Shown one piece after another: positions 1 to 64,000 of a stretch of 64,000 bases of DNA. The translations under genes and the position numbers were made by a program. Origin of the DNA: Thermodesulfobacteriota bacterium (GTDB lineage: Bacteria; Desulfobacterota; Desulfarculia; JACQYL01); assembly GCA_963675595.2 (NCBI GenBank), contig CAXXLZ010000002.1, positions 3,584,001 through 3,648,000 of the forward strand, given 5' to 3'. Positions within the stretch are counted from its first letter, which is position 1. Each line of letters starts with the position of its first letter. Below the pieces are notes generated by a model, which saw only the letters and a list, made by a program, of their open reading frames with translations, ran no database searches and had not been told where the DNA came from.

Positions 1-2
1 CC

Positions 3-1544
3 CCCATGATCACGGTGGAAGGTACCATCAAGACGGACGGAGGTACGCCCTTACTCGGGGTGGTCGTCAACTATGCCGGAACGGGCGGAGCCGGGTCCGC
101 CGGCGTCGATATCCAAGGCAAATACTCCTTTCAGGTGCTTTCCGGCTGGAGTGGAACCGCCACGCCGTCTCTCAGCGGCTATACCTTCAGTCCCGCATCC
201 AGGACATACACCGGTCAGACCACCGATGTGACCAACCACGACTACACGGCATACGTGCAAACCGTGACCATTTCAGGCTCCGTTACTTTCGGGGGCGCGG
301 GGCTGGGCTCGGTGACAATGACCGTAAGCGACGTGGGAACCGTTTCGACCGACGCATCCGGTTCCTATAATGCGGATGTTCCCATCGGGTGGACCGGAAC
401 GGTCACTCCTTCTCTGGTCGGTTATTTCTTTATGCCGGCATCGAAAAGCTACACTTCCGTGGCTTCCTCCCAAACAAACCAGGATTTCAGCGCGTTTGCG
501 GCCCCGCCTCCCATGATTACCGTGTCCGGAACGATCCTTGAAACGGGAACGGGAAACCCGGTGAACGGAGTCGACATCGACTACAGCGGAGTAGGGGGCG
601 CGGGAACGGCCGTAACGGATCCTCAAGGGGAATACTCATTCCAGGTTCTATCCGGATGGAGCGGAACCGCCACGCCTTCCCATTCGAGATATTCCTTCTA
701 TCCGCCGACAAGGATGTACAACAAGGAAACCACCGATCAATCGAACCATGATTACTTGGCGACGCCCACCATCGTGAGCATCGTGGGGGAGATCACCACA
801 AGCACGGGGACGCCCATTCCCGGAGTGAACGTGAACTACGGCGGCGACGGCATCACCGGCGTCGTGGCCACCGGGGGCGTGGGGCAATACTCCTTCGACG
901 TTCCTTACGGCTGGAGCGGTACGGCCACACCCTCGTACGGCAGCTACTCCTTTTCCCCGACTTCCAGGTCCTATACGTCCGTGCCGTCCGATCAATTCAA
1001 TCAGAACTACACGGGAACCCAGTCGCTTCCCCAGACCGTGTCCGTATCGGGTACCATTACTTATTTCGGAGACTACCTCGGCGGCGTCGCGGTAGCCTTC
1101 AGCGGCGTCGGACAGACTACGACGGATGCGTTCGGGCATTTCGTCATGGAAGTTCCCTACCTGTGGAGCGGCACGGCGACACCGTCCCTCGAAGGCTACA
1201 CTTTTTCGCCGGAGTACATGGACTTTGCCAATGTGTCGGCGGACCTCCAGGGGCAAAACTTCACGGCGTCTCAAGCCGAGCCTCAGAGCGTAGTCCTTTC
1301 CGGAATCATAACAGGTCCGGAAGTGGGCGCACCCGCTCCGAACATAACCGTATCCTTTTCGGGGCAGGGGTCCGTAATAACGGATGAGGATGGGTACTAC
1401 CAAAAAGAAGTGCCCGCGTCTTGGAGCGGTTCCGTCACTCCTTCCTATTCGGGATATGGATTCGATCCTCCTTCGTATGAATTCGACGTCGTATCTTCGG
1501 ACCAATGGGGCCTTGACTTTTCGGCCTATCTGGATTGGTTCTGA
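3..1544 (+). CDS. Repeat-rich cell-surface protein, 5'-truncated by the window edge (six ~85-aa beta-rich repeats, carboxypeptidase-regulatory/prealbumin-like)
   Basis: Six repeats of xTVSG...G.YSF.V..GWSGTATPS..GY.F.P...Y. The first MITV follows a Pro codon, mirroring the internal linker PPPMITV, so the gene probably begins upstream. Confidence 0.75.
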   Translation, partial: PMITVEGTIKTDGGTPLLGVVVNYAGTGGAGSAGVDIQGKYSFQVLSGWSGTATPSLSGYTFSPASRTYTGQTTDVTNHDYTAYVQTVTISGSVTFGGAGLGSVTMTVSDVGTVSTDASGSYNADVPIGWTGTVTPSLVGYFFMPASKSYTSVASSQTNQDFSAFAAPPPMITVSGTILETGTGNPVNGVDIDYSGVGGAGTAVTDPQGEYSFQVLSGWSGTATPSHSRYSFYPPTRMYNKETTDQSNHDYLATPTIVSIVGEITTSTGTPIPGVNVNYGGDGITGVVATGGVGQYSFDVPYGWSGTATPSYGSYSFSPTSRSYTSVPSDQFNQNYTGTQSLPQTVSVSGTITYFGDYLGGVAVAFSGVGQTTTDAFGHFVMEVPYLWSGTATPSLEGYTFSPEYMDFANVSADLQGQNFTASQAEPQSVVLSGIITGPEVGAPAPNITVSFSGQGSVITDEDGYYQKEVPASWSGSVTPSYSGYGFDPPSYEFDVVSSDQWGLDFSAYLDWF

Positions 1545-1701
1545 TCGCGTTTTTCCTTCCTGAGGCGCAGCCCGGGTGAGACCCGCACCCGGGCCGCGTG
1601 CGGGATTGATTCATTCGCGACCTGAGATCATTCCGCATCGGCTTCGGACGAATCCGGTCGTAACTCCTTCTTCTGGGGACGTCTCTCCCGCAACATAGTT
1701 C

Positions 1702-1729
1702 TTGACAATTCCGAAGGCAGGAATATACT
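1702..1729 (+). promoter_or_regulatory. Putative sigma70 promoter of the yceD-rpmF-plsX operon
   Basis: TTGACA-16 nt-TATACT. Confidence 0.6.
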
Positions 1730-1770
1730 CAAACTTTTTATCCTCATCGATGTTTCCTGTTGAGGACGGA

Positions 1771-2289
1771 ATGATCATACAGACCGCCAACTTCCCGGAT
1801 GAAGGGCTTGAATTCGACATTGACGAGCCGTCCGATTGGGGAGGTCGAGGTTTTGCCCACGGCCCCGTGAGGGGGCGCGTCCGCGTAGATCGTTCCGGAG
1901 ATTACTTCATGATCCGCGGGGAGGTCCGGACCTCGGTACCCGTTTGTTGCGTGCGGTGCCTTGCGGATTGCCTTGCCGAAGTCAACGCCGACATTTACGC
2001 CGTGCTTGTTTCCGCCGCCCTGATGAAGGCGGCGACACACGATAACTTGGAGTTGACCGCCGAAGATCTGGATGTTGTTACTTACGAAGACGATGAATTT
2101 GATACCGATCCGATCATTGAAGACCAGATATTGCTCTCAATTCCCGAGAATCCTCTTTGCTCGGATGAATGTGCCGGTCTTTGCCCGAAATGCGGCGTCA
2201 ACCGGAACTTGACGCAATGCGAATGCGGACCCGATGAAACAAGCGGCTCTTTCGGCGTGCTGGCCGGTTTTCGGCCGATGAAGTCCTGA
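1771..2289 (+). CDS. yceD: DUF177/YceD family protein
   Basis: CxRC and [14 protein letters not shown] motifs; directly upstream of rpmF; ATG 1771 preceded by GAGGA. Confidence 0.9.
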
Positions 2290-2323
2290 GAGTATCGGGA
2301 TCAAACAGATTTGGAGATTCCCC

Positions 2324-2500
2324 ATGGCCGTACCCAAACGAAGAAAATCGAAATCGAAGAAGAACATGCGGCGTTCGCATGATCACTTGAGCGCACCCGG
2401 AATTTCCTTGTGCGCCCAATGTGCCGAACCGAAGCTCCCCCACCGCGCGTGTCCCAGTTGTGGGAACTACCGCGGAAGGACTTTCATCGAGACGGAGTAG
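2324..2500 (+). CDS. rpmF: 50S ribosomal protein L32 (zinc-ribbon type); absent from the ORF track
   Basis: Manual translation [22 protein letters not shown]...CAQC...[13 protein letters not shown]; GGAG RBS. Confidence 0.97.
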
Positions 2501-2549
2501 AATTGCAGACGGTTTCCCGCCCGTTTTTCCGCCCGTTCGATGAAAACCG

Positions 2550-3608
2550 GTGAGTCTCACCATGAATCGGGCTGAGTTCCGCATCGCCGTCGACGCGATG
2601 GGAGGCGATTTCGCCCCCGCGGCCCCGGTTGAGGGAGCTGTGTGGGCTGCTCGGGATTTTGGTCAGCCCGTCATCCTCGTCGGCCGACAAAAAGTGGTGG
2701 AAGCCGAGCTGAAGGCCCTCCAAGGGGTTCCCTCTTCCCTGATCGAGATTCACGACGCTCCCGAAGTGGTTGAAATGGACGAGCCTGCCGCCGCGGCGTT
2801 CAAGAAGAAGAAAGGCGCCTCGATCCGGGTGGCCTTCGACTTGGTGAAGCAGGGAAAGGCGCAAGGGGTTGTCAGCGCGGGTAACTCCGGCGCCATCATG
2901 GCGGCGGCCGCATTGGTGTTGGGGCGCACCAAGGGAGTCGACCGCCCGGCCATCGCAGGCATCCTACCGACACTCGAGGGACCCACCGTGCTCATAGACG
3001 TGGGTGCCAACGTGAACTGCAAACCCCACAACCTCTTTCAATTCGGAATGATGGGTGATATCTACGCCCGGAGTATTCTCCAGTTGAAAGACCCCGCGGT
3101 CGCCCTGTTGAGTGTGGGGGAAGAAAGCATCAAAGGCAACGATCTCGTCAAGCGGGTTCACGAGTTACTGCGGAACGCGGACATCAATTTTGTAGGTAAT
3201 GTGGAAGGCAGGGACATTTTCACGGGCAAAACCCAAGTAATTATCTGTGACGGCTTCGTCGGCAATGTCTGCCTCAAATTGGCCGAAGGCATCGGCCAAG
3301 CCTTCGGGCGGATGGTCAAAAAAGAAGTGCGGAAAGGCATCCTGAGCAGTATGGGATTCCTCTTCGCCCGAGGAGCGTTCAATAGAATCGGTTCGAGAAT
3401 GGATTATGCGGAACACGGCGGTGCTCCGCTATTGGGTGTGAACGGCGCCTGCGTGGTATGCCACGGAGCCTCCTCCTCCAAGGCCGTCAAGAACGCCGTC
3501 CGGGTCGCTTCGGAACTGATTCGGAATCGAGTCAACGAGCATTTGACCCGAGGTTTGCAACTCTTCGCTGAAAAGCACCCCGAGGGGACGGCTGAACGGA
3601 GCCGGTAA
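2550..3608 (+). CDS. plsX: Phosphate acyltransferase PlsX
   Basis: IAVDAMGGD, SAGNSGA, DVGAN, CDGFVGN, GAPLLG; start may be ATG 2562. Confidence 0.97.
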   Translation: MSLTMNRAEFRIAVDAMGGDFAPAAPVEGAVWAARDFGQPVILVGRQKVVEAELKALQGVPSSLIEIHDAPEVVEMDEPAAAAFKKKKGASIRVAFDLVKQGKAQGVVSAGNSGAIMAAAALVLGRTKGVDRPAIAGILPTLEGPTVLIDVGANVNCKPHNLFQFGMMGDIYARSILQLKDPAVALLSVGEESIKGNDLVKRVHELLRNADINFVGNVEGRDIFTGKTQVIICDGFVGNVCLKLAEGIGQAFGRMVKKEVRKGILSSMGFLFARGAFNRIGSRMDYAEHGGAPLLGVNGACVVCHGASSSKAVKNAVRVASELIRNRVNEHLTRGLQLFAEKHPEGTAERSR

Positions 3609-3621
3609 TTAGGAGCGCCTC

Positions 3622-4779
3622 ATGGACTATTTCCTGACGGAAGAACAGTTGACCATACGGGACTTGGCGAGGCAGATCGCCGAGTCTAGAATCGTGCCTT
3701 CCCGCGCCGAACTGGACGAGAAGAGCGAATTTCCTCATGAGATCATGAAGGACTTGGCGCAATCGGATCTTTTCGGAATCACCATTCCTGAGGAGTTCGG
3801 CGGTCTGGGGCTGGGATGCATGGAGAACTGCGTGGCCGTTGAGGAAATCAGCCGCGGCTGCTGCGGAGTGGCCACCACTTTCGCCGCGAGCGGACTTGGG
3901 GCCTACCCGATTATTCTGCACGGAAGCGAGGAGCAGAAGAAGAAATACCTGCCGCGTATCGCCTCAGGCGAGTCGTTGGCCGCTTTCGCTCTGACTGAAT
4001 CCACCGCCGGCAGCGACGCGGGCGGTATTATGACGACCGCCGTTCTCGATGGCGATGAATACGTGCTCAACGGTTCGAAGCAGTGGATTACCAACGGAGG
4101 CGAGGCCGACATCTATTCCGTTTTCGTGGTGACGGACAAAGCCAAAGGAGCCCGCGGGGCCACCGCCCTGATCGTGGAAAAGAGCGATCCCGGATTCAGT
4201 TTCGGCAAGAAGGAAGACAAAATGGGAATCCGGGCTTCCGTGACCCGGGAACTCATTTTTGATAACTGTCGTATCCCCAAAGACCGTATTATCCGCAAGC
4301 AGGGAGCCGGTTTCCTCGTTGCCATGAAGACCTTCGATCATTCGCGGCCGGGCGTGGGAGCCCAAGCGGTGGGCGTGGCTCAGGCGGCCCTCGACGAAGC
4401 CGTGAAGTACGCCAAGACTCGAGTTCAGTTCGAGGTTCCCATCATCAGTTTTCAGGCGGTACAACATATGCTGGCGGATATGGCCACGTCCGTTGAAGCC
4501 GCGCGTGCTCTGGTATACTGTGTGGCCAGAAGCATGGATGCCGGTGCGGGCGACACTTCGAAGGTCAGCGCCATGGCCAAGCTGTTTCCCACGGAAATGG
4601 CGATGAAGGTGACCACGGATGCGGTTCAGATACTGGGCGGTTGCGGCTACATGAGAGAGTATCCCGTGGAAAAAATGATGCGGGATGCCAAGATTCTCCA
4701 GATTTACGAAGGAACCAATCAGATTCAGCGGAACGTCATTGGACAAGCACTGAACAAGGAATACACCCGCAAGGGTTAG
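3622..4779 (+). CDS. Acyl-CoA dehydrogenase (butyryl-CoA dehydrogenase-like)
   Basis: FALTE..AGSD, LNGSKQWITNG, KMGIRAS, QILGG.GY, IYEGTNQIQR. Confidence 0.93.
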   Translation: MDYFLTEEQLTIRDLARQIAESRIVPSRAELDEKSEFPHEIMKDLAQSDLFGITIPEEFGGLGLGCMENCVAVEEISRGCCGVATTFAASGLGAYPIILHGSEEQKKKYLPRIASGESLAAFALTESTAGSDAGGIMTTAVLDGDEYVLNGSKQWITNGGEADIYSVFVVTDKAKGARGATALIVEKSDPGFSFGKKEDKMGIRASVTRELIFDNCRIPKDRIIRKQGAGFLVAMKTFDHSRPGVGAQAVGVAQAALDEAVKYAKTRVQFEVPIISFQAVQHMLADMATSVEAARALVYCVARSMDAGAGDTSKVSAMAKLFPTEMAMKVTTDAVQILGGCGYMREYPVEKMMRDAKILQIYEGTNQIQRNVIGQALNKEYTRKG

Positions 4780-4789
4780 GTCGCTTCTC

Positions 4790-5584
4790 ATGAATCTAGT
4801 CGTCTGCGTCAAACAGGTTCCCGACGCCAAAAATATTCGCATCGACCCGGTGACGAACACTCTTCAGCGGCAAGGAGTGGAAAGCATCGTCAATCCGTTT
4901 GATTTGTACGCCCTTGAGGCGGGACTTCGTCTGCGGGATGAATTCGGGGGCAAACTGACCGTGATCTCCATGGGGCCGCCTCAAGCCGAGAGCGTCCTCA
5001 GGGAAGCCCTCTCCTACGGGGCCGATGAGGCGGTACTGCTCAGCGACCGTGCTTTCGCCGGAGCCGATACATTGGCGACCGCCAAGACCCTGGCCGCGTG
5101 TGTGCGTCGATTAAGCCCCTTCGATTTAGTGATCTGCGGAAAGCAGGCCGTCGACGGGGACACGGCCCAGGTCGGTCCCGCCCTGGCTCAATCCCTCGAT
5201 ATCCCTCATGTGGCCTTTGTCGGAACCATGGAAGGCGTTGAAGCGGGTTGCCTCACGGTGCAACGTATGATGGACGACGGTTATGACACGGTCGCCGTGG
5301 AACTGCCCGCTCTGATCACCGTGGTCAAAGAAATCGGAGAGCCCAGGGTTCCTTCCTTCAAAGGGAAGATGCGGGCCAAGAAGCAGCCGGTGCCCGTTTG
5401 GGGCCTCAAAGAACTGGACCTTGCGGAAGACCAAGTGGGGCTCAAAGGCTCAGCCACGTGGGTTGAACGCATCTTTGCTCCCGAGCCGCGAGGAAGACGG
5501 GAAATCCTTGACGGCGACCCGGATACACAGGCGGCGAATCTCCTGAAGCGCCTGAAAGAGGACCAGGTCGTCAAACTCGCCTGA
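4790..5584 (+). CDS. etfB: Electron transfer flavoprotein beta subunit (bifurcating-type motifs)
   Basis: VCVKQVPD, NPFD, SMGPP, FAGADT, GKQAVDGDTAQVG. Confidence 0.95.
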   Translation: MNLVVCVKQVPDAKNIRIDPVTNTLQRQGVESIVNPFDLYALEAGLRLRDEFGGKLTVISMGPPQAESVLREALSYGADEAVLLSDRAFAGADTLATAKTLAACVRRLSPFDLVICGKQAVDGDTAQVGPALAQSLDIPHVAFVGTMEGVEAGCLTVQRMMDDGYDTVAVELPALITVVKEIGEPRVPSFKGKMRAKKQPVPVWGLKELDLAEDQVGLKGSATWVERIFAPEPRGRREILDGDPDTQAANLLKRLKEDQVVKLA

Positions 5585-5642
5585 CCGGACTTTTCGCCCG
5601 TCTTGACCCCGGAATCGCTTGTTTGGAAGGAGCGCGGGATGC

Positions 5643-5671
5643 TTGACACCGGATTTTCGGGCATGTAATAG
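5643..5671 (+). promoter_or_regulatory. Putative internal sigma70 promoter between etfB and etfA
   Basis: TTGACA-17 nt-TAATAG. Confidence 0.45.
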
Positions 5672-5728
5672 AGCGACCTTGACTTTTCCGCTCGGAGCGA
5701 GAACACCAAGAAACCAAGCGCTGAAACG

Positions 5729-6922
5729 ATGAGTATCGGCATAGATCGTGACAAATGCACGGCGTGTGGCGCCTGTGTGGATGCCTGCCCCTTCGGGGTC
5801 ATGGAAATCGTCGGTGAGACGGCCGTCGTAGGGGACGGCTGTACGCTGTGCGGGGCCTGTGAAGAGGCCTGTGCCTTCGAGGCGATCACCATTGTCCGCA
5901 AGACGGGCTCGAGTGAGGCTGCGGCGGCTTATCAAGGCGTGTGGGTGTTCGCCGAGTACAGAGGCGGCAATATCGCGGGGGTCGCCTTCGAGCTTTTGGG
6001 CGAAGGGCGGAAGCTTGCCGAAAAACTGGGGCAGGAACTGAGCGCCGTGATTCTGGGCGGCTGCCTTGACGGTGCGGCGGAGGAACTTGTCGCCCACGGC
6101 GCCGACCGGGTTTTCGTATTCGACCATCCCGACCTTCTTCATTTCCAGGAAGCTACCTACAGCCGGACCATCGCCGGACTCGTCCGTGAACGAAAGCCCG
6201 CCGTCTTGTTGCTGGGGGCGACGGCCATCGGCCGATCTCTCGCTCCGGGAATCGCGGCTTTGCTGGACACCGGTCTCACCGCGGACTGCACGGAGCTGGA
6301 CATTCGTCCGGAAGATCAGGCGCTGCTTCAGACCCGCCCCGCTTTCGGCGGGAACATCATGGCGACCATCGTTTGTGCGGACCGGAGACCGCAGATGGCC
6401 ACGGTGAGGCCCAAGGTGATGAAACGGGCTTCAAGAATCGAAGGTCACCGGGGCGAAATCATTTCCATGGATTTGCCGTCTGAAGCCGTCGACCGGCGCA
6501 TCCGCGTTCTCGGCACGGTGGCGCAACAAGGCGATCTGGTGAATTTGGCCGAGGCGGACGTGATTGTGGCCGGCGGCAGGGGGATTCAGGAGGAAAAGAA
6601 TTTCGCCTTGCTCAAGGAGTTGGCGGACCTCCTCAACGGTTGTGTGGCCGCCACGCGAGGTGCGGTGGACGCGGGTTGGATCGATTATGCTCATCAGGTG
6701 GGTCAGACCGGCCGAACGGTGAGCCCCAAGTTGTATATTGCCTGCGGCGTTTCAGGCGCGGTCCAACATTTGGTGGGTATGCAGTCTTCCGACGTCATCG
6801 TGGCGATCAACAAGGATCCGGAAGCGCCTATATTCAGCGTGGCCGACTACGGCATTGTGGGCGATCTTTTCGAAATCGTGCCCAAACTCATCCAGCAAAT
6901 AAAGAACTCCTTGGGACAATAA
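5729..6922 (+). CDS. etfA: Electron transfer flavoprotein alpha subunit with N-terminal 2[4Fe-4S] ferredoxin domain
   Basis: CxxCxxCxxxCP and CxxCxxCxxxC; GLTADC, TRPAFGGN, QVGQTG, GVSGAVQH. Confidence 0.95.
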   Translation: MSIGIDRDKCTACGACVDACPFGVMEIVGETAVVGDGCTLCGACEEACAFEAITIVRKTGSSEAAAAYQGVWVFAEYRGGNIAGVAFELLGEGRKLAEKLGQELSAVILGGCLDGAAEELVAHGADRVFVFDHPDLLHFQEATYSRTIAGLVRERKPAVLLLGATAIGRSLAPGIAALLDTGLTADCTELDIRPEDQALLQTRPAFGGNIMATIVCADRRPQMATVRPKVMKRASRIEGHRGEIISMDLPSEAVDRRIRVLGTVAQQGDLVNLAEADVIVAGGRGIQEEKNFALLKELADLLNGCVAATRGAVDAGWIDYAHQVGQTGRTVSPKLYIACGVSGAVQHLVGMQSSDVIVAINKDPEAPIFSVADYGIVGDLFEIVPKLIQQIKNSLGQ

Positions 6923-6962
6923 GTCTTCCCGGTTCCCAATTACCCGCACAGGAGAACATGTC

Positions 6963-7706
6963 TTGGAAGCCACGAATCGAGTTATGCTGATCACGGGGGG
7001 CTCTCGAGGGATCGGCCGCGCCGTCGCCCTGAAATTGGCCCGTCCCGGGGACATTTTGTTGCTCAATCATTATGATAAGGACGACGAGGCGGCTCGAGCC
7101 ACCGCCGCCGAGATCGAACAGCTTGGAGCCTCGGCCCGACTCTATTATTTTAACGTGGGCGACTTCGCGGAAGTCGAACGGTTTGTGGGTGAGATGGTCG
7201 CGGAATTCGGCGGCATCCACGTTCTGGTCAACAATGCGGGTATCACCATGGATGCCATGTTCATTCGGATGAAAGAGGAACAATGGGACCGGGTGATCGA
7301 TGTGAATCTCAAAGGCGTATTCAATTGCACCCAGGCGGTCAGCCGTGCCATGATCAAGCAGAGACACGGGAAGATCGTGAGCATTTCCTCCGTGGTGGGC
7401 GCCATTGGAAATGTCGGGCAGGCGAACTACTCGGCCTCCAAAGCCGGGATCATGGGCTTCACGAAATCCGTGGCGAAGGAACTCGCGTCGCGAAATGTCA
7501 ATGTCAACGCAGTGGCTCCCGGATTCATAGACACCGAGATGACGGCGGTGATCCCTGATAAGATCAAAGAAGGCTTTCTTCGCAACGTTCCGATGAACCG
7601 CATGGGAACGCCGGAGGAAGTGGCCGAGGTGGTGGAGTTTCTGTGTTCGGATCGGGCTCGTTACGTTACAGGCCAGATCATTCATGTCAACGGGGGCATG
7701 TACTGA
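6963..7706 (+). CDS. fabG: 3-oxoacyl-ACP reductase
   Basis: TGGSRGIG, NNAGIT, YSASK, VAPGFI; adjacent to acpP; TTG start. Confidence 0.93.
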   Translation: MEATNRVMLITGGSRGIGRAVALKLARPGDILLLNHYDKDDEAARATAAEIEQLGASARLYYFNVGDFAEVERFVGEMVAEFGGIHVLVNNAGITMDAMFIRMKEEQWDRVIDVNLKGVFNCTQAVSRAMIKQRHGKIVSISSVVGAIGNVGQANYSASKAGIMGFTKSVAKELASRNVNVNAVAPGFIDTEMTAVIPDKIKEGFLRNVPMNRMGTPEEVAEVVEFLCSDRARYVTGQIIHVNGGMY

Positions 7707-7813
7707 TCCGTCTCTTGGAGACGAGTCGGACCGCACCTTGAATTAGTTTGAGCCGAATCGGACACCATCTTGTCCGGGAATTGGATAAACAACATCATTG
7801 GGGGGGAAAAATA

Positions 7814-8050
7814 ATGGCGTCTTACGCGGAAAAAGTTAAGCAGATCATCAGTGATCAGCTGGGAGTGGACCTTGCGGACGTTGTCGAGGAAGCGTCCTTC
7901 GTAGACGACCTGGGTGCCGACTCTCTGGACCTGGTCGAACTGATCATGGCCATGGAAGAGGCTTTCAACGTGGAAATCGCCGATGAGGAGGCTGAGACGA
8001 TTCGAACGGTGAAAGACGCGGTCAGTTATATAGAAAATCACCATCCATAA
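7814..8050 (+). CDS. acpP: Acyl carrier protein
   Basis: DLGADSLD phosphopantetheine motif; ATG 7814. Confidence 0.97.
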
Positions 8051-8067
8051 GAAAAGGACGAACACTG

Positions 8068-9309
8068 GTGTCCAGAAGAGTCGTCATCACGGGCTATGGC
8101 GTGGTTACCCCTCTAGGAAACAACACCGAGGATACTTGGCGTAATCTGATTGCGGGAAACAGCGGCGTCGGCCAAATCACCCTTTTCGAGACCAAAGGGT
8201 TCCGGACCACCATCGGGGCGGAGGTGAAAAACTTCAATCCCGATGATTATCTGGATAAGAAATCCGTCCGCCGTCTTGACCGCTTCATCCATCTCGCCAT
8301 AGCGGCTTCGGACATGGCCGTAACGGATGCGGGGCTGGACATGTCCGAGGTGAACCCCGAAAGGGTCGGGACGTACGTGGGAACCGGACTGGGAGGGTTG
8401 AATTCGATCGAGCATTACCACGCCGTGCTGAAAGAGGCGGGACCGAACAAGATCAATCCTTTCTTCATTCCCATGCTTATCGGTAACATGGCGCCGGGAC
8501 AGATTTCCATCCGGCACGGAACCAAAGGCCCCAACCTGTGCGTTTCCACGGCATGCGCCGCCGGCTCCCATGCCGTGGGTGAATCCTTGAAGCTCATTCA
8601 GGCGGGCATGGCCGACGTGATGATCTGCGGCGGCAGCGAAGCGGTGATTACCCCTTTGGGGCTCGGCGGGTTCTGCGCCATGCGGGCGCTGTCCGAACGG
8701 AACGATGCGCCCGAAAAGGCTTCCCGGCCGTTCGAGAAGAACCGCGACGGGTTCATCATGGGGGAAGGCAGCGGAATCGTGGTGATCGAAACCCTGGACC
8801 ATGCCAAGGCTCGGGGAGCCAAGATTCGGGCCGAGCTCATCGGGTACGGTCTGTCGAGTGATGCCTACCATATGACCGCTCCCGCCCCGGGAGGGACCGG
8901 CGCGGCCCGTTGCATGGAAATGGCTTTAAAGACCGCGGGAATCCGACCGGAAGAAGTGGACTACATCAACGCGCACGGCACTTCCACGGACCTCAACGAC
9001 GTTTCCGAATACCAGGCCATTCGGACGGTTTTCGGTGATCACACGGATCGAATGCCCGTGAGTTCCACCAAATCCATGACCGGCCATCTGTTGGGAGCCG
9101 CCGGAGGGGTGGAGTCCGTTGTCTCCGTGCTCGTAATGGAGCGAGAAATCATCCCGCCGACGATCAATTACGAGGAGCCGGATCCGGAGATTTCGCTGGA
9201 TGTGGTGCCCAATGAAGCCAGGACCGCAACCGTCGACGTAGTCATGAGCAACTCCTTCGGATTTGGAGGCACCAACGCCAGCTTGATCTTTAAGCGTTGG
9301 GCCGAATAG
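8068..9309 (+). CDS. fabF: Beta-ketoacyl-ACP synthase II
   Basis: TACAAG, NAHGTST, KSMTGHLLGAAG, SNSFGFGG. Confidence 0.96.
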   Translation: MSRRVVITGYGVVTPLGNNTEDTWRNLIAGNSGVGQITLFETKGFRTTIGAEVKNFNPDDYLDKKSVRRLDRFIHLAIAASDMAVTDAGLDMSEVNPERVGTYVGTGLGGLNSIEHYHAVLKEAGPNKINPFFIPMLIGNMAPGQISIRHGTKGPNLCVSTACAAGSHAVGESLKLIQAGMADVMICGGSEAVITPLGLGGFCAMRALSERNDAPEKASRPFEKNRDGFIMGEGSGIVVIETLDHAKARGAKIRAELIGYGLSSDAYHMTAPAPGGTGAARCMEMALKTAGIRPEEVDYINAHGTSTDLNDVSEYQAIRTVFGDHTDRMPVSSTKSMTGHLLGAAGGVESVVSVLVMEREIIPPTINYEEPDPEISLDVVPNEARTATVDVVMSNSFGFGGTNASLIFKRWAE

Positions 9310-9398
9310 TGTCGCAGTCACCGTCTGCGTAGAGTGCCCCTCCTGCGGGAATAGAATCCGCCAAGAGATGGGGGCGAACGGAAAGAAGCTCCAAAGTC

Positions 9399-10643
9399 AT
9401 GAAACATCTTAGACAGACCGATCCCGAAGTCGCCGAAGCCATTGAATTGGAAATCCGGCGGCAAAGCGAAAAGCTGGTCCTCATCGCGTCCGAGAACTAC
9501 GTCAGTCCCGCCGTGGCCGAAGCACTGGGTTCCGTGCTGACCAACAAGTATGCCGAAGGATATCCGGGCCACCGGTACTACGGAGGATGCGAGCACGTCG
9601 ATCAGGTGGAGACCCTGGCCATCGAAAGGCTCAAGAGCCTTTTCGGCGCGGATCACGCCAATGTCCAGCCTCACGCCGGTTCCCAGGCGAACATGGGGGT
9701 TTACTTTTCCGTACTGAAGCAGGGTGACACCATACTGGGGATGGACCTCTCCCACGGAGGGCATTTGACCCACGGGAGTCCCGTCAATTTCTCGGGTCGG
9801 CTGTTCAATACGGTGTTTTACGGCGTGGATCGCAACTCGTTCACCATCGACATGGACCAGGTGGAGTCCCAGGCCAAGACGCATCGCCCGGCTTTGATCA
9901 TTGCCGGAGGTAGTTCCTATCCCAGGCTGATCGATTTCGAGGGCTTTTCCCGAATCGCTCGAGAGGTGGGAGCCGTGTTCATGGTGGACATGGCTCATTT
10001 CGCGGGACTCGTAGCCGGAGGAGTCTTTCCGTCTCCCGTGCCCCATGCGGATTTCGTGACCTCGACCACGCATAAAACCCTCAGGGGCCCCCGTGGAGGC
10101 TTCATCCTGTCCACCGGAGAATATGCCAAGAAACTGGACCGATACCTCTTTCCGGGCATGCAGGGCGGTCCTCTGATGCATGTCATCGCCGCCAAAGCGG
10201 TGGCATTCAAAGAGGCTCTGCAACCGGAATTCAGCGATTATGCGCGGCAGATCGTGACCAATGCCCAAGTGATGGCGGCTCGGCTTTCCGAGCGCGGCAT
10301 CGATGTCGTGTCCGGGGGCACCGACTGCCACCTGATGTTGGTGGACCTTTCCAACGTGAACTTGACGGGAGCCAAAGCCGAAGAGGTATTGGATGAGGCG
10401 GGCATCACTCTGAACAAGAACGTCATTCCGTTTGAAAAGAGGAGTCCCAACGAAACAAGCGGCATACGGATCGGTACGCCGGCGGTCACCACGAGGGGAA
10501 TGAAGGAAGGCGAAATGCGTTGGATCGCGGACAGAATCGTGGACGTGCTGTCTAATCCCGATGATCAGGCCCTGGTGGATCGGACACGGGAAGAGGTCAG
10601 GCACCTGTGCGAGAAATTCCCGGTTTTCGGGACGGGAGATTGA
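9399..10643 (+). CDS. glyA: Serine hydroxymethyltransferase
   Basis: [33 protein letters not shown]. Confidence 0.98.
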
Positions 10644-10798
10644 TACCGGACGTTATCTGAACGCCCCCTCCTTCAGGCTCGGCAGCTTCCGAAAAGTCCT
10701 TCGGCGTTCCCGCCGAAGGCGGACCCCCTCCTCGGAGCCGGTTCTACGTTAGGTCCAAGCAATGAAATCTCTGTCCTTATTGATGGAGAATCCCCGAC

Positions 10799-11290
10799 GT
10801 GAAATGTCCATTTTGCGGTTCTCTCGAAAACAAAGTGATCGACTCCAGGCTCAGCAAGGAAGGAGCCGCCATACGTCGTAGGCGTGATTGCACGGAGTGC
10901 GGACGCCGGTTCACCACTTATGAGCGGGTGGAAGAAATCCTCCCCATGGTGATCAAGAAAGACAATCGTCGGGAGCCGTACAACAGGGAAAAGGTCCACG
11001 AAGGGATCAAGAAGGCATTGCAGAAAAGGCCGGTCAGCGTGGATGCCGTCATGGCCTTTCTGGACGATCTGGAACGGAGCTTTCAGGAAAGTCAGAAAAA
11101 GGAAATCCCCAGTAAGGAGATCGGCGAAAGAGTGATCCAGCAGCTCAAGGAATGGGACGAGGTGGCCTATGTACGCTTCGCCTCGGTGTACCGGCAGTTC
11201 TCAGACACTGCGGAATTCATGTCCGAGCTGGAGCAACTCATTCTGGATCGTAAGAAGAAAGCCGAGGAGCGTGAGCCGGAAGACGGATGA
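10799..11290 (+). CDS. nrdR: Transcriptional repressor NrdR
   Basis: MKCPFC...DSR...RRRR.C..C..RFTTYE; ATP cone; VAYVRFASVY. Confidence 0.97.
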   Translation: MKCPFCGSLENKVIDSRLSKEGAAIRRRRDCTECGRRFTTYERVEEILPMVIKKDNRREPYNREKVHEGIKKALQKRPVSVDAVMAFLDDLERSFQESQKKEIPSKEIGERVIQQLKEWDEVAYVRFASVYRQFSDTAEFMSELEQLILDRKKKAEEREPEDG

Positions 11291-12368
11291 AGCGTATATG
11301 GCGATGGCTCTTCGCCTGGCCATGAAGGGCTGGGGCCGCACTTCGCCCAACCCCTTGGTCGGAGCCGTTGTGGTGCGCGACGATCAGGTGGTGGGGAAAG
11401 GGTTTCATCCCAAGGCCGGGGAACCCCACGCCGAGAGGATCGCTCTGGAACGAGCCGGCTCTCAAGCACGGGGAGGGACGCTTTACGTTACGCTTGAGCC
11501 GTGTAATCATTACGGTCGGACGCCTCCTTGCACGGAGGCCGTGCTGGCGAGTGGGGTACGCCGGGTAGTCATCGGGCAGACCGACCCCAATCCGGAAGTG
11601 GCGGGCGGAGGCGCTCAACGGCTTCGGGAGGCGGGTATCCAGGTGGAGATCGGCGTCCTGGAAGCACGCTGTCGGCGCCTCAACGAAGCCTTCAATTTCT
11701 TTGTGACCCGGAAACGACCGTTTATCGCCCTCAAGCTGGCTGCGACACTGGACGGAAAGACCGCCACCAAGACGGGGGACTCCCGTTGGATCACCAACGA
11801 ACGTTCCCGAAACTTCGTTCATCGTCTTCGGGGCGGCATGGACTCAATCATGGTGGGCATGGGTACGGTTCGCGCCGACGACCCACAGCTGACCTGCCGA
11901 TGGAAAAATGGCCGCGATCCTTTGCGTGTGGTGGTGGACGGCTCTCTTTCCTTGACCCCGGACCGGAAGATATTCAATCCCGATTCCGAGGCGGGGCTGT
12001 TGGTTTTCACGGGAGTTGCGGCGGATCCCGAAAAGGCGGCCGTGCTGGAAGCCTCGGGAGCCGAGGTTGTCCGTGTCGAAATCGAAAACGGATTTGTGGA
12101 CCTGAAGGCCGTCTTCTCGACGCTGGCCGAGCGTCGCATTCTCTCCGTGCTCATCGAAGGAGGGGGGACGCTGGCGGCGTCGGCGCTTAGGGCCGGGTTG
12201 GTGGATCGCCTTTATTTTTTTTACGCGCCGAAAATCATCGGGGGCAACGGAGCTCCGGGAATGATCGGGGATCTGGGGATCGAGACCATGGCCGAGTGCC
12301 TTCGAATCAAAGATACGAGACTACGTCGGTTCGGAGAAGACTTCATGGTGGAAGTGTCCATCTCCTAA
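11271..12368 (+). CDS. ribD: Bifunctional riboflavin deaminase/reductase RibD
   Basis: PNPLVG, HAE, TLEPC..GRTPPC, EGGG; GTG 11271 after GAGGAG. Confidence 0.96.
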   Translation: MSRKTDEAYMAMALRLAMKGWGRTSPNPLVGAVVVRDDQVVGKGFHPKAGEPHAERIALERAGSQARGGTLYVTLEPCNHYGRTPPCTEAVLASGVRRVVIGQTDPNPEVAGGGAQRLREAGIQVEIGVLEARCRRLNEAFNFFVTRKRPFIALKLAATLDGKTATKTGDSRWITNERSRNFVHRLRGGMDSIMVGMGTVRADDPQLTCRWKNGRDPLRVVVDGSLSLTPDRKIFNPDSEAGLLVFTGVAADPEKAAVLEASGAEVVRVEIENGFVDLKAVFSTLAERRILSVLIEGGGTLAASALRAGLVDRLYFFYAPKIIGGNGAPGMIGDLGIETMAECLRIKDTRLRRFGEDFMVEVSIS

Positions 12369-12440
12369 CCGGTTCGCAGAAATCGCAATATCGTTTCCGG
12401 ACGCATATTGGGATTTACTCTAACGAGAGGTGCCTCGTTC

Positions 12441-13097
12441 ATGTTTACGGGACTGGTGGAAAGACTGGGAAAGACCCACCGGATCGTGCACAAGGGTGGC
12501 GAAGCCGTACTCGTCCTGGCGGCGGAGTTTCCCGAATCCGTCATTATCGGGGAAAGTATTGCCGTAAACGGGGTTTGCCTGACGGTGACGGGAAGCAGCT
12601 CGGGCGTCCATGAATTCGACGTGTCCGAGGAAACGCTGAAGCGGAGCAATCTGGGCTTCCTGAAGCCGGGAGATCCCGTGAACCTGGAACGGGCCCTCAG
12701 GCTGAACGATCGGTTGGGAGGCCACTTGGTGACCGGTCATATTGACGCCGTGGGGCGGATCCTGATAAAAAAGCGAAGCCTGAGTTCGGTGATCATGAGG
12801 GTGGGAGTTCCCTCGGAGGTTTCTCGCTATCTGGTGCCCAAAGGTTCCGTGGGCGTGGACGGCATCAGTCTTACCGTGAACCGGACCGGGGAAGATTTTT
12901 TTGAAGTTAACCTGATTCCTCACACGGTCGAGGTCACCACCCTCAAGATTCGTGACGAGGGAGATTCGGTAAATATTGAGACGGATCTCATCGGGAAGTA
13001 TGTAGACCGAATGCTGCAGCCGCATTCCGCAGGCGGAGACGGCGAATCCCGAAAAGGCCTGACCCTTGACGCTTTGTCACGTCACGGGTTTCTATGA
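12441..13097 (+). CDS. ribE: Riboflavin synthase (alpha chain)
   Basis: MFTGLV N-terminus, [25 protein letters not shown]. Confidence 0.96.
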
Positions 13098-13217
13098 TCT
13101 CTCGTATTCGGTGGGAGCCCGTCGTTTATTTTTAGAGCCTGAAATTCGGTTCGGTAAGCCGTCCCTGCCGCATCCCTGAACATGGGGGCGCGTCTTGCCC
13201 GACCAGCAGAGGTTTCG

Positions 13218-14417
13218 ATGCCGTTAAGCACTATTGAGGAAGCCGTTGAGGACATGCGGGAAGGCCGGATGGTCATCCTGGTGGACGACGAGGATCGCGA
13301 AAACGAAGGTGACCTGACCATGGCGGCCGACAAGGTCACCCCTGAAGCCATCAATTTCATGGCCAAATACGGACGCGGGCTCATCTGTCTTTCCATGTCT
13401 CCGGAAATGTTGGATCGTCTGCACTTGCCCATGATGGTCCAGGACAACACCTCACCTTTTCAAACCGCGTTCACCGTATCCATCGACGCGCGGCAGAATC
13501 CCCACAGCCCCGTTTCCGCCGCGGGACGTGCGCACACCATTTTGAAGGCCATAGACGACTCGGCCGGCGAGGCGGACATCGTTGCTCCCGGATATGTATT
13601 CCCTTTGAGAGCCAAGCCGGGCGGTGTTCTGGTGCGCACGGGACAGACCGAAGGCTCGGTGGATTTGGCGAGGCTTGCGGGGCTTAGACCCGCGGGGGTC
13701 ATCTGTGAGGTGATGAACGAAGACGGCTCCATGAGTCGCATGCCCCAGCTCGAGGTGCTGGCGGAGAAGCTGGATCTCAAAATTGTCACCATCGCCGACC
13801 TCATCGCATACAGGATGAGAAATGAACGTCTGGTCCATCGGGCCGCGGAGGCCGTTCTGCCGACTCCGGCGGGGCGTTTCACCGCCATCGCTTATGAGAA
13901 CGACGTGGACGAGCACCAGCATTTGGCCCTCATTAAAGGTGAAATCAGCCCGGACGACGAGGTATTGGTGCGGGTCCATTCGGAATGTCTCACGGGAGAC
14001 GTGTTCCATTCCCTGCGGTGCGACTGCGGAGATCAGCTGGGGGTGGCGTTGGGCCTGATCGAAAAAGAAGGCAAAGGCGTGCTGCTGTATATGCATCAGG
14101 AGGGGCGTGGCATCGGCCTGATCAACAAGCTGAAGGCCTATTCCCTGCAGGACGAAGGCAAGGATACGGTGGAAGCCAATGAGGCGCTGGGATTCAAAGC
14201 GGACCTCCGGGACTATGGAATCGGGGCCCAAATTCTTGCCGACCTGGGTATCCGAAAAATGAAACTCATGACCAATAATCCTAGAAAAATCATTGGGTTG
14301 GAGGGTTACGGGCTCACTGTGGTGGATCGCGTGCCTCTGGCCGTGCCCGCCAATGAGATCAACTTGAGATACCTGCGCACCAAGTGCGCCAAGCTCGGAC
14401 ACATGTTGGAAGTCTAG
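13218..14417 (+). CDS. ribBA: DHBP synthase / GTP cyclohydrolase II
   Basis: [35 protein letters not shown]. Confidence 0.97.
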
Positions 14418-14501
14418 CGCGGACCAGGGGGACGGAGCGTTCTCCTTCCGAATGCGCAGGGAACCCTGCTGCATTTAACAGGTCGTTGAGAAGCCGGAAT
14501 A

Positions 14502-14630
14502 TTGCCGATTGGTGAAAGGCGAAGATAGGCGAGGCGTGCAACATCCCGAGGAATGGGGCGTGATGGAAGTGCGTCGCATGACGTGAGATGAAGCGTAACG
14601 CCGCAGATTGCGTTTTTCACCGATCCGTAA
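14502..14630. repeat. Intergenic ~125-bp palindromic (MITE/REP-like) element
   Basis: Imperfect terminal inverted repeats GATTGGTGAAAGGCG / CGTTTTTCACCGATC. From memory, the minus-strand core resembles multicopy intergenic elements of Desulfobacterota (unverified). Confidence 0.5.
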
Positions 14631-14645
14631 AGCGGAGGGTATGCT

Positions 14646-15110
14646 GTGGTCACTTATTTCGAAGGCCGTCTCAACGCCGAATCGCTGCGATTCGGCATTG
14701 TGATCAGCCGATTCAATGATTTCATTACATCTCGTTTGCTCGAAGGGGCATTGGACGCATTGATTCGCCACGGTGCGGATGAGAGTCGGATTCATGTGGT
14801 CAAGGTCCCCGGTGCGTTCGAGATTCCCCTGATTAGCCGAAAGATGGCGACAAGCGGCAACTATGATGCGGTGTTGTGCCTGGGCGCGGTGATCCGAGGT
14901 TCCACACCTCATTTCGACTATGTGGCCGCAGAGGTTTCCAAAGGGGTGGCCTCCGTTTCTCTGGAAACCGGTGTTCCGGTGATCTTCGGAGTGCTCACCA
15001 CGGACACCATTGAACAGGCCGTGGAACGAGCCGGTACGAAATCCGGTAACAAGGGTTGGAGTACGGCTATTTCCGCCATTGAGATGGCCAATCTCCTCAA
15101 AGAGCTTTAG
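14646..15110 (+). CDS. ribH: 6,7-dimethyl-8-ribityllumazine synthase
   Basis: [34 protein letters not shown]. Confidence 0.97.
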
Positions 15111-15384
15111 AATCGTCGCCTTTGCGCCGCGGCAACGGGGCGACGCCCGAAGCCGCGGAGTGCGTTCATCCGCCGCCGGTTAAAAAAGCGGCAACCTCCC
15201 CGGGAATACGACCTCCATGAGTTCTCGCCGGATAATTCGTCCAGAAAATCCCGAAGCTTCTCTCGAATCCGATCGAAAAGTTCGGAAGAGGCGAAAGGAG
15301 AGTGGAGCGCGGGCCGACGCGGCCCCCTCGTCCACGGTTCCGCCGGAGCCTGATGAAACCCCGCAGATTGAAGACGGGGCATCG

Positions 15385-15834
15385 GTGAACCGTCGACAGG
15401 CCCGGGAACAAATACTCCAGGTTCTCTACATGTTGGACGTCTCCGGATTGCAGGCCGTGGAGGCATTGAGGTTGTTCATCACCTGCCACCTCGGGGGTCG
15501 ACCCATGGACCCGTTCGTTCGGGAGGTTGTGTGTGGAATCTCGGAAAATGGAACGGTTGTGGACCAGACCATTCGGGAGCACTCCGAGAACTGGCGTCTG
15601 AACAGAATGCCCATTGTGGACAGAAACCTGCTGCGACTGGCGGTATTTGAGCTCTTATTTCGGGAGGACATCCCTCCCAAAGTCTCCATCAACGAGGCCA
15701 TCGAGCTCGGAAAGAAGTACGGAAGCGAAGACTCGGGGGCTTTCATTAACGGCATCCTGGACGGTGTTTACCGCAAGTTGAAACGTGAAGCGACCTACAA
15801 GTCGGGAACAGAGAGCGAAGGACCATCCAAGTGA
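15385..15834 (+). CDS. nusB: Transcription antitermination factor NusB
   Basis: [31 protein letters not shown]; GTG 15385 preferred, longest ORF starts at 15217. Confidence 0.92.
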
Positions 15835-18425
15835 ATACGACGGAACTGCAATACGATCCGCAAGACGTGGAACTGAAGGCACAGGAACGTTGGCGGGAAA
15901 AGAAATTCGACCAGGTGGGTGAGGATCCGTCCAAACCCAAATTCTATTTGCTCGAAATGTTTCCTTACCCCTCCGGTAAGATTCACATGGGGCATGTGCG
16001 GAACTATACGATCGGCGACGTGGTGGCCCGATACAAGCGCATGAGGGGATTCAACGTGCTTCACCCCATGGGGTGGGACGCCTTCGGCATGCCGGCGGAG
16101 AACGCGGCCATAGAGAATAAGGTGCACCCCGCGGAATGGACCAGAAACAACATCCGAGCGATGCGGGACCAACTGAAGCGCATGGGCTTCAGTTACGACT
16201 GGTCACGGGAGCTTGCCACCTGCGACCCCGAATATTATCGGTGGGAACAACTGCTGTTCGTCAGGATGATGGAAAAGGGCTTGGCCTACAGTAAGCGTTC
16301 CCTGGTGAACTGGTGCCCGAAGTGCCAGACCGTATTGGCCAATGAGCAGGTGGAGGACGGCTACTGCTGGCGACACTCCGATCAGGAAGTGGTCAAGAAG
16401 GAGATGGACGGGTGGTTTTTCAAGATTACGGACTATGCGGAGGAGTTGCTGGAATGGACCGATAAGCTCCCCGGCTGGCCGGAGCGGGTGTTGACCATGC
16501 AGAGAAACTGGATCGGTAAGAGCATCGGGGCTCTCATCCGGTTTCCCATGGAAGACGGCGGCGACCCCATCGAGGTCTTCACCACCAGGCAGGACACGCT
16601 GTTCGGGGCCACGTTCATGTGCTTGGCGCCCGAGTTGCCTCGCTCCCGGGAGATTGCGGCGGGCACGGATCAAGAGCCCGAAGTCCGCGCCTTCATCGAG
16701 AAGACGCTGCGGGTGGAAAGCTATTTGCGAGCCTCGGATCAAATGGTCAAAGAAGGGGTGTTCACCGGGAAGTACTGCGTCAATCCCGTCACCGGGCGAA
16801 AGATGCCCGTGTTCATCGCCAATTTCGTCGTGGCCGAGTATGGGGCGGGTGCCGTCATGGCGGTTCCCGCACACGATCAACGCGACTTCGAGTTTGCCCG
16901 GAAATATGAACTCCCGGTGGTGGTCGTGATTCAGCCGACGGATCGGGCTCTGGATCCCGACGCCATGACCGAAGCCTATGTGGATGAAGGGATATTGGTG
17001 AATTCCGGGGAGTTCGACGGCCTGCCCAATCGGGAAGCCATGGACCGGATCGTGGATTACCTGGATTCGAAAGGTTTGGGACGGAGGACGGTGAGTTACC
17101 GATTGCGCGATTGGGGAATCTCCCGTCAGAGATTTTGGGGAGCCCCCATTCCGGTGATCTATTGCGACAAATGCGGGACGGTGCCCGTGCCCGAAAGCGA
17201 CCTCCCCGTGATCCTTCCCGAGGAAGCTCAGTTGAGAGAGAACGGGGGGTCCCCCCTTCCTCATCTCGATTCCTTCGTCAACGTTCCTTGCCCACGATGC
17301 GGGGGACCGGGCCGCAGGGAAACGGACACCATGGACACTTTTGTAGAATCCTCCTGGTATTTCGCCCGATTCTCCTGCGCCGATTACGACGAGGGACCCC
17401 TCGACCCGGAACGGGTCAACTACTGGATGCCGGTGAATCATTACATCGGCGGTATCGAGCACGCCATACTTCACCTGCTCTATTCTCGTTTTTACGTCAA
17501 GGTTATGAGGGACTTCGGGTTGCTGAAGGTGGACGAGCCCTTCACCAATCTCTTGACCCAGGGAATGGTTTGCCACGAAACTTATGAGTGCCCGGTTCAC
17601 GGTTATCTGTTCCCGAGCGAAGTTTCGGAGCTCAAATGTCCCGTGTGCGGCGGTCCGGTGACCGTGGGACCCAAAGTGAAGATGTCCAAATCGAAACGCA
17701 ACGTTGTGGATCCGGCGGTCCTGATTCGGAATTACGGTGCGGACACGGTACGGCTGTTCTGTCTGTTCGCTTCGCCTCCCGAAAGAGACCTGGAATGGAG
17801 CGAGCAGGGCGTCGACGGGGCTTCGCGGTTTCTGGGGAGAGTGTGGCGGCTGGTGACGGAGCGCATGGACGATCTCCGAAACGTAACGCCGTATCGCATG
17901 GAAACTCCGTTAAACGGCATTCTCAAGCAATTGCATCGCAAGACCCACCAAACGATCAAAAAGGTGACGGACGACATCGAAGATCGCTTCCATTTCAACA
18001 CGGCCATCGCGGCGGTTATGGAATTGACGAACTTGGTCTACAAGGTGCTGGACGAATCCGAAGAGTCGGACAAGGCGGCCTTGTCCGTTGCCGCCGAGGC
18101 AATCGAGACGCTGTTGACGCTCCTTTTTCCCTTTGTGCCGCATATCGCGGAAGAGCTGTGGATGCACTATACCGGGGGGCGGGAGTTGATCTCCCGGCCT
18201 TGGCCTGAATACCACCCCGAATCCATTGTTGAGGATGAAATCGAGATTGCGGTTCAGGTCAACGGAAAGCTCCGAAGCCAGATCGTGGTGGAACGGGACG
18301 CCGATCGCGAAACTTTGGAACGGACCGCTTTGAGCGATGAAAGGATTCGGAAGTGGCTGGAAGGCAAAACCATCCGGAAGGTGATCGTGGTTCCCGGAAG
18401 ACTGGTGAACGTGGTCGTCTCTTAA
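15831..18425 (+). CDS. leuS: Leucine--tRNA ligase
   Basis: MFPYPSG.IHMGH, editing-domain FTTR.DT and [14 protein letters not shown]. Confidence 0.98.
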
Positions 18426-18444
18426 TCATGCTCGAGGTTGGGCC

Positions 18445-18972
18445 ATGAACTCGAAAAGTATGGCGATTTGCGGTGTGTTGTGTGCCCTGGCGGTATTTTC
18501 CTGGGGTTGCGGTTACGAGATGACGCGAAGCCGCGGAGGGTTGCCCGACCATGTTCGAACCGTAGCCGTTCCGGTCATGGATATCCGGGCCAACGAACCG
18601 GGTTTGGAGCGGGAAGCCACTCGCCTGCTTATCGAGGAATTCAATCGGCGCCCCGAACTGCGCGTGGCGGCTCCCGGGAAGGCCGATGCGGTATTGCACT
18701 GCGTCATCGACCAAGTGGATTTGTCTGCGCTGTCCTACGGCTCGGACGAACACGCTACGGAACGTCGGGTCATTCTCTCCATGGGCTATCGACTGACGGA
18801 CGTAAAAACCGGGAAGGCCATCGCCCAGGCGGATCGACTTTGGTTCCAGGAAGGATACCTGGTAGTCAAAGGAGACCCCGTGGCAACGGATTATAATCGG
18901 AAGGAAGCCCTCAGAAAGATTCTGGCCAATCTCGCGGAAAAAATCAACGAGGGAGCGCTGGGCACCTTTTGA
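18445..18972 (+). CDS. lptE: LPS assembly lipoprotein LptE family
   Basis: Lipobox WGC-GY; conserved position after leuS. Confidence 0.82.
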   Translation: MNSKSMAICGVLCALAVFSWGCGYEMTRSRGGLPDHVRTVAVPVMDIRANEPGLEREATRLLIEEFNRRPELRVAAPGKADAVLHCVIDQVDLSALSYGSDEHATERRVILSMGYRLTDVKTGKAIAQADRLWFQEGYLVVKGDPVATDYNRKEALRKILANLAEKINEGALGTF

Positions 18973-19085
18973 ACGGCAGTGCCCGGGAATCGGCAAACCG
19001 AACGGCCGTGGCTCCGACTGCTTGGTGAAGACGCGTCGCGCCTGCGACCGCTGATCGGCGAGGGGGGGGGCTGTTTGAAACGAAA

Positions 19086-19115
19086 GAGTCGTTTCGATAC
19101 GTATCGAAACGACTC
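19086..19115. terminator. Perfect 30-bp palindrome between convergent lptE and rpsT (likely bidirectional terminator)
   Basis: GAGTCGTTTCGATAC|GTATCGAAACGACTC, flanked by AAA and CATTTTT. Confidence 0.6.
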
Positions 19116-19152
19116 CATTTTTCCGGATGCCGATTACGGGTGAACGACCGTG

Positions 19153-19428
19153 CTATACCGCAGCCTGCCGCAGTTCGTTCACTTTGCGGGTAAGCCGGGA
19201 AACGTACCTGCCCGCCGTATTCCTGTGGAGTACTCCTTTGGCTCCCGCTTTCTGAATCTGGGGAATCGCCTCGCTCAGAGCCTGCTGGGCCTTGGAGATA
19301 TCCTTTTCTTCGATGGATTTCCGGACCTTTTTCATGAGATTGCGTACGCGCGTGCGAACGGATGCATTGCGGGCGCGTCGTTTTTCGTTTTGGCGGGCTC
19401 TCTTGAGAGCGGACGGATGATTGGCCAA
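19153..19428 (-). CDS. rpsT: 30S ribosomal protein S20
   Basis: ANHPSALKRARQN...KGVLHRNTAGR. Confidence 0.97.
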   Translation of the reverse strand: MANHPSALKRARQNEKRRARNASVRTRVRNLMKKVRKSIEEKDISKAQQALSEAIPQIQKAGAKGVLHRNTAGRYVSRLTRKVNELRQAAV

Positions 19429-19462
19429 GGTCTTCCTCCGATTGTTTTTTTATGAAGCGCCA

Positions 19463-19491
19463 AATTTACGTCACATCTAATGTGTTGTCAA
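19463..19491 (-). promoter_or_regulatory. Putative sigma70 promoter of rpsT
   Basis: Minus strand TTGACA-17 nt-TAAATT. Confidence 0.6.
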
Positions 19492-19507
19492 TGAAAATCT
19501 AACGTCC

Positions 19508-19536
19508 TTGACGTCCGACTTTCCCACGCATAACAT
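19508..19536 (+). promoter_or_regulatory. Putative sigma70 promoter divergent from rpsT
   Basis: TTGACG-17 nt-TAACAT. Confidence 0.5.
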
Positions 19537-19759
19537 GATTTGGTTCTTAAGTCCCATCGCGAATCCTTGAAGCATAGGCTCTTTGGTATGACGGGCCGGA
19601 TGGGTTCGCCTCCCTCGGACGGGAGGAAGGGCTTCGGGAGAATGGAATGCTCGGCGTGTAGGCTGAGAGAGTAAGCTCAAAACGGATTCTTCGTAATCCG
19701 GTTCGGGGCGTCGTCGGGTCGAAACGTTGCATCGAATCTTCTTAGAAGGAGGGGCGGCC

Positions 19760-20419
19760 GTGCGCACTTGGTTTTCCGAAAAGGATGGTTATTTGCGTCT
19801 TTTCCTCATCCTGATATCGGCCGCGGTTTTCGTTTCGTGCACCTCACCCGGCCAAACACTTCGGGAGGACGTCTCTTCAAATCACAGGGTCGTCTTCATG
19901 ACCGTTCACAGCCATTACCAGGGTCGTCCTTCGGAGCGGGATCGCGTTTTCATGACCTTCCGCAATACGGTGACGGGGCTGCGCTATTCTTCTATGGCCG
20001 TGGATGGATTGCTACTGCTCGATCTTCCCGACGGCCCCTATGAGTTGGTCAAGGTTGAAGTGTGGCATGTGTTGGGCAATGAAATTTTCGGGCAGGCAAG
20101 AGACTACCGTATCGAAGACGCCAAATCGTTCAACGTCAAACCCCTGAGCTTTTGGGTCGGAAGCCCGGGTCCCGCCTTGTATCTGGGAAGCTTCGGCTTG
20201 AATCTATTCCGTCCCGGGGAACTTCGGGGGACCGTTCCTCCGGAAACGGCCGGTCGTCCCGCCACCTTCCGAATTCAGGTTGAGGATCGTTTTCAGCATG
20301 ATCGGGAAGCCTTCGCAAAAGCATTTTCCGATATCAGCCGTCGGCATCCCCAACTTAAGTTCGACTACGACTTGAGGAACAGAGCACTTCCTTCGGCTTA
20401 CTTTCTTTTTGAGTGGTGA
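19760..20419 (+). CDS. Hypothetical lipoprotein
   Basis: GTG after AAGGAGG; hydrophobic stretch ending FVSC. Confidence 0.6.
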   Translation: MRTWFSEKDGYLRLFLILISAAVFVSCTSPGQTLREDVSSNHRVVFMTVHSHYQGRPSERDRVFMTFRNTVTGLRYSSMAVDGLLLLDLPDGPYELVKVEVWHVLGNEIFGQARDYRIEDAKSFNVKPLSFWVGSPGPALYLGSFGLNLFRPGELRGTVPPETAGRPATFRIQVEDRFQHDREAFAKAFSDISRRHPQLKFDYDLRNRALPSAYFLFEW

Positions 20420-20420
20420 T

Positions 20421-20951
20421 TCACGACACGAGTCGATCAATCTCGCGAAATTCCGCGTAAGAATCCAGGACCGGCTTGAGGTCCGCCCACTTCAAGCGCC
20501 CAAGGATTTCATAAGTCCGGGCATGGACGATCCCTTCCTCTTTTTCCCTGGATCTGCCGGCACAATCGAAACTTTCCATGAATCGCGAAAAGCGCACCAC
20601 GTGGACGAGTTCGTGGGTCAGGATGTACACGGCGAGCGCCGCCAGAGACAGGCGTGAATCCCGGCTTAGAGCCTCCAATATCACATGGTCTTGGAGGCAA
20701 ATCAGATAAAAATCCAATACACGGGAAGGCTGGGGAGGCTTCTCCGGATGTCTGGAATACTTGAATAATTGGGCGAAGGCTTCAAGGGTGATCTCGTCTT
20801 CCCTGAGGCTCCGAAGAGTCTTCACGTCATACCGGAGGCGCTTCCAGGAATCGGAGGATATTTTGTAGTAGTCCGCGGTGGCCTCTTCGGCTATGTTGAG
20901 TGCTTCGTGGATGATATCGAGCTCATGCTCACTGAACCTCTTGAGTTCCAT
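20421..20951 (-). CDS. Hypothetical protein with HExxH motif (possible zincin fold)
   Basis: ILTHELVHVVRF; GGAGG RBS. Confidence 0.7.
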   Translation of the reverse strand: MELKRFSEHELDIIHEALNIAEEATADYYKISSDSWKRLRYDVKTLRSLREDEITLEAFAQLFKYSRHPEKPPQPSRVLDFYLICLQDHVILEALSRDSRLSLAALAVYILTHELVHVVRFSRFMESFDCAGRSREKEEGIVHARTYEILGRLKWADLKPVLDSYAEFREIDRLVS

Positions 20952-21042
20952 GAGTCCTACCTCCGAAGAGTCCTTTCCTCTTTCGCGGCCAAATCGTTTT
21001 CTCCCGGGCGTGCGTGGGGTGATTCGTCTTCGACGCCTGCTT

Positions 21043-21819
21043 TCACTTATCTCCCCGTCCTCTTTTCAGGTTTCTGGCCTGCCGGCTGCGTTTCCGATCT
21101 TGCGCGGCGTCATTCTTGCGTCCGCCTTTTTCCTTCCCGCCTCGCCTGCTCTTGGAAGGAAAAATGGATTCGAGGTCCGGATGGAAAGAACCGGGCCCCG
21201 GCGATTCGGGTGCGGATTTCCGGGGCTTGGCCGCTTTGCTTCGAACCTCCTCCTCGGTCTTGTTGATGGGAGGGCCCATCAGGAATTCGGGAGGCAGGAA
21301 GGCTACGAGCACCAATTCCTTTCCGGATCCAAAGAAGCGTACTCCCTTGGCTTGAGCTTTCTCGGCGGACACCTCCAGCAATAAGGGGTCCTGTTCCCGC
21401 CTCTTCCCGAGACGTGAGGCCATGGCCTTGTCTCTGGCCAGGACGACCCAAGGGCCTGAAAACGGCTTCAGCCCGTTCTCCGCGACGTGAGGCCAGGCGC
21501 GACGGCGTATGCCGATGTGGAGAATTTTGGGCGGATGAATGACGTCGAGACGTCCGATTTCAGTGGAACGTTCCAGGGCGCGGATTCTATCCCCATCCGC
21601 CTCGAAATGCGCACCGCGATCGTGGAGGAGCATTTCCCGGAGATGGGACACTTTGACGAAGCGCCAATCTTCCTCCTCGGAAAGCGCCTGTCTCAGGTCC
21701 TTAAAGGCTACGAAACCTGATTCGTCGGGCAGCAGACCGAACTCACTCGGAGCTCTGCCCAACACGTATAGAATCATCCGCTCGATTTGTTCCTGCTTAT
21801 GCCGGGTCTTCTTGTCCAT
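21043..21819 (-). CDS. RNA 2'-phosphotransferase (KptA/Tpt1)-like protein with degenerate motifs
   Basis: P.EFGL.PD..GFV, RIRA, A.RLGKRR...P.LLEV.A, GV.F layout; basic C-terminal tail. Confidence 0.65.
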   Translation of the reverse strand: MDKKTRHKQEQIERMILYVLGRAPSEFGLLPDESGFVAFKDLRQALSEEEDWRFVKVSHLREMLLHDRGAHFEADGDRIRALERSTEIGRLDVIHPPKILHIGIRRRAWPHVAENGLKPFSGPWVVLARDKAMASRLGKRREQDPLLLEVSAEKAQAKGVRFFGSGKELVLVAFLPPEFLMGPPINKTEEEVRSKAAKPRKSAPESPGPGSFHPDLESIFPSKSRRGGKEKGGRKNDAAQDRKRSRQARNLKRGRGDK

Positions 21820-22487
21820 TTTGCTCAAAATAGATGATGGTGTTTCTTGCGCCCTTGTCCGAATACAAAAAGTGAAAAGTCGGACTCCATGAAGCGATTT
21901 CAGGGGCCTGCGTCAAATCTCTACATACAGAATATCCCACGATGTGTCGATGCCGCAATAACGTAACATAATGGGAAGAGGTCGCGTCGGTATGTAACGA
22001 CGACGGGCCGAGGGGTGGATTTTGTGTTTGAATTTCTTTCGGGGAGCCTTTCTACAAGGGCAGGTTCCATGCCGATATGGTTGCCTCATCGAAAATAATG
22101 CCTGCGGAAGGTGAAGCGTTGACGTAAACTTATTGCTTGATATGAGTGTAGACGTCAAAAACGGATGGGACCGAAGTTTTCTATTGAAATCCCAGATGGG
22201 GATGGGTATAAAACTTGATCCAAAGAGTTGCTTTTCCTCGTATGCCATGTTTCATGGATTCTTGCACGCGTGACGCCGTGTGCCGATTTTTTGTGATATG
22301 TCTACTCCTCGTTGATTCTCGGGTTTCAGGACAAGCGGGTGGTAGTATGTCTCAAGCCCCCCCTTTGAAATCCAAGAAATAGTTTCTTTTTCACCAGAGG
22401 AATAAGCGACTTCATGTCTCGTTTGCCGATGCTTTTATAAAATACCGATCGGGTTCAGACGTTAATTTAGAGACGGATAGGGGAATC

Positions 22488-24032
22488 ATGATCGAAGCCG
22501 ATGTAGCTTCCAAGTCCGGAAAAAGGATTTTGGTCGTCCTGGGTATCGCCGCATATACACTACTGGCCTTTTTCTTCTTCAGCACTTCCTGGGATTTCGC
22601 CGACGCCAAAAGTGACACATCCCGTGAAGCAACATCCGCAACAACCGGAGTATCCCAATCCAAGAGCGCGAGTGAAAGCTTGGGTGAAGTGCGTGCATCC
22701 TCGTCACAGGCTTCGAAATCGACCTCTCGCTCACCCGGTATTATGAGTTTTTGGCAAAACCTTACATCATCCGCCGGCAGCGCAGGCCTTTCTCCGACTT
22801 TGCTGTACACTTCCGCTCCTCCCGCCTCGCCGGTTGAAGAGCGACTTACAACATCCGACCCACTAGTTGATTCGTCGGGGGCGGACTCGATGAACGTCGT
22901 GGAAGAAACCCTCACGTTCAAGCGAGGGGATTCCTTCTTTGAAAATGCGGTCCGCCTCGGTCTGGACCGTACCGAGGTCGCGGATATCGTCAACAAAGCG
23001 CGAGCGAAGTTGGACCCCAGACGTATCGCCATCGGGGACCTGCTCACTTTAAGACGAATGGAGGGGAACTCGTGCTGGTTCCAATTGGTCTATGAGAAGA
23101 AGAACGAATATCGAGTGGTTGTTGAACCGGAAGGCGACGGATGCCTGGTCGAGAAAGAGCCCATCGCACTAACCCCAAAATTGAACGTGGTCGAAGGGAC
23201 CATCGAGAGCTCTCTTTATGAGAGCGCGCTCGAAGCGGGGCTTTCTCCATTCCTGATTCAGGAGCTGGCGGACATCTACAGCTGGGACATCGATTTTCTT
23301 GTGGACATCCGCCGCGGGGACCGGTTTCGAGTCGTATACGAAACCTGGTATAGGGACGGCGAGAGAGTCAAAGACGGAGCCATTCTGGCTTGTCGGTTCA
23401 TTAACGATGGTCAAACCGTCGATGCGTTCCGATATCGCGACGAACAGGGAAGGGAAGGATATTACGATCGTCAAGGCAGGAATCTGCAAAAACGTTTCCT
23501 CAAGTCCCCTTTACAATACCGCAGAATCAGTTCCTACTTCTCCAATAGGCGGTTTCATCCCATACTGAAAATCTATCGCCCCCATCATGGTGTTGATTAT
23601 GCCGCACCGACCGGGACACCGGTACAGTCCATCGGCGACGGAAAGGTAACTTTTGCCGGCTGGAAAAGAGGATATGGGAGATTCATCAAGATCCGGCATC
23701 CCAACGGCATGATTTCCTGCTATGGTCACCTCTCCAGCTTTGCCAAGGGACTTCGCTCGGGGAAGCGCGTCCAACAGGGTGAGTTCATCGGGCGCGTGGG
23801 GATGACGGGATTGGCCACGGGCCCCCACCTCGACTTCCGCATGTCCGTGAACGGCAGGTTCGTGGATCCGCTGAAGCTTCTTCGCAAATCACCGCCTTTG
23901 AAGTCCCTGGACTCCTCACTGAGGCAAGCGTTCAACGAAACGGCGGAGGAATATTCCCCCTATTTGGAGGAGGGCGGGAGCTTTTTGGCACAGGCGCCCA
24001 CCTCGAGTCGAGGGCCCAGATTCATGCCTTGA
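22488..24032 (+). CDS. M23 family peptidoglycan endopeptidase (MepM/Csd3-like)
   Basis: N-terminal TM helix; RFHPI...HHGVDYAAP.GTP, YGHLS, TGPHLDF. Confidence 0.92.
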   Translation: MIEADVASKSGKRILVVLGIAAYTLLAFFFFSTSWDFADAKSDTSREATSATTGVSQSKSASESLGEVRASSSQASKSTSRSPGIMSFWQNLTSSAGSAGLSPTLLYTSAPPASPVEERLTTSDPLVDSSGADSMNVVEETLTFKRGDSFFENAVRLGLDRTEVADIVNKARAKLDPRRIAIGDLLTLRRMEGNSCWFQLVYEKKNEYRVVVEPEGDGCLVEKEPIALTPKLNVVEGTIESSLYESALEAGLSPFLIQELADIYSWDIDFLVDIRRGDRFRVVYETWYRDGERVKDGAILACRFINDGQTVDAFRYRDEQGREGYYDRQGRNLQKRFLKSPLQYRRISSYFSNRRFHPILKIYRPHHGVDYAAPTGTPVQSIGDGKVTFAGWKRGYGRFIKIRHPNGMISCYGHLSSFAKGLRSGKRVQQGEFIGRVGMTGLATGPHLDFRMSVNGRFVDPLKLLRKSPPLKSLDSSLRQAFNETAEEYSPYLEEGGSFLAQAPTSSRGPRFMP

Positions 24033-24113
24033 GGGAACCCCCGCTTATTTCGATGCCTCGGGATTTTTCCCGAGGATATCGGGCACGGCCGGAATCCCCA
24101 CAAAATCCGGTAT

Positions 24114-25118
24114 TCAGTAAATATCGGACTCCGCCACGCCGCGACTCAGTGTGTTGAACCATTCCGCCCCGATCCATTGACGCCAGTTCTCATACAAGGG
24201 GGCCATTCGAGTCTTGAAGGCCTTCAAGTCCTCTTGATCCATCCATAGGACGGATAGTCCCCGGGACTGGGCTCCGGCCAGAGCATACACTTCCTGCTGC
24301 ACTTGGTAGCCTCGGTTCACATCCTCGAAATCTTCCGCGGCCTTAAGGAGAATCGCTTTGAATTTTGGAGCGAGTTCGCTCCAGACACGGCCGTTGATGA
24401 CCAGGATTCCCAGGTCGATGCCCCTGAAGGGAACCGTGATGAATCGGTTCACGGTTTTCAGTTCGGGCGAAAGCACCTGATCAAGGGAAATCTGGACCGC
24501 GGTGACTTCCCTGCTTTTCAAGGCTTGGGCGAGCCGTTCCTTTCCAAGGGCCGAAGGGATCGCTTCGAGGGCGGTCATTGTGTCATAGAATAGGGGGTCC
24601 TCGGGGCCGTTGACCCTGAGTCCCCGGAAGTCTTGCGGACGTTCCAACGGCTTTTCGCCGTTGACGATCGCCGGCACCCCGTAGTAGACCCAAGCCAAAG
24701 CGGCCAGACCTTTGGGGTCGAACAAATCGAAAAGGGCTTTGCGGAATTCTCCATCGAGTATGCGGAACGTCCTGCGCCGATCGGTGAAAAAGAAAGGCAT
24801 ACCCGGAAGACTCGATTGGGGTACGATTTGGAGCGTGTAACGAAGCGGCAAGGCCGCCATTTCAAGATTGCCTGCGAGAACCTGTTCAAGTAGGGATCGG
24901 TCCTCGCCCATCCGGCCTTCAGGAATGACTTCCACTCCGATGGTTTTGCTGGTTGCCGTTTCCACACGGTGTTTAAAGGCCAGGGCTCCGATGTTTACGG
25001 AGTGAGCCAGCGGCCTGCTGTGAGCAAGTCTGAGTTCGATGGTTGAGGCGAGGCAAAGACTGCTCGAGCCGGCGAACGATAGAACAACCAGGAGAATAAC
25101 CGGGAAGAACGGAAACAT
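24114..25118 (-). CDS. dctP: TRAP transporter solute-binding protein (DctP family), orphan
   Basis: Signal peptide then LRLAH, G.MG.DR..LEQV..G.LEM, PFFF, P.DFRGL; start uncertain (longest ORF to 25337). Confidence 0.78.
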   Translation of the reverse strand: MFPFFPVILLVVLSFAGSSSLCLASTIELRLAHSRPLAHSVNIGALAFKHRVETATSKTIGVEVIPEGRMGEDRSLLEQVLAGNLEMAALPLRYTLQIVPQSSLPGMPFFFTDRRRTFRILDGEFRKALFDLFDPKGLAALAWVYYGVPAIVNGEKPLERPQDFRGLRVNGPEDPLFYDTMTALEAIPSALGKERLAQALKSREVTAVQISLDQVLSPELKTVNRFITVPFRGIDLGILVINGRVWSELAPKFKAILLKAAEDFEDVNRGYQVQQEVYALAGAQSRGLSVLWMDQEDLKAFKTRMAPLYENWRQWIGAEWFNTLSRGVAESDIY

Positions 25119-25636
25119 GGTCCCGGCGGGAGATTTCGGCTTAGCTCCCGACTTTCCGCCGTGCCGCGGCCCGTTGAGAACCGAAAGCGCAAGACCCGGA
25201 AGACCGCTTTTTCGAAACCGTGCTTTCTTCCGGAAACCCTCAGCAGGCTTATGCCCGAACAGATCGTGAGACGCGATTGCGTTTGTTTTGTGTGGCGCGA
25301 GAGTTGTCGGCCGGCACACATTCACGGGACGCTCCATTGGAAAATTCCTTCACGGTCATCCCGGCGACGGCTTTCCGGGAGAATTGCCGGGAGGCGTACC
25401 CCCCGATAGAAGCCCATATCCAGCGGTTTCTCCCATAGTCTGCCGTCGGAGAACGCAGGGGGACACTTCCATCTCTCACCTCGGACCGGGACCGAGAGGT
25501 CGGGCACCGAAAGTGAGTGTCCATTTCCGGGCGGCCTTCAACGGGGTCGGGAACCTGCCGCGTAATGCGCCGCCGACGGAAATTTGCATCAGCATCCGGA
25601 ATGCATTCGAATTTGTCAAGAGACTAAGCGGAGACC

Positions 25637-28072
25637 ATGAGCACCGGACATTGGATCATGCAGGCCCACGTAGCGCTGCCGACGGCCGTGGATGAAGCCT
25701 ACACGTACGAGATTCCTTCTGAATGGGGGAATATTCCGGAACCCGGTCGCAGGGTGTTGGTTCCGTTCGGGTCCAGAACCATGGCCGGATATGTCCTGGA
25801 AGTGGAGCATGCCGCGCCTGAGAGACGTCTTAAGCCGATATTGGAGGTGCTAGACGAGACTCCGCTCTTTCCGGAGGAGATGATTCCCTTCTTTCGTTGG
25901 ATCGCCGCGTACTATCTGCATCCCATTGGTTTGGTGATTCAGACGGCGCTGCCCGCCGGCCTGTCGGTGGAGAGTCACAGGGTGGTCGTCATCACGGACT
26001 TGGGCACGACCGCTCTTCGAGAAGGAAGCGCGAGCCGTGAGGAATCCGAAATCTTGGCCGCCCTGGCGCATGGCCGACCCACGAGGCTTTCTCTGTTGAA
26101 AAACAAGCTTCCCGGGGCTTCGACGGAAGCCGTTCTTCGACGGATGGCCGGAATGGAATGGGTTCGGCTCGAAAACCATTTGAAGACCGACACGGTTCGG
26201 CCTCTGAAGGTGAAGACCTACAAGGCGATGTGTCTTAGTGCCCGGGCCACGCCCAAACAGAAGGCGGTCCTGGAATATCTGTGGGAGCGAGGAGAGACTT
26301 CCAGGCCGCGGATTCTTGAGAGCCTGCCCGGGTGCGATTCCACTCTTCGCAGTCTGGAGAAGCGAGGATGGGTGCGTGCGGGAGCTCGGAAGGTCTACCG
26401 GAATCCTTTTGGTGAGGAGTACTCGATTTCCGGTTCCCCCCCGCTTCTCACCCCCGAACAGGCGCAAGCGGCCCGTGTGCTGGCGGGTGCGATCCAACGG
26501 AAGAAGTACGAAGCATTCATGCTGTTCGGCATCACCGGTAGCGGAAAGACGGAGGTCTATCTTGAAGCCGTGAAAAGCGTCCTCGGTGAAGGCCGTTCGG
26601 CGCTGATCCTTTGTCCGGAAATCAGCTTGGCGGCCCAAATGGAGGGAGCCTTCCGTTCCCGGTTCGGAGATTCGTTGGCCGTGCTCCATAGCGGTCTGAA
26701 CCCGGGACAACGCTACGATCAATGGATGAGGGTGATACACGGCAAAGCGAAAGTGGTTCTGGGGGCTCGTTCCGCGATCTTCGCCCCGTTGGAGGATCCG
26801 GGCCTGGTGATCGTGGACGAGGAACATGAACAGGCCTACAAGCAGGAAGACGGGCTGCATTACAACGCCAGAGATCTTGCGGTGGTTCGGGCTCGCATGT
26901 CGAACGCCGTGGTGGTGTTGGGCAGTGCCACACCGTCGTTCCAGACATACCACAACTCCGTTCGGGGAAAGCATTCGGCTATTTTCCTGACCGAGCGGGT
27001 GGGCGGCGGAGTTCTGCCTGAGATTCAAGTGGTGGACATGGCCCGGGAGAAACCGGGAACGCGATTCTCGAGCGTGCTGTTGAAACAGCTTGCCGAAAAC
27101 CTGGATAAGGGAGAACAGGCCATCCTGTTCGTCAATCGAAGGGGATACGCATCGCTCCTTTTTTGCATCAAATGCAGGACCACGGTGGAGTGTCCGCATT
27201 GTCACGTCTCCTTGACGCTCCATGCTCCCCGATCGGGACACGGGGAATTCCTTCTTTGCCACTATTGCGGCTTCAAGTCATCCGTTCCCAAAACATGCTC
27301 GGTTTGCGGGTCCAAGCATTTGGTGACCATGGGTGCGGGCACCGAACGTATGGAGGAAGCGTTGTCGGAGCTGTTCCCTTCCGCCAGGATCGGTCGAGTG
27401 GACAGGGATTCCGTGCCCACAAGGTCGAAATTATTTCGTGCGCTGCGGGACTTCCATGACGGCGAGTTGGACATTCTCATCGGGACCCAGATGATCGCCA
27501 AAGGTCTTGATTTCCCCGGCGTGACCTTGGTGGGTGTGCCGGGAGCCGACCAGTCCCTCCATTTCCCGGATTATGCGGCCACGGAAAGGACGTTCCAGAT
27601 TCTCAGCCAAGTGGCCGGTCGCTCCGGCAGGCGGAACAAGCCGGGCAAAGTGATCATCCAATCCTATCTGCCCGACCATTACTGCATTCGTCACGCCAAG
27701 GAGCACCGATTTCACGGCTTCTATCTGGAAGAGATCACTCAGCGGGCCGAACTCGACTATCCTCCGTTTTGCAGGTTGGCTCTGGTGCGTGTATCTTCAA
27801 CGGATCCGATCGTGGTACGAGAGGCCGCCGGCGCGGTGGGGGATATCTTGAAGCATGCCTCACGCGGGTCCCGAGGCGTGAAGGTACTGGGGCCGGCTCC
27901 GGCCCCCATCGGCAAGATCCGGAATCGATACCGTTGGCATCTCCTTATCAAGGCGGCCGACGCGGGTATGCTGCATGCATGCCTCGATGAGTGCATGGTC
28001 CGATGCAGGCAAGCCGTGCGAAAAATCAAAGCCGACCTTGTTCTTGATGTGGACCCGTCTTCGATGCTTTGA
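25637..28072 (+). CDS. priA: Primosomal protein N'
   Basis: GITGSGKTEVY, DEEH, LGSATPS, four CxxC, GTQMIAKG, QVAGRSGR. Confidence 0.97.
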   Translation: MSTGHWIMQAHVALPTAVDEAYTYEIPSEWGNIPEPGRRVLVPFGSRTMAGYVLEVEHAAPERRLKPILEVLDETPLFPEEMIPFFRWIAAYYLHPIGLVIQTALPAGLSVESHRVVVITDLGTTALREGSASREESEILAALAHGRPTRLSLLKNKLPGASTEAVLRRMAGMEWVRLENHLKTDTVRPLKVKTYKAMCLSARATPKQKAVLEYLWERGETSRPRILESLPGCDSTLRSLEKRGWVRAGARKVYRNPFGEEYSISGSPPLLTPEQAQAARVLAGAIQRKKYEAFMLFGITGSGKTEVYLEAVKSVLGEGRSALILCPEISLAAQMEGAFRSRFGDSLAVLHSGLNPGQRYDQWMRVIHGKAKVVLGARSAIFAPLEDPGLVIVDEEHEQAYKQEDGLHYNARDLAVVRARMSNAVVVLGSATPSFQTYHNSVRGKHSAIFLTERVGGGVLPEIQVVDMAREKPGTRFSSVLLKQLAENLDKGEQAILFVNRRGYASLLFCIKCRTTVECPHCHVSLTLHAPRSGHGEFLLCHYCGFKSSVPKTCSVCGSKHLVTMGAGTERMEEALSELFPSARIGRVDRDSVPTRSKLFRALRDFHDGELDILIGTQMIAKGLDFPGVTLVGVPGADQSLHFPDYAATERTFQILSQVAGRSGRRNKPGKVIIQSYLPDHYCIRHAKEHRFHGFYLEEITQRAELDYPPFCRLALVRVSSTDPIVVREAAGAVGDILKHASRGSRGVKVLGPAPAPIGKIRNRYRWHLLIKAADAGMLHACLDECMVRCRQAVRKIKADLVLDVDPSSML

Positions 28073-28352
28073 TCCGGCCGGATGGTCCGGCGGGCGCGGC
28101 CCGGCATGTGAACGGCCGTTGAATCCTCCGAACCTTTCGGCTGGTCATTTTTCAAACATGTTTTTCGGTTCGGACGGCGCATTTCGCCGGATGTGTCTTG
28201 TAGTCGGGCTTGCCCTGCACTAACTTAAAAGGTGGAAGTCCGACGTCTCTCCGGAAACGGGCGAGGACCGGGCGAATTACGACACGAAGAAGGTCGGAAT
28301 CTCAAGATGATTACTGAAATGGAACCGAGCAGGTTGCGATAGGTGGTATATC

Positions 28353-28865
28353 ATGGCGATCAGGGAAATTGTCAAATACCCCGATGAACGTCTGGCGACG
28401 GAATGTAGTCCGGTGCAAAAGCTGGACGAGCGGATCCAGACGCTCATCGACGACATGGCGGATACCATGTACGATGCTCCGGGGATCGGCTTGGCCGCTC
28501 CCCAGGTGGGTGAGGACTGCAGGGTTATCGTGGTTGACACCAGCCGACGGAGCGAGCCGGACGCGTTCATGGCGTTGATTAATCCGGAAATTGTCGAGCA
28601 TGAAGGGGAACTGGTGTCCGAGGAAGGCTGTCTGAGCGTGAGGGAGTATAACGCGGACGTTAAACGAAGCTCAAAAGTCCGGGTTCGGGCTCTGGATCGG
28701 GAAGGGCGCGAAGTGGACATCGTGGCGGAAGACCTTCAGGCCATCGTTCTTCAACACGAGATCGACCATCTCGACGGCATACTCTTTATCGATCGAATCA
28801 GCAGGCTTAAGAGAGCCTTATACGACAAGCGGCTGAAAAAGAACCTCGAAAAAGATGAAGACTAA
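28353..28865 (+). CDS. def: Peptide deformylase
   Basis: GIGLAAPQVG, EGCLS, QHEIDHLDG. Confidence 0.98.
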   Translation: MAIREIVKYPDERLATECSPVQKLDERIQTLIDDMADTMYDAPGIGLAAPQVGEDCRVIVVDTSRRSEPDAFMALINPEIVEHEGELVSEEGCLSVREYNADVKRSSKVRVRALDREGREVDIVAEDLQAIVLQHEIDHLDGILFIDRISRLKRALYDKRLKKNLEKDED

Positions 28866-28877
28866 GGGGGACAAGGT

Positions 28878-29813
28878 TTGCGCATAGGGTTCATGGGGAC
28901 TCCCGAGTTCGCGGCGGTTCACCTGGAGGCCCTGATACGGGCCGGACGGGAGGTGATTTTCGCCGTCACGCAGCCCGATCGTCCCAAGGGTCGAGGAAAG
29001 AAAGAACAGCCCTCCCCGGTCAAGGTACTGGCGGAAAGTCGAGGGATCGAGGTGCTTCAGCCGGAAGGCATCTGCCAAGGGGAGACGGAAGGAGTGTTCC
29101 GGTCAAAGGCACCGGACGTGATCGTCGTCGTAGCTTACGGACTGTTGCTCCCTCGATGGCTGCTTCATTTGCCTCCCTTGGGGTGCGTCAATGTGCATGC
29201 TTCCCTGTTGCCCCGCTACCGAGGGGCCGCACCCATCAACCGGGCTCTGATCAACGGCGAATCGGAAACGGGCGTAACCACCATGCTCATGGATGCGGGA
29301 CTCGACTCGGGGGATATTCTGTTGCAGTCCGTGATCCCCATCGGGGCCGATGACACCGCGGGAACACTGCACGACAAGTTGGCGTCCGAGGGTGCCTCTT
29401 TGTTGCTGGAAACCTTGTCCGGGATGGATAGAAGGGAGCTTCGTCCCGAACCTCAGAACCACGCGGAAGCTTCCTACGCTCCCAAGCTGGCCAAAAGCGA
29501 AGGCCTGATTTCCTGGAACCAAAAGGCGAATCGCATCTCGTTTCGGATCCGGGGATTGGATCCTCGGCCGGCGGCGTACACTTTTGTTCAGGGGAAGAGG
29601 CTCGGGCTATTCGGGGCTTCCTACCGCACCGCTCCAATGGACCGCCCCGCCGGCTCCGTGCTGGGAGTTACGGAGCATGGACTCGAAGTGGCCGCTTCGG
29701 ACGGCGTCGTTGCCGTGCTTGAGCTTCAGCTTGAAGGAAAGAAGCGCCTTAGGGCCGCCGATTTCATCAGAGGGTTCCCTTTGGATTCCTCCATTATCCT
29801 CGGTGAATCGTGA
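28878..29813 (+). CDS. fmt: Methionyl-tRNA formyltransferase
   Basis: FMGTPEFA, TQPDRP.GRG, NVHASLLPRYRGAAPI. Confidence 0.97.
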   Translation: MRIGFMGTPEFAAVHLEALIRAGREVIFAVTQPDRPKGRGKKEQPSPVKVLAESRGIEVLQPEGICQGETEGVFRSKAPDVIVVVAYGLLLPRWLLHLPPLGCVNVHASLLPRYRGAAPINRALINGESETGVTTMLMDAGLDSGDILLQSVIPIGADDTAGTLHDKLASEGASLLLETLSGMDRRELRPEPQNHAEASYAPKLAKSEGLISWNQKANRISFRIRGLDPRPAAYTFVQGKRLGLFGASYRTAPMDRPAGSVLGVTEHGLEVAASDGVVAVLELQLEGKKRLRAADFIRGFPLDSSIILGES

Positions 29814-31168
29814 GCTGGGCGCGGGGAGTCGCTTGGCGCATTCTCATGGAGGTGGAGAAGACCGGGCAAAATCCCCGCACGCTTCTCGATGCGCGTATTT
29901 CAGGAGCAAAGGACAGGCCCGTTAGGGAGCACGCCCTGGCGGCCCATCTGGTGTTTTCCGTTCTTCGATGGCGGCTTAAACTCGATTGGATGTTGAATCG
30001 GTTGAGCCGAACTCCCTTGAAACGATGTTCTCTCCCGGTGCGCACCGCCCTGCGATTGGGCGCCGCTCAGCTTGTTCTTCTGGATCGCATTCCCGATTAC
30101 GCCGCGGTGAACGATACGGTGGGGCTGCTGAAACACTCCCAACCCCCCTGGGTTACCGGATTCGTGAACGGCGTGCTGCGGAACTTGGCCGCGCAGGGAG
30201 CATCGGTGTTGAATGCCCTGGATGAGGAGCCAACCGAGGTTCGGCTCTCGGTGACTTTTTCTCACCCGAGATGGCTGGTGCGTCGTTGGGTGTCTCGCCT
30301 GGGGGAGCAAACCGCAATTGAACTCATGAAGGCGAACAACGAGGAGGCTCCCCGGACGATTCGGGTAAACCGTCTTCGAGGATCCAAGGGGCAAGTGCGT
30401 GACGCTCTGGAAGCTTTAGGAGCCCGGGTCGTTGACACGCCTTTTTCTCCGGATGGGTTGTTCGTCCGGGATTTGACCGGTCCGTTGGAGAGGACCGCCT
30501 TATGGAAAGAGGGATGCTTCGAGATTCAGGATGAGGGAGCCCAATTGGCGACTCATCTCGCGTCTCCCGGGGGAAGGAGACGCGTGTTGGACCTATGCGC
30601 GGGAAGAGGAGGGAAGACCGGCTACCTGGCGCAGCTTTCGTCGGGACTTGGAGAAATCCTGGCGGTGGATCAAAGCCTGGAACGTCTGCGGCTTCTCATG
30701 GACAACATGAACCGGCAGAGAGTCGGAAATGTGACCGTCGTTCGGGCGGATGCCCTGTCCCTCGCCCCGGAGGAACTGGGAGGGACATTCGATGTGGTTT
30801 TCCTGGATGCTCCCTGCTCCGGATTGGGTGCTCTCAGACGTCAACCCGACTTGCGCTGGAACAAGTCCGAAAGCTCCGTAGCACGATCCGCCGAACGGCA
30901 GAGGAACCTGCTTCGAGCCGCCTCGAACATGGTGAGCCCGGGTGGAGTGCTGGTTTATTGCACGTGCAGTACCGAACCGGAGGAGAACGAAGACAACGTC
31001 TCCTGGTTTCTAAAAACCAGGGCCGGTTTCCGTCTCGATCCAGTTGCCGCATTCCTACCTTCAGAAAATCCCTCTATGGCTGACAAAGACGGCTTTTTCC
31101 GGGCGTTTCCTCACCTCCACAACACGGACGGATTTTTCGGCGCCCGTTTTGTCAGGGCCGATGCCTGA
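29810..31168 (+). CDS. rsmB: 16S rRNA m5C967 methyltransferase
   Basis: NusB-like N-domain (FVNGVLR), QDEG, DLCAG.GGKT, DAPCSG.G, YCTCS...EEN. Confidence 0.94.
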   Translation: MSWARGVAWRILMEVEKTGQNPRTLLDARISGAKDRPVREHALAAHLVFSVLRWRLKLDWMLNRLSRTPLKRCSLPVRTALRLGAAQLVLLDRIPDYAAVNDTVGLLKHSQPPWVTGFVNGVLRNLAAQGASVLNALDEEPTEVRLSVTFSHPRWLVRRWVSRLGEQTAIELMKANNEEAPRTIRVNRLRGSKGQVRDALEALGARVVDTPFSPDGLFVRDLTGPLERTALWKEGCFEIQDEGAQLATHLASPGGRRRVLDLCAGRGGKTGYLAQLSSGLGEILAVDQSLERLRLLMDNMNRQRVGNVTVVRADALSLAPEELGGTFDVVFLDAPCSGLGALRRQPDLRWNKSESSVARSAERQRNLLRAASNMVSPGGVLVYCTCSTEPEENEDNVSWFLKTRAGFRLDPVAAFLPSENPSMADKDGFFRAFPHLHNTDGFFGARFVRADA

Positions 31169-31198
31169 GCATCAAGGACTCCGCCCAAGCGATTCCCG

Positions 31199-32854
31199 CT
31201 ATTCCCTCCCGATGAGTCTCAGTTCTTGGTTTTCACCGAATTCGTAGACTTCTCCACATGCGGAGCACTTCAAGTCGTCCCCGAGACGCACTCCGCATGT
31301 ACACATGTAACCAATCCTGCGCCCCGGGTTGCCCACGATCAGCGCGTGGGCGGGCACGTCGCGGGTCACCACCGCTCCCGCTCCGACAAAAGCATACGAG
31401 CCTATGGTGACACCGCAAACGATGGTGCAATTGGCTCCAAGGGTGGCTCCCTTGCGCACCAGCGTGGGTCTGATTTCGTCCATGCGCCGCAAGTGGGCTC
31501 TGGGATTGTACACGTTCGTGAAGACCATGGATGGCCCGCAGAATACCTCGTCCTCCAGGGTAACTCCTTTGTAGACCGAAACATTGTTCTGGATTTTGCA
31601 GGCATTTCCTATGGAGACGTCCGGCCCAACGACCACGTTCTGTCCGATATTGCATCTTTCACCAATGCGGGACCCTTCAATCACATGGCAGAAATGCCAT
31701 ATTTTGGTGCCGCTTCCCACGGTGACTCCTTCGTCCACGATGGAGGAAGGATGAACGAAAAACGAAGCCTCGGAGCCAGTGTGGGTGGTGTGCGTGGTCG
31801 GAGGCGCTTTGGGTTCAATGGGGAGTGAGATGCGGCCGGTATGGTCGTCCAATGATCTTTGACTGGCATTCAGGACGCGGAGAACGGCGAGACCTTCGTG
31901 GCCGTCCGTGCGCGGTCGTCGTCCCGTGCTGATGGCGTTGAGGAAGTGCTCACATTCCATCTTCAACGGCTCGGCTTCGGCGACTTCCACGAGCTCCGGC
32001 TCCGCTTTGGCGGGCACGGGAATCTGATGCTCCCACCGGATCATGTGAGGATACAGAAGCAATTTGCGCTTCCAAGGAAGCGTGTCGTCGAACACGGCCA
32101 TCTTTTGGTCTCCCACGACCACGAGCTTCTGTTCCTTGTAAGGATGGAGCCAGGAAACGAAAATATGAGCCTTCAGGCCGGACGGGAATTCGAGGTGGGT
32201 CGTAGTGACGTCGGCAATGGCCTTGTGGAGATAGTTTGCGCCCATGGCCCGGACCGACTCCGGTTCTTCACCCGCGAGTGTCAGGATCATGGAAATGTCG
32301 TGAGGAGCAAAGGACCAGAGAATATTCTCCTCACGACGTATCTTTCCCAGATTCAACCGATGTGAATAGATGTAGTTGATTCTGCCGAGCTCTCCACCTT
32401 CCACCAACTCCCGCAGTTTAACGAACACCGGGTGAAATTGCAGGAGATGCCCCACCATCAATATGGTCTTTCTCTTGTCCGCCATTGCGATGAGTTCACG
32501 GCCTTCCCGTTCGTCGAGTACCAAGGGCTTTTCGACATACACGTGCTTTCCGGCCATGATGGCCTCTCGAGCAAGCGTGAAATGGGTTTCGGCGGGTGTG
32601 GCGATGACCAGCGCATCGATATCCTCTCGCGGGAGGATTTCTCCCAGGGTGAGGCAGGTGTCGACCTGCGGATATTGCCGGCGGAACTGGTCCAGAATGG
32701 TTTCGTTCTTGTCGCAGATAAGTCTCAGGGCGCCGAGCTGAGCATAATTTCTCACCAGGTTCTTACCCCAGTATCCGGAACCGATGACGGCGACACGAGG
32801 GAGCTGGGCATCGGATATTTGCCGCTGGGAAATATCCGGTTGGGAAGAGGACAT
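31199..32854 (-). CDS. Fused Gfo/Idh/MocA dehydrogenase (WbpB-like) and hexapeptide N-acetyltransferase (WbpD-like)
   Basis: GSGYWG, VEKP, HD motif; C-terminal [29 protein letters not shown]; ATG 32854 after GGAGG. Confidence 0.88.
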
Positions 32855-33266
32855 AGTGGAACCTCCGTCGGATTTTATGAAATTGAAGGTCCGGGACAAG
32901 GCCGCCGGTAGGGTAGAACCCATTACATGCAAATCAGCTTAACATCTCGAAGGAGCATCGTCCACCACCCGGCGGACGTAAGATTCGGCCCTTGCCCGGT
33001 TGCTTCATGGCCCGCATGTATGGTACATGAATCCAAGTATTGCAAAATGAATTCAGGATGATACGCACCGAGGGTCCGCTGCGGGGAAAGCACGAAACCA
33101 CCTAGGTTGGGTGTAGGACGTCTGGTCTTCTGGGAGGTTTCAATCTCCCTCGACAAGACGGAACCGCCGGGATCCGGCCGTGTTCGAATATCCGCGTGTT
33201 TCGCCTCTACAGGAGTCCGATTCTCTTTTTCTCGAGGCGGTGCGGAAAGAAATAAAGGGAGTGAGC

Positions 33267-34406
33267 ATGAAAAAAGGAAGAGTTGAGGAATTGGGAAGTA
33301 GGAGGGACTTCCTCAAGAAATCCGGGGCATTCGCCGCGGGAGCCGTCGGAGCCTCAATCCTTCCCGCCCCTCGGGAGAGCGCCGCTGCGTCTACCGTGAT
33401 GTGGAGGGTCCAAACCGTTTGGGATACGGATACGCTGGGCTTCGACCTGTTTGCCGACTTCTGTGCTTCGGTCAATCTGGCATCCGAGGGGAAGTTCAAG
33501 CTGGAACCCATGGCGGTCGGCACGGTGGTTCGAGGTTCGGAGATGTTTGACGCCGTGAGGGCGGGAGTCCTGGACGCCATGATGGGCTTCGAGTCTCATT
33601 GGGCCGCGAAACAGCCGGTGTCGCCTTTTCTCACGAGCTACCCCATGGGAATGGGAACCCCCGATCTGTGGGAGACCTGGTATGATCGTCTCGGCGGAAG
33701 CCAAATTGCCGATGAAGCTTACGGGAAGTATAAGATGGCTTTCTTGGGACCGATTCAGTATGGACATCCGGTGATTTTCTCCAAAGTCCCGCTGCGAAAT
33801 TTCGATGAGTTCAAAGGCAAAAAGCTTCATGTGGATCCGGGCATGGCGTCGGAATTCTATCGTGCCGCCGGAGCCGAGCCCGTCAACCTGGACGTTACCG
33901 AAGCGCACGACGCGTTGGACAAAGGCAAGGTCGACGCTACCGCGGTTTTCGGAGCGGCTCGCGGCTATTACCTGGGGTTGGGGGAAATCACCAAATATGT
34001 TGTTCTCGGGCCGCCTTCGACTCCAAGCCTTCACCGGGGAGCGGACCTGATGAGTCTCGTGGTCGGAGCGCGCAAATGGGGGGACCTGTCGGCGTCGCTC
34101 AAGCTTCAGCTGCGGGCTCTGCTCAGATTGTTTTCGTGGCGGCAATACGCGGCGTTTCAACAGGCCGACATGGAGGCCTGCCGGAACCTCCGCAAAGAGC
34201 AGAAGATGGAGATCATCCGCTTGGCAGAAGAGGATCTGAAACGTTTTCAGCGCGCCGCCCCCGCGATTTGGGTCAAGTCCGCAAAGAAGTCGCCCTTGGC
34301 GGCCAAGGCCTTGAAAAGCCAGATCGACTTTCAAATGTCGCCCAATGTCGGACTCCTTTCGGAGTCGGATCTGGTGGACGAGCATGGAAAGAAGCTGTCC
34401 TTCTAA
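33267..34406 (+). CDS. Tat-exported TRAP solute-binding protein (DctP/TakP-like), orphan
   Basis: SRRDFLK twin-arginine signal; WRVQT.W, FDAV..GVLD, W...GG. Confidence 0.8.
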   Translation: MKKGRVEELGSRRDFLKKSGAFAAGAVGASILPAPRESAAASTVMWRVQTVWDTDTLGFDLFADFCASVNLASEGKFKLEPMAVGTVVRGSEMFDAVRAGVLDAMMGFESHWAAKQPVSPFLTSYPMGMGTPDLWETWYDRLGGSQIADEAYGKYKMAFLGPIQYGHPVIFSKVPLRNFDEFKGKKLHVDPGMASEFYRAAGAEPVNLDVTEAHDALDKGKVDATAVFGAARGYYLGLGEITKYVVLGPPSTPSLHRGADLMSLVVGARKWGDLSASLKLQLRALLRLFSWRQYAAFQQADMEACRNLRKEQKMEIIRLAEEDLKRFQRAAPAIWVKSAKKSPLAAKALKSQIDFQMSPNVGLLSESDLVDEHGKKLSF

Positions 34407-34555
34407 CCACGGCGGCATATAATCGATCCTTGACATAAGTTTTTATTTAAAAGTCCGATATCGGGATAGAGACTTTTTGGGTTCATTGCGGTATATGTAT
34501 TCAGGTCGGCACATCGGTAGATTCTCTCTCATGCGGAAAGTACCCGGTAGCCAAA

Positions 34556-36469
34556 ATGGTGCGGAAATATCTCATGAAGCTGAAAAGGCGTCCCAATTTA
34601 GGCTTTCTACTCATTTCTCTGAGTGTTCTCATCGTCCTTGCCCTTCTTTATCTCGTGGCCAGGCATGTAGCCGTCAACGAAGCTTTGGGCCATGCGGCCG
34701 GTGTCGCCATAGCCACGGCGGCGGGCATCGAGCCCGAGGATGTGGCCTCCATCCGTAAACCCTCGGACGTGGCGCTTCCCGCCTTTCAAAAAGTTCAGAG
34801 ATTCCTCCACCGTGTGTCCGGCTCGAACCTGGACGTGAAATATGTTTATCTGATTCGGAAAATTACCGACAAACAGGACGGATCGGCCTCTTTTGAATAC
34901 GTCTTGGATGATTCCGCATTGGACATCAATGGGAACGGAGTTCTGGAGGCCGGAGAAATCAGACGTCTCCCGGGAACGCCTTTCGAACATACGGGCGGTT
35001 TGGCTGAGCTGAAACGGGCCTGGTACCACCCGACGTCCCAGTTTGGTGATTCACCGGGCGACGAATTCGCCGGGCACATCTCCGGGTTCGCACCGGTCAA
35101 AGAAACCGACGGCGAAACCGTGGCCATACTCGGAGTGGACATCAGTTCCAGTGACGTCCGCACGCGACTGTTCCGCCTGCGGGTTTCCGTAGTGGCGGTT
35201 TGGCTTTTTCTGAGTCTTCTGGGTTTCTACTTCTCCGGGATCACAAAAAGGAAATGGCTGGGGTACGTACTTGTATCATTGATCATTCTGGTGCTTTTCG
35301 GATTCCTGTATATGATCGCGCGGCGAGTAATCATCAACGAAATCCGTTACCATGCCATGGGCGTGGCCATCGCCACGGCTGCGGGTATTGAGGCTTCGGA
35401 TATTGAAGGTATCTCGTCCGCCGAGGACATTGCGCGTCCGGGATTTCAGAGGTTGCAGAAATTTCTTGGAAGAATCTCGGATACCAATGTGGATGTGCGT
35501 TACATCTACATTATGAGGCGGAGCCTTCAGGGGACCGGCAAGGCGAGCGATTTCGAATACGTGGTGGACGAGGTTTCGATGGATGAGAATGGGAACGGAG
35601 TCATCGATCCCCAGGAAGTGGGAAATCCGCCCGGAACCTATTATGATGCTTCGGGATTTCCTCAGATGGTCAAAGCCTGGTATCAGGCCACGGCGGACTA
35701 CGACGTTTCTCCAGATCCTCCTTATCCGGACCTGATGTCCGGGTATGCTCCCATCAAGAACCAGCAGGGACGGACCGTCGCCATTGTGGGGGTGGACGTA
35801 ACCGCGGCCGTGGTAAAGCAGAAACTCAAAGCGGTACAGGCGGTGATCGTTATTGTCTGGGCGGCACTGAGTCTCATGACCATAGCGGTTCTGCAATTCT
35901 ATTTCAGCCAGCGGAAGCTCCTGGAGGAGCGAAACCGATTGGTGGAACAGCTGGCGGAGAGTGAACGTAAGTATCGAGAGCTGAGCGTTACCGATGATCT
36001 GACCGGGCTGAACAATACTCGGCTGTTCTACGAGCAGTTGAACAGAGAGATCAGCCGAACCACCCGTTACGGCCACGAAATGAGCCTTCTTCTCCTGGAT
36101 ATCGACGATTTCAAAGCGTTTAACGATACCTTCGGACATCTCAAAGGAAACAAGGCGTTGACCCGGCTCGGGGAGATTATTCGGGCGAACCTGAGGGAAT
36201 CCGATTCGGGTTATCGATACGGAGGCGAGGAATTCACCGTGATCTTGCCCGAGACGAGCAAAGACCAGGGCATGAACATGGCGGAGCGTATTCGTCGGCT
36301 GTTCGAAGAGGAAGGCTTGGGCGGAGAAAACGGGAGATCATGCATCACCGTCAGCATCGGCGTGGCGGAATACAAACCGGGAGAGGACGAAGAATCTCTT
36401 GTTCGTCGAGCCGATGAATACATGTACCAAGCCAAACGTGAGGGAAAAAACCGAGTCTGCTGCCTCTGA
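34556..36469 (+). CDS. Membrane diguanylate cyclase with two tandem periplasmic sensor modules
   Basis: D.LTGL.N, DIDDFK.FND.FGH..G, RESD I-site, GGEEF; duplicated TM-sensor-TM unit. Confidence 0.92.
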   Translation: MVRKYLMKLKRRPNLGFLLISLSVLIVLALLYLVARHVAVNEALGHAAGVAIATAAGIEPEDVASIRKPSDVALPAFQKVQRFLHRVSGSNLDVKYVYLIRKITDKQDGSASFEYVLDDSALDINGNGVLEAGEIRRLPGTPFEHTGGLAELKRAWYHPTSQFGDSPGDEFAGHISGFAPVKETDGETVAILGVDISSSDVRTRLFRLRVSVVAVWLFLSLLGFYFSGITKRKWLGYVLVSLIILVLFGFLYMIARRVIINEIRYHAMGVAIATAAGIEASDIEGISSAEDIARPGFQRLQKFLGRISDTNVDVRYIYIMRRSLQGTGKASDFEYVVDEVSMDENGNGVIDPQEVGNPPGTYYDASGFPQMVKAWYQATADYDVSPDPPYPDLMSGYAPIKNQQGRTVAIVGVDVTAAVVKQKLKAVQAVIVIVWAALSLMTIAVLQFYFSQRKLLEERNRLVEQLAESERKYRELSVTDDLTGLNNTRLFYEQLNREISRTTRYGHEMSLLLLDIDDFKAFNDTFGHLKGNKALTRLGEIIRANLRESDSGYRYGGEEFTVILPETSKDQGMNMAERIRRLFEEEGLGGENGRSCITVSIGVAEYKPGEDEESLVRRADEYMYQAKREGKNRVCCL

Positions 36470-36542
36470 TGCCGAGCCGAGGTAGAAGAGCCGTTTCAAG
36501 TCCCTCATCGTCAACACCCGAACGATCGGGTTTGATCAGGAT

Positions 36543-37586
36543 TCACATTCCGCCGCGGTCCCCCATGCCTCCTTGGCCGATGAGGGCGAAGGGCACCATT
36601 TTCTTTGTGGTTCGGCCTTGTTTGATGACGGCTTCCAGCACTTCTTCCTTGCTCCCCAACGCGACGCGTATCCAGTATTTCCCCGCGGGCATGGCCCTGT
36701 TGATGTAGGGCGTCTTTCCCATAAAGGTCCAGGCCTCGCTCGGGCCATAAGGCGCAAGCCAACTCTTGGACCGGTCCATGTAGAACACGTCCGCCCCGGC
36801 AGGGGATGAACGGATTTCCAGCACGGCCGCTCCCTTTTCGGGAGCGGGGGGCGGGGCGGCTTCCCGGGTGAAGATGTCGTCTTCCCCTCTGGAAGAGTCG
36901 CTCGGTCTAAACACGTTCCAGAAAGACCAAGCCTCCTCCTTGTTTGAGGCTTCCGGGTCCGACGCCTGATCGGTCGAAGGGGTGGTCTTTTGTTCGGTCG
37001 GTGTGACCATGACCGTGTTCTCGGAAGATCCGGAGGAGGACGGTGAAGAAACGTATGAGCCGGAAGAGGCCGGAGCGGGTTGGGGCTCCTTACCGGAGAG
37101 ACGATCACCCAGCCGGGTCACGGCGCTCTCGAGGTCGCCGATTCCCTGCGCTTTCTCTCTCAAATGATTGGTGATGGAGCCGGTTTTCGTGTCGATCATT
37201 CGTACGGAAACGTAAATGGGAAAATCGGGGGCGAGTTGAACCACGGTTCCGGTGAGAATGGCCGAAACACCGAGCAGATGTCCCACCCGTGCAACGGTCT
37301 GCGGATCGACCCTGCCGCTTTGACCCAGGTTCTGTTCCTCGATGACCTTCTGGAGAGAGAGCCTTTCCTTCACGTCAAAAACGTCGTTTCCGACGAGCGA
37401 GGCGGTCAGCCACTCGGCAACGATGGCCCCGGCGTCCGGTATTCGGATGTCACCTTGGGCATCGAATTCCACCACCGCGATTTTGACTTTTTCCTCGGCG
37501 TTTCCGGCGACGGAAAAAGCGAGCAGAATTGTCAGTGCCCACCAGACCATTCCTGAATATCGCGCTTTTTGATTTCCTCCCGCCAT
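36543..37586 (-). CDS. Secreted CsgG/FlgO/TolB-N-like domain protein with C-terminal PEGA-like domain
   Basis: Signal peptide; IAVVEF, ER..L.KVIEEQ.L..SG.VD..T...VG.LLG; IRSSPAGADV, GKTP. Confidence 0.72.
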   Translation of the reverse strand: MAGGNQKARYSGMVWWALTILLAFSVAGNAEEKVKIAVVEFDAQGDIRIPDAGAIVAEWLTASLVGNDVFDVKERLSLQKVIEEQNLGQSGRVDPQTVARVGHLLGVSAILTGTVVQLAPDFPIYVSVRMIDTKTGSITNHLREKAQGIGDLESAVTRLGDRLSGKEPQPAPASSGSYVSSPSSSGSSENTVMVTPTEQKTTPSTDQASDPEASNKEEAWSFWNVFRPSDSSRGEDDIFTREAAPPPAPEKGAAVLEIRSSPAGADVFYMDRSKSWLAPYGPSEAWTFMGKTPYINRAMPAGKYWIRVALGSKEEVLEAVIKQGRTTKKMVPFALIGQGGMGDRGGM

Positions 37587-37675
37587 GGTTCGTCCTTTCC
37601 GGTCCTGTCTAAACTATAGGGTTGGGCGGGATGTTGTGCAACCCGCCGGCCGGGTGACGGGAAGAGGCTCCCGCT

Positions 37676-40600
37676 TTACGGGGCGGATTCTCGATAGAGC
37701 ATGTAATAAACCACGGGAACGAGGACCAGGGAGAAGGCGGTGGACACGAACAGCCCGAAAATCAGCGCCCAGGCCAATCCGGAGAAGATGGGGTCCAAGG
37801 TGATGGGAAGAGCGCTTAGGGCCGTGGTGGCCGCCGTGAGGAAGATGGGTCTCATGCGGACCGCGCCGCTCTGAAGGATCGCCTCCCGCACGTCCATTCC
37901 CTGCAGACGGGAGTCGCGAATAAAGGTGATGAGTACCACGGAATTTCGCACCACGATTCCCGCGAGAGCGATGGTTCCGATCATGGCCGTTGCGGTGAAA
38001 AACACGGGATTGGGAAAGCCGTCCACCGGAGGAGCGAAGAGCAGGTTCAGGAAAAAGAACCCCGGCATGATTCCAATGATGGTGAGGGGAACGGCAATGA
38101 GCAGGACCAGAGGCAACAGGTAGCTTCGAGTCTCGTAAACCAGGAGTATGTAGATTCCGAGAAAAGCCACGGCGAAGGCGATGCCCAGGTCCCGGAAAAC
38201 GTCCAGTGTGATCTTCCATTCTCCCTCTCCCGCCAGTTCCACTTCGAAACCCGGCGGCAGGGGTTGTTCCTCCAATCGCTGCTTCAGGCCGAAGATGGCT
38301 TCAGCAGGGGATCTTCCGGCCATTTCGCCGTAAAGATAGACCACTTTGCGAAGATTCTTATGATATATGGTTTGTTCCACACGAAATTCCTGGAAGCGAC
38401 CTAGTTCGGACAGACGGACGGATTTTTTGCCGGCTCCACGAACATGGAGCCTTTCCAGATCGTCGAGGGAGGATCTCATGGCCCTCGGGAGCTGAATTCG
38501 AATGAACAGAGGGTTGGCTTCAAGAGGTATGTGAAGGGCTCCGGGGGAGGAGCCCTCAAGGCCCAGTCTGATCGTTTGTGCGATCGCGTCCGTTGATACT
38601 CCGTGCAGCGCCGCTTTCTCTTTGTCCACTCGGAATACATAGCGCAATTGGGGTGACTCGATGGAATCGTCGCGATCCACGAGAAGGGGCTCATCGGCCA
38701 TGTAGGTTTCCACCGTCTTCGCCGCATTCATGATTTCCTGGTAGGTCTGGTCGGGCGCGCCGTAGATCTCGGCGGTGATGGTGGCCAGGACGGGTGGACC
38801 CGGTGGAGTCTCCACAATCTTGATGTTCGCGCCGTACCGTTCCGCAATGGCCGTCAAATCGTTCCGGAGTCTGAGGGCGACGGCATGACTTTGCTGTTCC
38901 CTTCGGTCTTTGGGAACCAGGTTGATACGCACGTCCGCCACATTGCCTCCCTCGCGGAGGTAGTAGTGTCTGACCATGCCGTTGAAGTCCATGGGACTGG
39001 AAAGACCGACGAAAACCGCGAAGTTGGTCACTTCGGGCACGGTCCCCAGGTATTCGGCAAAAGCGTCCGCCGTTCCGGCGGTTTCCTCCAGGGTGGTGCC
39101 TTCCGGCATATCGATGACGATCTGCAGCTCGTTCTTGTTGTCGAACGGGAGCATCTTCAACGGTACGAACCCGAAAACGGCGAGGCTCACCGCGCCCAGG
39201 AAGAGAAGGATCACGGTGATGATCAGCACGAGACGCCGAGTTCCGGAATCGAGAAAAGGCCCGACCAGCCGGGAGTAGGTTCGCTGCAGCCACTCAGGAA
39301 CGGTCTGCTGTGGAATACTCGAATCCGGGGCGTTTTCTTCCAACCCCTGCTTTCGAAGGAGTAGAAAACTGAGCCAGGGGACCAAGGTCAAAGCACACAC
39401 CGTGCTGAAAGTTACGGCCAGTGGGACGTTGACCGCCATGGGTTTCATGTAGGGACCCATCATGCCCGTAATGAAAAACATGGGAGCAAAGCTCACGATA
39501 ATGGCCAGGCTGGAAAGAATGACCGGGGGAAGGACTTCGGTCACTGCGGCCAGCGTGGCGTCCAGGGGCTTCTTCATGCGCATGCGGATGTGACGTTGGA
39601 CGTTGTCCACAATGGCGATGGGATCATCCACCACGAGGCCGAGGGAGAGAATCAGCGCGAACAGGGTGACCCGGTTGATGGTGTAGCCGGCGATGAAATT
39701 GACGAGCAATGTCAGACTGAAGGTTACCGGAACGGCGGTAATCACAATGAGGGCTTCCCGACCGCCCATGAAGAAGGAGATGAGCACTGCGACCACGATG
39801 CCGGCTACGGCCAGGGATTCAACCAGGTCGTTCACCTTATCGTTGGCGGTAAGCCCGTAATCCCTCGTAACGGCTATTTTCATTCCGTCGGGCAGAATCG
39901 TTCGCTGAAGTTCCTCCAGGCGTTTCTGGACCGCGTTGGAAACCGTGACCGCATTGGAGCCCTTTTGTTTGGCCACGGCCAAGGTTACCGCCGGATAGAA
40001 AACCCCGGATTCGTAGCCGGTGGGGAGAGCTTTCAAGGCCGAGGCTCGACCGAATCCCAATTTGGTATAAGAGGCGATTTCTTCCGGGCCGTCCGTGACG
40101 TGTGCGACGTCCCTGAGATAGACGGGTTTTTCTCCTTCGATTCCCACCACGAGATCGCGAACTTCGTCCGGGTCGGAAAGCGTTGTGCCGCCGTCCACTA
40201 CGATAAGGAGATTGTCTCTCTCAAAGTCTCCGGCGGGCAAAGTGACGTTGGCTCCGGATAGAGCCTGATAAACGTCCAGAGGAGTGAGCTTTCGCGCCGC
40301 CAGGGCTTCCGGGTCCAAGTCCACCGTGAGCCGGCGGCTCAGTCCGCCGATGATGCTTGTGATCCCGGTTTTAGGCACCTGCTGTACCAGTATTTCAAGT
40401 TCCTCCGCCACCCGGCGAAGCTCGAAAAGCGAGTGTTTCGAGCTGTAAAGCGTGGCGGCCAAGATGGGAACATCGTCGATCTCCACGGGCTTGACCACCC
40501 ATCCGGTGACACCGGGAGGAATCCGGTCGAGGTTCATTTCGATCTTGTTGTACAGGCGTATGAGACTGTCTTCCCGATTTTCTCCCACGTAGAACCGCAC

Positions 40601-40900
40601 CGTTACTATGGCCATATCTCGTTTGGACATGCTGTAGACGTATTCGACTCCGTCGATTTCCATGAGCATTTTTTCCAAACGGGTTGATGCCAGGCGTTCC
40701 ACCTCCTCGGCACTGAATCCGGGCATCTGAATGATCACGTCCGCCATCGGCACGACGATCTGGGGATCCTCCTCGCGGGGCGTGGCGACCAGTGCGAGGA
40801 ATCCCGCCGCCAAGGCAAACAGGATCAGTAACGGGGACAGATTCCGGACGATAAAAGCGCGAACGAACGCGGACAGTATTCCAGTACGTTCCGTAGTCAT
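37676..40900 (-). CDS. RND efflux permease (AcrB/AcrD/AcrF family)
   Basis: 1074 aa, PREEDPQI, LGLVVDD, IVVRNS, R.RPI.LT. Confidence 0.93.
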   Translation of the reverse strand: MTTERTGILSAFVRAFIVRNLSPLLILFALAAGFLALVATPREEDPQIVVPMADVIIQMPGFSAEEVERLASTRLEKMLMEIDGVEYVYSMSKRDMAIVTVRFYVGENREDSLIRLYNKIEMNLDRIPPGVTGWVVKPVEIDDVPILAATLYSSKHSLFELRRVAEELEILVQQVPKTGITSIIGGLSRRLTVDLDPEALAARKLTPLDVYQALSGANVTLPAGDFERDNLLIVVDGGTTLSDPDEVRDLVVGIEGEKPVYLRDVAHVTDGPEEIASYTKLGFGRASALKALPTGYESGVFYPAVTLAVAKQKGSNAVTVSNAVQKRLEELQRTILPDGMKIAVTRDYGLTANDKVNDLVESLAVAGIVVAVLISFFMGGREALIVITAVPVTFSLTLLVNFIAGYTINRVTLFALILSLGLVVDDPIAIVDNVQRHIRMRMKKPLDATLAAVTEVLPPVILSSLAIIVSFAPMFFITGMMGPYMKPMAVNVPLAVTFSTVCALTLVPWLSFLLLRKQGLEENAPDSSIPQQTVPEWLQRTYSRLVGPFLDSGTRRLVLIITVILLFLGAVSLAVFGFVPLKMLPFDNKNELQIVIDMPEGTTLEETAGTADAFAEYLGTVPEVTNFAVFVGLSSPMDFNGMVRHYYLREGGNVADVRINLVPKDRREQQSHAVALRLRNDLTAIAERYGANIKIVETPPGPPVLATITAEIYGAPDQTYQEIMNAAKTVETYMADEPLLVDRDDSIESPQLRYVFRVDKEKAALHGVSTDAIAQTIRLGLEGSSPGALHIPLEANPLFIRIQLPRAMRSSLDDLERLHVRGAGKKSVRLSELGRFQEFRVEQTIYHKNLRKVVYLYGEMAGRSPAEAIFGLKQRLEEQPLPPGFEVELAGEGEWKITLDVFRDLGIAFAVAFLGIYILLVYETRSYLLPLVLLIAVPLTIIGIMPGFFFLNLLFAPPVDGFPNPVFFTATAMIGTIALAGIVVRNSVVLITFIRDSRLQGMDVREAILQSGAVRMRPIFLTAATTALSALPITLDPIFSGLAWALIFGLFVSTAFSLVLVPVVYYMLYRESAP

Positions 40901-40920
40901 GTGGAAACCTTATTCGGCAT

Positions 40921-42015
40921 TCAGTGCAATATAACCCTTGGGGGAACGTCCGAGCCCTTCGGAGGATCGACCCCCGAAAGCACCTCGACTCGATCGCCGA
41001 CGACTTTTCCCGTTTGCACCTGCACACGGGTCACCGTGTCATCGGGAGCGACCACGTCCAGGAGTCTCACTTGGCCCACGTGCCTCACCGATTGAGCCGG
41101 AACGAGCAGGCGTTGAATCCGGCCGCATGGGATTTCTATGCGACCGAACATTCCGGGATAGAGGCGGCCTTCATCCGGGAGGGAAACTTTGACGGTGAAC
41201 GACCGACTGGATTCCGAGGCTTGAGGGACTATTTCTTCCACCTTGCCGATGCCTCGGAAATCCAGCGCGGGAATCACCATGTCGATGTCCTGCGCATGAG
41301 TGATGCATGAGAGGACGGATTCCGGGATATCGGCTTCCAGACGGAGATTGGAGGGATCATACATGGAAAGGAGCGCTCGACCCGATACCGCCATGTCCCC
41401 GGGTTCGGACAATCTTTCGATCACCTTTCCGTCGGCCGGAGCGTAGATTCGGGTGAAACCGAGGCGGGAATCCACCACTGCGATTTCTTCTTCGGCACCC
41501 TTGACCGCCGCTTCCGCGGCTTCCAAAGCCCGTTGAGCCACATCGTATTCATGGCGGCTGACGGCATCGCGCTGAAATAGTTCCCGCCTCCGCACAAAAT
41601 CTTTTCGATTCAAGTTCCGATCGGCCTCGGCAGCTTCGAGGACCGCGCGAGCCGCCGCTTTTTGGGCGATCAGTTCACCCGGATCCAGTTGGACCAACAA
41701 GTCGCCCCGACGTACCACATCCCCGGCGCGTACGAGAATCCGATCTACGCGTGCGAGTATTTTGGAAGAAATCAGAATTTCATGTTTGGCCCTTACCGTG
41801 CCGACAGCCTCGATCATTCTGGTGGAAGCGATCCATTCCATGGGAGCCGTTTCAGCTCCCGGGGGGAGCCTATTCACCGATTGCGCCAGGTGTTCGGGAG
41901 GAATCTTTTCCTTATACGCCCTGGTGACATAAACTCCCAAACCCGCAAACAGAATGAGGGACAATACCGCCCCGGCCAACCGTCGGAGTTTCGAGCTTCC
42001 AGGCGTGAGTTTCAT
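40921..42015 (-). CDS. RND periplasmic adaptor (membrane fusion protein)
   Basis: N-terminal TM, V..GD.V..GD.L, coiled coil, IYAP.DG, LYPGMFG. Confidence 0.9.
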   Translation of the reverse strand: MKLTPGSSKLRRLAGAVLSLILFAGLGVYVTRAYKEKIPPEHLAQSVNRLPPGAETAPMEWIASTRMIEAVGTVRAKHEILISSKILARVDRILVRAGDVVRRGDLLVQLDPGELIAQKAAARAVLEAAEADRNLNRKDFVRRRELFQRDAVSRHEYDVAQRALEAAEAAVKGAEEEIAVVDSRLGFTRIYAPADGKVIERLSEPGDMAVSGRALLSMYDPSNLRLEADIPESVLSCITHAQDIDMVIPALDFRGIGKVEEIVPQASESSRSFTVKVSLPDEGRLYPGMFGRIEIPCGRIQRLLVPAQSVRHVGQVRLLDVVAPDDTVTRVQVQTGKVVGDRVEVLSGVDPPKGSDVPPRVILH

Positions 42016-42711
42016 GTGGACTTTTCACCTTTCCTTCGGGTGTTCCGGTGGCCGGGGCCCCGGCGGTCTTCGGCGTTCTCCTCGTTCCCGCCGACGGTTG
42101 CGTATGGGATCCCGGTGATCATTCGGCAGTGTTGTTTTCCTTAAGAGCCCGATTCGCTTCCAAGGTTTCCTATCTGCGCTCGGGTGGTCCGCGTTTGGAG
42201 GTCGTTCGGCAAAGCGCCCAATGATGCCGTAACGTTGCGCCGCTATTCGTCCGAACGATACCAGCAAACCCCCGGAGTCGTCGAGAATAAACCCCGGTAT
42301 TGAGTATCCGGCTTGAAACCAGGAAGCCGTTGGAAAGCGGGTTGGAAGAAGCGGGTGCATGGACTGGGGAAACCCCTGAGAAAACTCGATCGCAATATGG
42401 TGGGGCGCATGGTTGGATGGTGATGTGCTTCATGAATGGGTTTGCAGAGTTTGGACAAAAAGGGGTAGCTTGAAACCCGGCGGCCGTATTCGTCTATTGC
42501 CGGGTCCATGTAAAGAAAGGCTTTTTTCGTCGGCCAAAACATGACATGAAAGCGGGTCACAATTTCCAAGAACAGGCCTGCCGAGCGACTCGAAGCGTCG
42601 GATGTCGGAAGAGAAGTGGTCGGCGACATTGCGGTGCTGTGGGTACGCGATGGAGATGTAGATTCCGAGCCGTTACAATCCTGATTTCTCGCGGTGGAGG
42701 CATAACAGCGC

Positions 42712-43596
42712 ATGCATTCTCGTGTGTTCGTATCCGTGGTGATCCCCAACTGGAATGGAAAGCGGTTTCTTGCCGAGTGCTTAGGCTCGGTGTTCGAAGA
42801 ATGCGCCGGCGATTTTGAAGTGATCTTGGTTGACAACGGTTCTCGTGACGGCAGTGTCGACTGGACGGAGAAGCGTTTCCCTCAAGTTCGGCTGATCCGA
42901 AACGCGTTCAACAGAGGGTTCGCCGGCGCGGTGAACCAGGGGTTCAGGGCGGCTTCGGGGAACTACTGCGTGGCCCTGAACAACGACACCCGCGTAGGTC
43001 CGGGGTGGCTGGAACATTTGGTCGACCCGTTGGTCCGGGACGAGCGCGTAGGCGCGGCCTGTTCACGAGTAGTGTTCTACGATGATCCGGGGCGGGTCTA
43101 TAACGCCGGCATACGAATCAATTCGTTGGGAGAACCCAGAAACGTTGGGTTCGGGGAGCCTTTCGAACGGCACGGTCGCACTTGCAGGGTGGATGGAGCC
43201 TGTGCGTGCAGTGCCGTTTACCGACGCGTCGCTTTGGAGGAAGCGGGCTATTTCGACGAGCGGTTCTTCGCGTACCACGAAGACGTGGATCTATCCTGGC
43301 GGCTGCGAAAGGCCGGCTGGGAGATCGTCTACGCGGCGAATTCCATCGTTTATCATCATGGAAGCGGCGCCACGGAGTATCTCAGCTCCTTCGCCCGAAC
43401 ACACAGCGCGAAGAACCTGCTCTTGATGAACCTCAAGAACGGCTCTCCCCTGCACATGTTGTTGCACTTGTTTACTTGTGCGTTTCGTTACGGCGGTGCT
43501 CTTCGCGATCCGGTATGTTTCAAAGAAACCCTAAGGCTCGTGCCGGTGATTTTGAAGGAAAGGTTTGGTTCGGGGAGTAAGTCGGGCGGACGGTGA
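42712..43596 (+). CDS. Glycosyltransferase family 2
   Basis: VVIPNWNG, VDNGS.DGS, NRGFA..VNQG, LNND, FFAYHEDVD. Confidence 0.92.
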   Translation: MHSRVFVSVVIPNWNGKRFLAECLGSVFEECAGDFEVILVDNGSRDGSVDWTEKRFPQVRLIRNAFNRGFAGAVNQGFRAASGNYCVALNNDTRVGPGWLEHLVDPLVRDERVGAACSRVVFYDDPGRVYNAGIRINSLGEPRNVGFGEPFERHGRTCRVDGACACSAVYRRVALEEAGYFDERFFAYHEDVDLSWRLRKAGWEIVYAANSIVYHHGSGATEYLSSFARTHSAKNLLLMNLKNGSPLHMLLHLFTCAFRYGGALRDPVCFKETLRLVPVILKERFGSGSKSGGR

Positions 43597-43670
43597 CCGA
43601 ACCGGCGTACCTCATGAAAACCGGCGGGGTCCGCATCAGGAGCCGGTGATCCCCAAAGATCGTGGGGGCT

Positions 43671-44519
43671 TTAGGACTTCTTGAGAGTCAGGACCATCCG
43701 CCCGCGGGTGAACGGCACACGCACCCGCCATTCCCATTCCCGGCGCGGCGGTGGGTAAGCCTCCCGCAGCATCGTATTTTCAATGTGAGCCTCGCGGAGA
43801 GACCTCGGCTTGTCCGGCTCGGCGCGGGCCATCCAGAAAGCCTCGGCATATTCGGCCTGACCGATTAGGGAGATGGTACGAAACCGGGCGAGAGCGCGGA
43901 CCCGATCGCTCCAGTCGTAGTCCAGAAACTGAGAGCGGTGGCAATACAGAGCGGTCATTTTGCGCTCCATCACGGTGGATATGTCCACCAGGATCGTGGG
44001 CTTCAGGGGGGTGGAGGTTTCGTAAAAGGCCACCTCCACGGCTCGGGAGAGCCTGTGGACCGCCGACCACGCGGCGAAGGCCGCCTCCCGATGGTCCGGT
44101 TGCGCTTCCATGGGAGAAGGGCAGTAGACCAGTTCCGCGCGGTGGTCCTCCATGACGGAAACCAGGTCCCGGATGAGGGGTTCGCGAGCCTGCACCTGCC
44201 GATCCAGGTAGGGGAGAAACCGGATGTCTTGAACGCCGGTGGTTCGTGCCGCTTCGAGGGCCTCTTGTTCCCTGATGAGCGGATAGTCCTCACCGAATCG
44301 GCCGGTGAAGTCCCCCTGATCCCCTCGAGTCAGGAAAACGACTCTTACCGGGTCGAGGACTCCGAGATGGATCATGGTGCTTCCTCCGCATCCGATGATG
44401 TCGTCATCCGGATGTGGTGCAATCACCAGCACACGACGTCCCGCCGGAAACGAGGGCTGGTAGGGGAGAATTCGGTCTTCCTCGATCATGGCTGGATCCC
44501 GGACGGCCGCAGCGTTCAA
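43671..44519 (-). CDS. PIG-L/LmbE family N-acetylhexosamine deacetylase
   Basis: APHPDD...GCGG, R..E, QPDH, H.SQ, AEAF. Confidence 0.9.
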   Translation of the reverse strand: MNAAAVRDPAMIEEDRILPYQPSFPAGRRVLVIAPHPDDDIIGCGGSTMIHLGVLDPVRVVFLTRGDQGDFTGRFGEDYPLIREQEALEAARTTGVQDIRFLPYLDRQVQAREPLIRDLVSVMEDHRAELVYCPSPMEAQPDHREAAFAAWSAVHRLSRAVEVAFYETSTPLKPTILVDISTVMERKMTALYCHRSQFLDYDWSDRVRALARFRTISLIGQAEYAEAFWMARAEPDKPRSLREAHIENTMLREAYPPPRREWEWRVRVPFTRGRMVLTLKKS

Positions 44520-45532
44520 GCCACGTCCGTATCACCCAAAGTGTAATAGAAATGGTCCTTCACCCAGTTCAGGTCCATGTCGGTGCTGAACGAAACCGCT
44601 CCCAAATGCAGTTCGTCCCTTTGCGGCACCGCCGACCATCCGGCCTCCAGAAGGACGGCGCATGCCGGGCTTCGGGGGTGGCACCATGTTTCCATGACGG
44701 TTTTGCCTTCGCGGCAAAATAGGTTCCCTATTTCCGTCAGCAGGAAACGATTGGCCCAGCGGGCGGAGAGAGAGGGAAAGAAATCCACCAAAATTCCCCG
44801 TTCCATGGAAAGGTCCAGCACGGCCCAGCACTCGATACGGCCGCCGAGGCGGTTGGCCACCTGCAGAATTTCATAGGATCTTACCGGATGTTCCGCATAT
44901 CTCCAGTTCAAATATTGGGAATCTCGGATTACGGCCATCGGATAGGCGGTTTCGCATCGGGTCCAAAGGCCGTCCGCTCGATCGTCCCATCGTTTGACCG
45001 CCTCGAGCCGGCCACGGACGCGGTCCCCCAAAGGCGCCGACTTCACTTTGTCCGGAAGGGGGGCCTGAAGGCAATGAACGGCGGCCAGGGTTTGGTATTC
45101 CAGGACCTTTTCTCCGAGAAGACGGTGCCTGGTTCCCGGGAAACCGAAAATCATGGGTACTTGGGGGGCGGAGACTCCCCCGAAGGTATTGAAAAATGAT
45201 TTCACCGTTTTCAGGAAGATTCGGCTTGCACGGTACTTGGGATGACTCATGAAATCCACGCCCTGCAGCACCTTTGCCCTGCCGTTTCCGTGGCGCAGCA
45301 GCAGAGGCAGACCCGCGCATTGGGCGGCGAGGTTCCCTTGGTGGAATCCCAACATGATGTGACGTCCCAAAGGCCTGGCCTCGAATTCCCAGTGCCAATG
45401 TTCGAGGGTCTTTGTTTGTCCGAAAACCAGACGAAACATATCCAGGGCGGCTTCTCTGTCGGAGAGGTCCAATTGACGGATCTCGTTTTGAGGGGAGGCA
45501 GCCGCGGTTGTTGTTACTTGAACCATGTCCAC
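44516..45532 (-). CDS. GNAT-family acyltransferase (polysaccharide-locus type)
   Basis: W.W.F...P, D.MSHPKYR, FGFP, RD..YLNWRY..HP, terminal GDTD. Confidence 0.75.
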   Translation of the reverse strand: MDMVQVTTTAAASPQNEIRQLDLSDREAALDMFRLVFGQTKTLEHWHWEFEARPLGRHIMLGFHQGNLAAQCAGLPLLLRHGNGRAKVLQGVDFMSHPKYRASRIFLKTVKSFFNTFGGVSAPQVPMIFGFPGTRHRLLGEKVLEYQTLAAVHCLQAPLPDKVKSAPLGDRVRGRLEAVKRWDDRADGLWTRCETAYPMAVIRDSQYLNWRYAEHPVRSYEILQVANRLGGRIECWAVLDLSMERGILVDFFPSLSARWANRFLLTEIGNLFCREGKTVMETWCHPRSPACAVLLEAGWSAVPQRDELHLGAVSFSTDMDLNWVKDHFYYTLGDTDVA

Positions 45533-46620
45533 GCTCCAACCTGGACCATGGAGTCCAGGTCCGTGATTGTTGCAAAATAGCGTCCGGGCGCAAGAAAGGT
45601 GAAGACTTGTTCCGGAATTTGAAATCGGGATGATTGTACCAAGGCACCGGCGGACGGGAACATCAGAGGGTTGACGCTCATTTGAAATAAGAATCGTTCC
45701 GGTGCCGATTGCTCCGAAGCTGGAAACGTAGTTTCCGGAGTTACGTCGGCGAGGGGAGTGAATTCCTTTGGGATCGGGTGAGGAACCAGGGCCTTGAGGG
45801 ATGAATGCAGAAGCCGGTGACCCAAGGCCGGCATTCGACCATAGTGTTTTGCCATATATTTGCGCCTGGATTCCTGGAAGAGTCTTTCCGACGCCTCGGG
45901 ATTCTGCCTGCCGCTCTGGTTATAGAGATGAACGATTTCCGCCCGAGGATCCGTAACAATGCGGTAGCCTTGTTTTCGAAGTCTCAAACACCAATCGGCG
46001 TCTTCGAAATACATGAAAAAAGTCTGATGGTCGAACGGTCCGATCCGATCCAGAATTCGTTTGTGCGTCAGGATGTTGGCTCCGGCTAATGCGGGAACTT
46101 CCAAAGGCGTTTGAGCCGCCCAAAAACTGAGGTTTTCGGCGGTGATCCTTTTCCGAAAGTTTGCTCCCGTCCATGGGGATGACGCGGCGAAAAGCAACCG
46201 GTAATCAAGGGAAGGAGCGGGCAGCCTGGTTGGAGGGAGTTGCAGCGTTCGGCTGAGGTCCCACCAGACCCGGGGTCCCACGGCGCCGGCGTCGGGATGG
46301 GCGTCGAAGGCGTTCGCAAGAATCTCTACGGCGTGAGGATAGACGAAGGTATCGGGATTGAGGAAAAAGACGTACTCTCCTTCCGCCAAAGGGAGAGCTT
46401 CATTGTTGGCCCTTGAGAAGCCGAGGTTCTCGTCCAGAAACAGAAGCCGGACCCCTGGAACGGTCTTGAGGACCTCACGGTCCTCATCCTGCGAGGCATT
46501 GTCCACCACGAGCAAATCCAGGGCAAGTTCCGGGCCTTGCTGTGGAAGCAGAGACAAAACGGCCTCTCTTACCATTCCGGCGGTATTGTAATTAACGATG
46601 ATAATGGAAACGGTTCTCAT
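45514..46620 (-). CDS. Glycosyltransferase family 2
   Basis: SIIIVNYN, VDNAS, NLGFSRANN, LNPD, FFMYFEDAD; ATG 46620. Confidence 0.9.
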   Translation of the reverse strand: MRTVSIIIVNYNTAGMVREAVLSLLPQQGPELALDLLVVDNASQDEDREVLKTVPGVRLLFLDENLGFSRANNEALPLAEGEYVFFLNPDTFVYPHAVEILANAFDAHPDAGAVGPRVWWDLSRTLQLPPTRLPAPSLDYRLLFAASSPWTGANFRKRITAENLSFWAAQTPLEVPALAGANILTHKRILDRIGPFDHQTFFMYFEDADWCLRLRKQGYRIVTDPRAEIVHLYNQSGRQNPEASERLFQESRRKYMAKHYGRMPALGHRLLHSSLKALVPHPIPKEFTPLADVTPETTFPASEQSAPERFLFQMSVNPLMFPSAGALVQSSRFQIPEQVFTFLAPGRYFATITDLDSMVQVGAWTWFK

Positions 46621-46690
46621 GCTTCCGCCCGATCTGCCGGCCGATCTATGGGAGGATATATTCGCCGCTGAGGCTTTGCGACACAGCGTA

Positions 46691-47890
46691 TCAAGTGACT
46701 CGCCATTCATGCGGCACGAAACAGACACCCCAGGGATGCCCGTCGGAAACGACCGAAAACGCCACGGTCTTTTGGTCCAATACGTGAAGACCGGTTTCGT
46801 CCAGCAGGAAGAACTTGAGAAAGTAATTGCCTCGGAGAAAGGGGAGGCTGGGGACGAGGAAATCCGCTTGAAAGAGCGATCGGCCCTCAAGAGGCGGCAG
46901 GCCGTCGGTGAGGGTGCTCGACGCGTAGCAGTTCAAATGGTCGTTGCGGTCGATCACAATGCCTGCGTGATACTTCCATTCCGGTTTTGAGGTGCGGAAG
47001 ACCGCGCTTGCGGTAAAAGGCTCCGAAAACCGACAGACCAAGGGTTCTCGGTCGAACCCGTTAATGGAGCAGGACTCGATCCAGGCGTGGGGCGGAGATT
47101 CTTCGACCGCCTCGGCCTTCTCCACGTTCTTTGCCTCAAAGGGCGTAGCCTTTTTTCGAAGCTCTTTTTGTCGCGTGTAGTTTTCATAAGCGGCGACCAC
47201 GTCCTGTGCGGGGCCTTCGGATCGCACGCGCCCTTCCTTTAGCCAAATGGCGTTCTTACAGAACTGGACAACGGAATACATGGAGTGAGAGCAGAATACG
47301 ATCGCTCGCCCCGAATTGAGAAACGTTCTCAGATTGTCCAGGCATTTGTGCTGGAAATAGGAATCACCCACGGCGAGGACTTCGTCGATTACCAAAATAT
47401 CCGGGTTGACGTTGATGGCCACGGAGAAGGCCAAACGGATATGCATACCCGACGAATAAGTTTTGATGGGTTTATCGATAAAATGGTGCAACTCGGAAAA
47501 ATCCACGATGCGGTCGAGGCTTTGCTCTATCTCTTTGCGGGTCATGCCTCGCATGGCCGCGCTCATCTGAATGTTCTGACGACCGGTGAATTCTCCGTGA
47601 AATCCGCCTCCCAGGTCTAGTATGGACGCGATCCTGCCCGTGCTTTTCACCTCTCCCCCGGTGGGGCGGAGCACCCCTGCGAGTATGCTCAGCAAGGTGC
47701 TTTTCCCGGCCCCGTTTTCCCCGATGACTCCGATGGCCGTTCCCGGCATGACTTCGAGGCTCACATGGTCCAGAGCCACAAAAGGTTCATGGAAGGGGCG
47801 GCGCAAAAGAATCTCTTTGATGCGGTGGGAGGGGTTCTTATAGACCCGGTACACTTTGGTCAATTGTCTTGCGGCGAGAACTGGTTCCAT
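46691..47890 (-). CDS. wzt: Polysaccharide ABC exporter ATPase with C-terminal Wzt-C domain
   Basis: GENGAGKST, YSSGM..RLAF, DEVLAVGD..FQ.KC; C-terminal beta-rich extension. Confidence 0.92.
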   Translation of the reverse strand: MEPVLAARQLTKVYRVYKNPSHRIKEILLRRPFHEPFVALDHVSLEVMPGTAIGVIGENGAGKSTLLSILAGVLRPTGGEVKSTGRIASILDLGGGFHGEFTGRQNIQMSAAMRGMTRKEIEQSLDRIVDFSELHHFIDKPIKTYSSGMHIRLAFSVAINVNPDILVIDEVLAVGDSYFQHKCLDNLRTFLNSGRAIVFCSHSMYSVVQFCKNAIWLKEGRVRSEGPAQDVVAAYENYTRQKELRKKATPFEAKNVEKAEAVEESPPHAWIESCSINGFDREPLVCRFSEPFTASAVFRTSKPEWKYHAGIVIDRNDHLNCYASSTLTDGLPPLEGRSLFQADFLVPSLPFLRGNYFLKFFLLDETGLHVLDQKTVAFSVVSDGHPWGVCFVPHEWRVT

Positions 47891-48100
47891 AGGAGTGCAG
47901 TGTTTACCCGATCAGGGGAAAAGACGTCAATCCAAAAGGCCGTGTTCCAGGTGGAGCCGGTACCTTGCGGAGTTGCGCTGAAGGAAGGAGGCTGAAGGAA
48001 CAAAGCTCTTGACATTCCCGAGAGGAGCGTTCAGGTTTTACCCCTTTGAACTACCATGGTCATAGTGGGATTCGCATAATCTTCAGATTGCTTGTTCAAT

Positions 48101-48907
48101 ATGAGTTTCGGAAAATTCATGGGCCTTCTCTTTCGAAATCGATTCCTGTTATACCACTTGGTGAGGCGTGATATCGCTACCAGGTTTGTCGGCTCCTACG
48201 CCGGGCTTTTTTGGGGATTGGTGCATCCATTGATTCTCCTGGCGGTATACAGCACGTTGTTCGTGTATATTCTGCAGGTGAAGATGGGCTCCGGCGTGCG
48301 GCAGAACTTCGCGGAGTTTCTGTTCTGTGCTCTTTGGGCATGGATCGCCTTTTCCGAGGGGACGCTCACGAGTGTGAAGGCCGTGGTGGGAAATCCAAAT
48401 CTGGTCAAGCGAATGGCGTTCCCCCTCGAAGTGCTGGCGCCGTCATGTATCTTTTCGGCACTGCTGCTGCAGCTACTGGGGTTCGGCCTGTTTATGGTCT
48501 ACTTGCTGGTTTTCGGCAAGATTCCGGTGTGGGGGATCTGGCGGGTCCTGCTGGTTGTGGTCCCTCTGATTTTCCAATGCATGTTTTCCGTGGGGTTGGG
48601 TTGGGTATTGAGCGCGTTGCAGGTTTTCGTGCGTGATACGGCTCAGTTCGTAGCCGCCGCCATGACCGTTTGGTTCTTTCTGACCCCTATTATCTATCCT
48701 GCGGACTTGGTACCGGCCGGTTTCCGATTCGTGATCGGGCTCAACCCTTGGACACACCTTGCCGAGGCCTACCGGTGTGCGGTTTTCCAGGGTACTTTGC
48801 CGTTGACCTGGGGTGGAGCCTACGTCGTGGTGCTGTCGACCGTGTTGTTTGTTTTTGGGGGCGTGGTCTTCGAGAAGTTGAAGCCGGAATTTGCGGACGC
48901 GCTGTGA
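48101..48907 (+). CDS. wzm: Polysaccharide ABC exporter permease
   Basis: RD...RF.GS..G.FW...HP, LVKR..FP.E, RD..Q, FFLTPI.YP, LNP, EFADAL. Confidence 0.92.
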   Translation: MSFGKFMGLLFRNRFLLYHLVRRDIATRFVGSYAGLFWGLVHPLILLAVYSTLFVYILQVKMGSGVRQNFAEFLFCALWAWIAFSEGTLTSVKAVVGNPNLVKRMAFPLEVLAPSCIFSALLLQLLGFGLFMVYLLVFGKIPVWGIWRVLLVVVPLIFQCMFSVGLGWVLSALQVFVRDTAQFVAAAMTVWFFLTPIIYPADLVPAGFRFVIGLNPWTHLAEAYRCAVFQGTLPLTWGGAYVVVLSTVLFVFGGVVFEKLKPEFADAL

Positions 48908-49055
48908 TTTGCTCCGACGTTTGGTTCAGGTTCCCATCGTCGGGTAAACGGGCGCCCATGGCGGATCCACGAGTATCGGCAGGGTGTTTTGCCTTGACTT
49001 GAGGGGAACGAGCTGTTACAAAGCGCCGCAATTTTAACCTAAGAGGGAGAGCCCG

Positions 49056-50348
49056 TTGAGGCAATTGCTGGAAAGAGGTAAATACTTGTTGGTCGGGGCG
49101 GTTCTGGTGTGTGCGACGAGCTGTGTCGGCATGTATCCGGTGGCGGAACCCACCGCCGCTAAAACCGGTCGAACGACGGAGGTCGGAGCTCCGGCTCATG
49201 AATTGGTGGTGACGGTGGAGTCTCAGGGGCTGCCCACGGAAGGACGGTTTCGCCATAACGCGGTGTTCGCCGATGTAAACGGAGACGGCATAAACGACAT
49301 TGTTACGCCGCCGCCTCGGAAGGCGAAAGAGGAAGACAGGAAGCCTCACATTTTCCTGGGAAGTCCGGACGGGACATGGAAAAACGTGACTTCGCAAATG
49401 GCGTATCCGGAGATGGATTATGCCTATGGAAGCGTGGCGATCAGCGATTTCAACGGCGACGGACTGATGGACATGGCGCTTGCCATGCACGGGATCGGAG
49501 TTCGGATTCTCCTTCGAAAGGATGCCTGGTCCTGGGAAAATGTCGTTCTCGGACCGATTGTGGAGAAGAACTATAGTACTCGGGCCTTGACGGTGGGAGA
49601 CATGAACGGCGACGGTCGTTCCGATGTGGTTTGCGTTGGTGAGTTCTTAGGCCCCACCGGGGGATACCAGGGCGAGGGGATACTGATTCTGGAGGGCGAG
49701 GGCGACGGAAATTTCAAGGGGCACTGGATTTCCGATTCGGTCAACGTATTCGCCGACGATGTCTCCGTTGGAGACGTCAACAGCGACGGCCTGCCGGACA
49801 TTGCAGTGGCGCTTCTGAATGCTGCGAAGAAGGAAATTGTGTGGCTCGGAACCGGAGACTTTCAGTACGAAGCGGACCGTACGGAAGGATTCCCGGAGAT
49901 GACGGTTTACGAAGCGGTCGATTTGGTCGATTTGGACGGTGACGGCAAGGCTGAACTAGTTACCGCGATGATGAAACTGAATCCCAAGGATCCTGAGCCC
50001 AACGGCATTCGCGTGTTTCACCGGGTTGAAGCTCGATGGGAAGAAAGAGGCGACGGTCTTCCGGTGAAGGAGCGGATGGGAGATGTGGCTGTTGCGGATT
50101 TCAATGGTGATGGCCGTTTGGATATAGCGGGCATGGAGTTTTTCAGCGGCGATGTGCGGTTTTTCCTCAAAACGGCGGAGGGCGACTGGAAAGAGAGTGC
50201 CGCCAAGGGAGAACCGGGTCGTCCGGCGAGAGCGTACGGAATGTGCGCGGCCCCTGGAAGAGGCGGGCAGTTGGTGCTCACCGTCCTGGCGCCGAGAGAC
50301 GGCGAGGGTGGAGGGGTTGTGGTTTACCACGTGGAGCCGGAGAAATAG
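49056..50348 (+). CDS. FG-GAP/VCBS repeat lipoprotein (Ca-binding beta-propeller-like)
   Basis: Lipobox ATSC; repeats DVNGDGINDI, DFNGDGLMDM, DMNGDGRSDV, DVNSDGLPDI, DLDGDGKAEL, DFNGDGRLDI. Confidence 0.85.
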   Translation: MRQLLERGKYLLVGAVLVCATSCVGMYPVAEPTAAKTGRTTEVGAPAHELVVTVESQGLPTEGRFRHNAVFADVNGDGINDIVTPPPRKAKEEDRKPHIFLGSPDGTWKNVTSQMAYPEMDYAYGSVAISDFNGDGLMDMALAMHGIGVRILLRKDAWSWENVVLGPIVEKNYSTRALTVGDMNGDGRSDVVCVGEFLGPTGGYQGEGILILEGEGDGNFKGHWISDSVNVFADDVSVGDVNSDGLPDIAVALLNAAKKEIVWLGTGDFQYEADRTEGFPEMTVYEAVDLVDLDGDGKAELVTAMMKLNPKDPEPNGIRVFHRVEARWEERGDGLPVKERMGDVAVADFNGDGRLDIAGMEFFSGDVRFFLKTAEGDWKESAAKGEPGRPARAYGMCAAPGRGGQLVLTVLAPRDGEGGGVVVYHVEPEK

Positions 50349-50380
50349 AGCTATCTACACTTGGACGGGTAGCGAAAGGA

Positions 50381-50815
50381 ATGACTTTGGTACGAAGAGT
50401 TTTGCTGTGGGGACTTTGGGCGGCGCTGTGCGCTGTAATGCTCTGCTCGTGCGCGGGTGTGATGACGCAGCAGCCCGACGCGGACAAATTGCAGACCGCT
50501 GCGACGGCGTACTGGCAGGCGAGGACGACTCGTGATTGGGAAAAGGCCTACCCGTATGAATTGCATAAGTCGAAAGAAACGTTTGAGACGTATCGTTCGC
50601 GCATGGAGGCCTCCTTTGTAAAGATGCCCATGAACTTGGTCGGCGTGGAAGACGCCGTGCTGAATCCCGATGGAGAGAGTGGGAAGGTGAAGGTCGTGGT
50701 TCGAGTCGAGTTCGGATTTCCCGCTCGTGGGAGTTATAAGGTACCGGTTTCCGACCCTTGGGTATTTGTGAAAGGCGAATGGCTGCACGACACGGGGATG
50801 AAAATGGAGAAATAG
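50381..50815 (+). CDS. Small lipoprotein (possible NTF2-like fold)
   Basis: ATG after AAAGGA; lipobox LCSC; YW.A....DWEKAY...D.W....G.W.H pattern. Confidence 0.72.
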   Translation: MTLVRRVLLWGLWAALCAVMLCSCAGVMTQQPDADKLQTAATAYWQARTTRDWEKAYPYELHKSKETFETYRSRMEASFVKMPMNLVGVEDAVLNPDGESGKVKVVVRVEFGFPARGSYKVPVSDPWVFVKGEWLHDTGMKMEK

Positions 50816-50972
50816 GGGGATCGTACGGAAAGAACGACGTGCCCCGTGTGGACATAAGAAAAGGAGGGCTGATTGATCGTCCGGATAAGTGAGGATTCCT
50901 TGCTTTTTTGGGCTTGACATCCGTCCCGTTTCCAATAAAATACTGCCAGTCAAAGTGGTACAATACCCTTAA

Positions 50973-51001
50973 TCGCCTGTATGCGTGGTTTGAGGTATAG
51001 T
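50973..51001 (+). promoter_or_regulatory. Putative promoter of array copy 1
   Basis: TCGCCT-17-TATAGT; a second candidate TTGACA-16-TAAAAT lies at 50914-50941. Confidence 0.55.
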
Positions 51002-51150
51002 AATAGTCGAAGAAAAGAGCATCATCGCAAAGCGGAGAAAGGGGGTGAGTGGAGGAGGATTAGAGAGTTTAGAGGTAAGGAGAAAAAGAGTCGTTAGAGT
51101 TCGTCTACAGTGAATGAAGTTTCACGCTTATTGTCTTTAGGAGGGAAACG

Positions 51151-52707
51151 ATGAAGAGATTGAGCAACACGCTGTTGGCCGTCGCACTGGTAGCGGCCCT
51201 GACCATGGGCTTTGCCGGCGTCGCGAAGGCGGGCGCGTTTGGTGTTCCGGATCCTACGCCGGGCGCCGTTGTAACGGGTTGGTTTGACTTGGCGGTTAAC
51301 GGCACGGACGACGTGCTTCCCGTGATCGTGAACATGGGCGGCAGCGCCGACCAGATCGTTCACTTCATCATTTGGAACCGCGAAAGCGCCCACGTTTGGG
51401 ATAAGAACATCACCCTGACTCCTTGGGATGCTTCTCCCCAGGAATTCGGCAACATCCGCGGCGTGATCGAAAACGAAATGGCTCAGGGCCAGAGAAACAA
51501 CCTGAAGGTTACGATCACCTATGCCGACGACACCACCGAAGATCGCTACCAGGGTTACTGGACGGCCGCCACGGTTTACGAGACCGTCACCGTGACCACG
51601 CCTGCTGAAATCTCCTACCCCCACGCCTACCTGAACAAGCTGGCCGGCTGGGTGTATCTGGTGGACATCGTCAAGGGGATCACCGACGGTTATCCCATGG
51701 TGGCCATCGAAGCCGGAACCCTGTGGGCCGGTGATCAGTTTGTCGCCTTCATGCTGTCCCAGTCCGCGGATTACTTCAACCGCACCTGGTGGTGGAAGAG
51801 CAATACCGCCGCCGACAGCAAGGTTGCCGTTGTGGCCGCCGACAACCCCGGCGCCAACAACACGGCTGCTTGGTATTCCCGCCTGTGGGATGAAAGCCGC
51901 GACCGTTTCTTCGTGACCAACGACATCGACGGCATCACCGTGAACCTGCCCACCGTGACCGCCAAGGCCAAAGTGGACAAAGTGTTCGAGCGTTTCGACG
52001 CGGTTGCCGGCATCAACTGCCAGCTGCTGAGCACGGGTCAGATGATCGCCAGCGGCGACGACGTATGGCTGGCTCGGAACCCCTCCGTGGGCGAGCTGCC
52101 CTATGACGGCGGCACGGCGAGCAACGTGCTGGATCGCGGCGGCATGATCCTCCTGGGCCGTTTCTTCGCGGATCAGAGCGGTCTGGTTGCCGACTACGCC
52201 AACCGTATGATCATCTGGGCCGACACCAACCAGGCTTCCAGCAGCAAGCCGAGAAGCGTGGTTCTGTTCGTGTGCGACGAAGAAGAAGGCTGCTTCTCCT
52301 TCCCGCTGGATCTGCCCTACGAGCTGAACGTGATCGTGCTGGACGACGTGATCGGTACCATCCTGTCCGGTCATATCTACTTCCACACCCGTCAGATCGT
52401 GAACCCCAACAGCCAGAACGTGCAGGTTCCCTACTGGCGTGAAGTGACCGCCAACGGCGCGGGCTTCCCGGCCGGCTCCGGCGCCTACGCCACCGCGTGG
52501 TATCCGGTATTGGCCACGGGCACGGCTCTGGAACACGGCAACCAGCTGCAGCTGCTGGGTTGGACCCTGAACATCGGTTTCGGCGAAGTCATCGGCGGTT
52601 TCGAGACGAGCTGGAGTGCGGCGTTCCCCATGATCCGCCGCTACCAGGTGGGTCCGGCCAGCATCGCCACCATCGGCTTGGTCCAGCTGGACGAGGGACA
52701 GAACTAA
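51151..52707 (+). CDS. Secreted paralog copy 1 (putative S-layer/major envelope protein)
   Basis: Sec signal ending AKA|G; AGGAGG RBS; strongly biased codon usage; near-identical to five downstream genes. The S-layer function is inference. Confidence 0.85.
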   Translation: MKRLSNTLLAVALVAALTMGFAGVAKAGAFGVPDPTPGAVVTGWFDLAVNGTDDVLPVIVNMGGSADQIVHFIIWNRESAHVWDKNITLTPWDASPQEFGNIRGVIENEMAQGQRNNLKVTITYADDTTEDRYQGYWTAATVYETVTVTTPAEISYPHAYLNKLAGWVYLVDIVKGITDGYPMVAIEAGTLWAGDQFVAFMLSQSADYFNRTWWWKSNTAADSKVAVVAADNPGANNTAAWYSRLWDESRDRFFVTNDIDGITVNLPTVTAKAKVDKVFERFDAVAGINCQLLSTGQMIASGDDVWLARNPSVGELPYDGGTASNVLDRGGMILLGRFFADQSGLVADYANRMIIWADTNQASSSKPRSVVLFVCDEEEGCFSFPLDLPYELNVIVLDDVIGTILSGHIYFHTRQIVNPNSQNVQVPYWREVTANGAGFPAGSGAYATAWYPVLATGTALEHGNQLQLLGWTLNIGFGEVIGGFETSWSAAFPMIRRYQVGPASIATIGLVQLDEGQN

Positions 52708-52772
52708 GGGTCGTCCGATCGAGAACAATCCGAGCGCATTTTTGAGTCGCCCTCGGATTCGCTAGAAAGAAA

Positions 52773-52802
52773 AAGGGGCTGAGGAGCATTCCTCAGCCCC
52801 TT
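52773..52802 (+). terminator. Terminator after copy 1
   Basis: AAGGGGCTGAGGA-GCAT-TCCTCAGCCCCTT then T-rich; preceded by AATCCGAG...CTCGGATT stem (52727-52759). Confidence 0.8.
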
Positions 52803-52889
52803 GCCTTTTAGAAAAGGCCCCTGTGTGCTCAGCAAATCGGACGGCTTTTCGCATTTTGGTTAATCGTATGGGGCGACTAGGCAAGAGGA

Positions 52890-54077
52890 ATGAACGGAAA
52901 TACCCGTGTAAATTTGGTTCGTCGCGAAAGTGACGACCGTCCTTTGGGGTCCGAATTTGAATGGGCTGATCGTCTCAGTTTGAGGCGGCTCAAAAGATTT
53001 TCCGGGCTTTGTTCGGAACCACTGAAGCACATTCCATTGTCGATCGACACCCACCTGGAATACAGCTGCCTCATTTTGGATCCGGTCTGTTATGTGGGTC
53101 CGGATTGGACCTCCGGTCCTTTGAAGGTATTGGAAAAGCGGAAAGATATCGATCTGGTGGTGCCGGTGAGCAATGAAGCCGCAGTCGTTGAGCAGCGAGC
53201 CGCCCCTCCGTTTTGTTACCATACGCCCCATTTGCTGGATCTCGCTTGCGTTGCTTTTCGGAAGACGAACGAGGGCGCCTACCTTGTCCACCAAAGGTTT
53301 GATCCCTTTATTGTCGTGTGTAGAACAGCGTGGTTGAAACAGGCCCTCGGCAAGTATGGATTGAAGGGTTTGAAAAAGTCGGTTGCCGAAGGAGCCTTCA
53401 AGGGTGCGGTGGCGTTGGATACCTATGTTCATCGATATGGGGCCATGTATGACCAAGCCAGACCCGACCTGTTGTCAAGAGTTCCTCCGGGTATTATTAA
53501 AGCCATGGACGTGGGATGCGCCAAAGGGGTCTTCGGAGCGGAGTTGAAAAAGAAAGGGTGTCCCGAGGTTCTTGGAATAGAGAAAGACCCGGTTCTCGCA
53601 AAGATTGCGAGAGAACGGCTTGATAGGGTACTTGAAAACGACTTGGAGGAGTTGAGGGAAGATGAAATTCCAGGGGATCTTGATCTCATCGTGTGCGGAG
53701 ACCTATTGGAGCATCTGGTGGATCCGCACAGACAGGTTCGACGCTTCCTTGGATGGCTGAAACCTGGAGGAACCTTGCTTTTCAGCGTTCCCAACGTCGG
53801 TCACTGGTCGGTTGTCATGGACCTGATCGCAGGCCGATGGGACTATTCACCGTTCAGCACGCTCTCCGGCACTCACCTACGTTTCTTCACGCGAACCGGC
53901 ATTATGGAGATGCTCGTGGAATCCAACTACACGATAAATAGGATGGAGCCCGTGATTCCTGAAACCGGGCCACCAGGGACAGAGTTTATGGAAAGGCTGG
54001 GGAAAGCAGGTCTTGAGTTGGATCTGGATTCGCTTAAGGCGGTGGAATACATTGTAAGCGCGAGCAAGCTGAAGTAA
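52890..54077 (+). CDS. Class I SAM methyltransferase with a GT2-like N-terminal segment (glycan-modifying type)
   Basis: RPDLL, MDVGCAKG, GIEKD, GDLLEHLVDP, SVPN, THLRFFT; N-part ALDTYVHRYG; start uncertain. Confidence 0.82.
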   Translation: MNGNTRVNLVRRESDDRPLGSEFEWADRLSLRRLKRFSGLCSEPLKHIPLSIDTHLEYSCLILDPVCYVGPDWTSGPLKVLEKRKDIDLVVPVSNEAAVVEQRAAPPFCYHTPHLLDLACVAFRKTNEGAYLVHQRFDPFIVVCRTAWLKQALGKYGLKGLKKSVAEGAFKGAVALDTYVHRYGAMYDQARPDLLSRVPPGIIKAMDVGCAKGVFGAELKKKGCPEVLGIEKDPVLAKIARERLDRVLENDLEELREDEIPGDLDLIVCGDLLEHLVDPHRQVRRFLGWLKPGGTLLFSVPNVGHWSVVMDLIAGRWDYSPFSTLSGTHLRFFTRTGIMEMLVESNYTINRMEPVIPETGPPGTEFMERLGKAGLELDLDSLKAVEYIVSASKLK

Positions 54078-54162
54078 TTTCGTGAAACAAAATCCGGGTT
54101 CCGATAGTGATCCTGGACAGGGATGATGGAATAAGGGCGCGAGCTGCTTTAAGGAGGGAGCC

Positions 54163-54303
54163 ATGATGGCTCCGGATAAGGACATGAACCGTTCATTGTA
54201 CCTCCTATGTAGTGCGGCGTTCCCCATGATCCGGCGCTACCGGGTGGGTCCCGCAAGCATCTCCACCATTGGTTTGATTCAGTTGGACGGCGGAGCGCTC
54301 TAA
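54163..54303 (+). pseudogene. 46-codon mini-ORF / 3' remnant of the array gene
   Basis: AAGGAGGGAG RBS; MMAPDKDMNRSLYLLC-SAAFPMIRRYRVGPASISTIGLIQLDGGAL*; from 54211 homologous to the C-terminus of the paralogs. Confidence 0.7.
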
Positions 54304-54367
54304 ATATTTTTTTGCTAAAAGAATCCGAGCGCATGTTTTAACCATCCTCGGATTCGATAGGAAGGAA

Positions 54368-54397
54368 AAGGGGCTGAGGAGTAGCCCTCAGTCCTCT
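54368..54397 (+). terminator. Diverged copy of the array terminator after the remnant
   Basis: AAGGGGCTGAGG-AGTAGC-CCTCAGTCCTCT; preceded by an ATCCGAG...CTCGGAT stem. Confidence 0.65.
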
Positions 54398-54667
54398 TCC
54401 CTAAACCGGGGGCCCCTGGGGTGGAGTTTCTGAAAAGAATTGAGACTACCGGCCTGAAGTTAAGCCGGAATTTTCCAAGACGGTAGAATACCTAGTGATT
54501 GCTACAAAAAGATCGTAATTGCGAAGAGAGAAGCTGTGCAGTCGCTTGAATCTCGAATATAGGTAATGTGGCAACGGTGAGTTTCTTCTTGGTCGAAAGG
54601 ACGTTTACCATTTGGACATGCTAAGAATAGTAATCTGAACACATCACGATTTATGTGGCTACGCGAG

Positions 54668-54696
54668 TTGCCTATTTTTCCGAATTGGGGTATAGT
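54668..54696 (+). promoter_or_regulatory. Putative promoter of array copy 2
   Basis: TTGCCT-17-TATAGT. Confidence 0.65.
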
Positions 54697-54849
54697 CCCC
54701 AAAATCCATTAAACAATCAGAGAGCGCAAAGCGGAGAAGGGGGGTGAGCCCGAACCGACTGGAGAGTTTAGAGGTATGGAAAATCGCTGTTGTCTGATAT
54801 CGCGCAGAGTAAATGAGATTGATGCTAATGTTCTTTTAGGAGAGAAATA

Positions 54850-56412
54850 ATGAAGAGATTGAGCAACACGCTGTTGGCCGTCGCACTGGTAGCGGTCCTG
54901 ACCATGGGCTTTGCCGGCGTCGCGAAGGCGGGCGCGTTTGGTGTTCCGGATCCTACGCCGGGCGCCGTTGTAACGGGTTGGTTTGATTTGGCGGTGGACG
55001 GCACGGACGACGTGCTTCCCGTGATCGTGAACATGGGCGGCAGCGCCGACCAGATCGTTCACTTCATCATTTGGAACCGCGAAAGCGCCCACGTTTGGGA
55101 TAAGAACATCACCCTGACTCCTTGGGATGCTTCTCCTCAGGAGTTCGGCAACATCCGCGGCGTGATCGAAAACGATATGGCCCAGGGCCAGAGAAACAAC
55201 TTGAAGGTTACGATCACCTACGCCAACGAGACCACCGAAGATCGCTACCAGGGTTACTGGACGGCCGCCACGGTTTACGAGACCGTCACCGTGACCACGC
55301 CTGCTGAAATCTCCTACCCCCACGCCTACCTGAACAAGCTGGCCGGCTGGGTGTATCTGGTGGACATCGTCAAGGGTATCACCGACGGTTATCCCATGGT
55401 GGCCATCGAAGCCGGAACCCTGTGGGCCGGTGATCAGTTTGTCGCCTTCATGCTGTCCCAGTCCGCGGATTACTTCAACCGCACCTGGTGGTGGAAGAGC
55501 AATACCGCCGCCGACAGCAAGGTTGCCGTTGTGGCCGCCGACAACCCCGGCGCCAACAACACGGCTGCTTGGTATTCCCGCCTGTGGGATGAAAGCCGCG
55601 ATCGTTTCTTCGTGACCAACGACATCGACGGCATTACCGTGAACCTGCCCACCGTGACCGCCAAGGCCAAAGTGGACAAAGTGTTCGAGCGTTTCGACGC
55701 GGTTGCCGGCATCAACTGCCAGCTGCTGAGCACGGGTCAGATGATCGCCAGCGGCGACGACGTATGGCTGGCTCGGAACCCCTCCGTGGGCGAGCTGCCC
55801 TATGACGGCGGTACGGCGAGCAACGTCCTGGATCGCGGCGGCATGATCCTCCTGGGCCGTTTCTTCGCGGATCAGAGCGGTCTGGTTGCCGACTACGCCA
55901 ACCGTATGATCATCTGGGCCGACACCAACCAGGCTTCCAGCAGCAAGCCGAGAAGCGTGGTCCTGTTCGTGTGCGACGAAGAAGAAGGCTGCTTCTCCTT
56001 CCCGCTGGATCTGCCCTACGAGCTGAACGTGATCGTGCTGGACGACGTGATCGGTACCATCCTGTCCGGTCATATCTACTTCCACACCCGTCAGATCGTG
56101 AACCCCAACAGCGAAAACGTCGAGGTTCCCTACTGGCGTGAAGTGACCGCCAACGGCGCGGGCTTCCCGGCCGGCTCCGGCGCCTACGCCACCGCGTGGT
56201 ATCCGGTATTGGCCACGGGCACGGCTCTGGAACACGGCAACCAGCTGCAGCTGCTGGGTTGGACCCTGAACATCGGTTTCGGCGAAGTCATCGGCGGTTT
56301 CGAGACGAGCTGGAGTGCGGCGTTCCCGATGATCCGCCGCTACCAGGTGGGTCCCGCCAGCATCGCCACCATCGGCTTGGTCCAGCTGGACGCCGGACAG
56401 AACCAAGGATAG
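54850..56412 (+). CDS. Secreted paralog copy 2 (putative S-layer protein)
   Basis: 520 aa; differs from copy 1 at only a few residues plus the C-terminal tail. Confidence 0.85.
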   Translation: MKRLSNTLLAVALVAVLTMGFAGVAKAGAFGVPDPTPGAVVTGWFDLAVDGTDDVLPVIVNMGGSADQIVHFIIWNRESAHVWDKNITLTPWDASPQEFGNIRGVIENDMAQGQRNNLKVTITYANETTEDRYQGYWTAATVYETVTVTTPAEISYPHAYLNKLAGWVYLVDIVKGITDGYPMVAIEAGTLWAGDQFVAFMLSQSADYFNRTWWWKSNTAADSKVAVVAADNPGANNTAAWYSRLWDESRDRFFVTNDIDGITVNLPTVTAKAKVDKVFERFDAVAGINCQLLSTGQMIASGDDVWLARNPSVGELPYDGGTASNVLDRGGMILLGRFFADQSGLVADYANRMIIWADTNQASSSKPRSVVLFVCDEEEGCFSFPLDLPYELNVIVLDDVIGTILSGHIYFHTRQIVNPNSENVEVPYWREVTANGAGFPAGSGAYATAWYPVLATGTALEHGNQLQLLGWTLNIGFGEVIGGFETSWSAAFPMIRRYQVGPASIATIGLVQLDAGQNQG

Positions 56413-56471
56413 TCCGATCGATAACAATCCGAGCGCATGTTTGAATCGCCCTCGGATTCGCTAGAAAGAAA

Positions 56472-56501
56472 AAGGGGCTGAGGAGCATTCCTCAGCCCCT
56501 T
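56472..56501 (+). terminator. Terminator after copy 2
   Basis: Hairpin identical to that after copy 1, then GCCTTTTT. Confidence 0.8.
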
Positions 56502-56689
56502 GCCTTTTTGAAAAAAGCATCGATTTGCACCGGGAAGCACGGTAAATTCATATTTTTGAGGCGACTTCCTTTTCTCCTTACCTCTCAGCGCCACTTTCCA
56601 AATTGCAGAGCCGAAAACTAGTCCGGGATACGGGAATTCCAAAGCGCCTTTCGGATTCACATGAGTGGAAAGAACGGTGGAAGTCGGAG

Positions 56690-56718
56690 TTGCGGACGGA
56701 TAAGCTCTGGGATATAAT
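56690..56718 (+). promoter_or_regulatory. Putative promoter of array copy 3
   Basis: TTGCGG-17-TATAAT. Confidence 0.65.
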
Positions 56719-56851
56719 TCCTAAGACGTGAAAAGAGGAGAGGATGAAGGGGGCCGTCTTAGGGAAGCGCGGAGTTGGGCGGAGAGAAGGAGCCCTAATG
56801 TTCGGCGGCGGCGCATTCAATTAATCTAAGTGTTTTGTGTGGAGGGAAGGA

Positions 56852-58408
56852 ATGAAGAGATTGAGCAACACACTGTTGGCCGTCGCGCTGGTCGCGGCTT
56901 TAACCATGGGCTCTGCCGGCCTCGCGAAGGCGGGCGCGTATGGTGTTCCGGATCCTACGCCGGGCGCCGTTGTAACGGGTTGGTTTGACTTGGCGGTAAA
57001 CGGCACGGACGACGTGCTTCCCGTGATCGTGAACATGGGCGGCAGTACCGACCAGATCGTTCACTTCATCATTTGGAACCGCGAAAGCGCCCACGTTTGG
57101 GATAAGAACATCACTCTGACTCCTTGGGATGCTTCTCCTCAGGAATTCGGCAACATCCGCGGCGTGATCGAAAACGAAATGGCTCAGGGCCAGAGAAACA
57201 ACCTGAAGGTTACGATCACCTATGCCGACGACACCACCGAAGATCGCTACCAGGGTTACTGGACGGCCGCCACGGTTTACGAGACCGTCACCGTGACCAC
57301 GCCTGCTGAAATCTCCTACCCCCACGCCTACCTGAACAAGCTGGCCGGCTGGGTGTATCTGGTGGACATCGTCAAGGGGATCACCGACGGTTATCCCATG
57401 GTGGCCATCGAAGCCGGAACCCTGTGGGCCGGCGATCAGTTTGTGGCCTTCATGCTGTCCCAGTCCGCGGACTACTTTAACCGAACCTGGTGGTGGAAGA
57501 GCAATACGGACACCGACAACCAGTATGCCTTTGAGGTCGCCGAAAATCCCGGGGCCAATAACACGGCTGCTTGGTATTCGCGCCTGTGGGATGAAACCCG
57601 CGACCGTTTCTTCGTGACCGCCGACATCGACGGCATCACCGTGAACCTGCCCACCGTGACCGCCAAGGCCAAAGTGGACAAAGTGTTCGAGCGTTTCGAC
57701 GCGGTTGCCGGCATCAACTGCCAGCTGCTGAGCATGGGTCAGATGATCGCCAGCGGCGACGACGTATGGCTGGCTCGGAACCCCTCCGTGGGCGAGCTGC
57801 CCTATGACGGCGGCACGGCGAGCAACGTGCTGGATCGCGGCGGCATGATCCTCCTGGGTCGTTTCTTCGCGGATCAGAGCGGTCTGGTTGCCGACTACGC
57901 CAACCGTATGATCATCTGGGCCGACACCAACCAGGCTTCCAGCAGCAAGCCGAGAAGCGTGGTCCTGTTCGTGTGCGACGAAGAAGAAGGCTGCTTCTCC
58001 TTCCCGCTGGATCTGCCCTACGAGCTGAACGTGATCGTGCTGGATGACGTGATCGGTACCATCCTGTCCGGTCATATCTACTTCCACACCCGTCAGATCG
58101 TGAACCCCAACAGCGAAAACGTGCAGGTTCCCTACTGGCGTGAAGTGACCGCCAACGGCGCGGGCTTCCCGGCCGGCGACGGCGCCTACGCCGGCGCGTG
58201 GTATCCGGTGTTGGCCGCGGGCACGGCTCTGGAGCACGGCAACCAGTTGCAGCTGCTGGGTTGGACCCTGAACATCGGTTTCGGCGAAGTCATCGGCGGT
58301 TTCGAGACGAGCTGGAGTGCGGCGTTCCCGATGATCCGCCGCTACCAGGTGGGTCCCGCCAGCATTGCCACCATCGGCTTGGTCCAGCTGGAAGAGGAAG
58401 ACGACTAG
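56852..58408 (+). CDS. Secreted paralog copy 3 (putative S-layer protein)
   Basis: ATG after GGAGG; 518 aa; distinct loop DTDNQYAFEVAE and acidic tail EEEDD. Confidence 0.85.
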   Translation: MKRLSNTLLAVALVAALTMGSAGLAKAGAYGVPDPTPGAVVTGWFDLAVNGTDDVLPVIVNMGGSTDQIVHFIIWNRESAHVWDKNITLTPWDASPQEFGNIRGVIENEMAQGQRNNLKVTITYADDTTEDRYQGYWTAATVYETVTVTTPAEISYPHAYLNKLAGWVYLVDIVKGITDGYPMVAIEAGTLWAGDQFVAFMLSQSADYFNRTWWWKSNTDTDNQYAFEVAENPGANNTAAWYSRLWDETRDRFFVTADIDGITVNLPTVTAKAKVDKVFERFDAVAGINCQLLSMGQMIASGDDVWLARNPSVGELPYDGGTASNVLDRGGMILLGRFFADQSGLVADYANRMIIWADTNQASSSKPRSVVLFVCDEEEGCFSFPLDLPYELNVIVLDDVIGTILSGHIYFHTRQIVNPNSENVQVPYWREVTANGAGFPAGDGAYAGAWYPVLAAGTALEHGNQLQLLGWTLNIGFGEVIGGFETSWSAAFPMIRRYQVGPASIATIGLVQLEEEDD

Positions 58409-58475
58409 AAGAGCTGAACAAGCAGCATGGCTTGTATGTGCGGATCCTTCCCACATCGGGCTGAGTGAATGAGCC

Positions 58476-58507
58476 GGGGCTGGGGAGAAATCCTCAGCCC
58501 TTTTTTA
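58476..58507 (+). terminator. Terminator after copy 3
   Basis: GGGCTGGGGA-GAAA-TCCTCAGCCC-TTTTTT. Confidence 0.8.
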
Positions 58508-58762
58508 TCAAGGACACACAGGGCGGGTAGGACGGAAATACAGGAGGCTGAGAGCAAGTCCCAACCGGAAAAATGAACGATGAGGGGCCATTACCGAGTG
58601 CTGCATGGGACGGAGCGATGAGTTGTTCCACACCTTTCCGTGGCTCCACGGATCGGAAGAAACGAAAACGATGCGGAGCAGGGAGGCAACGGAAGAAGGG
58701 TCCAGGAAAAGTACGGTCCTCATGACCGTGGGGAATAGTCGCGTGCGACGTGATAGACAAAG

Positions 58763-58791
58763 TTGCGTATGGAAAAGCCCTGAGTTATAAT
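58763..58791 (+). promoter_or_regulatory. Putative promoter of array copy 4
   Basis: TTGCGT-17-TATAAT. Confidence 0.7.
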
Positions 58792-58937
58792 ACATCTGAT
58801 GGAAAAGGAATCATTCGCATAGCGGAGAAGGGAGGTGAGCCGAGGGAATCTCCGAGTTCAGAGGAGAGGAGAACAAGGTCGTTTAAGTTCGTCTAAACTG
58901 CATTAAGCAGAAAGCTTATTCTTCGCAGGAGGGAATC

Positions 58938-60497
58938 ATGAAGAAATTAAGCAAAGTTTTTTTGGCCCTCGCTTTGGTCGTGGGCATGACCGTGGGGTAT
59001 ACCGGCCTGGCAAAGGCGGGCGCATTCGGGGTCCCGGATCCGACTCCGGGCGCCGTTGTAACGGGTTGGTTTGACTTGGCGGTGGACGGGACGGACGACG
59101 TACTCCCGGTTATCGTAAACATGGGCGGCAGCGCCAACCAGATCGTGCATTTCATTATCTGGAACCGTGCAAGCGCCCACGTTTGGGATAAGAACATCAC
59201 TCTGACTCCCTGGGATGCTTCTCCGCAGGAGTTCGGCAACATCCGCAGCGTGATTGAAAACGAAATGGCCCAGGGCCAGAGGAACAACCTGAAAGTGACG
59301 GTGACGTATGCCGACGAGACCACCGAGGAGCGCTACCAGGGCTACTGGACGGCTTCTACGGTATACGAGACGGTGACCGTGACCACGCCGGCTGAAATCT
59401 CCTACCCCCACGCCTACCTGAACAAGCTGGCCGGGTGGGTATATCTGGTGGATATCGTCAAAGGGATCACCGACGGTTATCCCATGGTGGCCATCGAGGC
59501 CGAAACCCTGTGGGCCGGTGATCAGTTTGTGGCCTTCATGCTGTCCCAGTCCGCAGACTACTTCAACCGCACCTGGTGGTGGAAGAGCAATACCGCCGCC
59601 GACAGCAAGGTTGCCGTGGTCGCTGCGGACAATCCGGGCGCCAACAACGTCGCAGCTTGGTATTCCCGCCTGTGGGATGAGAGCCGCGATCGTTTCTTCG
59701 TGACCAACGACATCGACGGCATTACCGTGAACCTGCCCACCGTGACCGCCAAGGCCAAAGTGGACAAAGTGTTCGAGCGTTTCGACGCGGTTGCCGGCAT
59801 CAACTGCCAGCTGCTGAGCACGGGCAAAGCGCTCGTCAGCGGCGACGACGTGTGGCTGGCCAGAAATCCCTCCCTGGGCGAGCTGCCCTATGACGGCGGC
59901 ACGGCGAGTAACGTGCTGGATCGCGGCGGCATGATCCTTTTGGGCCGGTTCTTCGCAGACCCGAGCGGGTTGGTTGCCGACTATGCCAACCGCATGATCA
60001 TCTGGGCCGACACCAACCAGGCTTCCAGCACCAAGCCGAGAAGCGTGATTCTGTTTGTGTGCGACGAAGAAGAAGGCTGCTTCTCCTTCCCGCTGGATCT
60101 GCCCTACGAGCTGAACGTGATCGTGCTGGACGACGTGATCGGTACCATCCTGTCCGGTCATATCTACTTCCACACCCGTCAGATCGTGAACCCCAACAGC
60201 CAAAACGTGCAGGTTCCCTACTGGCGTGAAGTGACCAACAACGGTGCGGGCTTCCCGGCCGGCGACGGCGCCTATGCCACTGCGTGGTATCCGGTTCTCG
60301 GAGGCGGCACGGCCCTGGAACACGGCAACCAGTTGCAGCTGCTGGGTTGGACCCTGAACATCGGTTTCGGCGAAGTCATCGGTGGTTACGAGACGAGCTG
60401 GAGTGCGGCGTTCCCGATGATCCGCCGCTACCAGGTGGGACCCTCCAACATCGCCACCATCGGGCTGGTCCAGTTGGAGACCATCAACCCTCAGTAA
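58938..60497 (+). CDS. Secreted paralog copy 4 (putative S-layer protein)
   Basis: 519 aa; different signal peptide, same mature core. Confidence 0.85.
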   Translation: MKKLSKVFLALALVVGMTVGYTGLAKAGAFGVPDPTPGAVVTGWFDLAVDGTDDVLPVIVNMGGSANQIVHFIIWNRASAHVWDKNITLTPWDASPQEFGNIRSVIENEMAQGQRNNLKVTVTYADETTEERYQGYWTASTVYETVTVTTPAEISYPHAYLNKLAGWVYLVDIVKGITDGYPMVAIEAETLWAGDQFVAFMLSQSADYFNRTWWWKSNTAADSKVAVVAADNPGANNVAAWYSRLWDESRDRFFVTNDIDGITVNLPTVTAKAKVDKVFERFDAVAGINCQLLSTGKALVSGDDVWLARNPSLGELPYDGGTASNVLDRGGMILLGRFFADPSGLVADYANRMIIWADTNQASSTKPRSVILFVCDEEEGCFSFPLDLPYELNVIVLDDVIGTILSGHIYFHTRQIVNPNSQNVQVPYWREVTNNGAGFPAGDGAYATAWYPVLGGGTALEHGNQLQLLGWTLNIGFGEVIGGYETSWSAAFPMIRRYQVGPSNIATIGLVQLETINPQ

Positions 60498-60558
60498 ATC
60501 AACTATCTAACGAACCGGCGTGTGCCCGGTGCACGCGTCGGTTCGAAAGACTCTCTTC

Positions 60559-60584
60559 GGGGCTGAGATTCGAATCTCAGCCCC
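60559..60584 (+). terminator. Terminator-like hairpin after copy 4
   Basis: Perfect palindrome GGGGCTGAGATTC|GAATCTCAGCCCC then ATCATTTTT. Confidence 0.7.
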
Positions 60585-60931
60585 ATCATTTTTCGGACCT
60601 ATATCATCTCGTCAAAAGAACGATACGTTTCAGATAAACAAGGGTTCTGCAGGAATTCACCGCCTATCTGCCCTCATTTCCCGCCTTGCAGGCTTCATGA
60701 ACAACCCGGTGAGCCTTTCACCGGCAAACCCGTCGGACGGAAAGGGATGCCCACAAAGTTCTACAATGAAAAAGCACGCTGCTAAAGAACAAATACTTGT
60801 TACCTATACAGAGAAGCAGCGGAGGCGGAGAGAAACCGTATCGGAGGTCTACATTTGTTTTAGGAACAGATGAACGGGAATGGAGCGGGTTTGTGTTGTC
60901 GATACAGAATAAACGGCGCTGATTCTCCTAG

Positions 60932-60960
60932 TTGCCTATATATGTACTTTCTGTTAATCT
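60932..60960 (+). promoter_or_regulatory. Putative promoter of array copy 5
   Basis: TTGCCT-17-TAATCT with TGn extension. Confidence 0.5.
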
Positions 60961-61089
60961 TCGTGAAGAGAGGTGCATCGACAACGAAATCGGTGCCGGA
61001 GGTTGGTTTCCGAGCAGGAGTTTGGCCTCGGGAGCAGAAAAAGCGGATGTCGTTTTACTTGCAGTTCCATTGTTATCAGGAGGGAGAGG

Positions 61090-62706
61090 ATGAAGGGATC
61101 TAGCAGGATGCTGTTGGCGTTGGCACTAGTGGGTGTGCTGACCATGGGAATGGCCGGGTCGGCCGGTGCCGGTGCGTACGGTGTTCCGGACCCCGTGCCG
61201 GGCGCTGTGGTAACCGGTTGGTTCGACCTGGAGGTGAGCGGTACGGATGACGTGCTTCCGGTGATCGTGAACATGGGTGGAAGCGCAAACCAGACGGTGC
61301 ATTTCGTCATATGGAATCGTTTGAGCGCTCATGTGTGGGACAAGAACATCACGTTGACTCCATGGGACGCTTCTCCCCAGGAGTTCGGCAACCTTCGAGG
61401 CGTCATCGAAAACGACATGGCCCAGGGCCAGAGAAACAACCTGAAGGTTACGATGACCTATGGGGACGGTACGACTTCCGAGCGCTACCAGGGTTACTGG
61501 ACGGCCGCCACGGTATACGAGTCGGTCACCGTGACCACTCCCTTGGAAATGTCCTATCCCCACGCCTACCTGAACAAGTTGGCGGGTTGGGTCTATCTGG
61601 TAGACATCGTCAAGGGTATCACGGACGGCTATCCCATGGTGTCCATTGAGGCCGCGACTCTGTGGGCCGGTGATCGTTATGCCGCGTTCATGCTGTCCCA
61701 GTCGGCGGACTATTTCAATCGCGCATGGTGGTGGAAAAGTAACACCGCACTGGACAAGAAGTACGAAGTGGTGGCCGGCGACAACCCCGGCGCCAACAAC
61801 ACGGCGGCCTGGTACTCCCGACTGTGGGATGAGACCCGCGATCGCTTCTTCGTGACCGCGGATATCGACGGCATTACCGTGAACCTGCCGACCGTTTTGC
61901 CCAAAGCCAAAGTGGACAAAGTATTTGAGCGTTTCGACGCAGTGGCGGGCATCAACTGTCAGTTGCTCTCCATGGGGCAGGGAATCGCCGGGGCAATCCT
62001 GGCTGGGGATGAGGCCCTCGACAAGACCGGAACTCTCGCACAGGGCGGTGACGATGTGTGGCTGTCGCGAAATCCGTCCGTGGGCCAGCTGCCCTATGAC
62101 GGCGGCACGGCGAGCAACGTGCTGGATCGGGGCGGCATGATCCTGCTGGGCCGTTTCTTCGCGGACGATAGCGGTCTGGTGGCCGACTATGTAAACCGCA
62201 TGATCATCTGGGCCGACAGCGACCAGGCCGTGAATAAGGTCAGGAGCGTGGTGCTGTTTGTGTGCGACGAAGAAGAGGGCTGCTTTTCCTTCCCGCTGGA
62301 TCTACCTTACGAACTGAATGTCATTGTGCTGGACGACGTGGTCGGCAACATTACGTCCGGGCACATCTATTTCCACACCCGTCAGATCGTGAATCCCAAC
62401 AGCAACAACCGGCAGGTTCCGTACTGGCGTGAAATAACAACCAACGGCGCCGATTTTCCCACCGGCACGGCGGGCTATGCCACCGCTTGGTACCCGGTGC
62501 TGGGTGGCGGCGACGCCTTTGAGCACGGGAACCAGTTGCAGCTTCTCGGCTGGACCCTCAACCTCGGTTTCGGGGAAGTCGTGGGCGGTTACGACACGAG
62601 CTGGAGTGCGGCGTTCCCCATGATTCGTCGCTACCAAGTGGGACCGGCAGACACGACGGCCCTGCGCCTCATACCATTGGACGGCGAGCTGAACAACGGC
62701 CATTAG
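61090..62706 (+). CDS. Secreted paralog copy 5 (most diverged; 18-aa insertion)
   Basis: ATG after AGGAGG; 538 aa; insertion after CQLLSMGQ. Confidence 0.85.
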   Translation: MKGSSRMLLALALVGVLTMGMAGSAGAGAYGVPDPVPGAVVTGWFDLEVSGTDDVLPVIVNMGGSANQTVHFVIWNRLSAHVWDKNITLTPWDASPQEFGNLRGVIENDMAQGQRNNLKVTMTYGDGTTSERYQGYWTAATVYESVTVTTPLEMSYPHAYLNKLAGWVYLVDIVKGITDGYPMVSIEAATLWAGDRYAAFMLSQSADYFNRAWWWKSNTALDKKYEVVAGDNPGANNTAAWYSRLWDETRDRFFVTADIDGITVNLPTVLPKAKVDKVFERFDAVAGINCQLLSMGQGIAGAILAGDEALDKTGTLAQGGDDVWLSRNPSVGQLPYDGGTASNVLDRGGMILLGRFFADDSGLVADYVNRMIIWADSDQAVNKVRSVVLFVCDEEEGCFSFPLDLPYELNVIVLDDVVGNITSGHIYFHTRQIVNPNSNNRQVPYWREITTNGADFPTGTAGYATAWYPVLGGGDAFEHGNQLQLLGWTLNLGFGEVVGGYDTSWSAAFPMIRRYQVGPADTTALRLIPLDGELNNGH

Positions 62707-62748
62707 AAACCGGGACCCGGCTGTTTGACGGCGGACTAAGCAAAGCCT

Positions 62749-62785
62749 GAACAGGGGGCTGGATGTTTCTCCCAGCCCCCTGTTC
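62749..62785 (+). terminator. Terminator-like hairpin after copy 5
   Basis: GAACAGGGGGCTGG...CCAGCCCCCTGTTC. Confidence 0.65.
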
Positions 62786-63305
62786 GTCGAAGCGTCAGGC
62801 CGCCGCCCTATGGATCATTTTCTCCGACTTGTTCGAGGATGATCATCCCACAGAAAACTCCGGACACTGCGTCGCCGGACACCACGATTTGTCAAGAGCC
62901 TTACGCAGCAGTTCCCCTGAGGCGAAGCACTCTCCAAAGCACACGGCTCATCCGCACAATCCTGATCGGTTCTCGCCGGCAACCGGAGAAGGCATGCACG
63001 ACTGATGAGGACGGCTTTGCCAAAGTGAAAGCATTGGTATTTCTTCCATAGGACGGCACACGTTGCAGAATCCAGAGGCTTTCTTAAGTGCGGACACAGA
63101 AGATAAAGCATGAATTCGGCGAGTGCTTCCGTTGGATCCGAAGAGCTTCCGAGGTAAATTCCGTTTCCTGGATGGGATGAGGCCAAGGAGCACGGAGTCG
63201 GGTATCCGGCGGTATCCTGCGTAAGAGAATGGAATGGGAACATGCACATCGTTTCAGTTCATAGGTGATCAATGAAATCAACATTATTGTAACGGGAGGG
63301 AAACG

Positions 63306-64000
63306 ATGAAGGGATTGAGAGGAACGTTGCCGGCTTTGGCCTTGGCGGCGGTTTTGATCTTGGGCTTTACCGGGGCGGCGAAAGCGGGGGCATTCGGCGT
63401 TCCGGACCCCACGCCGGGCGCCGTGGTAACGGGATGGTTCGATTTGGCGGTGGACGGCACGGACGATGTCCTTCCGGTTATCGTGAACATGGGAGGCAGC
63501 GCCGACCAGATCGTGCATTTCATTATCTGGAACCGTGAAAGCGCTCACGTATGGGACAAAAACATCACGTTGACGCCTTGGGATGCTTCTCCGCAGGAGT
63601 TCGGCAACATCCGCGGCGTGATCGAAAACGAAATGGCTCAGGGCCAGAGAAACAACCTGAAGGTCACCATGACCTACGCCGACGATACCACGGAGGAACG
63701 TTACCAGGGCTACTGGACGGCCGCCACGGTTTACGAGACGGTCACCGTGACCACGCCTCAGGAACTTTCTTATCCCCACGCCTACCTGAACAAGCTGGCA
63801 GGCTGGGTGTACTTGGTGGATATCGTCAAAGGAATTACGGACGGCTATCCCATGGTGGCCATTGAAGCCGCCACCCTGTGGGCCGGTGATCAGTATGTAG
63901 CCTTCATGCTGTCCCAGTCCGCGGATTACTTCAACCGCACTTGGTGGTGGAAGAGCAACACCGCAACCGACAGCAAGTACGCGGTGGTTGCCGCGGACAA
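63306..64000 (+). CDS. Secreted paralog copy 6, 3'-truncated by the window edge; absent from the ORF track
   Basis: GGAGG RBS; manual translation MKGLRGTLPALALAAVLILGFTGAAKA|GAFGVPDPTPG...WWWKSNTATDSKYAVVAAD, open to the end of the window. Confidence 0.88.
   Translation, partial: MKGLRGTLPALALAAVLILGFTGAAKAGAFGVPDPTPGAVVTGWFDLAVDGTDDVLPVIVNMGGSADQIVHFIIWNRESAHVWDKNITLTPWDASPQEFGNIRGVIENEMAQGQRNNLKVTMTYADDTTEERYQGYWTAATVYETVTVTTPQELSYPHAYLNKLAGWVYLVDIVKGITDGYPMVAIEAATLWAGDQYVAFMLSQSADYFNRTWWWKSNTATDSKYAVVAAD

Follow-up and report, generated by a model that had tools for sequence, protein, structure and literature searches.

Genes at the locus

The window, by which we mean the whole stretch of 64,000 nucleotides that was analysed, carries a cluster of fatty-acid synthesis genes. 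Open reading frames (ORFs), together with Pfam and NCBIfam profile searches, gave the gene order yceD-rpmF-plsX-acd-etfB-etfA-fabG-acpP-fabF, followed by glyA (Table 1). The gene yceD is the customary opening gene of the rpmF-plsX-fab cluster. A sigma-70-like site (11/12 match) is seen at 1702–1729, as a consensus match only. The name rpmF is a reading of the translation alone, the ORF being below the length of the ORF list. The reading frame of acpP can be followed back to a TTG at 7748 (7748–8050), with the ATG at 7814 as the likely start; the NF002148 alignment begins at residue 24 of the long ORF. The DSL site of AcpP is invariant across 24 orthologs.

Table 1. Features of the operon, in nucleotide positions of the window.
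Feature	Description	Position	Strand	Basis
yceD	DUF177, 23S rRNA accumulation protein	1702..2289	+	PF02620, 83 bits
rpmF	ribosomal protein L32, 58 codons	2324..2500	+	translation read by eye
plsX	phosphate acyltransferase	2550..3608	+	TIGR00182, 361 bits vs cut-off 243; PF02504, 366 bits
acd	acyl-CoA-dehydrogenase-family flavoenzyme	3622..4779	+	all three Acyl-CoA_dh domains: PF02771, PF02770, PF00441
etfB	small Etf subunit, two-FAD (bifurcating) type	4790..5584	+	PF01012
etfA	large Etf subunit	5729..6922	+	PF01012, PF00766; Fer4 families on residues 3-60
etfA, N-terminal domain	fused 2[4Fe-4S] ferredoxin	about 5729-5920	+	
fabG	3-oxoacyl-ACP reductase	6963..7706	+	TIGR01830, 337 bits vs cut-off 298
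acpP	acyl carrier protein	7814..8050	+	NF002148, 116 bits vs cut-off 71
fabF	beta-ketoacyl-ACP synthase II	8068..9309	+	TIGR03150, 648 bits vs cut-off 494
glyA		9399-10643		

The plsX-acd and acd-etfB gaps are 13 and 10 nt by the ORF coordinates. Pfam scans of 14 and 38 ORFs found no fabH, fabD or enoyl-reductase homolog in the window, and FabG is the only adh_short_C2 match within it. An earlier, sequence-only reading of this DNA had reported the order from plsX to fabF, both gaps and the absence of fabH, fabD and enoyl reductases from the window, and all of this was borne out.

The Acd and Etf subunits

The best curated model for Acd is AcrC, an acryloyl-CoA reductase, at 459 bits, which is under the cut-off of 640. 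Among solved structures, Acd scores highest with 3PFD (417 bits) and the Bcd of Clostridioides difficile (5OL2_C, 402 bits). The glutamate of the YEGT motif, E363, which we take to be the catalytic base, is invariant across 29 orthologs. Acd is a candidate catalytic subunit for enoyl-thioester reduction. It is 57–76% identical to the copies in other genomes and at most 51% identical to the 16 other acyl-CoA dehydrogenase (ACAD) homologs of its own genome. In a quick tree, the orthologs form one clade, with 12 own-genome paralogs outside it (SH-aLRT 99). Among 251 genomes of the phylum, each at least 90% complete, 124 have the Acd ortholog (E≤1e-130, 57–76% identity), in exactly one copy each, and its presence tracks family lines.

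The best solved relative of EtfB is CarD (6FAH_B, 243 bits). EtfA aligns with CarE (6FAH_A) from end to end at 424 bits, and the alignment includes the CarE ferredoxin domain from residue 1, with two CxxCxxCxxxC motifs. The sequence-only reading had named DGDTAQVG in EtfB, RPAFGG in EtfA and a ferredoxin fused to EtfA; the two motifs stand out in the 6FAH alignments, and the fusion is seen both there and in the Fer4 matches. Presumably DGDTAQVG (at the second-FAD/NADH site that replaces AMP) and RPAFGG are marks of bifurcating Etfs. Each is kept in 36 of 37 fab-linked loci, and the ferredoxin domain with its two cysteine motifs in all 37. Neither subunit reached the cut-offs of the NCBIfam equivalog models for AcrC/AcrB/AcrA and EtfB (EtfB 233 vs 475 for NF042971 and 306 vs 445 for NF040731; EtfA 374 vs 600). 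A paper that cites the defining study also speaks of such a bifurcating-Etf motif.

The module resembles CarCDE, the bifurcating caffeyl-CoA reductase-Etf complex of Acetobacterium woodii (PDB ID: 6FAH), in joining an ACAD to a two-FAD Etf and in the N-terminal 2[4Fe-4S] domain of its large Etf subunit. It differs in that the butyryl-CoA dehydrogenases are nearer to Acd than CarC is (402 vs 312 bits), in its context of fatty-acid synthesis rather than phenylacrylate respiration, and in the proposed ACP-thioester substrate. With the Bcd-EtfAB complexes of C. difficile (5OL2) and Acidaminococcus fermentans (4KPU/4L1F/4L2I) it shares the ACAD family (4L1F at 386 bits), the Etf type with both motifs and, as proposed here, the chemistry of NADH-dependent enoyl-thioester reduction coupled to ferredoxin reduction. 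Unlike them, the Acd orthologs form their own clade and lie in the core fab operon without butyrate-pathway neighbors; the ferredoxin domain on EtfA is absent from the aligned ranges of the 5OL2 and 4KPU large subunits.

Enoyl reductases and operon position among relatives

The source genome (98% complete, three contigs) is complete for FabD/H/G/Z/F and ACP. FabH (371 bits vs a curated cut-off of 292) and FabD (304 vs 261) are encoded elsewhere, to where their genes have been relocated, and FabZ scored 184 bits. A search of this genome for the enoyl reductases, FabH and FabD had been suggested with the sequence-only reading; it returned the latter two and no normal enoyl reductase. The FabI model gave nothing at 1e-25, and the best tblastn match of Escherichia coli FabI had 69 bits and 25% identity. 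The best FabK match was 24.9 bits, and the NMO Pfam gave at best a partial match of 33 bits; no NMO-family gene is present. FabV was not found, although the same model matches another genome (G186) at 585 bits. FabL gave two SDRs far under the cut-off of 328. The first, at 208 bits, fits other SDR families better, and the second, at 178 bits, lies in a specialised lipid cluster (KS-KS-SDR-acyltransferase).

Of the 80 best related loci, which span several phyla, 52 have fab genes next to acd. By the names of the sequence records, these fab-linked loci come from Desulfobulbales, Nitrospirota/Thermodesulfovibrionia, Margulisiibacteriota, Omnitrophota, Ratteibacteria and Edwardsbacteria. Within the phylum, 62 of the 123 other carriers were checked; 50 of them have acd and fabF on one strand, no more than about 6 kb apart. 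The acd-fab arrangement is well beyond chance, and the synteny that the sequence-only reading proposed to survey is conserved. In most relatives, fabH is directly upstream of acd. The module there lies between fabH and fabD/fabG, and is therefore an addition to these two genes and not a replacement. Thus, the earlier statement that the module sits at the place of fabH and fabD holds in the window, but not in the sense that it has replaced them.

Other members of the phylum carry a known reductase at this place. The operons read plsX-fabH-FabI-fabD-fabG-acpP-fabF in G053, plsX-fabH-FabK-fabD-fabG-acpP-fabF-glyA in G072 (FabK at 502 bits, over the cut-off) and plsX-NMO-fabD-fabG-acpP-fabF in G052. 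Between plsX/fabH and fabD, FabI is found in locus L129 and FabK in L128 and L127. The position of acd in the core fab operon is the slot of FabI/FabK in these relatives.

With FabI, the Acd ortholog shows a strong negative association; over the known reductases together, the pattern is mixed. Counted at 200 bits or more, FabI is present in 2 of 123 carriers vs 35 of 127 non-carriers; phyletic contrasts of this kind overstate significance because related genomes are not independent. NMO (FabK-family) genes occur in 77/123 carriers vs 100/127 non-carriers. Among the 123 carriers, FabL is over the cut-off in nine, a divergent FabI-like gene is present in eight and FabV in one. The source genome and 37 of the 123 carriers have no FabI, FabI-like, FabL, FabV or NMO homolog, vs 16 of the 127 non-carriers.

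A putative energy-conserving enoyl-ACP reductase

We lean, by somewhat more than an even chance, towards Acd, EtfB and the ferredoxin-fused EtfA being the enoyl-ACP reductase of the type II fatty-acid synthase in this organism. The module occupies the operon slot of the usual enoyl reductase of its relatives, and it is therefore probably an undescribed, energy-saving enzyme for the enoyl step. Literature searches returned no description of such a module in this role. The reading is partly supported, by comparative evidence, from which we infer that the substrate is an ACP thioester, that the enzyme works reductively and that Acd-EtfAB bifurcates. Of the two anabolic roles offered in the sequence-only reading, this is the one that gains support, on the same comparative footing. 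The other, a source of primers for FabH-less initiation, fails, since FabH and FabD are encoded in the genome and fabH precedes acd in most relatives.

The proposed mechanism is modeled, by analogy, on the Bcd-EtfAB and CarCDE complexes. The genes acd-etfBA would be co-expressed with plsX, fabG, acpP and fabF. NADH would reduce the bifurcating FAD of EtfB. The uphill electron would reach ferredoxin by way of the EtfA [4Fe-4S] clusters, and the downhill electron would move through the flavin of EtfA to that of Acd, where trans-2-enoyl-ACP would be reduced to acyl-ACP. The net reaction would be 2 NADH + enoyl-ACP + oxidised ferredoxin → acyl-ACP + 2 NAD+ + reduced ferredoxin. Part of the free-energy drop of enoyl reduction would thus be saved as a low-potential reductant, usable by Rnf or in biosynthesis; RnfC is present in the source genome (340 bits vs a cut-off of 246). 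Several findings weigh against the enoyl-reductase reading. Known reductases (NMO, FabL, FabI-like, FabV or FabI) often co-occur with the module, 16 non-carriers have no known reductase either, and the source genome has its two FabL-like SDRs. In addition, 9 of 40 carriers checked have no EtfA at E≤1e-90, and the closest solved and curated relatives of Acd are all CoA-thioester enzymes. Carrier-protein-bound substrates have precedent in the ACAD fold family, in the prolyl-PCP dehydrogenases RedW and PigA and the acyl-ACP dehydrogenase MbtN. However, Acd is far under their cut-offs (269 vs 650, 237 vs 500 and 57 vs 700, respectively), and those enzymes are oxidative and have no bifurcating Etf.

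An alternative that we consider unlikely is that an unrecognised enoyl-ACP reductase elsewhere, a divergent SDR or a member of another family, carries out the housekeeping step, with Acd-EtfAB as an accessory, condition-specific or side-branch system. The 16 reductase-less non-carriers point this way, as does genome G064, which has no ACAD homolog, no full-length NMO gene and no reductase in its fab operon (L110). Together they imply that the phylum has an unrecognised reductase, which could serve the source genome too. The two FabL-like SDRs there fit this alternative, but their low scores, the better fit of one to other SDR families and the lipid-cluster setting of the other speak against them. 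NMO, FabL or FabI-like genes are also present in most carriers. In the one carrier examined for their location (G137), however, the surroundings of FabL and NMO are unrelated and the FabI-like gene is part of an ole-like cluster; acd-etfBA is in the core operon. The near-exclusion of FabI by Acd is a further point against this alternative.

Oxidative action on acyl-ACP is rather improbable. Here Acd would be a FabX-like backtracking dehydrogenase for anaerobic unsaturated fatty acids, or would modify the acyl chain in another way, with electrons leaving via Etf. The source genome has neither FabA nor an NMO/FabX-family gene, which leaves room for such an anaerobic route to unsaturated acids. 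Two loci (L049 and L080) have an NMO gene and acd-etfBA within one fab operon, which would suit two different functions and counts against the enoyl-reductase reading. An oxidative role, however, accounts neither for the near-exclusion with FabI nor for the slot shared with FabI/FabK, and it leaves the source genome and 37 carriers without any reductase. From known redox potentials, oxidation of an acyl thioester by NAD+ would also require an input of reduced ferredoxin. We rejected Acd as a FabX-type FMN/[4Fe-4S] protein of the NMO family, as it is not homologous to NMO and the source genome has no gene of that family.

We give similarly little credence to an ordinary CoA-level Bcd/EtfAB that supplies short acyl-CoA primers or serves fermentation or beta-oxidation, its site in the fab operon reflecting co-regulation or accident. 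The CoA-active relatives of Acd fit this, as does the presence of FabH, which takes acyl-CoA primers. In 28 of the 80 related loci, and in families f7 and f27, the ortholog lies away from fab operons, which again does not favor an enoyl reductase. The neighbors of these off-operon trios are, however, housekeeping genes, such as lpxK-kdsBACD in L090, and no thiolase, hydroxyacyl-CoA dehydrogenase (hbd) or crotonase gene adjoins acd in any locus examined. The single-copy, well-conserved and family-consistent distribution of Acd and the retention of its operon position across several phyla also argue against it. In 13 carriers, a loose first pass found Acd as the one ACAD-like candidate of the whole genome, which speaks against a role in beta-oxidation.

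An enoyl-ACP reductase of the proposed kind would share with FabI, FabL (SDR), FabK (NMO/FMN) and FabV the reaction product, and with FabI/FabK the operon slot. Acd (ACAD) and the Etf subunits (ETF family) are homologous to none of the four. The module would differ from them in having three subunits, flavin and Fe-S centers and ferredoxin as a second acceptor, and in being oxygen-sensitive and energy-conserving. That it represents a fifth class of enoyl-ACP reductase, unrelated to the other four, a bifurcating ACAD/EtfAB yielding one reduced ferredoxin per enoyl reduction in many strict anaerobes of at least five to six phyla, is a tentative proposal to which we give a little less than an even chance.

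In each round of fatty-acid elongation, no step releases more free energy than the enoyl reduction. To our knowledge, all known enoyl-ACP reductases waste this energy. If the proposal is right, membrane-lipid synthesis would return energy rather than just use NAD(P)H, and energy-limited anaerobes (sulfate reducers, cable bacteria, Thermodesulfovibrionia and candidate phyla) would regain reduced ferredoxin from it. It would also be the first case of an Etf using flavin-based bifurcation for anabolism at the ACP level. The enzyme would be insensitive to inhibitors directed at FabI or FabK, including those of the triclosan type. For many uncultured anaerobes, the “missing FabI” gap in metabolic reconstructions would be closed, and the hydrogen-isotope signatures of the lipids of such organisms would be read differently.

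The fatty-acid operon and its acd-etfBA module

The sequence-only reading placed acd, a gene for a flavoenzyme of the acyl-CoA-dehydrogenase (ACAD) family, and its Etf partner genes inside the fatty-acid operon, in the order plsX-acd-etfB-etfA-fabG-acpP-fabF. ORFs and family searches bear out this order, as well as the gaps of 13 nt between plsX and acd and of 10 nt between acd and etfB. The rpmF gene was read from the DNA. As had been claimed, neither fabH, fabD nor an enoyl-reductase homolog was found in the window, where FabG is the sole SDR match. The remaining genes of the window are housekeeping genes (nrdR, a riboflavin operon, nusB, leuS, lptE, priA, def, fmt and others).

The junction between etfB and etfA is an untranslated gap of 144 nt, and the neighboring junctions measure 10–40 nt. 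No terminator-like site was found within this gap. A terminator and promoter scan of positions 1500–10800 gave 10 terminator-like sites against 10.3 expected, and is neutral on a single operon.

Alignments to solved structures confirmed the motifs DGDTAQVG in EtfB and RPAFGG in EtfA. The proposed ferredoxin fusion was also recovered: the N-terminal domain of EtfA carries two CxxCxxCxxxC motifs and is aligned to CarE of the caffeyl-CoA reductase complex (6FAH_A), the alignment starting at residue 1 and scoring 424 bits. By sequence, the Acd and Etf proteins of the window group with the bifurcating ACAD/Etf complexes, whereas their scores do not reach the curated cut-offs set for the acryloyl-CoA reductase equivalogs, and they have no homology to the four known enoyl-ACP reductase families.

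Coordinates of the operon genes and of further loci discussed in the text
Feature	Sequence	Coordinates	Strand	Remark
yceD	window	1702-2289	+	
rpmF	window	2324-2500	+	58 codons
plsX	window	2550-3608	+	
acd	window	3622-4779	+	ACAD family
etfB	window	4790-5584	+	
etfB-etfA gap	window	5585-5728		
etfA	window	5729-6922	+	
fabG	window	6963-7706	+	
acpP	window	7748-8050	+	ORF; likely start 7814
fabF	window	8068-9309	+	
glyA	window		+	after fabF
Closest ACAD paralog	contig C2, same genome	1072265-1073422	-	
Specialised lipid locus (L107)	contig C2, same genome	3376000-3392000		
acd-etfB insertion	locus L043	9165-12126		
etfB-etfA insertion	locus L058	10039-11182		
lpxK-kds genes with trio	locus L090	3011-11384	+	Bacillota-labelled MAG
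Divergent ACAD	locus L119, genome G122	10565-11692	-	
FabI-like and oleABCD-like cluster	locus L136, genome G137	5125-12218	+	

Fatty-acid synthesis genes elsewhere in the genome

The genome (6.79 Mb in three contigs, 98% complete) encodes FabH (371 bits; cut-off 292) approximately 790 kb from the window, adjoining a tRNA synthetase gene, and FabD (304 bits; cut-off 261) 20 kb upstream of the window, adjoining 2-oxoacid:ferredoxin oxidoreductase genes. The earlier suggestion that the module supplies primers for a FabH-less initiation route is therefore rejected. FabZ was also found (184 bits; cut-off 155), FabA was not, and RnfC scored above its cut-off.

When the genome was searched for FabI, FabK, FabL and FabV, no normal enoyl-ACP reductase appeared above cut-off. 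With E. coli FabI as the query, tblastn gave at most 69 bits at 25% identity, and the FabI model NF005938 gave nothing at 1e-25. Our SDR survey yielded 18 adh_short_C2 matches, 16 of which were scanned against NCBIfam (the FabG of the window and a 28-bit match in a 630-aa frame were left out); for none of the 16 did any FabI model stand among the 25 best families. The best FabL match, at 208 bits, stays well under the cut-off of 328, and that SDR fits other SDR families better. The best scores in the genome were 24.9 bits for FabK (TIGR03151) and 33 bits, from an incomplete alignment to the model, for the FabK-family Pfam PF03060 (NMO), with none of the latter at 1e-25. The FabV models PF12241 and NF010177 had no match in this genome, and the control genomes were likewise silent. 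NF010177 does match one genome of the phylum sample (G186) at 585 bits; the FabV search therefore works, and the blank in this genome is meaningful.

A second FabL-like SDR (178 bits) sits in a specialised lipid locus. In order, this locus holds a lipid-A-type acyltransferase, an ABC exporter, a divergent ketosynthase and a FabG-like SDR, followed by a small ORF that matches FabZ weakly (76 bits); next are a ketosynthase, an unknown ORF and the FabL-like SDR, and then another lipid-A-type acyltransferase. The genome also holds 16 other ACAD homologs, with at most 51% identity to the fab-linked Acd. The closest of them (51%) contains one in-frame TGA, which could encode selenocysteine, stem from a sequencing error or mark a pseudogene.

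Conservation of the module and its operon slot

A one-genome-per-species scan with Acd returned 586 relatives, and the window proteins were mapped onto the loci of the best 80 (65–75% identity). The synteny is conserved: among these best 80 of 586, Acd adjoins fab genes in 52 loci, most commonly in the order yceD-plsX-fabH-acd-etfB-etfA-(fabD)-fabG-acpP-fabF(-glyA). Their record titles assign these 52 to Desulfobulbales, other "Deltaproteobacteria" including a cable bacterium, Nitrospirota/Thermodesulfovibrionia, Margulisiibacteriota/Saganbacteria, Omnitrophota, Ratteibacteria and Edwardsbacteria. In variant loci, acd has no etf gene beside it (L059, L065, L066, L071, L097) or the arrangement is fabF-acd (L074, L079, L095, L104). 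The other 28 loci hold the ortholog alone or as part of an acd-etfBA trio, or stop short at the end of a contig. The lone ortholog is seen in 16 Nitrospirota-labelled loci, with unrelated neighbors in L033, and the trios examined have no thiolase, hbd or crotonase neighbors. In one Bacillota-labelled MAG (L090), acd-etfB-etfA lies directly behind the lipid A/KDO synthesis genes lpxK-kdsB-kdsA-kdsC-kdsD, and the module is therefore linked to envelope lipid synthesis even outside a fab operon.

All 37 fab-linked EtfA proteins from the mapped loci have the ferredoxin domain. Where Acd lacks an adjacent Etf, 14 of the 16 genomes checked encode a full-length ferredoxin-fused EtfA elsewhere. Two loci carry insertions. 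In L043, approximately 3 kb of unknown ORFs and one ORF with a SEC-C motif separate acd from etfB; in L058, a PIN-domain ORF and its small partner, together resembling a toxin-antitoxin pair, separate etfB from etfA.

The unbiased phylum sample comprised 251 genomes of at least 90% completeness, this one included. The Acd ortholog (E≤1e-130) occurs exactly once in 124 of them, the carriers, and its presence tracks family lines. A loose first look found only one ACAD-like candidate in the whole genome for 13 of the 124. Acd and FabF lie within approximately 6 kb on the same strand in 50 of the 62 carriers compared, out of 123 other carriers; the 12 exceptions comprise family f7 (four genomes), family f27 (three) and probable contig breaks (five). 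In a quick tree, all fab-linked and non-fab orthologs form one clade (SH-aLRT 99) apart from 12 paralogs of this genome, and the order within it roughly follows taxonomy. Nineteen Acd positions are clade-specific relative to the genome's own paralogs, including R28, K175, K197, Q154, W155 and H282. EtfA at E≤1e-90 was present in 31 of 40 carriers versus 8 of 40 non-carriers (subsets of 123 and 127). Three fab-linked EtfA proteins (G116, G147, G208) align only from residue 61–66 and therefore are without the ferredoxin domain.

FabF was located in 76 of the 127 non-carriers and 20 regions were fetched, three of them picked for a known reductase near FabF. Their orders are plsX-fabH-FabI-fabD-fabG-acpP-fabF (G053), plsX-fabH-FabK-fabD-fabG-acpP-fabF-glyA (G072; FabK at 502 bits) and plsX-NMO-fabD-fabG-acpP-fabF-glyA (G052). 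The Acd-Etf module of the carriers occupies the same slot as these reductases, and no other single line of evidence speaks as strongly for an enoyl-reductase role as this common slot. The remaining 17 regions, from genomes with no reductase match at that stage, show fab operons without a reductase gene where the contig suffices.

Known reductases across the phylum and the proposed role

For the phyletic comparison, a score of at least 200 bits on the FabI model counted as FabI; on the other FabI models, the E. coli protein reaches 205–414 bits. TIGR03151 at E≤1e-35 proved too strict as a FabK proxy, missing full-length NMO genes in three genomes (G073, G107, G286), and the NMO counts were redone with PF03060. 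The divergent FabI-like family matches FabI models only, at 165–180 bits, under every cut-off. Because the genomes share ancestry, a Fisher value for the contrast carries no weight here.

Known reductases in carriers and non-carriers, counted over related genomes that are not independent
Reductase	Carriers	Non-carriers
FabI (≥200 bits)	2/123	35/127
NMO family (PF03060, E≤1e-25)	77/123	100/127
FabK above TIGR03151 cut-off	0	4
FabL above cut-off (11 genomes in total)	9	2
Divergent FabI-like family	8	3
FabV	1	0
None of these	37/123, plus this genome	16/127

Several observations count against the reductase reading, among them the carriers of the 40-genome subset that lack an EtfA and the non-carriers without any known reductase. 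More than half of the carriers also hold NMO, FabL or FabI-like genes, and two loci (L049, L080) have an NMO gene within the acd-etfBA operon itself, placed between acpP and fabF. The one carrier viewed closely, a Desulfobulbus-labelled genome (G137), has FabL and an NMO gene with unrelated neighbors. It also has a unit of a FabG-like SDR, a FabA-like dehydratase and a divergent FabI-like SDR, then a KAS III-like gene, an alpha/beta hydrolase, an AMP-binding enzyme and a 3-beta-HSD-family reductase. We take the set after the FabI-like gene to be oleABCD-like, and the order as a whole is reminiscent of an olefin-synthesis cluster equipped with dedicated enzymes for elongation.

An alternative is that another enzyme reduces the enoyl group. 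Sixteen non-carriers, 90–100% complete, have none of FabI, FabI-like, FabL, FabV and NMO at the thresholds used (G064, G066, G071, G080, G082, G112, G117, G122, G125, G148, G172, G209, G217, G239, G244, G284). One of them, G064, additionally lacks any ACAD homolog at E≤1e-40 as well as a full-length NMO gene. In those fab operons of the sixteen that were retrieved, no reductase gene was seen. Together these genomes argue for an unrecognised reductase in the phylum; the reductase-less non-carriers may contain such a further enzyme, and it could also be present in the genome studied here. G122, where neither a known reductase nor a strict-threshold Acd ortholog was found, carries a divergent ACAD (39% identity to the Acd of the window) directly upstream of fabG-acpP-fabF-glyA.

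The other anabolic role put forward from the sequence, that Acd/EtfAB is an energy-conserving enoyl-ACP reductase of the organism's own fatty-acid synthase, is the best explanation of these data, and we favor it by a little. The complex would act like Bcd-EtfAB and CarCDE. NADH would reduce the flavin of EtfB; the first electron would pass through the Fe-S clusters to ferredoxin, and the second through the flavins of EtfA and Acd to the enoyl thioester. Rnf would then use the reduced ferredoxin. The energetic reasoning follows work on flavin-based bifurcation, with potentials near −10 mV for the enoyl/acyl couple, −320 mV for NADH and below −400 mV for ferredoxin. We infer the use of an ACP rather than a CoA substrate, the direction of the reaction and the bifurcation itself.

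A search of the open-access literature found no description of an ACAD/Etf enoyl-ACP reductase, and no report of organisms lacking all four known reductases. Passages of PMC4916218 and PMC10553843 do not connect Etf with fatty-acid synthesis. If the proposed role is true, Acd/EtfAB would put a known type of enzyme to a new use.
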